From the UHGV virus genome UHGV-0258232: a stretch of 26,821 nt of DNA. One strand, given 5' to 3'. The stretch is from a virus. Position 1 is the first letter of the stretch. Each line of letters starts with the position of its first letter. Shown in pieces: positions 1 to 26,821 of this stretch. The notes below the pieces were generated by a model. The model had not been told where the DNA came from, made no database searches, and worked only from the letters and a program-made list of their open reading frames with translations. A program made the position numbers and the translations under genes.

Positions 1-39
1 GAGTGCTATCTCCGAATAGGGAATCGAACCTGCAAATCA

Positions 40-62
40 GGCAATAAAAAACCGCCATCAGG
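40..62 (-). terminator. Rho-independent terminator ending the leftward early operon
   Basis: Minus-strand hairpin CCGCC-TGAT-GGCGG (plus 49-62) followed by TTTTTTATT; overlaps the stop codon of the 58..225 ORF. Confidence 0.55.
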
Positions 63-225
63 CGGCTTGGTGTTCTTTCAGTTCTTCAATTCGAATATTA
101 GTTACGTCTGCATGTGCTATCTGCGCCCACAGCATCCAGTGGTCATAGCAGTCGTTGATGTTCTCTGCTTCGATAACTCTGTTGAATGGCTCTCCATTCC
201 ATTCACCTGTGACTCGGAAGTGCAT
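58..225 (-). CDS. Small hypothetical protein (55 aa), last gene of leftward operon
   Basis: Hand-translated minus-strand ORF MHFRVTGEWNGEPFNRVIEAENINDCYDHWMLWAQIAHADVTNIRIEELKEHQAA; GGAG about 7 nt upstream of ATG; terminator at its stop. Not in the supplied track (below 60 aa). Confidence 0.4.
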   Translation of the reverse strand: MHFRVTGEWNGEPFNRVIEAENINDCYDHWMLWAQIAHADVTNIRIEELKEHQAA

Positions 226-297
226 TTATCATCTCCATAAAACAAAACCCGCCGTAGCGAGTTCAGATAAAAGAAATCCCCGCGAGTGCGAGGATTA

Positions 298-582
298 TCA
301 TTCATTGTCGATATTCACCTTTATAGCGAACACCTTTACCGGTTTATCGCCGAAGTGCGGATGTGTGATTGTCTTGATTTCATATCCACCATACGGAACA
401 TCAATTCTGCGACTGGAATCGTCGCGCTTCGGATATCCCTTTGTGATAATCAGGCGGTCATATTCCCGGAACATAATTCGCTTATTCCAGTAGTCATTAC
501 ACAGGCGATACTCTTCCGTTTTCTCTCCGCGAATCATGGCATCGAAGTATTCACCTTTAACGGCAAGTTGCAGGTTAGCCAC
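298..582 (-). CDS. ASCH/PUA-like domain protein (94 aa), tentative
   Basis: Track ORF; motif LAVKGEYFDAMIRGEKTEEYR resembles the ASCH signature (F..I..G.KT.E.R); sits in the leftward operon. Confidence 0.55.
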   Translation of the reverse strand: MANLQLAVKGEYFDAMIRGEKTEEYRLCNDYWNKRIMFREYDRLIITKGYPKRDDSSRRIDVPYGGYEIKTITHPHFGDKPVKVFAIKVNIDNE

Positions 583-862
583 GACCTTCCTCCTTTGGCT
601 TGTGAATTTGTATCGTCATGCCGCTTTGAGTGGTGACTACAACGACAGAACCAGGCTGAAGACTGTTAAGATTGAATGCTTCGTAAAACGAAGCCAAGGC
701 CAGCGCTTTTTTATTCTTTCGGTTCCACCAACGCCATCCATTGCTACAGGCTACACTGACAATCCACTGTCCACTCCTGTAAGCCATATAAAACCAGATG
801 AGCAAAACCTGAATGAATGCTATCCAGTCAATAATCGTATATTTCGCGAAGGAGACCATCAA
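575..862 (-). CDS. Small hydrophobic protein (95 aa), putative membrane protein
   Basis: Track ORF; hydrophobic segment IIDWIAFIQVLLIWFYMAY; start overlaps upstream gene stop (ATGA), consistent with the operon. Confidence 0.4.
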   Translation of the reverse strand: MMVSFAKYTIIDWIAFIQVLLIWFYMAYRSGQWIVSVACSNGWRWWNRKNKKALALASFYEAFNLNSLQPGSVVVVTTQSGMTIQIHKPKEEGRG

Positions 863-1437
863 TTAACCTCCTGCGGCGGTTCCGGTAGAGGCATCCAGTA
901 CAAGGCGTTCCCTAACCACGATAAAGTGCCGTCGCTCAACTCCACGTATTCCCCTTGTACCTGTCCTGCCATATACTCGCCGTGCTTTGAATAAATTAAA
1001 ATCCAATCATCTTGAGCGGGCATTCGCTCACTACAGCTTATCCAACCATCCGGAGTTACCGGATAGTTGCCAGACAGCTCGTTCAACTTGTAAGTTTGGC
1101 TTACAGGTTCGGCTTCCAGTTCTGCAATGCGCTTCTCTGCAGCTTCCAGCTCAACGCGCAGCTTCCCTACCGTTAGCGCAATTTCCTCGTTCTCCTGGTC
1201 GCGGGATTTGATGTATTGCTGGTTCCTTTCCCGTTCATCCAGTAGTGCCAAAGCAATCTTTGGATTAAAGGCAGCAATAAATTCAGCGTTGTTTTTCAGA
1301 ACGTGTTGCGCAATGGCCTGACTACTTAGTCGGACCTCATAACCACGTGCGCCACGGTGTGGTTTATATGAGTCCCAGTCTCCCCACGTTGCCTTCTCCG
1401 CCGCCTCACGCAGTGCCTGATAATTAATTTCGCTCAC
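859..1437 (-). CDS. Ead/Ea22-like protein with C-terminal DUF551-like region
   Basis: Track ORF 192 aa; central coiled-coil (LTVGKLRVELEAAEKRIAELEA) and W-rich C-terminus typical of lambdoid ea-region proteins. Confidence 0.65.
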   Translation of the reverse strand: MSEINYQALREAAEKATWGDWDSYKPHRGARGYEVRLSSQAIAQHVLKNNAEFIAAFNPKIALALLDERERNQQYIKSRDQENEEIALTVGKLRVELEAAEKRIAELEAEPVSQTYKLNELSGNYPVTPDGWISCSERMPAQDDWILIYSKHGEYMAGQVQGEYVELSDGTLSWLGNALYWMPLPEPPQEVN

Positions 1438-1658
1438 TCTTCATCCTCCAAGTCGGCAACGGCGTCCATCACATCAGAACCGCGAATAACCTCAAAAGCA
1501 CGGCAGGCCATTTGAAATACCAGTTGCTCTTGCGGGTGAGGAGACGCCCAATATTTGAAGCCTGGGCGATGCGTGTACCCCATCATTGAATAAAAATCAC
1601 CAGCAAGCTTAATCGCGGCATCGACAAGCTCTCTGTTAGTCATTCTTTTTCCGCTCAC
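1434..1658 (-). CDS. Hypothetical early-region protein (74 aa)
   Basis: Track ORF; 4-nt overlaps with both neighbours (ATGA coupling). Confidence 0.55.
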   Translation of the reverse strand: MSGKRMTNRELVDAAIKLAGDFYSMMGYTHRPGFKYWASPHPQEQLVFQMACRAFEVIRGSDVMDAVADLEDEE

Positions 1659-2191
1659 TGGTTGCCTCCTTTGCGAAGCTGGGCAGCAAAGTCAACTAAC
1701 CACTCAGTCATTTCAACCTTCCCTACCAGGTCTGAACCAGGGTGCATACAGCAATCACTCTGCGCCGCTTTGAAATCCTTATACTCATATTCTTGGGCCA
1801 CCAGATTTTTTGCAGCTTCTATAGCAGCATCCACCCCCTGCGCCCGCACTTCAGCCAGAAAAGCATCGGTGGCTGGGGTTTCAGTAACATCATCTTCCCA
1901 TTCGCTAAACTCCTCACGACAAAAGTCATTAAATTCCTTCTCAGATTGCTTAAGTGAGGTATTTTCAGCAGCCATCTTCGCGCATTTAGCCTCAAGGTTA
2001 TCAATCGTGATTCCAGCAGAACTACACTCCCGCAACGCCGTTTCCAGTTTTGATTCAAGTTCACCGAACTTACGGACAAGGTATTCAGCGTTTGTTTCGT
2101 TAACCTTTAAATCACTTGGGATGCATTTACCTTTCAGAAAACCATCCATCTCAATTAGTGACATTTGTTTCATTTCTTCCCACTCCGCCAC
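1655..2191 (-). CDS. Ead/Ea22-like coiled-coil protein (178 aa)
   Basis: Track ORF; acidic, coiled-coil rich; position and composition typical of Ea22-family proteins. Confidence 0.65.
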   Translation of the reverse strand: MAEWEEMKQMSLIEMDGFLKGKCIPSDLKVNETNAEYLVRKFGELESKLETALRECSSAGITIDNLEAKCAKMAAENTSLKQSEKEFNDFCREEFSEWEDDVTETPATDAFLAEVRAQGVDAAIEAAKNLVAQEYEYKDFKAAQSDCCMHPGSDLVGKVEMTEWLVDFAAQLRKGGNQ

Positions 2192-2267
2192 ATCGCATTC
2201 AGATATTTGTTGTCATTAACAGAACCGAAACTCTTTCTCTTAAGCAAGTCCTCTCATGGTAAATTCC

Positions 2268-2564
2268 TCAGTCATTACTGATAGCGCCATAGCGTGAGCG
2301 GTAATTACGCAGGCGCGGGTCGATATATTCAGGGAAGCGGGTATATGTGGCTTTGCGGAATGGTCGGATTGATGTCTGGTAAATTCGCTCGCGTTCTTCT
2401 TTCTCTGCAAGCCATATACAGTGGCGAAATTCCTTTTCCTCTTTCGTTTCCTGCGGTAGAGACATTATTCGATCGTAGTTTTTTCTGAATTTATCCAGCA
2501 CCTCCGATACGGAATTGCCGGAACAGCGGCGCGGGTCATCCGCACCATACAAAGGCGCTGGCAT
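2268..2564 (-). CDS. Hypothetical basic protein (98 aa)
   Basis: Track ORF in operon orientation directly downstream of ssb. Confidence 0.5.
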   Translation of the reverse strand: MPAPLYGADDPRRCSGNSVSEVLDKFRKNYDRIMSLPQETKEEKEFRHCIWLAEKEERERIYQTSIRPFRKATYTRFPEYIDPRLRNYRSRYGAISND

Positions 2565-2587
2565 AATTAAATCCTTATTTTTCTAAA

Positions 2588-2971
2588 TCAGAATGGGATG
2601 GAATCGTCGTATTCAGGATTATTTTGATGATTGCTACTTTGCTGCTGTTGGCTGTTTCCTGAAGTTGCAAATCCAATCTTTGCATTCAGTAATTCAAGAG
2701 TGATTGATTGACCATTTTGCCCCTGATAAACATCAACCCTGATGTTTTCTCCGGTAATTTCTACAATGCCTCCTTCAACCAGAACGCTACGATAGTAATC
2801 CGCTTGCGCTCCCGGCTTGGCAAATACAACGGCGCTGTAGTTTGTCCATTCTTTCTTTTTTGTCTGGCGATCGTAATACTGAACGCCAGCACGGATGTTG
2901 AATCCGATATTTTCCCCGCCCTGAAACTCTCTTGCGGGTTTGTTTAGTCTTACTGTAATCGAATGTGCCAT
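2588..2971 (-). CDS. ssb: Phage single-stranded DNA-binding protein (127 aa)
   Basis: OB-fold-like N-terminus, Gln-rich linker (SGNSQQQQSSNHQNN) and acidic DDSIPF tail typical of SSB; ATG at 2971 shares a base with the erf stop (TAATG). Confidence 0.85.
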   Translation of the reverse strand: MAHSITVRLNKPAREFQGGENIGFNIRAGVQYYDRQTKKKEWTNYSAVVFAKPGAQADYYRSVLVEGGIVEITGENIRVDVYQGQNGQSITLELLNAKIGFATSGNSQQQQSSNHQNNPEYDDSIPF

Positions 2972-3576
2972 TAAGCAGTTGCCCCTTCTAATTCGTCTCG
3001 TCTGATGTTGTAAACGTCCTGCGCTTTGTGCTGCTCCGGCGTCCCTTCGAGCATCTTCCACGCTTTGGCGAACGCCTGTTTAAGCTCTTCTACGGTGTTT
3101 TTCTGCATTGCTGCGTCAGTGAATGCTTTTAGAACCTGTTCAGGTGTAAGTGATGGTTTTGATTGCTTTGCTGCTGCGTTCTGCTGATGTTTATGCTCGT
3201 CTGTATCTGCATCTTTCGCATCATCAATGCCGAACAAACCATTGAGGCAATACTTGCGTGCATAAGAGCTTGTAGCTCCCGTAACTTGTGCAGAATCCAT
3301 TCCTTTCTTGCTTTCTTCCTCTCGTGCAAGAGCGGTTGCCGTATGACTGTTTTCGCCATCGGTAATAGTTGCCGTGGCTTTCACGTAATACCGATCACCA
3401 ATCAACACAACTTCATCGCTGATTGATAAAAACAGACCGTTCAGTAACGGCTTAACGCCTTCAAGAATATCTTCGCAGCTTCTGTATTTATATTTGCCGA
3501 ATGAGTTGTACTGATTCTTTGGCGCGTTCAGATTCTCCTGAATAGCTGCCAGTCTTGCGTAAAATTCTTTGCTCAT
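2971..3576 (-). CDS. erf: Erf-family single-strand annealing recombination protein (201 aa)
   Basis: Starts MSKEFYARLAAIQENLNAPKNQYNSFGKYKYRSCEDIL, matching the recalled N-terminus of P22 Erf; ATG at 3576 chosen over the upstream TTG of the track ORF. Confidence 0.88.
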   Translation of the reverse strand: MSKEFYARLAAIQENLNAPKNQYNSFGKYKYRSCEDILEGVKPLLNGLFLSISDEVVLIGDRYYVKATATITDGENSHTATALAREEESKKGMDSAQVTGATSSYARKYCLNGLFGIDDAKDADTDEHKHQQNAAAKQSKPSLTPEQVLKAFTDAAMQKNTVEELKQAFAKAWKMLEGTPEQHKAQDVYNIRRDELEGATA

Positions 3577-3677
3577 ATGATTGCTCTCAGAATGGACACG
3601 GCCCAAGGAAATAACGCTGATTTAATACTTCGACTCGGGACAAATTAAGGCATACCCGCATTCCTTCGCGGTCACCA

Positions 3678-3836
3678 TTATGGCGATACCAGAGAGCTTT
3701 CTGCGTGTACATGCGTCTCTGTAACTTGCTCTCCTTCACTGTGGTTGCAAGTGACATGAATATCTCCTTCGTTACCGATTAATTCTTTTATCTGACGAAT
3801 GAATTCTTCGTCTGACCAGTTATCCGTAAAACTCAT
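3678..3836 (-). CDS. Small early protein (about 52 aa), Kil/Arf-position ORF
   Basis: Track ORF trimmed to the internal ATG overlapping the cIII stop (ATGA); lies between cIII and erf where P22-like phages carry kil/arf; identity not established. Confidence 0.4.
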   Translation of the reverse strand: MSFTDNWSDEEFIRQIKELIGNEGDIHVTCNHSEGEQVTETHVHAESSLVSP

Positions 3837-4003
3837 GGACGGCCTTGTTGTTTCAAAATATCCCAAAGCTTTTCGAGCAAGCTTTTCATTCTTGGTTGTT
3901 TAAAGTCTGCTCCGGTTAAAATGTTTTTTCGTGAATGCTGTACCGATAAAATCGGGTTGAAAGGGCGAACCGATGCCGCCCCTGCAATAGCGAACTGTTG
4001 CAT
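3833..4003 (-). CDS. cIII: CIII-like FtsH (HflB) protease inhibitor (56 aa)
   Basis: MQQFAIAG...LLEKLWDILKQQGRP resembles recalled lambda CIII (MQYAIAGW...LIDILNQPG); AAGGAG RBS upstream of ATG at 4003. Confidence 0.75.
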   Translation of the reverse strand: MQQFAIAGAASVRPFNPILSVQHSRKNILTGADFKQPRMKSLLEKLWDILKQQGRP

Positions 4004-4065
4004 AGGATGCTCCTTCTGTTTGATTGCATAACGAAAACGCCTCGAGTGAAGCGTTATTGGTATGC

Positions 4066-4093
4066 ATATAAAAAAGCCCTCACATTGGAGGGC
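4066..4093 (-). terminator. Rho-independent terminator between accessory cassette and cIII
   Basis: Minus-strand GCCCTC-CAATGT-GAGGGC hairpin followed by TTTTTTAT. Confidence 0.55.
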
Positions 4094-4156
4094 AAAGAAG
4101 ATTTCCAATAATCAGAACAAGTCGGCTCCTGTTTAGTTACGAGCGACATTGCTCCG

Positions 4157-4184
4157 TGTATTCACTCGTTGGAATGAATACACA
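4157..4184. repeat. 9-bp perfect inverted repeat GTGTATTCA/TGAATACAC, 10-nt spacer
   Basis: Seen directly, immediately after the stop of the 62-aa ORF; no T-tract follows. Confidence 0.6.
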
Positions 4185-4188
4185 GTGC

Positions 4189-4377
4189 TTATTCGTCATG
4201 CATTTCAGGTAACTCTTCGTATTCGACGCTCCATACGTTTTCACACCAACTAACTCGCTCATATCTTTTACAGAAAGCAGACCACATAACTAGTGTTCCA
4301 TCATGGTTTGTTATTACTTCTGTAATATCACCAACACTAACAAAACTGGTATTAGAAGCGGTTATTTTTACTTTCAT
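4189..4377 (-). CDS. Hypothetical small protein (62 aa), accessory cassette gene 3
   Basis: Track ORF; start shares one base with the upstream stop (TAATG); low-GC. Confidence 0.5.
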   Translation of the reverse strand: MKVKITASNTSFVSVGDITEVITNHDGTLVMWSAFCKRYERVSWCENVWSVEYEELPEMHDE

Positions 4378-4673
4378 TACTTATCCCCAAGAGCTTTTCT
4401 TATTGCTGCGAGACCTTTATTAACAGCTCCATACCATTCTGGATATGTTGTCGTTGTTCTATTTTTGGTTTGCTTAAGTAATAACTGAAGTGCTTCGAGA
4501 AGGTCAGGTGCTGCCGCTATTAGATTGGCATCTTCAATGCATTGAACTTCCTCACAGATTGCAATATACGAACGCCAGCCTGCGCCATTTTCAAGTGAGT
4601 CTGCCTGGATGATTTTAATCTCATCCCCATCCATCATTATTTCCCACTTACCTTCAGTACCTTTAAATTCCAT
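4377..4673 (-). CDS. Hypothetical protein (98 aa), accessory cassette gene 2
   Basis: Track ORF; AGAGG RBS upstream of ATG at 4673; low-GC; no recognisable motif. Confidence 0.6.
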   Translation of the reverse strand: MEFKGTEGKWEIMMDGDEIKIIQADSLENGAGWRSYIAICEEVQCIEDANLIAAAPDLLEALQLLLKQTKNRTTTTYPEWYGAVNKGLAAIRKALGDK

Positions 4674-4692
4674 GTTAGCCTCTGTTGTTTAT

Positions 4693-4720
4693 GCCAAAAA
4701 TAAAGGCCGACTATGCGGCC
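4693..4720 (-). terminator. Rho-independent terminator or attenuator after the 156-aa gene
   Basis: Minus-strand GGCCG-CATAGT-CGGCC hairpin followed by TTTATTTTTGG; overlaps the gene stop codon. Confidence 0.5.
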
Positions 4721-5190
4721 TAGTAGAATACCCAATTTTCTGTTTCTTGGTTGTGTCCAAAGTTATATTCAATATCTGGTGTTGATGTATCAATATTCTT
4801 CATCCCATCAACAAGAGTTGATACAACAGCCAAATCTTGTTTGATTCTCATTAAATGGTATTTCTTCCGGCGCAATAAACTTTCAATGGCAAGTTTCTTC
4901 GTTGGGAATGCAAAAGATCTTTCTGCATTTTTTGCTACTTTCTTAATTGCATATCTATTTCTCTTTTGTTTCCATTCCTGTAACCACTGATTTGGTGCTG
5001 GTTTAAAATTAACAATCCAATGCGCAGGAACCAACCATGCATAATGCTCTGTCTGATGAAAAGCTATATATTGAAGTGCGAATATTTTGATTCCATCTTC
5101 TTCAACTGTCGCCTGGAATCTCCAGAAAACAGGCATTCCATCATGTTCAGTTTCTGATTCAGGAAAAGGTACGCTCCATGATTTTGTCAT
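4720..5190 (-). CDS. Hypothetical protein (156 aa), accessory cassette gene 1
   Basis: Track ORF; GAGGTGA RBS upstream of ATG at 5190; low-GC; about 200 bp non-coding upstream; no recognisable motif. Confidence 0.6.
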   Translation of the reverse strand: MTKSWSVPFPESETEHDGMPVFWRFQATVEEDGIKIFALQYIAFHQTEHYAWLVPAHWIVNFKPAPNQWLQEWKQKRNRYAIKKVAKNAERSFAFPTKKLAIESLLRRKKYHLMRIKQDLAVVSTLVDGMKNIDTSTPDIEYNFGHNQETENWVFY

Positions 5191-5390
5191 ATCTCACCTC
5201 AAATAAGTGGCTTGCTGCGAAAATAAATCCGCTTAAGTTACCTGTTATTTATCCCACCAAGTTCCGTATCTATCTATCCAGTTACACCAATCATCGACAC
5301 TCCATTTTGTTGTGTCGCATTTTGGCAACTGGCATGAATATCTACCTTCTTTGTAAAGTCGGCGTTTGACTTTCTTGAGCATGGCTCACC

Positions 5391-5723
5391 TCAATCGTAA
5401 TAAGCTGGAATTGATTTTCCGCGTTGCTTCTGGCGGCCTGAGCAAGTCACACCCATTTCACTGCGTGGCTTGCTGTACCATGTGCGCTGATTCTTGCGCT
5501 CAATACGTTGCAGGTTGCTTTCAATCTGTTCGTGGTATTCAGCCAGCACCGTAAGGTCTATCGGATTCAGTGCGCTTTCTACTCGTGATTTCGGTTTGCG
5601 ATTCAGCGAGAGAATAGGGCGGTTAACTGGTTTTGCGCTTACCCCAACCAACAGGGGATTTGCTGCTTTCCATTGAGCCTGTTTCTCTGCGCGACGTTCG
5701 CGGCGGCGTGTTTGTGCATCCAT
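5391..5723 (-). CDS. N: N-type transcription antitermination protein (110 aa)
   Basis: From the internal ATG reads MDAQTRRRERRAEKQAQWKAANPLLVGVSAKPVNRPILSLNRKPKSRVESALNPIDLTVLAEY, matching recalled lambda N incl. arginine-rich motif; C-terminus diverges. Confidence 0.9.
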   Translation of the reverse strand: MDAQTRRRERRAEKQAQWKAANPLLVGVSAKPVNRPILSLNRKPKSRVESALNPIDLTVLAEYHEQIESNLQRIERKNQRTWYSKPRSEMGVTCSGRQKQRGKSIPAYYD

Positions 5724-5833
5724 CTGGATTCTCCTGTCAGTTAGCTTTGAGTAACGCGCCGTGATGCTTATCTCCACGGTTGCTGTCTTGCAGCTGCATT
5801 TCGCGCTACTCAAAGCCTTCTGCTTTGAATGCT

Positions 5834-5864
5834 GCCCTTCTTCAGGGCTTAATTTTTAAGAGCA
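5834..5864 (-). promoter_or_regulatory. nutL site (boxA and boxB)
   Basis: Minus-strand TGCTCTTAAAAATTAA (boxA-like) and GCCCTGAAGAAGGGC (boxB hairpin), matching recalled lambda nutL, between PL and N. Confidence 0.85.
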
Positions 5865-5879
5865 TCACCTTCATGGTGG

Positions 5880-5950
5880 TCAGTGCGTCCTGCTGATGGC
5901 TTAAAATTACAAGAAAGATTGTATGTTGTAAACAAGAAATATTGTAAAAA
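5880..5950 (-). promoter_or_regulatory. PL promoter region (approximate)
   Basis: Minus-strand TTTACA, 17 nt, TAATTT overlapping OL operators upstream of nutL; exact -10/-35 not verified. Confidence 0.45.
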
Positions 5951-5976
5951 GGGGCGTGAAAAACAAACTCCATTGT
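5909..5976. promoter_or_regulatory. OL operators, 434 type (three 14-bp sites)
   Basis: ACAAGAAAGATTGT (5909-5922), ACAAGAAATATTGT (5932-5945), ACAAACTCCATTGT (5963-5976) fit the 434 operator pattern ACAA-N6-TTGT. Confidence 0.8.
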
Positions 5977-6025
5977 TTTTAAATGAAAAATAGTTTGTTT
6001 TTGGTTATCGAGATTGAGGTGGGGA

Positions 6026-7378
<1,353 letters not shown>

Positions 7379-7386
7379 GACATTCC

Positions 7387-7418
7387 CGCTCTTACACATC
7401 CCAGCCCTGAAAAAGGGC
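7387..7418 (+). promoter_or_regulatory. nutR site (boxA and boxB)
   Basis: CGCTCTTACA (7387-7396) and GCCCTGAAAAAGGGC (7404-7418), matching recalled lambda nutR, between cro and cII. Confidence 0.85.
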
Positions 7419-7443
7419 ATCAAATTAAACCACACCTATGGTG

Positions 7444-7463
7444 TATGCATTTATTTGCATACA
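7444..7463 (+). other. Hairpin GTATGCA-TTTATT-TGCATAC upstream of cII (possible tR1 or leader element)
   Basis: 7-bp inverted repeat seen directly; function not established. Confidence 0.3.
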
Positions 7464-7497
7464 TTCAATCAATTGTTATCTAAGGAAATACTTACAT

Positions 7498-7776
7498 ATG
7501 CAACTTACAAGTACTCGCAAGAAAGCGAATGCAATTACAAGCAACATCCTGAATCGAATTGCTGTACGTGGTCAGCGAAAGGTTGCCGACGCGTTAGGGG
7601 TTAATGAATCGCAAATTTCGCGATGGAAAGACAGCTTCATCCCCAAAATGGGAATGCTTCTGGCTGTTCTTGAATGGGGTGTTGAAGACGAGGAGTTGGC
7701 GGAACTGGCTAAGCAAGTAGCCAGAATGCTGACAAAAGAAAAAGCCCCGAAGAACGGCGAATTCTTCGAGGCCTAA
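7498..7776 (+). CDS. cII: CII-like transcriptional activator (92 aa)
   Basis: SQISRWK...IPKMGMLLAVLEWGVEDEELAELAKQVA matches the recalled lambda CII core (SQISRWK...IPKFSMLLAVLEWGV); ATG at 7498 with AAGGA RBS. Confidence 0.85.
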   Translation: MQLTSTRKKANAITSNILNRIAVRGQRKVADALGVNESQISRWKDSFIPKMGMLLAVLEWGVEDEELAELAKQVARMLTKEKAPKNGEFFEA

Positions 7777-7810
7777 TGTAGAAAGACTGGATCAATCCAC
7801 GGGAGTAATT

Positions 7811-7972
7811 ATGACAAAACGTCGTAAGAAATACCAGGAAAAAGAAGAGATTCGACACCCTGATTCACCTGAGGGATTAGTGGTAGCCGCAGCAAATAAC
7901 AGGGCGTTCGCAGAGCGCCTTGTTGGTGTTTACAGACTAGCTAAAGCAGGAGTGAAACATGGGCGTCGTTAA
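7811..7972 (+). CDS. Small basic ORF (53 aa) between cII and replication gene
   Basis: Hand-translated [53 protein letters not shown]; GGGAG RBS; overlaps next gene start by 14 nt; not in track. Confidence 0.3.
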   Translation: MTKRRKKYQEKEEIRHPDSPEGLVVAAANNRAFAERLVGVYRLAKAGVKHGRR

Positions 7973-8789
7973 GTTAGCTGATTACAGGCCTCAACTGGAG
8001 GTCGTGGAGCATCGCGTGGCAGAACTCGAAGATGGCTACACTCGGACTGCAAACACACTGTTAGAAGCCGCCATGCTTTCTGGACTTACTCTACATCAGT
8101 TACTGATTGTTATGGCTGTGTGGCGCAAGACATACGGTTACAACAAAAAAATAGATTGGATCGGAAACGAACAGTTCGCTGAACTCACTGGCATGGCACC
8201 AACCAAATGCTCTACCGCCAAAAACGAGCTTATCAGAATGGGAGTTCTCATTCAGGTGGGGCGTCAAGTTGGTATGAATACAAACATTTCCGAGTGGAAA
8301 ACGAAAGTTAACGGATTCGGTAAAACATTTACCAATTCGGTAAAACAAACCTTCACCAAATCGGTAAAAAGCAATTTACCGAATCAGTCAAACACAAAAG
8401 ACAATATACAAAAGACAATAAATACAAATACCCCCTTACCCCCTAGCGGGGGCGGCGATGGGCAGGTTAAACCTGAACGTCGCAAGGCAGAACGAATCGA
8501 CTACGAATCCTTCCTGAACGCCTACAACACCGAAGTCGGTGACAGACTTCCACACGCTGTTGCGGTCAACGAGAAACGAAAACGCCGCCTGAAGAAAATC
8601 ATCCCGCAACTGAAAACGCCAAACGTGGACGGTTTCAGAGCGTATGTCAGGGCGTTTGTGCATCAGGCCAAGCCGTTTTACTTCGGAGACAACGACACTG
8701 GCTGGACGGCAGATTTTGATTACCTGCTGAGGGAAGATTCGTTAACGGGAGTACGGGAAGGGAAGTTTGCAGACAGGGGGATTGCATGA
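7959..8789 (+). CDS. Replication initiation protein, O-like (P22 gene 18-like)
   Basis: N-terminus shares the lambda O motif ([15 protein letters not shown]...WRKTYGYNK); iteron-coded repeats [14 protein letters not shown] in the middle; AGGAG RBS. Confidence 0.85.
8315..8384. repeat. Replication origin iterons inside the initiator gene
   Basis: ATTCGGTAAAACA (8315-8327, 8335-8347), AATCGGTAAAAAG (8359-8371) and inverted TTACCGAAT (8376-8384), followed by an A+T-rich tract (about 8391-8440). Confidence 0.75.
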
Positions 8790-10162
8790 GACAGGATATC
8801 GAAGCGAGCGTTATCGGTGGCCTGCTGATTGGTGGATTAACTCCAACTGCCAGTGACGTTCTGGCAACGCTTGAGCCGGAAGCATTTTCAATTCCGCTCT
8901 ACCGGAAAGCCTTTGAGGTTATCCGCAAGCAGGCGAGAAACAGAAACCTAATCGACGCGCTGATGGTTGCCGAAGCGTGCGGAGAGGAGCATTTCACGTC
9001 AATCCTGATGACCAGCAAAAACTGCCCGAGTGCCGCAAACCTGAAGGGATATGCCGGAATGGTCGCGGATAACTATCACCGCCGTCTGGTGCTGGAAATC
9101 ATGGATGAAATGCGTGAACCAATTCAGAGCGGCACCATCGACGTATCGAGTCAGGCGATGGATGAACTTGTAAAGCGTCTCTCAGCCATCAGAAAGCCCC
9201 GTGACGAGGTTAAACCTGTACGGTTAGGGGAAATCATTACTGACTATACTGACACGCTTGACAGGCGTCTGAGGAACGGAGAAGAGTCAGATACCCTGAA
9301 GACCGGAATTGAAGAACTTGATGCCATCACCGGAGGGATGAACGCGGAAGACCTGGTGATAATCGCTGCTCGTCCTGGTATGGGGAAAACCGAACTGGCG
9401 CTGAAGATTGCCGAAGGCGTTGCAAGCCGCGTTATTCCTGGTTCTGACGTCCGGCGCGGGGTATTGATTTTCTCAATGGAAATGAGCGCATTGCAGATTG
9501 CAGAGCGAAGCATTGCCAACGCCGGGAGGATGTCGGTTAGCGTACTGCGAAATCCTGCATCGATGGATGACGAGGGCTGGGCACGTGTTGCTAACGGCAT
9601 GAGTCAGCTTGCAGATTTGGATGTATGGGTAGTCGATGCCTCGCGATTATCGGTCGAAGAAATACGCTCAATCGCAGAACGGCACAAACAGGAAAATCCA
9701 AACCTCTCACTCATCATGGCGGATTATCTTGGCCTGATTGAGAAGCCGAAAGCAGACCGCAACGACCTCGCAATTGCTCACATCTCCGGAAGCCTGAAGG
9801 CGATGGCGAAAGACCTGAAAACACCGGTTATTTCCCTGAGTCAGCTTTCACGCGATGTTGAGAAGCGACCAAACAAACGCCCGACAAACGCAGATTTGCG
9901 TGATTCAGGAAGCATTGAACAGGACGCAGACTCAATCATCATGCTCTATCGGGAAGCGGTATATGACGAGAACAGTAGCGCCGCGCCATTTGCTGAAATC
10001 ATCGTGACGAAAAACCGTTTTGGCTCACTTGGTACGGTTTACCAGCGGTTCTGCAACGGACACTTTGTTGCATGTGACCAGGATGAAGCCAGACAGATTT
10101 GCACAGCATCAAATGCACCTGCTGCGCGTGGCAGACGATATGCACAAGGGGCTGACGTATGA
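8786..10162 (+). CDS. DnaB-family replicative helicase (458 aa), P22 gp12-like
   Basis: Walker [18 protein letters not shown], DnaB-type C-terminal RecA-like core ([24 protein letters not shown]); coupled to the upstream initiator. Confidence 0.9.
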
Positions 10163-10188
10163 CCATCTACATCACTGAGCTTGTAACA

Positions 10189-10219
10189 GGCCTGCTGGTA
10201 ATCGCAGGCCTTTTTATTT
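10189..10219 (+). terminator. Rho-independent terminator after the helicase gene
   Basis: GGCCTGC-TGGTAATC-GCAGGCC hairpin followed by TTTTTATTT. Confidence 0.7.
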
Positions 10220-10234
10220 GGGGGAGGGTAAATC

Positions 10235-10441
10235 GTGGTTGAGTTGATTTTTTCTGCATTGAGGATTCTCGGTGCTATGTGGATGGTAGCGACGTTCATT
10301 GTGGTTGCCAGCAGTTTTGTCCGGTTGGTAGGCGAAGGTAAAGACCTGGTTGGTGTGCTTTTCGGTAGCATTTTTCTGTGGGTGATTATCGGTGTTATGC
10401 CTGTTGTCGTAGCAAAAGTGGCGTGGCGTTTTGTGAGTTAA
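10235..10441 (+). CDS. Small hydrophobic membrane protein (68 aa)
   Basis: GTG start preceded by GGGAGG; almost entirely hydrophobic, about two predicted TM segments. Confidence 0.45.
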   Translation: MVELIFSALRILGAMWMVATFIVVASSFVRLVGEGKDLVGVLFGSIFLWVIIGVMPVVVAKVAWRFVS

Positions 10442-10453
10442 TCGGAGGTTAAT

Positions 10454-10870
10454 GTGAGCAAGTGCCAAAAGTGCAATAACACAGGAATGTGTGATAGCGG
10501 AGGTTCTACTCCTTGGGGAGAGCCGATTTTTATTGAATGTGACTGCCTTATGAAAGATGACGAAAGCAGATGCCAGTTTGAAGAGAGTTGGTTACGACGT
10601 GGGGGCGAATCTTCAGACCTTATCCGTTACCCTGAAAATCACCATGAAATTGGCAGTGGTGATATTGGTGGTCAATACGTGATGGACGATGTTCAAGGCC
10701 ACTGGCAAACGTGGCAGGCATCGAGAGCAGCTATTGAAATTGAGCTGCAAAAGCCAAAGAAAGGCCCACTTCCCGGTGATTATCACATTGGCTATGACTC
10801 AGGTGCAGAATCGCAATACGAAAGCGATGTAGAGGCTATCCGCGCCGCTGGAATCAAAGTGAAGGAGTGA
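10454..10870 (+). CDS. Hypothetical protein with N-terminal Cys-rich (zinc-ribbon-like) motif (138 aa)
   Basis: Track ORF, GTG start after GGAGG; CxxC...C.C cysteine cluster at N-terminus; acidic remainder. Confidence 0.55.
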   Translation: MSKCQKCNNTGMCDSGGSTPWGEPIFIECDCLMKDDESRCQFEESWLRRGGESSDLIRYPENHHEIGSGDIGGQYVMDDVQGHWQTWQASRAAIEIELQKPKKGPLPGDYHIGYDSGAESQYESDVEAIRAAGIKVKE

Positions 10871-11058
10871 GCATGAGTCGACGAAGTAGCTTTTTGGGGT
10901 TTGTAATATTCCTGTCCTGCACTGGTTACATCGTAATCTGGTCAATTTCGAACATTGACCGTGGCGGGAAATATCTCATTGTAATGTTCTTTCCTTTGTT
11001 TCTTGGGTGGTACGCCGCAAGGTTGCTGGAAGAATGGGGTTACAGGCATAAAAAATAA
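10867..11058 (+). CDS. Small membrane protein (63 aa)
   Basis: Track ORF; 4-nt overlap with upstream gene; two hydrophobic segments. Confidence 0.45.
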   Translation: MSMSRRSSFLGFVIFLSCTGYIVIWSISNIDRGGKYLIVMFFPLFLGWYAARLLEEWGYRHKK

Positions 11059-11069
11059 AGGAGTATTCA

Positions 11070-11480
11070 GTGAAGCAAACAATCTTCCTCCGAACTAAGC
11101 AACAACAGCAAGCTGCAATAAATGCCATCCTCGCAACACCACTCGATAAAGACAAGCCAGTCACCATCCGCATTACTGACTACAAGCGCAACCTTGACCA
11201 GAACGCAAAATTTCACGCGATGGTCGCAGATATCGCTAGGCAAGTTCAGTGGCGCGATAAATGGTTAAAACCAGAACAATGGAAGGTTTTGTTGATCAGC
11301 GGTCATGCAGTGGCAACAAAACAGGAAGCTGATGTTTTGCCCGGGCTTGAAGGCGAATACGTCAACATTCGCGAAAGCAGCGCGCAGATGAGTGTGAAGC
11401 GTATGGCAAGTCTGATCGAGTACACAACAGCATGGGCTATTGGTCAGGGTGTCAGATTTACCGACAGGAGGTACGAATGA
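11070..11480 (+). CDS. ninB: NinB-family recombination protein
   Basis: Track ORF 136 aa, GTG start with GGAG RBS; sequence recalled as NinB-like; first recognisable nin gene. Confidence 0.8.
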
Positions 11481-11653
11481 GGCGACAGCGACGAAGTATC
11501 ACCGACATCATCTGCGAAAACTGCAAATACCTTCCAACGAAACGCACCAGAAATAAACGCAAGCCAATCCCAAAAGAATCTGACGTAAAAACCTTCAACT
11601 ACACGGCTCACCTGTGGGATATCCGGTTGCTAAGACATCGTGCGAGGAAATGA
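11477..11653 (+). CDS. ninE: NinE-like protein (58 aa)
   Basis: Internal ATG overlapping ninB stop (ATGA); starts [23 protein letters not shown] as recalled for NinE. Confidence 0.7.
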
Positions 11654-12075
11654 CAATGGATTATTCACAGTTAAGTGATTTTGAAATTAACAGACGAGTA
11701 TGTGAGGCTTTAGATATGGAGGAGCATTTCTTCATACCTGATGACGAAGCAGACTTCGATTCTGAGATCCCCACTGACGAAAGAGGTCCTATTTGGCAGA
11801 CGCAAAAAAGGGATATTAATGGCTTCCGTTCTTCAAACGGAAATTGCTTCAATCCTTGCAATAATCCTGAATACGCGTGGCCAATTATCACTGAAAGCAA
11901 AATCAGCACTATGTGGATGACAGCGGAAAAAGAATGGTGCGCATGGTCAGGAGGTGATTTAGAGGAAGGTTGTTGGGAATGGGAAAATATTCCTGGCTAC
12001 TACTTCTGCGGTGAATCTCCACTCCGCGCCGCCATGATTGTATTTCTCATGATGCAGGACGCCAATAATGCTTAG
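11650..12075 (+). CDS. NinX/DUF2591-like protein
   Basis: Track ORF trimmed to ATG overlapping ninE stop (ATGA); Trp/Cys-rich nin-region protein. Confidence 0.55.
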
Positions 12076-12244
12076 CCCATCCCAATCCCTTCAATACCAG
12101 AAAGAAAGCGTCGAGCGGGCATTAACGTGCGCTAACTGCGGTCAGAAGCTGCATGTGCTTGAAGTTCACGTGTGCTCCGATTGCTGCGCAGAACTGATGA
12201 GCGATCCGAATAGCTCAATGTACGAGGAAGAAGACGATGAGTGA
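12068..12244 (+). CDS. ninF: NinF-like small zinc-binding protein (58 aa)
   Basis: Hand-translated [58 protein letters not shown] matches recalled lambda NinF; not in track. Confidence 0.7.
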   Translation: MLSPSQSLQYQKESVERALTCANCGQKLHVLEVHVCSDCCAELMSDPNSSMYEEEDDE

Positions 12245-12506
12245 TTTCTCTGAGCTTATTTCCTTCAAAAAAGACAGAGAAGAAATGCGGACTGAATCTG
12301 TCTATTACGTTCAACACCGGAATAAACGCTCGGTGCTTGATCAGGAGTTGGTTATTACCGGAGGCCTGGCATTCAGAACATATAAGGCCAGCATGGAAAT
12401 GAAGGATTTCCCTAAATGTGGTTCTGAAAGAGAAGCTGCGTTAAAGCTGGCTGAGTGGATGCAGAGAATGGCTGCTGCAATTGAGAATTACTGGAGTGAA
12501 CCATAA
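12237..12506 (+). CDS. Hypothetical nin-region protein (89 aa)
   Basis: Track ORF; overlaps ninF end and abuts next gene; no motif recognised. Confidence 0.5.
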   Translation: MSDFSELISFKKDREEMRTESVYYVQHRNKRSVLDQELVITGGLAFRTYKASMEMKDFPKCGSEREAALKLAEWMQRMAAAIENYWSEP

Positions 12507-12796
12507 TGGCTAACCTACGCAAAGAAGCACGCGGCAGAGAATGCCAGGTACGTATTTACGGAATATGCAATGGTAATCCTGAAACTACAGTTCTGGCACA
12601 TTACCGGATGGCTGGAATTTGCGGAACTGGAATGAAGCCTGACGACCTGATCGGCGCATGGGCTTGTAGCGCGTGTCACGATGAAATCGACCGACGCACC
12701 CATAATCTCGACAACAAAGACGCCAGACTTTACCACCTCGAAGGCGTGATCAGGACGCAGGCGATACTGCTGAAGGAGGGGAAGATTAAACCATGA
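12506..12796 (+). CDS. DUF1364-like Cys/His-rich nin-region protein
   Basis: Track ORF 96 aa; cysteine/histidine pattern (CQVRIYGIC...CGTG...CSACHDE) recalled from DUF1364-family prophage proteins. Confidence 0.6.
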   Translation: MANLRKEARGRECQVRIYGICNGNPETTVLAHYRMAGICGTGMKPDDLIGAWACSACHDEIDRRTHNLDNKDARLYHLEGVIRTQAILLKEGKIKP

Positions 12797-13155
12797 ACGA
12801 ATATCAGTTTGTGCTTCCATACCCGCCGTCGCTGAACACCTACTGGCGAAGACGGGGAAGCCAATACTACATCAGCGATAAAGGCCAGAAATACCGAAAA
12901 GACGTTCAGCAAATCATCCGCCAACTTAAGTTAGACATTTTCACCAAATCACGACTCCGCATCAAAGTCATCGTAGACGTTCCGGACTCCCGCCGTCGCG
13001 ACCTCGACAACATCCTGAAAGGTTTACTCGACTCCCTTATCCACGCCGGATTTGCGGAAGACGACGAGCAATTCGATGACATTCGCGTAATTCGTGGCGT
13101 GAAAGTACCAGGCGGAAGGCTTGGAATAAAAATCACCGAACTGGAGAACGCATGA
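12793..13155 (+). CDS. rusA: RusA-family Holliday junction resolvase
   Basis: LPYPPSLNTYWRRRG...RRRDLDNILKGLLDSLIHAGF...GGRLGIKITE matches recalled E. coli RusA incl. catalytic Asp cluster. Confidence 0.9.
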   Translation: MNEYQFVLPYPPSLNTYWRRRGSQYYISDKGQKYRKDVQQIIRQLKLDIFTKSRLRIKVIVDVPDSRRRDLDNILKGLLDSLIHAGFAEDDEQFDDIRVIRGVKVPGGRLGIKITELENA

Positions 13156-13340
13156 ACGCCACAATTCAAACGATACCAGAGCTTCTTATCCAGACACGAG
13201 GCAATCAGACCGAAGTGGCAAGGATGCTTTCCTGCGCAAGAGGAACAGTGCTCAAGTACAACCGAGACAGCAAAGGCGAGCGTCACGTAATAGTTAACGG
13301 CGTCCTGATGGTCAAACAGGGCAAAAGGGGAAGGCCATGA
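13152..13340 (+). CDS. ninH: NinH-like protein (62 aa)
   Basis: IQTIPELLIQTRGNQTEVARMLSCARGTVLKY resembles recalled lambda NinH; ATGA overlaps both sides. Confidence 0.7.
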   Translation: MNATIQTIPELLIQTRGNQTEVARMLSCARGTVLKYNRDSKGERHVIVNGVLMVKQGKRGRP

Positions 13341-13960
13341 GACTCGAAAGCGCAGCTAAATTTCATTCGCCAAAAAGCCCGATGATGAGCGACTCACCAC
13401 GGGCTACGGCTTCTGACTCTCTTTCCGGTACTGATGTGATGGCTGCTATGGGGATGGCGCAATCACAAGCCGGATTCGGAATGGCTGCATTCTGTGGTAA
13501 GCACGAACTCAGCCAGAACGACAAACAAAAGGCTATCAACTATCTGATGCAATTTGCACACAAGGTATCGGGGAAATACCGTGGCGTTGCAAAGCTTGAA
13601 GGAAATACTAAGGCAAAGGTACTGCAAGTGCTCGCAACATTCGCTTATGCGGATTATTGCCGTAGTGCCGCGACGCCGGGCGCAAGATGCAGAGATTGCC
13701 ACGGTACAGGCCGTGCGGTTGATATAGCCAAAACAGAGCAGTGGGGGAGAGTTGTTGAGAAAGAGTGCGGAAGATGCAAAGGTGTCGGCTATTCAAGAAT
13801 GCCAGCAAGCGCCGCATATCGCGCTGTAACGATGCTAATCCCAAACCTTACTCAACCCACCTGGTCACGCACTGTTAAGCCGCTGTATGACGCTCTGGTG
13901 GTGCAATGCCACAAAGAAGAGTCAATCGCAGACAACATTTTGAATGCGGTCACACGTTAA
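13337..13960 (+). CDS. Q: Late gene antiterminator Q (207 aa)
   Basis: Starts MRLESAAKFHSPKSPMMSDSPRATASDSLSGTDVMAAMGMAQSQAGFGMAAFCGKHELSQNDKQKAINYLMQFAHKVSGKYRGVAKLEGNTKAKVLQVLATFAYADYCRSAATPGARCRDCHGTGRAVDIAKTE, near-identical to recalled lambda Q. Confidence 0.95.
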   Translation: MRLESAAKFHSPKSPMMSDSPRATASDSLSGTDVMAAMGMAQSQAGFGMAAFCGKHELSQNDKQKAINYLMQFAHKVSGKYRGVAKLEGNTKAKVLQVLATFAYADYCRSAATPGARCRDCHGTGRAVDIAKTEQWGRVVEKECGRCKGVGYSRMPASAAYRAVTMLIPNLTQPTWSRTVKPLYDALVVQCHKEESIADNILNAVTR

Positions 13961-14002
13961 CAGCATGATTGCCACGGATGGCAACATATTAACGGCATAA
14001 TA

Positions 14003-14031
14003 TTGACTTTTTGAATAAAGTTGGGTAAATT
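14003..14031 (+). promoter_or_regulatory. Late promoter PR' (with overlapping qut region)
   Basis: TTGACT (14003-14008), 17-nt spacer, TAAATT (14026-14031); flanking sequence matches recalled lambda PR'. Confidence 0.8.
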
Positions 14032-14037
14032 TGACCC

Positions 14038-14234
14038 AACGATGGGTTAATTCGCTCGTTGTGGTAGTGAGATGAAAAGAGGCGGCGCTTACTACCGATT
14101 CCGCCTAGTTGGTCACTTCGACGTATCGTCTGGAACTCCAACCATCGCAGGCTGAGAGGTCTGCAAAATGCAATCCCGAAACAGTTCGCAGGTAATAGTT
14201 AGAGCCTGCACAACGGTTTCGGGATTTTTTATTT
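14038..14234 (+). ncRNA. Short late leader transcript (lambda 6S RNA equivalent), PR' to tR'
   Basis: Interval between PR' and tR' matching the recalled lambda 6S region; 5' end approximate. Confidence 0.5.
14173..14234 (+). terminator. tR' terminator
   Basis: ATCCCGAAAC ... GTTTCGGGAT hairpin with inner GCAGG...CCTGC stem, followed by TTTTTTATTT. Confidence 0.85.
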
Positions 14235-14309
14235 GGGTCAGTCGTATAAAGGTCATTACGGAAGGCTGTTAACCTTCTTATCGTGGTTCGAGTCCACGCT
14301 GTCCCGCCA
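14235..14309 (+). tRNA. tRNA-Asn (anticodon GUU)
   Basis: Cloverleaf folded by hand: acceptor GGGTCAG/CTGTCCC (one U-U mismatch), D-loop with GG, anticodon arm GAAGG-CTGTTAA-CCTTC (GTT), T-arm CGTGG-TTCGAGT-CCACG, discriminator G, encoded CCA. Confidence 0.75.
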
Positions 14310-14314
14310 AATAT

Positions 14315-14390
14315 GCTGGTTTAGCTCCAATGGTAGAGCGGTCGCCTTGTAAGCGAATGGGTAGCGGTTCAAGTCCGTTAACCAGCACCA
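14315..14390 (+). tRNA. tRNA-Thr (anticodon UGU)
   Basis: Cloverleaf folded by hand: acceptor GCTGGTT/AACCAGC, D-arm GCTC-CAATGGTA-GAGC, anticodon loop CTTGTAA (TGT), T-arm AGCGG-TTCAAGT-CCGTT, discriminator A, encoded CCA. Confidence 0.75.
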
Positions 14391-14632
14391 TAACTGAGCC
14401 GTAGCCACTGGCTATCCTGAACTCATCAGTGATAGTTACGCTGCGGCCTTCTACACATGACCTTCGTGAAAGCGGGTGGCAAGAGGCTGCGCTAACAACC
14501 TCCTGCCGTTTTGCCCGTGCATATCGGTCACGAACAAATCTGATTACTAAACACAGTAGCCTGGATTTGTTCTATCAGTAATCGACCTTATTCCTAATTA
14601 AATAGAGCAAATCCCCTTATTGGGGGTAAGAC

Positions 14633-14956
14633 ATGAAGATGCCAGAAAAACATGACCTGTTAGCCGCCATTCTCGCGGCAAAGGAACAAGGCATCGGGGC
14701 AATCCTTGCGTTTGCAATGGCGTACCTTCGCGGCAGATATAATGGCGGTGCGTTTACAAAAACAGTAATCGACGCAACGATGTGCGCCATTATCGCCTGG
14801 TTCATTCGTGACCTTCTCGACTTCGCCGGACTAAGTAGCAATCTCGCTTATATAACGAGCGTGTTCATCGGCTACATCGGCACTGACTCGATAGGTTCGC
14901 TTATCAAACGCTTCGCTGCTAAAAAAGCCGGAGTAGAAGATGGTGGAAATCAATAA
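14633..14956 (+). CDS. S: Class I holin S (107 aa, dual start)
   Basis: [62 protein letters not shown] matches recalled lambda S; Met1-Lys2-Met3 dual-start motif present. Confidence 0.95.
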
Positions 14957-15416
14957 TCAACGTAAGGCGTTCCTCGATATGCTGGCGTGGTCAGAGGGAA
15001 CTGATAACGGACGTCAGAAAACCAGAAATCATGGTTATGACGTCATTGTTGGCGGAGAGCTATTCACTGATTACTCCGATCACCCTCGCAAACTTGTCAC
15101 GCTAAACCCCAAACTCAAATCAACAGCAGCCGGACGTTACCAGCTTCTTTCCCGTTGGTGGGATGCCTATCGTAAGCAGCTTGGCCTGAAAGACTTCTCT
15201 CCTAAAAGCCAGGATGCTGTTGCATTGCAGCAGATTAAGGAGCGTGGCGCTTTGCCGATGATTGATCGCGGTGATATCCGTCAGGCTATCGACCGTTGCA
15301 GCAATATCTGGGCTTCACTGCCGGGCGCTGGTTATGGTCAGTTCGAGCATAAGGCTGACAGCCTGATTGCAAAATTCAAAGAGGCTGGCGGAACGGTCAG
15401 AGAGATTGAGGTATGA
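14940..15416 (+). CDS. R: Endolysin R, lytic transglycosylase (158 aa)
   Basis: [50 protein letters not shown] matches recalled lambda R incl. catalytic Glu in WSEGT. Confidence 0.95.
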
Positions 15417-15850
15417 GCAGAGTAACCGCGATTATCTCCGCTCTGGTTATTTGCTTCATCGTCTGCCTGTCATGGGCTGTTAATCATTACCGTGATAACG
15501 CCATCGCCTACAAAGAACAGCGTGATAAGGCCGCATCCACAATTGCTGACATGCAGAAGCGTCAACGTGATGTAGCAGAACTCGACGCCAGATACACAAA
15601 GGAGCTTGCTGATGCTAACGCGACTATCGAAAGTCTCCGTGCTGATGTTTCTGCTGGGCGTAAGCGCCTGCAAGTCGCCGCCACCTGTGCAAAGTCAACG
15701 ACCGGAGCCAGCAGCATGGGCGATGGAGAAAGCCCAAGACTTACAGCAGATGCTGAACTCAATTATTACCGTCTCCGAAGTGGAATCGACAGGATAACCG
15801 CGCAGGTTAACTACCTGCAGGAATACATCAGGACGCAATGCCTTCGATGA
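15413..15850 (+). CDS. Rz: i-spanin Rz (145 aa)
   Basis: N-terminal TM segment [30 protein letters not shown] as recalled for lambda Rz; periplasmic coiled-coil; central region diverges from lambda. Confidence 0.9.
15606..15797 (+). CDS. Rz1: o-spanin Rz1 lipoprotein embedded in Rz (+1 frame)
   Basis: Track ORF entirely within Rz in another frame; signal peptide, candidate lipobox VSAC, proline-rich mature region ([13 protein letters not shown]). Confidence 0.7.
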
Positions 15851-15990
15851 TAGCGATAATTTTACTCATCATCCTTCACATCTGGCTCTGTAGACAGGGT
15901 GGTGATCACTTCTGGAGTGAATCCAGATTAAACATCTCATTGCTGATGCTTGATATTGAGCATCTGGCGCGCGGTAAGGGGCTGCGTTGA
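15847..15990 (+). CDS. Small hydrophobic ORF (47 aa) coupled to Rz stop
   Basis: Hand-translated [47 protein letters not shown]; ATG overlaps Rz stop (ATGA); not in track; may be fortuitous. Confidence 0.25.
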
Positions 15991-16014
15991 GATAAGAGCC
16001 AGTTCATTACAAAG

Positions 16015-16040
16015 CCTATCTACTGGTGGGCTTGATAATG
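16015..16040 (+). repeat. Repeated motif copy A (CCTATCTACTGGTGGGCTTGATAATG)
   Basis: About 25-bp motif sharing the core GTGG-CTT(T)GATAATG with a second copy at 16618-16641. Confidence 0.4.
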
Positions 16041-16228
16041 AAACCGGAATTTATTCTGGGTAACCAGTTACGGCAGTACAGCGAAACAACCCAAGCCAGA
16101 AAGTGGGGAAATAACACTGTCAGCCACTGAAAGATGAACCTCCTGCCTTATGGCAAAAAAGATTCTTTGTGGTGGCGGACTGATGGAAAGACATCCTAAT
16201 CAAGCAACCACTCTACAGGGTCATAATT

Positions 16229-16600
16229 ATGAACGACAAGCAAATTGAAAAAGAAATCGCAGCCAAGGGTAAGACGGCGGCTCGCGTTACTCCTGAACAC
16301 ATTGCCAGCATAATCGCCAGCGAACATTACTTTACGGCCGCTGATGGTGCTCGCTTTGCTCATGTGCAGAGAAGCGAAACATACAGCGTAAAAATCCCAG
16401 ACCAGCCTGACGAGCTGGAGCTGCTGACATTCTGCGTTCTGGTGCTGAAGAATGGCTTTACGGTCACCGGGGAAAGCGCCTGCGCCAGCCCAGAGAACTT
16501 CGATGAAGAAATCGGGCGCAAGATTGCTCGCCAGAATGCTGTAAACAAAATCTGGATGCTTGAAGGTTACTTGCTGAAGCAGAAGCTAAGCGAACAGTAG
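16229..16600 (+). CDS. Hypothetical phage protein (123 aa) upstream of terminase
   Basis: Track ORF; no motif identified. Confidence 0.65.
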   Translation: MNDKQIEKEIAAKGKTAARVTPEHIASIIASEHYFTAADGARFAHVQRSETYSVKIPDQPDELELLTFCVLVLKNGFTVTGESACASPENFDEEIGRKIARQNAVNKIWMLEGYLLKQKLSEQ

Positions 16601-16617
16601 TTATTACAAAAGCCATT

Positions 16618-16641
16618 CCCTACAGAGTGGCTTTGATAATG
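16618..16641 (+). repeat. Repeated motif copy B (CCCTACAGAGTGGCTTTGATAATG)
   Basis: Second copy of the GTGG-CTT(T)GATAATG motif; overlaps inverted repeat AAAGCCA...TGGCTTT (16609-16634); 60 bp upstream of the next gene. Confidence 0.4.
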
Positions 16642-16703
16642 GCTTATACCCTACACGGGATAACTTAACTGATATCCCTTTTAACGGATAAACGGAGCCA
16701 ACA

Positions 16704-16946
16704 ATGGCAGAGATTATTCCCATGACTGAAGAACAGAAATTCCAGTTAGAGATTTACAAACTGGTCATGAACCAGAACGCAGCCGCAGAAGAAGCATTTC
16801 AGTTCATTGGCACTGACGAGTTGAAGCTTGAGCTATTCAAAATTCACTTCCAGTCAGGCGGCGCTAATTCAGATATCACTACCCGCACTATCGAAGCGGT
16901 GCGTAAATCGAAGGAAGCGTTATACCTGTTCACCACCGGAGCATAA
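16704..16946 (+). CDS. Hypothetical small protein (80 aa)
   Basis: Track ORF with ACGGAG RBS, immediately upstream of terminase small subunit. Confidence 0.55.
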   Translation: MAEIIPMTEEQKFQLEIYKLVMNQNAAAEEAFQFIGTDELKLELFKIHFQSGGANSDITTRTIEAVRKSKEALYLFTTGA

Positions 16947-16948
16947 AC

Positions 16949-17389
16949 ATGGCGCGCCCAACAAAGTATCAAGAGGCGTATGCCGAACAGGCACGCAAAC
17001 TGTGCTTGCTGGGCTACACCGATGCAGAGCTTGCTGATTTCTTCGAAGTCAGTGAGTCAACTATTAACAAGTGGAAGCTTGATTATCCTGAGTTTTCGGA
17101 GTCCATAAAAAAGGGTAAGGCCGTCGCTGATGCAGAAGTTAGTGACCGTCTTTATCAACGCGCTATGGGCTTCGTGGCTCCAGACATCGATATTCGTGTT
17201 ATTGAAAACAGAATTGTCGAAACTCCGCTTGAGAAGTATTACCCGCCTGATACAACTGCCGCCATCTTCTGGCTTAAGAACCGACAGAAGGATAAATGGC
17301 GCGACAAGGTTGATCACGAGCTAACAGGCAAAGACGGCGGCGCAATTCAGATTGAAACATCACCGATGAGCACTCTGTTCGGAAAATGA
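16949..17389 (+). CDS. Terminase small subunit (146 aa)
   Basis: Position immediately upstream of and coupled to terminase large subunit; N-terminal HTH-like segment; GGAG RBS. Confidence 0.75.
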   Translation: MARPTKYQEAYAEQARKLCLLGYTDAELADFFEVSESTINKWKLDYPEFSESIKKGKAVADAEVSDRLYQRAMGFVAPDIDIRVIENRIVETPLEKYYPPDTTAAIFWLKNRQKDKWRDKVDHELTGKDGGAIQIETSPMSTLFGK

Positions 17390-18801
17390 CCTCGATTAAT
17401 CCTATCTTTGAACCGTTCATTGAGGCGCATCGCTACAAAGTCGCCAAAGGCGGTCGAGGTAGCGGTAAATCATGGGCAATTGCGAGGCTGCTTGTTGAAG
17501 CGGCGCGTCGTCAGCCAGTGCGTATTCTTTGCGCTCGTGAACTGCAAAACAGTATCAGCGATTCGGTAATCCGGCTGCTTGAAGACACCATCGAGCGTGA
17601 AGGATATTCGGCTGAGTTTGAAATTCAGCGTTCAATGATTCGTCATCTCGGAACGAATGCTGAATTCATGTTCTACGGCATCAAAAACAACCCGACGAAG
17701 ATTAAATCGCTCGAAGGTATTGATATCTGCTGGGTGGAAGAAGCGGAAGCGGTAACGAAGGAATCATGGGATATCCTGATACCAACCATCCGTAAGCCGT
17801 TCTCTGAAATATGGGTGAGCTTTAACCCGAAGAACATACTCGACGATACCTATCAGCGATTCGTCGTAAATCCTCCTGATGATATTTGCCTGTTGACGGT
17901 GAACTACACCGACAACCCGCACTTTCCTGAAGTTCTCCGTCTGGAGATGGAAGAGTGTAAACGCAGAAATCCGACACTGTATCGTCACATCTGGCTTGGT
18001 GAGCCAGTGAGCGCAAGTGATATGGCAATTATCAAACGTGAATGGCTTGAAGCCGCAACCGATGCGCACAAGAAACTCGGATGGAAAGCGAAAGGCGCTG
18101 TTGTCTCTGCGCATGACCCATCAGATACAGGGCCAGATGCTAAAGGTTATGCATCGCGTCACGGTTCGGTAGTTAAGCGCATTGCCGAAGGTCTGCTGAT
18201 GGACATCAACGAGGGTGCTGACTGGGCTACTTCGCTGGCGATTGAAGACGGCGCTGACCATTACCTGTGGGATGGTGATGGTGTTGGTGCCGGGCTACGC
18301 AGACAGACAACGGAAGCGTTTTCCGGCAAGAAAATCACCGCCACGATGTTCAAGGGCAGCGAATCGCCATTCGATGAAGATGCACCGTATCAAGCCGGAG
18401 CATGGGCTGATGAAGTCGTACAGGGTGACAACGTTCGCACTATTGGCGATGTGTTCCGCAATAAGCGAGCACAATTCTATTACGCGCTGGCTGACAGGCT
18501 GTATCTGACATATCGGGCGGTTGTCTACGGTGAGTATGCAGACCCCGACGACATGCTGAGCTTCGACAAAGAAGCGATAGGCGAGAAGATGCTGGAGAAG
18601 CTGTTTGCAGAATTGACGCAGATTCAGCGCAAATTCAATAACAACGGGAAGCTGGAGCTAATGACTAAGGTCGAAATGAAGCAGAAGCTCGGTATTCCAT
18701 CTCCTAACCTGGCTGATGCGCTGATGATGTGTATGCATTGCCCGGAGTCGGCTGCGCAACCCGACTATTCCAGTTACTCAATTCCTTGTGGTGTAGGTTG
18801 A
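17386..18801 (+). CDS. Terminase large subunit (471 aa)
   Basis: Walker A-like KGGRGSGKSWAIARLL near N-terminus, nuclease-like C-terminal half; size typical of Sf6-type large terminase. Confidence 0.9.
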   Translation: MTSINPIFEPFIEAHRYKVAKGGRGSGKSWAIARLLVEAARRQPVRILCARELQNSISDSVIRLLEDTIEREGYSAEFEIQRSMIRHLGTNAEFMFYGIKNNPTKIKSLEGIDICWVEEAEAVTKESWDILIPTIRKPFSEIWVSFNPKNILDDTYQRFVVNPPDDICLLTVNYTDNPHFPEVLRLEMEECKRRNPTLYRHIWLGEPVSASDMAIIKREWLEAATDAHKKLGWKAKGAVVSAHDPSDTGPDAKGYASRHGSVVKRIAEGLLMDINEGADWATSLAIEDGADHYLWDGDGVGAGLRRQTTEAFSGKKITATMFKGSESPFDEDAPYQAGAWADEVVQGDNVRTIGDVFRNKRAQFYYALADRLYLTYRAVVYGEYADPDDMLSFDKEAIGEKMLEKLFAELTQIQRKFNNNGKLELMTKVEMKQKLGIPSPNLADALMMCMHCPESAAQPDYSSYSIPCGVG

Positions 18802-18802
18802 T

Positions 18803-21001
18803 ATGGCAGAAAAAAAGATGACTGACTGGCATCGCAAGGTGCTGTGCAACTTTGATAATGCCTGGTCAGCAACGCAGGATATGCGTGAGCAGATTATTGA
18901 GGCTCAGCGTTTCGTCCGGGTGTCCGGCGCACAGTGGGAAGGCAGCACAAACGCTGGTTACTCATTTGATGAAGGCAGGTTTGAGCATTATCCGCGTTTT
19001 GAACTGAATAAGATTTCCCGTGAATGTGATCGCATCATTGGCGAGTATCGACAGAATCGCATCAGCGTTAAATTCAGGCCGAAGGATGACAAGGCATCGG
19101 AAGCTTTAGCCGAAAAAATGAACGGCAAATTCCGCGCTGACTATCAGGAAACATCCGGTGGCGAAGCGTGTGATAACGCATTTGATGATGCCGTAACGGG
19201 TGGATTCGGTTGTTTCCGCATGTGTGCCGATTACGAAGATGAAATGGATCCGAGTAACGAGCAGCGCCGCATCAGCCTTCTTCCTGTTTACGACCCAGCG
19301 ACATGCGTCTTCTTTGATCAGGACAGCAAGCAATATGACCGCTCTGATGCTATGTGGGCTATGGAAATGTTCTCCATGACGCCTAAAGCGTTCGAGGCTG
19401 AATACCCTGATTCCATCGCGGCAAGCCTTTCTCGTGATGACACTGGCACTCAATATGACTGGTCAACGCCAGATGCCATCTATGTTGGACGTTACTACGA
19501 AGTCCGCATAGAGAAGGTGAAGCTCACGGCGTGGCGCAACCCTGTTAGCGGAGAAACGGCAATCTATGATGAAGATCAAATCAAAGATATTGTCGACGAG
19601 CTAACCGATGGCGCATTCGAACTGATTGGTGAGCGAACGGTGAAGAAACGCCGCGTTTATTGCGGCCTTCTGTCTGGCGCTGAATGGCTGGAAGAACCGA
19701 AGCGTATTCCGGGCGAACATATTCCACTCATCCCGGTATATGGGCGTCGCTCATTTGTTGATAATCAGGAGCGAATCGAAGGCCACGCAGCAAAAGCGAT
19801 GGATGCACAGCGTCTTGAGAACCTGATGGTTTCCATGATTGCAGATAACGCCACTCAGGCTGGCGGTGATGGCATTCCTATCGTGGATGTTGATTTCATT
19901 CCCGGCCCATTAATGAATCACTGGGCAGAGAGGAATAAGAAAAGACCTGCAGTTCTTCCTATGACCAGCAAGAAGGACAAAAACGGAACAGTCATTTCAG
20001 AAGCTCAGGTTGCTGGCTGGACACCTCCGACACAAATGCCGCCAGCTCTTGCCGGGCTATTGCAGTACACCGGAACGGCTATTCAGCAAATTACAGGTGC
20101 GTCGCAGCTTGAGAACATGCCGAGCAACGTCGCTACCGATACCGTTGATAGCATCTTTAACCGGATGGACACGCAGTCCTATATCTACATGGACAACATG
20201 GCTAAATCCATGCGCCGTGCTGGCGTCGTGTGGCTTTCTATGGCTCGTGAAGTCTATGGCAGCGATACGCCAATGCGCATCGTTAATGAGGATGGCAGCG
20301 ATGACGTGGCGCTGATGACTGGTGAAGTGGTTGACCGTCAGACAGGGCAGGTTATCGCGCTTAACGACCTTTCGCAGGGTAACTATGAAGTGACTGTCGA
20401 TGTCGGTCAGTCGTTCGCTACTCGCCGTGACGCAACGGTTAAGTCGTTACTTTCCATGCTGGCACTTATCCCGCCCGGAACGCCGAAACACGACCTTGTA
20501 TCGTCGATGATCCTCGACAATATGGACGGCGAAGGGATGGACGACCTTAAAGAATACAACCGCAATCAGTTGCTTCTGTCTGGAGTTATCAAGCCGAGAA
20601 CGCCAGAAGAACAGCAGATGGTTGAGCAGGCGAAACAACAACAGGCCAGTCAGCCAGATCCGGCTATGGTTGCTGCGCAAGGTCAGCTTCTTGCTGGTCA
20701 GGCTGAATTGCAGAAAGCGCAGAACGAGCAGGCAGCCATTCAGGTTAAAGCATTCCAGGCACAGACTGATGCTCAGGTTGCAGCGGCAAATGTTGTGAAA
20801 ATCCTCGCATCTGCCGATAGCCAGCAGAAATCTGATATCCGCGAGGCTCTGAAACTGCTCGGACAGTTCCAGCAACAGCAAGGAGACAATGCCCGTGCTG
20901 ATGCAGAGCTTGTCCTGAAAAGTCAGGCACAGGGCCATGCGCAGCGCATGGACATCAGCAGCATCCTGCAAAAATCAACTCAGCAACAACCACAGCAGTA
21001 A
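18803..21001 (+). CDS. Portal protein (732 aa), P22 gp1-like
   Basis: Blocks similar to recalled P22 portal (GEHIPLIPVYG; PRTPEEQQMVEQAKQQQASQPDPAMVAAQGQLLAGQAELQKAQNEQ); long helical Gln-rich C-terminal barrel region. Confidence 0.9.
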   Translation: MAEKKMTDWHRKVLCNFDNAWSATQDMREQIIEAQRFVRVSGAQWEGSTNAGYSFDEGRFEHYPRFELNKISRECDRIIGEYRQNRISVKFRPKDDKASEALAEKMNGKFRADYQETSGGEACDNAFDDAVTGGFGCFRMCADYEDEMDPSNEQRRISLLPVYDPATCVFFDQDSKQYDRSDAMWAMEMFSMTPKAFEAEYPDSIAASLSRDDTGTQYDWSTPDAIYVGRYYEVRIEKVKLTAWRNPVSGETAIYDEDQIKDIVDELTDGAFELIGERTVKKRRVYCGLLSGAEWLEEPKRIPGEHIPLIPVYGRRSFVDNQERIEGHAAKAMDAQRLENLMVSMIADNATQAGGDGIPIVDVDFIPGPLMNHWAERNKKRPAVLPMTSKKDKNGTVISEAQVAGWTPPTQMPPALAGLLQYTGTAIQQITGASQLENMPSNVATDTVDSIFNRMDTQSYIYMDNMAKSMRRAGVVWLSMAREVYGSDTPMRIVNEDGSDDVALMTGEVVDRQTGQVIALNDLSQGNYEVTVDVGQSFATRRDATVKSLLSMLALIPPGTPKHDLVSSMILDNMDGEGMDDLKEYNRNQLLLSGVIKPRTPEEQQMVEQAKQQQASQPDPAMVAAQGQLLAGQAELQKAQNEQAAIQVKAFQAQTDAQVAAANVVKILASADSQQKSDIREALKLLGQFQQQQGDNARADAELVLKSQAQGHAQRMDISSILQKSTQQQPQQ

Positions 21002-21091
21002 TTAACCCATAACGTGCAATGGCTGTCTTTATGAGGCCTGGCACCCTATTGCCTTCCGATGGGCTGAACATCGAGTAAACAGGGGTAACAA

Positions 21092-21985
21092 ATGGACCAG
21101 ATGGCAGAAAACACACCAGAAGTTGAAATCGAAACCGACGCGTCAGAGCAGATTCCTGATGATGTCGAACTGGCTGAAAAAGTCGAAACAGAAGATGGCA
21201 GTGAGTCCTCAGGCAATGATGCAGAGGAGGCTACTGAAACTGATGACGACGAATCAGAACAGGAATTCTACTTTGGTGACGAAAAGCTGGATTCGCCAAC
21301 CAGCGAAGATGGCGCTGAGCATGGACTGGTAAAACACCTGCGCAAGACGATTAAAGAGAAAGACCGCGAGCTGAAAGAGCTGATGCGTCAGTCTCAGAAA
21401 CCCGTCGAGCAGCAGCCGGTAATCACTCAACCACCGCGAATGCCAAAACTGGATGATGAGGACATCGGTTTCGATGAAGAAATCTACCAGCAACGCATGG
21501 CTAAGTGGGCAGAGGATAATGGCAAGTACCAGCAACAGGAGATGGCTCGCAAGCAGAAGGAGCAGGAGCTTCAGGCTGCCTATCAAGAGCGATTATCCAA
21601 ATATCAGCAACGTGTTAAGGCTCTCAAAGTTCCTGGCTATCAGGAAGCTGAGCAGGCCGTACTCGAGGAAATCCCCATCGAGACACAAAACGCGATCCTG
21701 TTTGAGTCAGAGAAGCCGGAAATCGTTGTTCTGGCGCTTGGTCGCAACGCTGAACTGCGCAAGCAACTGGCAGAAGCTACCAACCCCGTAGCAATTGGTC
21801 GTCTGCTGGAACGTATCGAATCGAAGGCCAGAATCATGCCAAAAGCAAAAACCACGGCAGCCACAACCCCGACGGTTAAGGGGAGCAACGGCGCAGTAAT
21901 CAACAACCTCGACAAATTGAAAGCCAAGGCGCTGGAAACTGGTGACTGGACGCCGTATTTCGCCGCTAAAAAGGCAAAAAAATAA
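21092..21985 (+). CDS. Scaffolding protein (297 aa)
   Basis: Highly acidic N-terminus, coiled-coil composition, basic C-terminus; between portal and coat. Confidence 0.75.
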   Translation: MDQMAENTPEVEIETDASEQIPDDVELAEKVETEDGSESSGNDAEEATETDDDESEQEFYFGDEKLDSPTSEDGAEHGLVKHLRKTIKEKDRELKELMRQSQKPVEQQPVITQPPRMPKLDDEDIGFDEEIYQQRMAKWAEDNGKYQQQEMARKQKEQELQAAYQERLSKYQQRVKALKVPGYQEAEQAVLEEIPIETQNAILFESEKPEIVVLALGRNAELRKQLAEATNPVAIGRLLERIESKARIMPKAKTTAATTPTVKGSNGAVINNLDKLKAKALETGDWTPYFAAKKAKK

Positions 21986-22003
21986 CCTATCGGAGCATTA
22001 AGC

Positions 22004-23257
22004 ATGGATAACCAATTAGCAAAAGACCTTGAAATCATGTTCGAAAACTACGTTGAAGGCTTTGAGGCCGCCTGCGTAGTTTCCCGTAACGCTAAAAAAT
22101 TCCGTCCCGGTGATACAGCAATGCAGCGAGCAGGTGATGTTCTGTATCGTCCGCAGCATTACCACATGAACATTGAGGAAGGCCTCGACCTCAGCAGCAA
22201 AACGCCAACAGCACTGGTTCAGCGCCTTGTTCCTTCAGTGTTCAAGGAGCCGAAAAACATTCTGTACACTCTGGATGCGCGTGAAATGCGTGACCCTGAG
22301 CATAAAACTGAAGCTGGTCGCGCCGCAGGTATGCGCCTTGCTGCACAGATTGACTCTGACCTGATTTCCATGGTCACGCAGCGTGCTACTAACGTGATCA
22401 CAATGGCTGACTCAACCACTGGTTCACAGGGCCGTGATTTGTGGAACTGTGCGGCAGGTATTGATGCCACCATGACGGCGATTGGTGTGCCACAGGGTAT
22501 CAACCGCCGCTCTTTTTGGAACCCCTTCAACTACAAAGACCTTGCTGGCGAGCTTGGTCACCGAGCCTACGCTCAGGGCGCAACCCTGACAGCATACGAA
22601 AAAGCGCAGATCCCTCCGGTTGCTTCCTTTGATAGCTACAAGACCGATATTTCTGGTCGATTACCGAAAGGAAGCACTGAATCCTTGACAGTATCAGGCC
22701 AACCTGAACACAAGGTTGAAGCGAAAGATTCAAATGGTATGCCAGTTGATAACCGACAGGGGACTATTACGGTATCTGCATCTGGCTTGCAGGTTGGTGA
22801 TGCGTTCACCATTGCCGGTGTGAATTCCGTACACCAGATCACAAAAGATACCACCGGTCAACCGCAGGTATTCCGTGTTCTGGCTGTTAGCGGAACTACC
22901 GTAACAATTTCTCCAAAGATTCTCCCTGTTGAAAATACTGATGTTGCGAGTCGTCCATATGCAAACGTCGATGCCAAACCGGCAGAATCAGCAGCAATCA
23001 CCATTCTCAACAAGAACGCAGCACCTGCTAACCTGTTCTGGGCTGATGGTTCTGTTGAACTGATGTACGGCAAACTGGCGTTCCCAACTGGTCAGGGTCC
23101 ACAGGTAATGACAGCAACCACCGAGCAGGGCGCTACGCTGATCATGTCTTACTCCTTCGACCACATCAAAGGCGTAACCACTGCGCGTTTCACCACTCTG
23201 TACGGTTGCTCTGTACTGGTTCCTGAATATACGGGCATCGTTATTGCTGGGCAGTAA
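22004..23257 (+). CDS. Major capsid (coat) protein (417 aa), P22 gp5-like
   Basis: Position and size; C-terminal blocks resembling recalled P22 coat (YANVDAK...ILNKNAAPANLFWADGSVELMYG). Confidence 0.85.
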   Translation: MDNQLAKDLEIMFENYVEGFEAACVVSRNAKKFRPGDTAMQRAGDVLYRPQHYHMNIEEGLDLSSKTPTALVQRLVPSVFKEPKNILYTLDAREMRDPEHKTEAGRAAGMRLAAQIDSDLISMVTQRATNVITMADSTTGSQGRDLWNCAAGIDATMTAIGVPQGINRRSFWNPFNYKDLAGELGHRAYAQGATLTAYEKAQIPPVASFDSYKTDISGRLPKGSTESLTVSGQPEHKVEAKDSNGMPVDNRQGTITVSASGLQVGDAFTIAGVNSVHQITKDTTGQPQVFRVLAVSGTTVTISPKILPVENTDVASRPYANVDAKPAESAAITILNKNAAPANLFWADGSVELMYGKLAFPTGQGPQVMTATTEQGATLIMSYSFDHIKGVTTARFTTLYGCSVLVPEYTGIVIAGQ

Positions 23258-23264
23258 TTTTGGT

Positions 23265-23287
23265 GGGGCTTCGGCCCCATTTTTATT
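23265..23287 (+). terminator. Rho-independent terminator after coat gene
   Basis: GGGGC-TTCG-GCCCC hairpin followed by ATTTTTATT. Confidence 0.8.
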
Positions 23288-23298
23288 GGGAGAAGACA

Positions 23299-23487
23299 AT
23301 GGCACGAACAATGCTCTATAAGCCAGGCAACATGATCACCTGCGGTCAGTTTGCTGTCGATTACATCATTGTTGATGACGAAGAAGTTAAATCTCACCTG
23401 AAAAAAGGTTGGGTAAAAACTCCTGAAGAAACCGCAACGAAGCAAAAAGTGGCTAAGGCGGAAGAAGATGGCGAAAACGAAGGGTGA
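23299..23487 (+). CDS. Small hypothetical protein (62 aa) between coat and gp4-like gene
   Basis: ATG at 23299 with GGGAGAAG RBS; overlaps next gene start by 20 nt; acidic C-terminus. Confidence 0.4.
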   Translation: MARTMLYKPGNMITCGQFAVDYIIVDDEEVKSHLKKGWVKTPEETATKQKVAKAEEDGENEG

Positions 23488-23929
23488 TCTCGTTCTAAAG
23501 GCTTTACGAAAAGCTGGGCTGTATTCCAATGCCACGTTGACAGATGCTGACCCTCAGGCAATTGAAGATGCCATTAATGACCTCGAAGACATGATGGCAG
23601 CATGGCAGGCGAAAGGTATCGAGCTTGGGTATCAGTTTGCTGATACAGAAAACGGCATCATGCCGTTACCTGACGATGATTCAGGCATCCCTGCATGGGC
23701 AAATGATGGCGTCGCTTTGAAACTCGCTGTGCAAGTGTGCATGGATAACGTCATTCAGCCGTCAGACGCTCTCCTTACCGCTGCTGACAGTGCATATCAA
23801 ACAATCTGTATCGCTTTAACCAAAATACCACCACTTGAGCGGCGAAATGACATGCCTCGCGGTAATGGTAACAAAAGCGCGTTTACGTGGAATCGGTTTT
23901 ACATCGAGAAAGATGATCCGAGTACGTGA
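23468..23929 (+). CDS. Head completion / portal-binding protein, P22 gp4-like (153 aa)
   Basis: KTKGDLVLKALRKAGL...ATLTDADPQAIEDAINDLEDMMAAW resembles recalled P22 gp4 N-terminus. Confidence 0.8.
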   Translation: MAKTKGDLVLKALRKAGLYSNATLTDADPQAIEDAINDLEDMMAAWQAKGIELGYQFADTENGIMPLPDDDSGIPAWANDGVALKLAVQVCMDNVIQPSDALLTAADSAYQTICIALTKIPPLERRNDMPRGNGNKSAFTWNRFYIEKDDPST

Positions 23930-23938
23930 GGTGAATAA

Positions 23939-25357
23939 ATGCCGATTCAGCAACTTCCGCTTATGAAAGGTGTCGGCAAAGACTTTAGAAACGCCGACTA
24001 TATCGACTATCTGCCAGTGAATATGTTGGCTACACCCAAAGAAATCCTTAACAGCAGCGGATATCTTCGCTCATTCCCGGGCATTGCCAAACGCTCTGAT
24101 GTAAACGGTGTATCGCGCGGAGTTGAGTACAACATGGCGCAGAATGCTGTTTATCGCGTGTGTGGCGGCAAGCTGTACAAAGGAGAAAGTGAAGTCGGTG
24201 ATGTTGCCGGAAGTGGTCGTGTATCAATGGCGCATGGTCGAACATCTCAGGCTGTAGGCGTTAATGGTCAACTGGTTGAGTATCGCTATGATGGCACGGT
24301 TAAAACCGTCTCAAACTGGCCTGCAGACAGCGGATTTACGCAGTATGAGTTAGGTTCAGTCCGCGACATTACACGCTTACGTGGGCGTTATGCGTGGTCA
24401 AAAGACGGCACGGATTCATGGTTTATTACTGACCTTGAAGACGAATCGCACCCTGACCGATACAGCGCACAATATCGCGCAGAATCGCAGCCTGACGGCA
24501 TTATCGGCATCGGAACATGGCGAGACTTCATTGTCTGCTTTGGTTCATCAACGATTGAATATTTCTCCATGACTGGTGCAACCACTGTTGGTGCCGCTTT
24601 GTATGTCGCACAGCCATCGCTGATGGTGCAGAAAGGTATTGCCGGGACTTACTGCAAAACGCCGTTTGCTGATTCGTATGCGTTCATCAGCAATCCGGCA
24701 ACAGGCGCGCCTTCTGTATACATCATCGGCTCCGGTCAGGTATCACCAATAGCCAGCGCGAGCATTGAGAAAATCCTCCGCTCCTACACTGCTGATGAAC
24801 TGGCTGATGGCGTGATGGAATCGTTGCGGTTTGATGCTCATGAGTTGCTGATTATTCACCTGCCGCGCCACGTCCTCGTGTACGACGCATCTTCAAGCGC
24901 CAATGGTCCGCAATGGTGTGTACTGAAAACAGGCCTGTATGACGATGTGTACCGCGCTATCGACTTCATTTACGAAGGCAACCAAATTACGTGCGGCGAT
25001 AAGCTTGAATCGATGACAGGGAAATTGCAGTTCGATATCAGCAGCCAGTACGACAGGCAACAGGAACACCTGCTGTTTACTCCGTTGTTCAAAGCGGATA
25101 ACGCCAGAGTTTTCGACCTTGAGGTTGAGTCGTCAACTGGCGTTGCGCAGTATGCTGACCGCCTTTTTCTCTCTGCAACCACTGACGGCATCAATTACGG
25201 GCGTGAGCAGATGATTGAGCAGAATGAACCGTTCGTTTACGACAAACGTGTTTTGTGGAAGCGAGTAGGGCGCATCAGGAAAAATGTCGGCTTCAAATTG
25301 CGCGTTATCACGAAGTCACCTGTCACTCTGTCTGGTTGCCAGATAAGGATTGAGTAA
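23939..25357 (+). CDS. Head completion protein, P22 gp10-like (472 aa)
   Basis: Size and position match P22 gp10 in the 5-4-10-26-14-7 order. Confidence 0.75.
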
Positions 25358-26058
25358 TGGCTGATTCGAATCTCAATGAGCCGGTAACAATTCAGGCTAC
25401 ACGACTCGATACATCAATCCTTCCACGCAATATATTCAGCCAGTCTTACCTGCTGTATGTCATTAATCAGGGGGCTGATGTCGGCGCAATTGCCGGGAAG
25501 GCAAATCAGGCTGGTCAGGGCGCTTACGATGCCCAGGTAAAAAACGATGAACAGGATGTCGAACTGGCTGATCACGACGCAAGAATCACCGCAAACACAA
25601 AAGCGATAAATCTACTTGAGGTCAGGTTAACAACTGCCGAAGGGAAGATAGTCGTACTGCGTAGCGATGTTGATTACTTGCTGGATGAGGTTATCGATAT
25701 TCAGGCGCATCTGGTCACTGTTGACCAAAGACTGGATGACGTAGAAAACGATGTCTCTGGCATTAAGAGTGATTACGTATCGAAAACCGTAACCGAATTG
25801 CAGTCTCTTGCGTCACCGCTGGATGTAAAAACATCATATTCAGTTGATGGAATTCAGGTCGTTGGAGCAAGGCAGAGCGGATGGACTGCAGCCACAGGTA
25901 CGCCACTTCTTGGTTCATTCAACGCTAACCAGTCATACACGGTCGGCACTACGTACACACAATCCGAAGTCGCAGCTCTCGCTACAGGTTTGGAGCAGGC
26001 GCGGCAGCGTATTCTGGCGCTTGAAACAGCACTTAGATTACATGGGCTGATTGACTGA
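25357..26058 (+). CDS. Tail needle protein, P22 gp26-like (233 aa)
   Basis: N-terminus [73 protein letters not shown] matches recalled P22 gp26; trimeric coiled-coil heptads. Confidence 0.88.
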
Positions 26059-26513
26059 TGATTACATTCAAACCAACGCGAAACATCGACCTGATAGAAG
26101 CCGTAGGAAATCACCCTGACATTATCGCCGGGAGCAACAACGGTGATGGATACGACTACAAACCTGAATGCCGTTACTTTGAGGTTAACGTGCACGGTCA
26201 GTTCGGCGGCATTGTTTACTATCAGGAGATTCAGCCGCTGACATTCGATTGCCACGCCATGTACCTGCCAGAGGTTCGTGGATTCAGCAAGGAAATCGGG
26301 CTGGCGTTCTGGCGATACATTCTGACTAACACCACCGTTCAGTGCGTCACATCGTTCGCTGCACGCAAATTCCGCCACGGTCAGATGTACTGCGCAATGG
26401 TTGGCCTTAAGCGTGTAGGAACCATCAAGAAATACTTCAAAGGCGTGGATGACGTGACGTTTTACAGCGCCACACGCGAAGAACTAATCGACTTCCTGAA
26501 TCACGGGAGATAG
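26058..26513 (+). CDS. P22 gp14-position protein (151 aa)
   Basis: Track ORF, coupled to tail needle gene; assigned by synteny only. Confidence 0.55.
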   Translation: MITFKPTRNIDLIEAVGNHPDIIAGSNNGDGYDYKPECRYFEVNVHGQFGGIVYYQEIQPLTFDCHAMYLPEVRGFSKEIGLAFWRYILTNTTVQCVTSFAARKFRHGQMYCAMVGLKRVGTIKKYFKGVDDVTFYSATREELIDFLNHGR

Positions 26514-26516
26514 CCA

Positions 26517-26821
26517 TGTTATATGCATTTAAGCTGGGCAGAAAACTGCGCGGCGAGGAACCTTATTGCCCTGAAAAAGGCGGGAAAGGTGGCTCCGATA
26601 AAAGTGCAAAGTATGCCGCAGAAGCTCAGAAGTATGCCGCAGACCTGCAAAATCAGCAGTTCAACACCATCATGAATAACCTGAAGCCGTTTACTCCTCT
26701 GGCTGAGAAGTATGTCGGCAGCCTCGAGAACTTATCGTCTCTGGAAGGGCAAGGTCAGGTACTTAACCAGTATTACAACTCTCAGCAGTACAAAGATCTT
26801 GCTGGTCAGGCTCGCTATCAG
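26517..26821 (+). CDS. Ejection (internal virion) protein, P22 gp7-like, 5' partial (runs off window)
   Basis: Hand-translated MLYAFKLGRKLRGEEPYCPEKGGKGGSDKSAKYAAEAQKYAADLQNQQFNTIMNNL...; N-terminus as recalled for P22 gp7; no stop within window. Confidence 0.6.

What the first reader, a model, noticed from the sequence alone, without database searches (positions are those of the whole stretch)
4189..5390. Low-GC three-gene accessory cassette at the N-cIII moron hotspot
Three ORFs of unknown function (156, 98 and 62 aa; minus strand) lie between N and cIII, where lambda and P22 carry ral/sieB-type accessory functions. Sampled 60-bp windows here are about 30-40% GC versus about 50% in the replication genes, suggesting horizontal acquisition. 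The cassette has about 200 bp of non-coding DNA upstream (5191-5390) and hairpin-plus-T-tract elements downstream. None of the three proteins has a motif I can assign. This is my leading candidate for an uncharacterised defence, anti-defence or superinfection-exclusion function.
Basis: partly seen in the sequence, partly recalled or inferred. Interest (0 to 1): 0.65.

Follow-up and report, generated by a model that had tools for sequence, protein, structure and literature searches.

The report
Mosaic accessory genes in pL operon
This low-GC stretch between the phage genes N and cIII is real, but it is a patchwork of four independently shuffled small early genes of unknown function, already common in HK97, Shiga-toxin and P22-type phages, and not a new three-gene defence system.

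Summary
The three minus-strand ORFs exist at the stated coordinates. The interval is 38.5% GC against 48.0% for the window, the lowest 1.2-kb stretch present. The "non-coding" 5191-5390 is wrong: it holds a 45-aa gene (DUF5484, the T4 gp55.4 family).

The 156-aa protein is 99% identical to HK97 gp45 and 933W L0079, and occurs in 598 of 5426 complete E. coli genomes. The 98-aa protein belongs to Pfam PF27050 (Phage_P22_Y8K6). The 62-aa protein matches the C-terminus of RB49p076.

These genes assort independently. In E. coli JCKP02 the 156-aa gene plus its terminator stem is replaced, within shared flanks, by a ral cassette. Nmad5, DUF7446, HNH and other genes fill the same slot elsewhere. Near-identical 98-aa alleles are followed by three unrelated small genes.

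I found no internal promoter, no transmembrane segment, no PADLOC, Pfam or NCBIfam function, and no informative fold match. Three of the four genes have homologues in strictly virulent phages.

My best reading is that these are soluble lytic-phase accessory proteins transcribed from pL, plausibly for counter-defence or host takeover. They are not a prophage-expressed defence or exclusion system. Function remains untested, so interest is modest.

The parts
5900..5960 (-). Probable oL/pL region: repeated ACAA...TTGT operator-like dyads and TTTACA-17-TAATTT. The coordinates are approximate.
   Evidence: Read from the sequence. Its position matches the pL/oL annotated in Sf6 and mEp043. The consensus scan did not call it.
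5834..5864 (-). nutL: boxA-like TGCTCTTA (5864-5857) and boxB GCCCTGAAGAAGGGC (5848-5834).
   Evidence: Read from the sequence. From my own knowledge, the boxB is identical to lambda nutL boxB. Sf6 and 933W annotate nutL at the same relative place.
5391..5723 (-). Antiterminator N (110 aa from the ATG at 5723).
   Evidence: Pfam N36, E 2.6e-26. Annotated as N in related records.
5245..5382 (-). 45-aa gene of the DUF5484 / T4 gp55.4 / Sf6 gp36 family.
   Evidence: Pfam PF17583, E 2.6e-12; phrog_1871, E 1.4e-22. 100% identical to Sf6 gp36. 916 phage records match, mostly T-even phages at about 50% identity.
4720..5190 (-). 156-aa basic (pI 9.05) soluble protein of the HK97 gp45 / 933W L0079 family. 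It is the slot-1 cassette and is exchangeable with ral.
   Evidence: phrog_1636, E 5e-112. 98.7-100% identical to HK97 gp45, 933W L0079 and H-19B. Present in 598 of 5426 E. coli genomes. The swap junctions lie at 5188 and 4708.
4695..4721 (-). Terminator-like hairpin AGGCCG-CATAGT-CGGCCT followed by TTTATTTTT. This is the first such element called downstream of pL (T1).
   Evidence: -9.6 kcal/mol. JCKP02 has a different stem followed by the same T-tract at this position. The hairpin is absent when DUF7446 lies upstream.
4377..4673 (-). 98-aa acidic protein, Pfam PF27050 (Phage_P22_Y8K6). The model shows a small beta unit plus a helical hairpin. The frame is conserved and the hairpin tip (about residues 63-88) is hypervariable.
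   Evidence: phrog_1273. PF27050 is precomputed on 97-100% identical proteins and named. Model pLDDT 71.3. 22 tip classes among 82 representatives.
4189..4377 (-). 62-aa acidic protein. Its start overlaps the stop of the 98-aa gene (TAATG).
   Evidence: phrog_10407. About 55% identical to the C-terminal half of RB49p076 and other Krischvirus proteins. It recurs directly after PF27050 genes in E. coli prophages.
4151..4197 (-). Module boundary: the junction ...CGAATAA|GCAC and a conserved 14-bp hairpin (core 4185-4154).
   Evidence: Every right-hand module (62-, 70-, 52- and 41-aa genes; HK97 and 933W gp45) joins the same sequence here. mEp043 and Salmonella carry a hairpin of different sequence at the same place, at -18 kcal/mol.
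4036..4093 (-). Two terminator-like hairpins (4093-4076 followed by TTTTTT; 4055-4036) upstream of cIII. These are the tL2a-type terminators.
   Evidence: HK97 has the same element annotated as a putative terminator, and Sf6 annotates a terminator as tL2A at the corresponding position, next to boundary sequence bsq4.
3833..4003 (-). cIII (56 aa from the ATG at 4003).
   Evidence: phrog_550, E 4e-22. Neighbouring loci are annotated as CIII / PF02061.

Best explanation
The interval is a low-GC mosaic accessory segment of the N-antiterminated early-left (pL) operon of a lambdoid phage with a P22/HK97-type early region. It carries four small soluble-protein genes in at least three independently exchangeable modules:
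1. A 45-aa homologue of T4 gp55.4 (DUF5484).
2. The 156-aa HK97 gp45 / 933W L0079 protein with its own terminator stem.
3. A PF27050 protein.
4. A translationally coupled small acidic gene, here 62 aa.

Shown:
- The anatomy, the family memberships and the wide distribution of each gene.
- Exchange of the 156-aa cassette, within shared flanks, against a ral cassette and against other genes.
- No internal consensus promoter, no transmembrane segment and no match to a defence-system model.
- Homologues in virulent phages for three of the four genes.

Inferred:
- The genes are transcribed only from pL during infection or induction.
- N, the 45-aa gene and the 156-aa gene lie upstream of the first intrinsic terminator, so they would be made before N acts. 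The 98/62 pair would need N-mediated read-through.
- The proteins act in the cytoplasm during lytic growth as host-takeover or counter-defence factors. The 156-aa protein would be a positional alternative to the anti-restriction protein Ral.

The segment is not a single multi-gene system, and probably not a prophage-expressed defence or exclusion function.
For: Anatomy.

Family identities:
- 156 aa: phrog_1636; 99% identical to HK97 gp45 and 933W L0079.
- 98 aa: PF27050, Phage_P22_Y8K6.
- 45 aa: DUF5484 / T4 gp55.4.
- 62 aa: C-terminal domain of RB49p076.

Independent assortment:
- gp45 occurs alone in HK97 and 933W.
- Near-identical 98-aa alleles are followed by the 62-aa gene (window), a 70-aa gene (SC407) or a 52-aa gene (mEp043).
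- The Salmonella PF27050 gene is followed by a 41-aa ORF.
- In E. coli genomes the counts are 598 for the 156-aa gene, 55 for the full 98+62 pair and 8 for the whole interval, out of 5426.

Precise swap: JCKP02 shares everything up to the ATG (5188) and from the terminator T-tract (4708) onward. In between it carries a 28-aa acidic ORF, ral and a different terminator stem. Nmad5, DUF7446, a 149-aa protein and HNH_3 occupy the same slot in other loci.

Lytic-phase reading:
- No sigma-70-like site on the minus strand within 4100-5400.
- Homologues in virulent Krischvirus, Vequintavirinae and T-even phages.
- A T-even gp55.4 transcript is reported among early-to-middle transcripts (bioRxiv 10.64898/2026.03.01.708804).
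- No segment reaches transmembrane-like hydrophobicity.
- No significant PADLOC hit.

HK97 has the same layout, with no convincing terminator between pL and the end of gp45. pN/pS is mostly below 0.5, which indicates maintained coding function.
Against: Nothing here is a functional test.
- The promoter scan is a crude consensus scan that did not even call pL itself. A TGnCATAAA extended -10-like sequence sits just upstream of the 98-aa gene, although Salmonella does not conserve it.
- Sharing a slot with ral is guilt by position only. The same slot also holds an HNH endonuclease-like gene and unknown genes.
- In Pectobacterium the gp45 homologue lies next to xis-int rather than next to N, so immediate-early placement is not universal.
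- The structure models are of low to moderate confidence (pLDDT 62.8 and 71.3) and gave no informative fold match. A non-defence role such as regulation or nucleic-acid binding is equally compatible for the basic 156-aa protein.
- None of the four proteins was among the 200 accessory genes screened by Silas et al., so no phenotype exists for them.
Confidence: 0.45

Rival explanations
1. One reading: a prophage-expressed moron that encodes a defence or superinfection-exclusion function acting against other phages, like sieB or rex in lambda and P22.
For: The position is the one where P22 and lambda carry sieB (background knowledge; a P22-like locus has exclusion-related genes in the same operon). 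Low GC fits horizontal acquisition. Terminator-like hairpins bracket the 98/62 pair, and a weak extended -10-like TGGCATAAA precedes it.
Against: No consensus promoter lies on the coding strand inside the interval. There was no significant PADLOC hit and no membrane segment, whereas SieB, Rex, Imm and Cor-type exclusion proteins are membrane-associated (background knowledge). Three of the four genes have homologues in strictly virulent phages, which have no lysogens to protect. The genes are not inherited as a unit. The -10-like motif is not conserved in Salmonella.
Confidence: 0.1
2. The proteins serve the phage's own development rather than host conflict. For example, the basic 156-aa protein could be an early nucleic-acid-binding regulator or DNA-metabolism accessory factor, and the small proteins could modulate recombination, replication or the lysis-lysogeny decision, as cIII and Kil do nearby.
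For: The 156-aa protein is basic, with a conserved Lys/Arg-rich helix (RYAIKKVAKNAERSFAFPTKKLAIESLLRRKKYHL) retained in distant relatives. Its homologues sit at the head of early operons or beside recombination genes in unrelated phages. Its neighbours are regulatory and recombination genes: N, cIII, Kil, Erf and Abc2.
Against: The genes are dispensable in the sense that many sibling phages lack them or carry unrelated genes in the same place. There is no DNA- or RNA-binding domain hit in Pfam or NCBIfam and no fold match. hhalign against slot neighbours, including the HNH_3 protein, found nothing.
Confidence: 0.25
3. The 98-aa and 62-aa proteins are a two-component unit, either a complex or a toxin-antitoxin-like pair. 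The hypervariable tip of the 98-aa protein would set its specificity.
For: The stop and start codons overlap (TAATG), and the 98/95/96-aa + 62-aa arrangement recurs in several E. coli contexts. A small overlapping ORF follows PF27050 genes in E. coli, Salmonella and P22-like phages.
Against: Near-identical 98-aa alleles (97-99% identical, same tip) are followed by three unrelated partners of 62, 70 and 52 aa, so the partner does not co-vary with the protein. The RB49 homologue of the 62-aa protein is fused to an N-terminal part unrelated to PF27050. The KB57 homologue of the 98-aa protein has no such partner annotated.
Confidence: 0.15

Closest known systems
HK97 gp45 / 933W L0079 / H-19B unnamed ORF (phrog_1636)
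   Same: The 156-aa protein is 98.7-100% identical to these. In these phages it holds the same position directly downstream of N, upstream of the tL2a-type terminator and cIII.
   Different: Here the 45-aa gene lies upstream of it, and a terminator hairpin plus the 98/62 pair lie downstream. No function is recorded for any family member.
Lambda / P22 / Sf6 Ral (anti-restriction, PF11058) cassette
   Same: It occupies exactly the same slot. In E. coli JCKP02 a ral cassette replaces the 156-aa gene between identical flanks: a shared RBS and ATG on one side, and a shared terminator T-tract and PF27050 leader on the other. Both are small early pL genes.
   Different: There is no sequence or profile similarity to Ral (no Pfam Ral hit). 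Size and charge also differ. The analogy is positional only.
Pfam PF27050 Phage_P22_Y8K6 (uncharacterised P22 early-left protein; phrog_1273)
   Same: The 98-aa protein's closest relatives (97-100% identical) carry this precomputed domain. In P22-like phages the family sits between ral and gene 17.
   Different: The family has no known function. The local Pfam copy lacks the model, so I could not score the window protein against it directly.
T4 gp55.4 / Sf6 gp36 (DUF5484)
   Same: The 45-aa ORF is 100% identical to Sf6 gp36 and about 52% identical to T4 gp55.4.
   Different: Function is unknown. In T-even phages it is an early/middle gene in a different genomic context.
Lambda sieB / rexAB and HK97 gp15-type morons (prophage-expressed exclusion genes)
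   Same: They are low-GC accessory genes inserted in a lambdoid genome and flanked by terminator-like hairpins.
   Different: No own promoter was detected, there is no membrane segment and no homology, and homologues occur in virulent phages. The true rex-slot gene of this window is a different ORF, at 6026-6430.

Membership tests
HK97 gp45 / 933W L0079 family (phrog_1636) | Full-length sequence similarity to the family profile and to named members. | tested here: met
   phrog_1636, E 5.4e-112 over residues 1-156. tblastn gives 98.7% identity to HK97 gp45, 99.4% to 933W and 100% to H-19B.
Pfam PF27050 Phage_P22_Y8K6 | A match to the Pfam model. | tested here: inconclusive
   The model is missing from the local Pfam copy, so there is no direct score. 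Proteins 97-100% identical to the window protein carry the precomputed PF27050 hit. phrog_1273, E 5e-32.
DUF5484 (PF17583) / T4 gp55.4 | A match above the Pfam gathering score. | tested here: met
   46.7 bits against a cut-off of 27, E 2.6e-12. tblastn to T4 55.4 gives 52.5% identity over 87% of the query.
Ral anti-restriction family (PF11058) | Sequence similarity to Ral. | tested here: not met
   No Pfam Ral hit for any of the four proteins at E <= 0.1. Only the genomic slot is shared.
Ral anti-restriction family (PF11058) | Alleviation of type I restriction in vivo. | not testable with these tools
   This needs plating of unmodified phage on EcoKI/EcoBI hosts with and without the gene.
Known anti-phage defence systems (PADLOC-DB v2) | A match of any component to a defence-system protein model. 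| tested here: not met
   The only hit is a chance-level Cas1_II match (E 0.0097, 13 bits) for the 156-aa protein. The others have none.
Superinfection-exclusion proteins of the SieB/Rex/Imm type | A membrane-associated protein, with at least one hydrophobic transmembrane segment. | tested here: not met
   The maximum Kyte-Doolittle 19-residue mean is 0.56-1.11 for the 156-, 98- and 62-aa proteins and -0.74 for the 45-aa protein. There is no Pfam or PHROG exclusion annotation.
Superinfection-exclusion proteins of the SieB/Rex/Imm type | Expression from the repressed prophage. | tested here: inconclusive
   The consensus scan finds no sigma-70-like site on the coding strand in 4100-5400. The scan is insensitive and also missed pL. 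Expression data are needed.
Moron (Juhala/Hendrix sense): an autonomous promoter-gene-terminator unit | Own promoter upstream and terminator downstream, inserted between genes that are adjacent in relatives. | tested here: inconclusive
   Insertion relative to HK97 and 933W is shown for the hairpin+98+62 block. Terminator-like hairpins are present. No promoter was found, and the -10-like motif is not conserved in Salmonella.
Single multi-gene system (co-inherited operon) | The components co-occur and co-vary across genomes. | tested here: not met
   E. coli genomes with the 156-aa gene: 598. With the complete 98+62 pair: 55. With the whole interval: 8. Partner genes are swapped next to identical 98-aa alleles.

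The most novel reading that the evidence does not exclude
One or more of these proteins founds a new family of phage counter-defence factors. There are two candidates. The first is the HK97 gp45 / 933W L0079 protein, made together with N ahead of the first terminator and interchangeable with ral. The second is the PF27050 protein, whose invariant frame (EDAxLIAAAPDLLEAL ... AAISKALGEE) carries at least 22 unrelated 20-51-aa tip cassettes. That pattern would fit a specificity determinant that binds polymorphic host or prophage immunity proteins.
Probability: 0.2. Interest if true: 0.65.

Novelty: new member of a known kind. Interest (0 to 1): 0.3.

Why it matters
The 156-aa gene sits next to N in HK97 and in most sequenced Stx1/Stx2-converting phages, and in about 11% of complete E. 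coli genomes, yet nobody knows what it does. If it or the PF27050 protein proved to be a counter-defence factor, that would explain a conserved, very early gene of medically important phages and add a family to the anti-defence catalogue.

As it stands, the result mainly tidies the picture:
- The region is an ordinary lambdoid mosaic hotspot built from already catalogued ORFans.
- The module boundaries are now defined to the base.
- A better candidate for a lysogen-expressed exclusion gene lies elsewhere in the window, in the rex slot at 6026-6430.

Tried and rejected
- **Family scans.** Pfam, NCBIfam and PADLOC scans of all the proteins gave no functional hit. PHROGs gave only families of unknown function.
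- **PDB sequence search.** Profile searches with A1 and A2 found nothing meaningful.
- **Structure.** The AlphaFold2 models were weak to moderate: 156 aa at pLDDT 62.8, 98 aa at pLDDT 71.3.
- **Profile search of 1.84 billion representatives.** Starting from the 156-aa family, this uncovered a wider family of 130-155-aa phage proteins, but none is annotated. The multi-domain hit P0205 is a repetitive protein and probably spurious.
- **AP2/integrase-like idea.** I suspected a beta-beta-alpha DNA-binding element in the 156-aa protein (RSFAFPTKKLAIESL). hhalign against the HNH_3 slot neighbour and others gave probabilities below 1%, so I dropped it.
- **Ead/Ea22 idea.** I suspected that PF27050 is related to the Ead/Ea22-like protein of this window through a shared NAxFIAA motif. 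hhalign was not significant.
- **Rosetta-stone fusion idea.** The N-terminal half of RB49p076 is unrelated to PF27050.
- **The search for related loci.** The distant alignments had no conserved stretch to search with.
- **Literature.** I found no paper on L0079, HK97 gp45, the WP accessions, PF27050 or DUF5484. orf184 of Silas et al., the ral-region gene that triggers gop-beta-cII, begins MEALVVERSEDGYW and is none of these proteins. None of the four appears among their 200 tested genes.
- **Rfam.** Nothing in the interval.
Full report
**Setting.** The window is the early region of a lambdoid phage. On the minus strand it carries, in order:
- a LexA-type repressor (6427-7059);
- an oL/pL region (about 5960-5900);
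- nutL, with boxA-like TGCTCTTA and a boxB that matches lambda's GCCCTGAAGAAGGGC from my own knowledge (5864-5834);
- N (5723-5391; Pfam N36, E 2.6e-26);
- the interval in question;
- cIII (4003-3833; phrog_550);
- two small ORFs that match PHROG families labelled 'recombinase' (HK97 gp42/42.1-like), and an Erf/SSB/Abc2-type recombination region.

These assignments rest.

**Checking the observation.**
- Each has a ribosome-binding site. The 98- and 62-aa genes overlap by TAATG.
- Homologues of conserved length exist in other genera. pN/pS against relatives is mostly 0.05-0.4, on small counts. These are real genes.
- GC is 38.5% for 4189-5390 against 48.0% for the window. That is the lowest 1.2-kb stretch, at the 0.5th percentile. 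GC3 is 27-30%.
- The downstream hairpins exist.
- The 'about 200 bp of non-coding DNA' at 5191-5390 is wrong. A 45-aa ORF (5382..5245) starts 8 nt after the N stop codon, behind GGTGAG. It hits Pfam DUF5484 above threshold, is identical to Sf6 gp36, and belongs to the T4 gp55.4 family, which matches in 916 phage records.

**What the genes are.**
- The 156-aa protein is 98.7-100% identical to HK97 gp45, 933W L0079 and the unannotated H-19B ORF. It is present in 83 phage records, mostly Stx1/Stx2-converting phages, and in 598 of 5426 complete E. coli genomes.
- A profile search of 1.84 billion representatives links it to a broader family of 130-155-aa phage proteins. These share an N-terminal beta unit and a conserved basic helix, and all are unannotated.
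- The 98-aa protein belongs to Pfam PF27050, 'Phage_P22_Y8K6'. This is a family of uncharacterised early-left proteins found between ral and gene 17 in P22-like phages. It has full-length homologues in virulent Vequintavirinae, for example KB57_029.
- The 62-aa protein is about 55% identical to the C-terminal half of RB49p076 and other Krischvirus (T4-like) proteins.

No function followed from any of these approaches:
- Pfam, NCBIfam, PADLOC and PDB sequence searches;
- AlphaFold2 models at pLDDT 62.8 and 71.3;

The literature searches found nothing on these proteins. None is among the 200 accessory genes screened by Silas et al..

**It is a hotspot, but not one cassette.** Contents of the N-to-cIII interval in related loci are listed below. 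The last four rows list only the part of the interval that differs.

| Locus | Genes between N and cIII |
|---|---|
| HK97 | gp45 |
| 933W | L0079, ssb (Ea10-like) |
| E. coli 90-9281 | 156, 98, 62, gp33-like |
| Bas106 | 54, 156, 92, 70, 32, gp33-like |
| Dewey | 156, 92, 70, 31 |
| mEp043 | 51, 98, 52, gp33-like |
| Sf6 | gp36, ral, gp34, gp33 |
| E. coli CP109924 | 74, Nmad5, 96, 62 |
| Other E. coli prophages | DUF7446 or a 149-aa protein, then 95, 62 |
| Salmonella prophages | (ral), HNH_3, 98, then an uncalled 41-aa ORF |
| E. coli JCKP02 | 45, 28-aa acidic ORF, ral, 98, 62 |

- Only 8 of 5426 E. coli genomes carry at least 80% of this exact interval.
- Base-level comparison defines the joints.
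  - Relative to HK97 and 933W, the block made of the hairpin, the 98-aa gene and the 62-aa gene is an insertion. It lies between the gp45 stop codon and the shared junction ...CGAATAA|GCACTGTG.
  - Every alternative right-hand gene (62, 70, 52 or 41 aa) ends in that same junction.
- In JCKP02 the sequence matches the window closely up to the start codon of the 156-aa gene (5188), and again from the terminator T-tract (4708) onward. In between lies a ral cassette with a different terminator stem.
- Near-identical 98-aa alleles are followed by unrelated partners.
What swaps are single genes, not a three-gene unit.

**Expression and likely mode of action (inferred).**
- The consensus scan finds no promoter on the coding strand inside 4100-5400. 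The scan is insensitive, however.
- No terminator-like site was called between pL and 4721. N, the 45-aa gene and the 156-aa gene should therefore be transcribed before N acts, while the 98/62 pair and cIII need antitermination.
- HK97 has the equivalent layout. JCKP02 keeps a terminator of different sequence at the same place, which argues that the element is functional.
- This placement is not universal. In Pectobacterium the homologue lies beside xis-int.
- All four proteins lack hydrophobic segments. The 98- and 62-aa proteins are acidic and the 156-aa protein is basic.
- Three of the four have homologues in virulent phages.
- Taken together, these points favour soluble lytic-phase factors for host takeover or counter-defence, over a lysogen-expressed defence or exclusion function. 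The exact swap against ral gives the 156-aa protein a weak positional link to anti-restriction. I put about 0.45 on this overall reading. Its anatomical part is solid and its functional part is inference.

**Rivals.**
- A prophage-expressed exclusion or defence moron, 0.10. Against it: the missing promoter and membrane features, no PADLOC hit, and the homologues in virulent phages.
- A role in the phage's own development or nucleic-acid transactions, 0.25. This is compatible with the basic helix of the 156-aa protein and its position at the head of early operons in a Salmonella phage and a Vibrio phage.
- An obligate 98/62 two-component pair, 0.15. Partner swapping argues against it.

**A feature worth recording.** PF27050 proteins have near-invariant islands: MEFKGTxGxW, EDAxLIAAAPDLLEAL and AAISKALGEE. 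These islands flank two alternative N-terminal beta units and a hypervariable segment at the tip of the predicted helical hairpin. Among 82 cluster representatives with both anchors there are 22 unrelated tip classes of 20-51 residues, and they recombine freely with the N-terminal variants. This may be ordinary lambdoid mosaicism at conserved DNA joints, or it may be a specificity cassette. It is the most interesting lead in the interval.

**Verdict.** The interpretation as a three-gene defence cassette is not supported. The genes are known ORFans in a known type of mosaic hotspot. Novelty lies only in their untested functions. Interest 0.3.

Noticed in passing
window 6026-6502 (-), probable true start at 6430: The rex-slot gene. 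The ORF directly downstream of the repressor has an internal ATG that overlaps the repressor stop codon (ATGA). From that start it encodes 134 aa with a signal-peptide-like N-terminus ([18 protein letters not shown]|EC). Its only family hit is phrog_2651 (unknown function), and it has no Pfam, NCBIfam or PADLOC hit. The local GC is 35.7% (5851-6150). It would be co-transcribed with the repressor in lysogens, which makes it a better candidate for a prophage-expressed exclusion or conversion function than the finding itself.
   Followed up: partly
window 4151-4197 (-): A 14-bp perfect hairpin (-21.7 kcal/mol) follows the universal module junction CGAATAA|GCAC. HK97 and 933W carry the same hairpin. 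mEp043 and Salmonella prophages have a hairpin of unrelated sequence at the same position (-18 kcal/mol). The structure is conserved while the sequence is not. This could be an RNA processing or stability element, or a recombination boundary (Sf6 'bsq4').
   Followed up: partly
window 4377-4673 (-) and proteins P0034-P0153: The PF27050 family has an invariant frame with a hypervariable tip: 22 unrelated tip classes (20-51 aa) among 82 representatives. It also has two interchangeable N-terminal variants.
   Followed up: partly
window 5245-5382 (-): An unreported 45-aa gene (DUF5484) identical to Sf6 gp36 and homologous to T4 gp55.4. It has three Cys (C17, C22, C33) and four Trp, and is highly basic.
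   Followed up: yes
L047 (E. coli JCKP02) about 2285-2370 (-): An unannotated, extremely acidic 28-aa ORF (MEEEFEEFEEHPQDVMEQYQDYPYDYDY). It starts at the RBS and ATG that the 156-aa gene uses in the window, and lies directly upstream of ral.
   Followed up: no
L043/L046 (Salmonella prophages) about 2795-2920: An uncalled 41-aa ORF (MEINKEQASEIIKLIEQALLDGFDDEILVSLHESLTKFVSE) overlaps the stop codon of the PF27050 gene. The equivalent ORF is annotated in phage Salfasec13b (phrog_11224).
   Followed up: partly
window 4137-4262 (-) and the Bas106/Dewey 31-32-aa CDS: Small ORFs annotated or listed across the tL2a-type hairpin region are probably not genes. They run through the conserved hairpin and terminator sequence.
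   Followed up: no
window 14235-14387 (+): Two adjacent tRNA genes (Rfam tRNA, 55 and 61 bits).
   Followed up: no
window 859-1437 (-) and 2268-2564 (-): An Ead/Ea22-like + DUF551 protein (192 aa) and a P22 Abc2 anti-RecBCD homologue (98 aa, E 3e-62) lie further down the same operon. The Ead/Ea22 protein shares a short NAxFIAA motif with PF27050, but the similarity is not significant.
   Followed up: partly

Follow-up and report, generated by a model that had tools for sequence, protein, structure and literature searches.

Results

Organization of the leftward early region

The window, by which we mean the whole stretch of 26,821 nucleotides analyzed here (UHGV virus genome UHGV-0258232), was compared by megablast over positions 3500 to 7000 and matched Sf6, Sf101, HK633, HK446, phage 434, and many Stx phages at 95 to 99% identity, in patches only. 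Its sequence identifies it as a lambdoid phage with the immunity of phage 434. The pL promoter, the operators, and nutL were placed by mapping the curated features of phage 434 (OL657226), which show 0 to 1 mismatches on the window. The pL promoter and its 434-type operators occupy 5897 to 5976 on the minus strand, with the transcript start at about 5897, the −10 element at 5905 to 5910, OL1 at 5909 to 5922, OL2 at 5932 to 5945, and OL3 at 5963 to 5976. The nutL site (5834–5864, minus strand) comprises a boxA-like element TGCTCTTAA at 5856 to 5864, assigned by analogy with the lambda nutL sequence, and boxB GCCCTGAAGAAGGGC at 5834 to 5848; the 434 nutL stem-loop maps to 5833 to 5849 with zero mismatches.

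From this point the minus strand carries, after pL and nutL and in this order, N, a 45-aa gene, a 156-aa gene, a hairpin, a 98-aa gene, a 62-aa gene, a spacer, a second terminator-like hairpin, and a cIII-like gene, and every gene from N through cIII lies on the one strand. The N antitermination gene (5391–5723, minus strand) is of the lambda type, begins MDAQTRRRERRAEKQ, and matches Pfam N36 (E = 2.6e-26) and phrog_271; its TGA stop lies within the ribosome-binding site of the next gene. That gene, of 45 aa (5245–5382, minus strand), belongs to the DUF5484 family (46.7 bits against a Pfam cut-off of 27, E = 2.6e-12; phrog_1871, E = 1.4e-22) and has its own ribosome-binding site, TTGAGGTGAG, which overlaps the stop codon of N. 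The DUF5484 protein contains three cysteines and five tryptophans.

Beyond the 156-aa gene (4720–5190, minus strand) and the hairpin on its stop codon lie the 98-aa gene (4377–4673, minus strand; phrog_1273), which has a conserved C-terminal half and variable N-terminal halves, and the 62-aa gene (4189–4377, minus strand; phrog_10407). A conserved spacer followed by the second terminator-like site takes up 4068 to 4188 (minus strand), with an imperfect inverted repeat at 4151 to 4188 and a hairpin at 4076 to 4093. This second hairpin (GCCCTC-CAATGT-GAGGGC followed by T6, −11.1 kcal/mol) closes the variable region ahead of cIII. The curated 434 record marks a near-identical hairpin at the equivalent position as a terminator, and the GCCCTC hairpin is also present 3′ of the 156-aa gene in phages 933W and H-19B. 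The cIII-like gene (3833–4003, minus strand) was assigned from its open reading frame and sequence, cIII being annotated at the equivalent place in related records. A scan of the minus strand from pL to 4721 revealed no terminator-like site ahead of the hairpin that ends the 156-aa gene, and a search of Rfam returned no RNA family in 3500 to 7500.

Several further features surround these genes. In the leader between nutL and the start of N, a 15-nt inverted repeat (5744–5758 and 5802–5816, 93% complementary, arms 43 nt apart) may be the counterpart of the stem in the lambda N leader that RNase III processes. Just 3′ of the 434-type cI, an open reading frame at 6026 to 6502 (minus strand) corresponds to Hex, the "repressor protection protein" annotated in phage 434, and its likely true start resembles a signal peptide. 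The inverted repeat at 4151 to 4188 (minus strand) has 17-nt arms that are 82% complementary, with the core GTGTATTCA...TGAATACAC and no T run, and is conserved in the window, in 933W, in H-19B, and in many prophages, within the spacer that separates the cassette region from the GCCCTC terminator. Between the GCCCTC terminator and the start codon of cIII there is a further terminator-like hairpin, AACGCTTCACTCGAGGCGTT followed by TTCGTT (4036–4055, minus strand), which may be part of a cIII leader structure. Members of the 98-aa family are small acidic proteins, all encoded just 3′ of the hairpin linker, in which a well-kept C-terminal half (AAPDLLEALQ...YPEWYGAVNK..AI.KALG) is joined to at least five unrelated N-terminal halves (window 4377–4673; loci L092, L119, L141, L146, and L161), a pattern that resembles domain swapping.

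The 156-aa gene and its protein

The 156-aa gene is L0079 of phage 933W (AAD25424; phrog_1636, match E = 5e-112). Our searches found 33 protein clusters, and alignment of 22 full-length homologs (56–99% identity) left 40 invariant columns, so the open reading frame is a real, conserved gene. Among 5426 complete E. coli genomes, 1079 are matched by a query that spans it. Its GC content is 36.1%, compared with 51.1% for N and 48% for the window, and that of the neighboring 45-, 98-, and 62-aa genes is 36 to 41%. Related phages vary in whether they have the gene: in Sf6, 434, lambda, and Sakai Sp5 the place after N is taken by other genes, Sp5 having no copy of the 156-aa gene, and in 933W the order is N, the 156-aa gene, and the spacer. 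The H-19B record (AF034975) contains the gene at the same place, unannotated.

The encoded protein is basic (pI 9.05), has seven tryptophans, and gave no usable match in Pfam, NCBIfam, PADLOC, or the sequences of the PDB. Its AlphaFold model has a mean pLDDT of 83.6 and is moderately reliable, one of five models being confident. Foldseek analysis against viral models identified uncharacterised phage proteins only, with TM scores of 0.46 to 0.61; the hosts of these phages include Erwinia, Rhizobium, Tenacibaculum, Delftia, and Cellulophaga. When 1.8 billion proteins were searched with a profile, 87 relatives emerged, mostly of 130 to 155 aa, and none of the 19 of these that were tested matched a named family. 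The protein is a phage-specific fold. In the papers searched on L0079, on nutL and the terminators of H-19B, on Stx-prophage transcriptomes, and on hotspots in the early left operon, no data on the 156-aa gene were found, transcript data included. We infer, weakly, that the protein most likely acts during lytic growth, at an early stage.

Upstream sequence and promoter prediction

The first-pass annotation had described 5191 to 5390 as a 200-bp untranslated region and had proposed promoter prediction there as a check on whether the gene has a transcript of its own. Most of this interval is occupied by the conserved 45-aa open reading frame at 5245 to 5382, so the true noncoding gap is 54 nt (5191–5244). 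The strong ribosome-binding site that had been noted for the 156-aa gene is as described, GAGGTGA lying at 5194 to 5200, three bases ahead of the ATG at 5190.

A consensus scan of the minus strand from 5191 to 5400 found no sigma-70-like site. In a position-weight scan, based on hand-entered frequency tables, the best candidate was ATAACA (5243–5248) as the −35 element, a spacing of 17 nt, and TATTTT (5220–5225) as the −10 element, which together match 8 of 12 consensus positions and lie in the 54-nt gap about 23 nt 5′ of the ribosome-binding site. Among dinucleotide-preserving shuffles of the 200-nt interval, 38% scored at least as high as this candidate; its −10 element is the weaker TACTTT in the closest relatives, and the stretch is deleted in phage Bas106. 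It was therefore rejected as a promoter, being at chance level and not conserved. Among 60 distinct 200-nt upstream contexts of the 156-aa gene, none contained a better candidate and none shared a position. A promoter inside the linker (TTGGCA) was likewise rejected, since by eye no −10 element lies at a usable spacing. Over the window and the 60 contexts, this sequence-level test detected no sigma-70 promoter belonging to the 156-aa gene directly 5′ of it. The weak ATAACA-17-TATTTT match may give low-level constitutive transcription.

The conserved 5′ flank derives from N

BLAST boundaries, together with the 84 loci that contain the gene, limit upstream conservation to the 17 to 28 nt 5′ of the ATG. 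In the window this conserved flank, GCAGCAAGCCACTTATTTGAGGTGAGAT, spans 5191 to 5218 (minus strand) and includes GAGGTGA, and the BLAST boundary to the Stx phages falls at 5218. In the reading frame closed by the TGA of TTTGAGGTGA, the flank encodes the C-terminus of an N protein, ..GVTCVGRQKMKLGSKPLI; it is left over from the 3′ end of an N gene (..SKPLI and the TGA) and makes up about half of the 54-nt gap.

We examined 106 loci for N open reading frames and their remnants. A full-length N reading frame, either of the lambda type or of a second type, runs to the TGA within TGAGGTGA, 8 nt ahead of the ATG of the 156-aa gene, at 28 loci, and at least 13 codons of the N C-terminus are kept at 44. 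SKPLI alone is kept at 11, including those arranged like the window, where the same is seen, and at 21 loci the hairpin linker takes the place of the N remnant 5′ of the gene. These reading frames and remnants place the usual site of the 156-aa gene directly after N, with the stop codon of N within its ribosome-binding site. By the same sequence comparison, the 45-aa gene of the window has been placed between N and the 156-aa gene, and the block TTGAGGTGAG is present twice (repeat D4) because of it. In 933W (L001, 2980–3040) and H-19B (L003, 2183–2243), past the annotated stop of the H-19B-type N, another frame encodes a lambda-N-like C-terminus, VTCVGRQKMKLGSKPLI, which constitutes a mosaic joint inside the 58-nt "intergenic" gap.

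A terminator-like hairpin on the stop codon

The hairpin that had been reported at the end of the 156-aa gene is real and consists of AGGCCG-CATAGT-CGGCCT followed by TTTATTTTT (4696–4721, minus strand). The terminator scan delineated a stem from 4721 to 4704 with six pairs (five of them G-C), a 6-nt loop, and then TTTATTTTTGG, the T run at 4696 to 4704 having 8 T in 9 bases right after the G+C stem. This is the full form of an intrinsic terminator, a G+C-rich stem-loop with the U run TTTATTTTT following at once, on the same strand as pL and nutL and 3′ of both. Its reported placement also holds: the TAG stop of the 156-aa gene occupies 4722 to 4720, its A and G forming the first two bases of the stem, and the 98-aa gene starts at 4673, 23 nt past the T run.

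In isolation the hairpin folds at −9.2 kcal/mol (z = −2.56), and in its 76-nt context the fold is no better than that of shuffles (z = −0.8). Nine terminator-like sites were counted in 3500 to 8500, compared with 4.5 ± 2.2 in shuffles, so a single site of this kind is weak evidence. The exact string GGCCGCATAGTCGGCCTTTATTTTTGG at 4694 to 4720 (minus strand) occurs in no shuffle of the window, and its letter-for-letter recurrence in at least 120 viral contigs indicates that the hairpin is not a chance match; this recurrence marks a shared element and is no proof that the hairpin belongs to the 156-aa gene. Closely related copies contain no compensatory changes, and three single changes break a pair. 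From its form the hairpin is probably a working terminator, and it may be a weak one, with a short stem of six pairs (−9.2 kcal/mol) that starts inside the stop codon; we speculate that a terminating ribosome could hinder its folding and make it leaky. A bidirectional terminator was rejected, as no T run follows the stem on the plus strand.

The hairpin is part of a linker shared by many cassettes

The hairpin (4704–4721) and the T run (4696–4704), followed by GGCATAAACAACAGA to 4681, form a 41-nt linker (4681–4721, minus strand) that ends at a BLAST boundary at 4681. At about 69 of the 84 loci with the 156-aa gene, no hairpin is found on the stop codon. Such copies have the stop, then ACGAATAAGCACTGTGTATTC, the spacer, and the GCCCTC hairpin. 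The same junction follows the 62-aa gene in the window, where the last 8 nt of that gene and the spacer beyond it are the sequence that lies directly 3′ of the 156-aa gene in 933W and H-19B. Because they share this ACGAATAAGCACTGTGTATTC-spacer junction, the arrangement of 933W is that of the window minus the hairpin and the 98- and 62-aa genes.

Elsewhere the linker lies on the other side of the gene: at L020, L032, and L038 it is found 5′ of the 156-aa gene, at the end of a 207-aa Nmad5 gene that has its TAG in the hairpin loop. A stop codon inside the loop (..GCC GCA TAG) is seen in several other cassettes. An exact search with 28 nt of the linker found it in at least 120 viral contigs, always at gene boundaries. 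At 93 analyzable loci it follows at least nine unrelated open reading frames (207, 149/140, 156, 107, 210, 147, 62, 60, and 55 aa) and precedes at least five unrelated units (the 156-aa gene, a 46-aa gene, a 108-aa gene, the spacer, and a family of 83- to 99-aa genes). The linker-carrying loci present 71 distinct flank combinations; they were chosen for having the linker and some contigs were taken twice, so that these counts are of loci, not of independent events. Since its partners differ on either side, the hairpin is a joint common to cassettes and probably not part of the 156-aa unit, and we read the linker, from its sequence, as a terminator-like joint between cassettes. The earlier assignment of the hairpin to this gene as its own terminator agrees with its place in the window but fits poorly with its absence from most copies, with the variety of genes that it ends, and with its occasional position 5′ of the gene.

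Distant homologs

All four prophage homologs from other genera are encoded on the same strand as the genes for recombination or integration in the leftward operon. In a Cronobacter prophage, GCCCTC-TCCG-GAGGGC followed by T8 ends 15 nt before the ATG of the homolog, and AGCCGC-CTAAGC-GCGGCT followed by T5 starts inside its TAG stop, as in the window; the latter hairpin keeps six pairs, three of which are changed on both sides relative to that of the window. In Brenneria and Pectobacterium prophages the homolog stands at the far end of the operon before xis, with one terminator about 20 nt 5′ of the ATG and a second 3′ of the gene, and in a metagenomic lambdoid phage a terminator lies between N and the homolog. 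Terminators placed like this, at 15 to 25 nt from the ATG in distant homologs, leave no room for a promoter, and expression of these distant homologs must therefore depend on read-through. Cronobacter, Brenneria, and Pectobacterium each have an independent T-run hairpin, with a different stem, at the same position, which speaks for selection on the structure and the U run. Remote relatives are found in tightly packed phage operons, their start and stop codons overlapping those of neighboring genes.

Two homologs, in non-lambdoid phages with a ParB-like gene, head their own operon. In the phages of this type the homolog (64–85% identical) is first in an operon divergent from the tail genes (L224, 2931–2959 and 3001–3477; L222; L225), with a promoter-like TTGACG-17-TATAGT site (10/12) 5′ of it, the next gene within 11 to 14 nt, and no terminator after it. 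A near-same terminator, GCCGCCTAA.C.GCGGCTTTTT, lies 3′ of the homolog in the Cronobacter prophage and 5′ of it in that of Pectobacterium (L086, 3963–3986 and 4476–4498; L085, ~3950–3980), an arrangement that parallels, in other genera, the placement of the E. coli linker on either side.

Discussion

A probable promoterless cassette of the pL operon

We consider the 156-aa gene to be an optional cassette within the leftward early (pL) operon of a lambdoid phage, not an independent transcription unit, and the hairpin to be an intra-operon terminator; on the sequence, we put the probability of this at about three in four. The reading draws on the gene order, on the lack of a scan-detectable intrinsic terminator before the hairpin, on the N-derived flank, on the missing promoter signal, and on the varied partners of the linker. 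Upon infection or induction, RNA polymerase would start at pL (~5897) and pass nutL, and one message would carry N, the 45-aa gene, and the 156-aa gene. The hairpin and U run at 4696 to 4721 would be the first intrinsic-terminator-like site on this message. We infer that unmodified polymerase would stop here to give an immediate-early RNA of about 1.2 kb, and that polymerase modified by N would override the site and read on to the 98- and 62-aa genes, the terminator at 4076 to 4093, cIII, and beyond. In a lysogen, 434-type repressor at OL would shut pL, and the 156-aa gene should therefore be silent in the prophage. The 41-nt linker, for its part, would offer a homology patch for recombination, by which cassettes could be exchanged between phages. 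Intra-operon terminators are common in such antiterminated lambdoid operons, where they have been suggested to reduce downstream message or to stop transcription that is not antiterminated (Casjens and co-workers, PMC8022706).

The first-pass annotation had instead proposed a self-contained moron, with a sigma-70 promoter in 5191 to 5390, expression from the prophage, and a terminator of its own. Part of that proposal stands: this is an optional, mosaic insertion of low GC content (36% versus 48% for the window), present in some related phages and missing from others, with a plausible terminator directly 3′, and on its sequence the gene is moron-like in the loose sense of extra DNA. The weak ATAACA-17-TATTTT match some 23 nt 5′ of the ribosome-binding site also fits a moron. 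The strict promoter-gene-terminator layout is not supported by what the sequence contains. The supposed promoter region is mostly the conserved 45-aa gene; the one match in it scores at the level of chance and is weakened to TACTTT in the closest relatives and deleted in Bas106; the conserved flank is coding sequence of N, whose stop lies inside the ribosome-binding site; and the hairpin is shared, serving other genes and missing from most copies of this one. With terminators that abut the ribosome-binding site in distant homologs as well, we regard an autonomous unit as improbable.

It is also unlikely, in our judgment, that the hairpin is no working terminator and instead is mainly a scar of recombination or a homology patch, or serves as a 3′ stem-loop that shields processed mRNA from exonucleases, with transcription running to 4076 to 4093 regardless of N. 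Its complete intrinsic-terminator form, a G+C stem with 8 T in 9 bases, speaks against this, as do the independent T-run hairpins built on other stems at the same position in Cronobacter, Brenneria, and Pectobacterium. The stem is nonetheless short and moderately stable, its fold does not stand out in the 76-nt context (z = −0.8), ribosomes would interfere with folding where the stop codon lies on the stem, as here, or in the loop, as elsewhere, and both 933W and H-19B do without the hairpin and rely on the GCCCTC hairpin. In favor of a functionless chance match is the rate at which shuffled sequence gives terminator-like sites, about half of that observed; a 27-nt string unexpected by chance that recurs exactly in at least 120 viral contigs, always at gene boundaries, leaves it a negligible probability. 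A more far-reaching and rather doubtful proposal makes the linker the defining joint of exchangeable N-cIII cassettes and the stop codon within the hairpin a ribosome-gated terminator, at which termination would be set by translation of the upstream cassette. Were this true, the 156-aa protein, as the commonest N-adjacent cassette and one found in Stx phages, would be produced alongside N as an immediate-early effector, directed for instance against a host defense.

Taken as a cassette of the pL operon, the 156-aa gene would belong to the ordinary make-up of the N-proximal variable region, namely promoterless accessory cassettes and terminators that N overrides. Its layout alone is no ground for classing it among lysogenic-conversion genes, an early lytic function being more likely. 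The gene is very common, a query that spans it matching about a fifth of complete E. coli genomes, and Shiga-toxin phages such as 933W and H-19B are among its carriers. The joining of many cassettes by one 41-nt terminator-like linker gives a handle for cataloguing the cassette pool at this locus.

Comparison with known systems

The closest counterparts are L0079 of 933W and the copy in H-19B, which are about 98% identical in nucleotide sequence to the gene of the window, across its whole length and its ribosome-binding site, and are likewise placed just after N in the pL operon. These two phages differ in that no 45-aa gene follows N and no hairpin lies on the stop codon, the spacer and the GCCCTC terminator coming next, whereas the window has the extra hairpin linker and the 98- and 62-aa genes in between.

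In phage lambda, the genes at this place are sieB, orf28, and ral, which have no sequence similarity to the window. The hairpin of the window resembles tL1 of lambda in being the first terminator-like site 3′ of pL, nutL, and N on the same strand, and by analogy it would be expected to stop unmodified polymerase and to be read through by polymerase modified by N. Unlike tL1, it is located two accessory genes beyond N and not directly after it.

The morons of HK97 and HK022 described by Hendrix, Juhala, and colleagues are reportedly optional genes between otherwise adjacent genes, of atypically low GC content and with a factor-independent terminator 3′. The 156-aa gene is like them in its optional insertion, its low GC content, and the terminator-like site that follows it, but it differs in having no detected promoter, an N-coding 5′ flank, and a terminator that is shared and missing from most copies. 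Conserved boundary or linker sequences are reported to lie at the mosaic joints of lambdoid phages (Clark et al. 2001 on HK620; Juhala et al. 2000). The 41-nt linker is comparable to these boundary sequences as a short conserved sequence between nonhomologous modules with many partners, and is set apart from them by being, at the same time, a terminator-like hairpin that overlaps stop codons.

Follow-up and report, generated by a model that had tools for sequence, protein, structure and literature searches.

What do the three small genes lodged between a helicase gene and ninB of a lambdoid prophage encode, and do they belong together? The window, by which we mean the whole 26,821-nucleotide stretch of DNA analysed (UHGV virus genome UHGV-0258232), is a P22-like (Lederbergvirus) lambdoid prophage with 99.9% identity to phage phiv205-1 in the region considered here. 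A preliminary description had suggested that two tiny membrane proteins and a zinc-ribbon protein encoded at 10235-11058 could form an exclusion, lysis-timing or host-takeover module. We conclude with moderate confidence that this interval instead marks the beginning of the nin region in a P22-like E. coli prophage and that its three genes are probably dispensable accessories, each shuffled separately. The locus is ordinary, since two of the three genes fall in catalogued phage families.

Position and layout of the three genes

The interval is bordered on its 5' side by a DnaB-type helicase gene (8786-10162; Pfam PF03796/PF00772) and on its 3' side by ninB, which starts with GTG (11070-11480; PF05772). 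These Pfam assignments bear out the proposal that the genes occupy the position of lambda ren/ninA. As looked for in a nin region, ORF1, ORF2 and ORF3 share one strand with the replication genes before them and with the late antiterminator gene Q after them. The Q-type open reading frame (207 aa, 13337-13960) matches the PF03589 gene of loci with an identical layout. Those loci run in the order NinB-NinE-NinX-NinF-YbcO-RusA-NinH-Q-holin-lysozyme-Rz, with which the list of open reading frames in the window agrees. Downstream of ORF1-3, the lysis cassette (14633-15850) is complete, with a Phage_holin_3_1-type holin of 107 aa (14633-14956), a lysozyme of 158 aa and a Phage_lysis/Rz gene.

The three small plus-strand frames are present at or near the positions first reported, ORF1 and ORF2 exactly as described. 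ORF1 (10235-10441, + strand, 68 aa) starts with a GTG that follows the Shine-Dalgarno sequence GGAGG (10223-10227) by 7 nt. ORF2 (10454-10870, + strand, 138 aa) likewise starts with GTG, 5 nt after GGAGG at 10444-10448. We place the ORF2 start at GTG 10454 because of this strong Shine-Dalgarno sequence and because the N-terminal Cys module is kept in an ATG-initiated homologue. An internal ATG at 10550, used for a 106-aa form in the annotation of some genomes, was rejected as the start; it has no Shine-Dalgarno sequence. ORF3 (10873-11058, + strand) had been described as a two-segment membrane protein of 63 aa starting at GTG 10867. Its two hydrophobic segments were confirmed, but that GTG sits within the Shine-Dalgarno sequence AAGGAG (10862-10867), which lies 5 nt before an ATG at 10873. 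The true start is most likely this ATG, which gives the 61-aa form found by gene callers and in homologues.

The genes are as tightly packed as had been claimed, with 12 nt between the ORF1 stop and the ORF2 start, 2 nt between the ORF2 stop and the ORF3 ATG, and 11 nt between the ORF3 stop and the ninB GTG. Close packing of this ATGA style is a usual feature of nin regions (PMC8022706). A search of Rfam returned no RNA family match within the interval.

A tR2-type terminator ahead of the genes

The terminator reported after the helicase gene was recovered by our scan as a hairpin followed by a T-run (10188-10221, + strand; hairpin 10188-10211). The hairpin has an 8-bp stem with 6 G-C pairs and an 8-nt loop; its folding energy amounts to -16 kcal/mol, though with a z-score of just -1.3. 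Its homologue bears the label "terminator tR2" in HK620 and "terminator" in HK75. Together, the hairpin and the HK620 annotation place a predicted tR2-type terminator ahead of ORF1-3, as in other nin regions.

This terminator is housed in a fourth tiny frame that the preliminary description had overlooked, a putative NinA-type open reading frame of 27 aa (10159-10242, + strand). It overlaps its neighbours at both ends, the helicase stop codon with its ATG (ATGA) and the ORF1 start with its stop (GTGGTTGA). HK620 encodes an identical peptide, annotated there as ninA ("similar to P22 NinA"), and NinA of SPN9CC is nearly identical. The 84-nt NinA block was found behind at least six different upstream gene ends, nearly always with the ATGA overlap, and in two loci (L014 and L072) the tR2 hairpin is kept although an inserted gene removes the NinA N-terminus. 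"NinA" annotations also appear under tblastn matches of ORF1. The identification of ORF1 itself as NinA was rejected: in HK620 and SPN9CC, NinA is the 27-aa upstream frame, and the overlap of ORF1 with annotated ninA amounts to only a few bases.

ORF1-3 are best read as delayed-early, N-antitermination-dependent and probably nonessential accessory genes. We are highly confident of the gene identities and of the timing of expression, for which lambda and P22 biology serves as the model. An early rightward promoter would transcribe ORF1-3 only when N-type antitermination passes tR2 (10188-10211), and translation would follow a chain from helicase through NinA, ORF1, ORF2 and ORF3 to NinB from closely spaced Shine-Dalgarno sites. 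Exclusion by the prophage, one of the roles first suggested, is unlikely because no promoter-like site was found in 9800-11600 and because the genes lie behind tR2.

By analogy with the nin gene pool, ORF1-3 would be dispensable for plaque formation and active in lytic growth. Under laboratory conditions phages can do without nin genes, and deletions within the nin region arise in Sf6 populations (PMC5630979); the literature on dispensability concerns the nin regions of lambda and Sf6 (PMC10695390, PMC5630979). Indirect support for dispensability comes from the absence of each of ORF1-3 from many related phages and from the interruption of ORF2 in APEC O1 by a G5-to-G6 frameshift. Of the 15 complete genomes listed as best matches, 14 have the same 1-nt-longer interval. 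The frameshift and its spread also count against the reading given here.

Families and conservation of the encoded proteins

Hydropathy and charge agree with the initial picture of two small hydrophobic proteins and one acidic protein with a Cys cluster. The statement that none of them was recognisable could not be upheld: ORF1 belongs to phrog_1165, and ORF2 to the family catalogued as phrog_343, PF26207 and, in PGAP, "phiTE_015 family protein". Our own Pfam, NCBIfam and PADLOC scans of the three proteins gave nothing useful, none of the three matched the PADLOC-DB profiles for anti-phage defence or exclusion, and the Ren family was absent from their PHROG matches. In the literature searched for NinA, nin regions and small membrane proteins, the ORF1-3 genes were not the subject of any functional study.

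ORF1 aligns with phrog_1165 over its full length (E 6.7e-36, residues 1-68 on profile positions 1-68 of 68). Judged from this alignment, it is a full member of that family. The carriers of phrog_1165 include HK022, HK75, HK629/630, mEpX1, Stx2a phages and P22-like Salmonella phages, in which it is a hypothetical protein. The ORF1 family comprises 193 clusters from Escherichia and Salmonella, nearly all of 68 aa, and this length is kept over 59 DNA alleles. Two allelic types occur in E. coli and one in Salmonella (43% identity, ATG start). All are 68 aa long and have in common the second hydrophobic segment (TM2) and the C-terminal tail LFGxxFxWVIIGVxPVxxAKxAWRF. ORF1 has two hydrophobic segments, a KD19 maximum of 2.62 and a GRAVY of 1.60. 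Its raw pN/pS is about 0.5 with pS saturated, and constraint is only moderate.

ORF3 matched no family in Pfam, PHROG, NCBIfam or PADLOC. Its distribution is narrow, with 4 clusters only among 5.8 billion proteins; of 5426 complete E. coli genomes, 195 (~3.6%) have it. Phages phiv205-1 and 611R6 list it as a hypothetical protein, and none of the eight RefSeq records listed (0/8) carries an annotated feature for it. Comparison with a homologue of the same length and 72% identity gave a raw pN/pS of 0.32, with 18, 8 and 22 differences at codon positions 1, 2 and 3, respectively. At 74% nucleotide identity, ORF3 still has its 61 codons, both hydrophobic segments, and the start codon with its Shine-Dalgarno sequence. 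Most differences between close ORF3 alleles are nonsynonymous (3 nonsynonymous versus 0 synonymous in one example), an excess that could reflect relaxed constraint.

These data bear on whether ORF1 and/or ORF3 might be no genes at all but fortuitous frames, the DNA itself being conserved as a linker for recombination or termination. Such a reading would accommodate the lack of ORF3 features in the RefSeq records listed despite 195 carrier genomes, the mainly nonsynonymous changes between close ORF3 alleles, and the conserved junction sequences on either side (NinA-tR2, and the 3' end of ORF2 with its Shine-Dalgarno sequence). It fits poorly with ORF1, which keeps its 68 codons and hydrophobic pattern despite a nucleotide difference of ~49% over the first 144 nt, and with ORF3, in which codon number, start and segments are kept and codon position 2 changes least. 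Both genes also have strong, correctly spaced Shine-Dalgarno sequences. We regard fortuitous frames as highly unlikely. The conservation of the small frames, left for checking in the preliminary description, is borne out: the length of ORF1 is invariant, that of ORF3 is kept at the low pN/pS given above, and the ORF2 family extends to 441 representative clusters (50% identity). On the sequence evidence of length invariance, family matches and the codon-position bias of ORF3, ORF1-3 are real coding genes.

From hydropathy and the positive-inside rule, ORF1 and ORF3 would be probable inner-membrane helical hairpins whose two termini face the cytoplasm. Their size (61-68 aa), two hydrophobic segments and basic C-termini resemble those of class II holins and pinholins of the S21 type, which raises the question of whether either acts as a holin-like or antiholin-like protein that tunes lysis timing. 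Lysis timing is unlikely on account of the early-operon position of the genes upstream of Q and the complete lysis cassette already present downstream (14633-15850). In addition, neither ORF1 nor ORF3 matched a holin family in Pfam or PHROGs. Deletions in the Sf6 nin region did give earlier lysis, but the authors saw the source of the adaptive effect in the missing IS911 and/or a longer terminal redundancy and credit no specific nin gene (PMC5630979). Taken together, we consider a holin-like or antiholin-like role extremely improbable.

ORF2 is a soluble, acidic phiTE_015-family protein (pI 4.7, net charge -11) in which a conserved core is joined to an exchangeable N-terminal module, in this case a putative zinc ribbon with four Cys. 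The 138-aa protein thus belongs to a known nin-region family, that of HK022 gp59, a result that the preliminary description itself had named as counting against its proposal. The core (aa 33-138; 10550-10870, + strand) is the acidic, soluble phiTE_015-family domain (PF26207, phrog_343; E 3.2e-31 against phrog_343). PF26207 (Phage_phiTE_015) is the precomputed assignment for the identical protein and all homologues, and PGAP gives the name "phiTE_015 family protein" to the same DNA. The copy of Pfam-A that we scanned matched neither ORF2 nor four other family members, and the PF26207 model is apparently absent from that copy. Family motifs are SRxQFE, WxxWQASRAAIE and a C-terminal AAG(I/L)KVK. 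Among 75 diverse members, R39, W87, S90 and G133 are invariant, and F42, E43, W84, A89, R91, V136 and K137 are near-invariant.

The N-terminal module (aa 1-32; 10454-10549, + strand) is optional within the family: in most homologues it is missing or swapped for unrelated N-terminal modules. ORF2 has cysteines at positions 4, 7, 13, 29 and 31. Four of these (C4, C7, C29 and C31) recur in the homologues P0284 and P0026; C13 does not. P0284 is 40% identical to ORF2, contains CERCNGTG...ECEC and starts with an ATG behind its own Shine-Dalgarno sequence. In the AlphaFold (AF2) model, which is confident overall (pLDDT 87), the module forms strands at 12-18 and 24-28 with pLDDT 75-92. The N-terminus matched no Pfam zinc-finger family. 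The Cys spacing, CxxC(x21)CxC, and the modelled beta-hairpin suggest a four-Cys zinc-ribbon-like module that may bind metal.

Comparison of the ORF2 model with the PDB by Foldseek gave no match at E <=0.001, a sequence search of the PDB returned chance matches only (E >0.7), and in BFVD the model matched only uncharacterised phage proteins. No papers on PF26207 or phiTE_015 were found in the literature. Short ORF2 homologues sometimes carry the label "VOC family protein" (VOC/glyoxalase), which we rejected; it goes back to a sub-threshold Glyoxalase_4 match and has no fold support. The annotation note for the ORF2 counterpart in phiv205-1 cites Sf6 gene 48.

How the gene products might act can be addressed only tentatively. 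By analogy, each hairpin protein may bind and modulate a host inner-membrane protein, with ORF2 as a protein-binding adaptor, a proposal that we consider possible but doubtful. A bolder version is improbable as a whole: ORF1 and ORF3 would represent new classes of inner-membrane hairpin effectors that block a host membrane protein in lytic growth (a DNA-entry route or a membrane-bound defence effector, for example), ORF2-type adaptors would set target specificity through their N-terminal modules, and, separately, translation of NinA through tR2, ATGA-coupled to the upstream replication gene, would modulate termination.

Assortment of the genes and relation to known systems

The remaining question is whether the three genes function as one cooperative module, with two membrane parts and a zinc-ribbon cytoplasmic part, in superinfection exclusion, abortive infection or host takeover. 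Beyond the tight packing and common orientation of the genes, the exact 68/138/61 trio recurs unchanged behind three replication-module types (DnaB-type, IstB-type and Toprim primase-helicase). Moreover, where ORF3 alleles of at least 95% identity occur, a phiTE_015-family gene precedes them in 57 of 57 intervals, which could indicate a functional pairing and not mere linkage.

The wider pattern argues against a single module. Among 51 distinct intervals from ORF1 to ninB, ORF1 stands alone in 15, is accompanied by the phiTE_015 gene in 27 and occurs with both partners in only 9, so that 42 of the 51 lack ORF3. Conversely, ORF1 is missing from 18 of the 57 ORF3 intervals, and the gene for the 72%-identical ORF3 homologue directly follows a DnaB gene without ORF1 or ORF2. 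Of the 55 ORF3-linked ORF2 alleles examined, only 3 have the zinc-ribbon module. Elsewhere, the third slot holds unrelated genes, such as HK022 gp60 or a Cys-rich 68-aa SPN9CC protein, and HK620 has ORF1 only, unannotated. The three genes assort independently from prophage to prophage and follow at least three types of replication module, which indicates that the trio is not an obligate module, contrary to the initial proposal. The lack of PADLOC matches and of a promoter-like site in 9800-11600 for expression from the repressed prophage also weighs against a cooperative exclusion or host-takeover function, to which we assign a low probability.

The genes keep a constant position, preceded by one of three types of replication genes and followed by the recombination mediator NinB/Orf, which could instead point to a role in phage DNA replication or recombination; they might, for instance, tether the replisome to the membrane or regulate it there. 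Membrane-anchored early replication organisers are known in other phages, phi29 p16.7 being one precedent. Position is, however, the sole evidence for such a role. The genes are often missing, as in HK620 and the many intervals with ORF1 alone, the allelic type of ORF1 does not follow the helicase type, and phiTE_015-family proteins are seen in unrelated phage contexts too. A replication or recombination role is thus unlikely, and we return to separately exchanged accessory genes as the preferred reading.

Read in this way, the locus is an example of the lambdoid nin gene pool, in which conserved junction blocks surround freely exchanged small genes. Its significance beyond annotation hygiene is slight; it answers no long-standing question and should not surprise phage biologists. 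Nevertheless, ORF3 points to an annotation gap that is small but systematic: ~3.6% of the complete E. coli genomes have the gene, and the RefSeq records listed show no feature for it. The phiTE_015 family, which is widespread and confidently modelled and has no solved fold, is a reasonable structural and functional target.

Several known systems can be compared with the locus. T4 Imm and the S21-type pinholins presumably share with ORF1 and ORF3 their size, two hydrophobic segments and phage origin; ORF1 and ORF3 have no detectable sequence similarity or family match to them, and their position is unlike that of holins. Lambda was not among the phage-collection records matching ORF1 or ORF3, and ORF1-3 have no sequence relationship to lambda Ren; Ren-like genes, as in mEpX1, are separate and lie upstream of ORF1. 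The closest counterparts are found in other lambdoid phages. NinA and tR2 of P22 and HK620 resemble the identical 27-aa frame with its embedded terminator at 10159-10242 and differ from ORF1, the next gene, which was left unannotated in HK620. Within the phiTE_015 family, core motifs and fold are as in ORF2, and HK022 gp59 fills the same slot before ninB, whereas most members lack the four-Cys N-terminal module and have unrelated modules or none. ORF1 is 91% identical to HK022 gp58 (HK022_58, phrog_1165), matches it in length (68 aa) and in its place just after NinA/tR2, and shows no notable difference from it, the ORF1 of the window being the "type A" allele. Finally, the lambda ren/nin region, with its delayed-early genes from P to Q, has the same map position and tight packing as ORF1-3, and by analogy would also share with them antitermination past tR2 and dispensability.

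Three small genes at the head of the nin region

A tightly packed chain of small cistrons occupies positions 10159-11058 of the + strand, bounded by genes for a DnaB-type helicase (8786-10162, +; PF03796, 1e-77, and PF00772) and NinB (11070-11480, +; PF05772, 5e-53). ORF1 (10235-10441, +; 68 aa) and ORF2 (10454-10870, +; 138 aa) both start at GTG, with GGAGG 7 nt and 5 nt before the start, respectively. ORF3 (10873-11058, +) starts at ATG 10873, 5 nt past AAGGAG (10862-10867); its 61-aa product is the version returned by independent gene callers and present in every homologue. The preliminary description had read this gene as 63 aa from GTG 10867, but that GTG falls within the Shine-Dalgarno sequence. 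By simple hydropathy, ORF1 (GRAVY 1.60) and ORF3 each contain two hydrophobic segments; because basic residues lie at both the N- and C-termini, an N-in/C-in hairpin is suggested for each. ORF2 is predicted to be hydrophilic, with a pI of 4.7 and a net charge of -11.

Escherichia phage phiv205-1 (Lederbergvirus) matches the interval at 99.9% identity, and prophages in APEC O1 and other ExPEC genomes match it at 99.7-99.8%. Loci with an identical ORF2 have the order CII, O-type initiator, helicase, 68, 138, 61, NinB, NinE, NinX, NinF, (89 aa), YbcO, RusA, NinH, Q, holin, lysozyme, Rz. Since the ORF list of the window agrees with this order, ORF1, ORF2 and ORF3 open the nin region. Their position is the one argument for an improbable role as replication or recombination helpers. 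A role of the genes in lysis timing, raised in the preliminary description, is contradicted by their location upstream of the late antiterminator gene Q and by a full lysis cassette further downstream. The window also carries tRNA genes for Asn(GTT) and Thr(TGT) at 14235-14390, after the Q-type antiterminator gene (13337-13960) and before the holin gene (14633-14956).

NinA and the tR2 hairpin

The preliminary description passed over a 27-aa ORF (10159-10242, +) that begins with an ATG overlapping the helicase stop (ATGA) and ends with a stop overlapping the ORF1 start. In HK620 the identical ORF is annotated as NinA ("similar to P22 NinA"). The window ORF encloses a hairpin with a T-run, found by terminator scan at 10188-10211 (+), which has a fold energy of -16 kcal/mol and a z-score against shuffles of only -1.3; the equal element in HK620 is annotated as tR2, the terminator ahead of the nin genes. 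The name NinA also appeared under matches to ORF1. We rejected this assignment: NinA is the upstream 27-aa ORF, and ORF1 is merely unannotated in HK620.

The 84-nt block comprising NinA and the hairpin (10159-10242) is almost invariant; upstream it abuts no fewer than six different ends of replication genes, with the ATGA overlap in nearly all cases. Ribosomes on NinA would cover the hairpin, and the sequence thus raises the possibility of translation-dependent read-through of tR2. Some phages have a 203-aa gene between helicase and ORF1 (HK022, at 810-1503 of locus L004; also loci L014 and L072). Because this insertion displaces the NinA N-terminus and spares the hairpin, these loci suggest that the conserved element with a function is the hairpin and not the NinA peptide.

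No promoter-like site was found in 9800-11600. By analogy with established lambda and P22 biology, the three genes would most likely be transcribed from the early rightward promoter, solely after N-type antitermination through tR2 (PMC10695390), so that their expression would be confined to lytic growth.

Families and allelic variation

ORF1 is a full-length match (E 7e-36) to phrog_1165, a family that includes HK022 gp58, HK75, HK629/630, mEpX1, many Stx2a phages and P22-like Salmonella phages. Its homologues form about 190 protein clusters from Escherichia and Salmonella, nearly all exactly 68 aa. The two E. coli allelic types, A (carried here) and B, are about 55% identical; the Salmonella type is 43% identical and starts with ATG. 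All types are 68 aa long and have the second hydrophobic segment and C-tail in common. Types A and B show 70 differences in the first 144 nt and 2 in the last 63 nt; a sharp mosaic boundary lies near 10378. The first hydrophobic segment and loop are swapped as a cassette, with the second segment and C-tail constant. Raw pN/pS is about 0.5, with synonymous divergence saturated.

ORF2 matches phrog_343 (E 3e-31) and is assigned by precomputed annotation to Pfam family PF26207 (Phage_phiTE_015; PGAP name "phiTE_015 family protein"). A profile search recovered 441 representative clusters at E ≤0.001. Our local Pfam-A scan gave no match for ORF2 or four other phiTE_015 members; since precomputed annotations list PF26207 for all members, the model seems absent from that copy, and its negatives for recently added families call for caution. 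ORF1 and ORF2 are members of catalogued families of unassigned function, and the earlier view that none of the three is recognisable holds for function and fails for family.

Alignments define an ORF2-family core running from SRxQFE through WxxWQASRAAIE(I/V)EL and a variable linker to AAG(I/L)KVK at the extreme C-terminus. The N-terminus is swapped freely among four states: none (HK022 gp59, 611R6, Gally), the four-Cys module of the window ORF2, an unrelated "MRWAIKHKSGR..." module, and a roughly 100-aa domain (SPN9CC). Translation of the Cys module is indicated by a strong Shine-Dalgarno sequence ahead of it and by a 40%-identical homologue in which it is ATG-initiated and reads CERCNGTG...ECEC. 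An AlphaFold2 model (75 sequences; pLDDT 87) contains a beta-hairpin at residues 12-28, three helices and two short strands.

In APEC O1, a sixth G in the G5 run at 10601-10605 (ORF2 codons 50-51) shifts the frame past about 50 codons, and PGAP labels the gene a frameshifted pseudogene. Of the complete E. coli genomes listed as the 15 best matches, 14 have an interval 1 nt longer; the intact allele is that of the window and of ExPEC XM. The APEC O1 frameshift is consistent with a gene dispensable to the lysogen. By analogy with other nin-region genes, all three would be dispensable (PMC5630979; PMC8022706).

ORF3 had no family match in any library scanned and only four clusters in a collection of 5.8 billion proteins. 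Its most distant homologue, which directly follows a DnaB gene without ORF1 or ORF2, is equal in length and 72% (aa) and 74% (nt) identical; differences at codon positions 1/2/3 number 18/8/22, fewest at position 2, and raw pN/pS is 0.32. That the ORFs might not be genes is contradicted by such coding signatures, namely length conservation across deep divergence and codon-position bias. A search of 5426 complete E. coli genomes showed ORF3 DNA (≥95% identity) in 195. None of the eight RefSeq records listed has annotation over it, and a few phage records already hold it as a hypothetical protein; it seems to be a small ORF that annotation overlooks systematically.

Independent assortment and possible roles

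ORF1, ORF2 and ORF3 are three accessory genes that assort independently. The exact trio lies behind replication genes of the DnaB type (458 and 478 aa), the IstB type and the Toprim primase-helicase type. Viral contigs yielded 51 distinct ORF1-to-ninB intervals, of which 15 contain ORF1 alone, 27 add a phiTE_015 gene and nine have all three; ORF1 is missing from 18 of the 57 intervals found via ORF3. This assortment contradicts the single cooperative module that the preliminary description had considered.

A phiTE_015 gene lies immediately upstream of ORF3 in 57/57 of the latter intervals, with alleles 30% to 100% identical to ORF2 and the Cys module in 3 of 55 tallied. This linkage may have a functional basis. 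A recombination junction at the conserved phiTE_015 3' end (...AAAGTGAAGGAGTGAG(C/T)ATGAG) may explain it equally well, given that locus L160 has this junction next to an unrelated 74-aa gene. The segment combines the phiTE_015 3' end with the Shine-Dalgarno sequence and start of the next gene (window 10850-10880; L160 4120-4150); it is kept at the DNA level even with an unrelated downstream gene, as would suit a site of recombination. A C-terminal ...NEETNV ahead of ninB is common to HK022 gp60 and the 74-aa protein of L160.

Searches for defence, holin and Ren matches to ORF1-ORF3 returned none. A speculative and rather improbable proposal, drawn by analogy, is that the putative hairpin proteins ORF1 and ORF3 bind host inner-membrane proteins, with ORF2 as an adaptor whose N-terminal module would set specificity. 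The three genes are a real but ordinary finding. Elsewhere the third slot holds unrelated proteins, such as HK022 gp60 and a Cys-rich 68-aa protein in SPN9CC, and the arrangement is a classic lambdoid nin-region mosaic.
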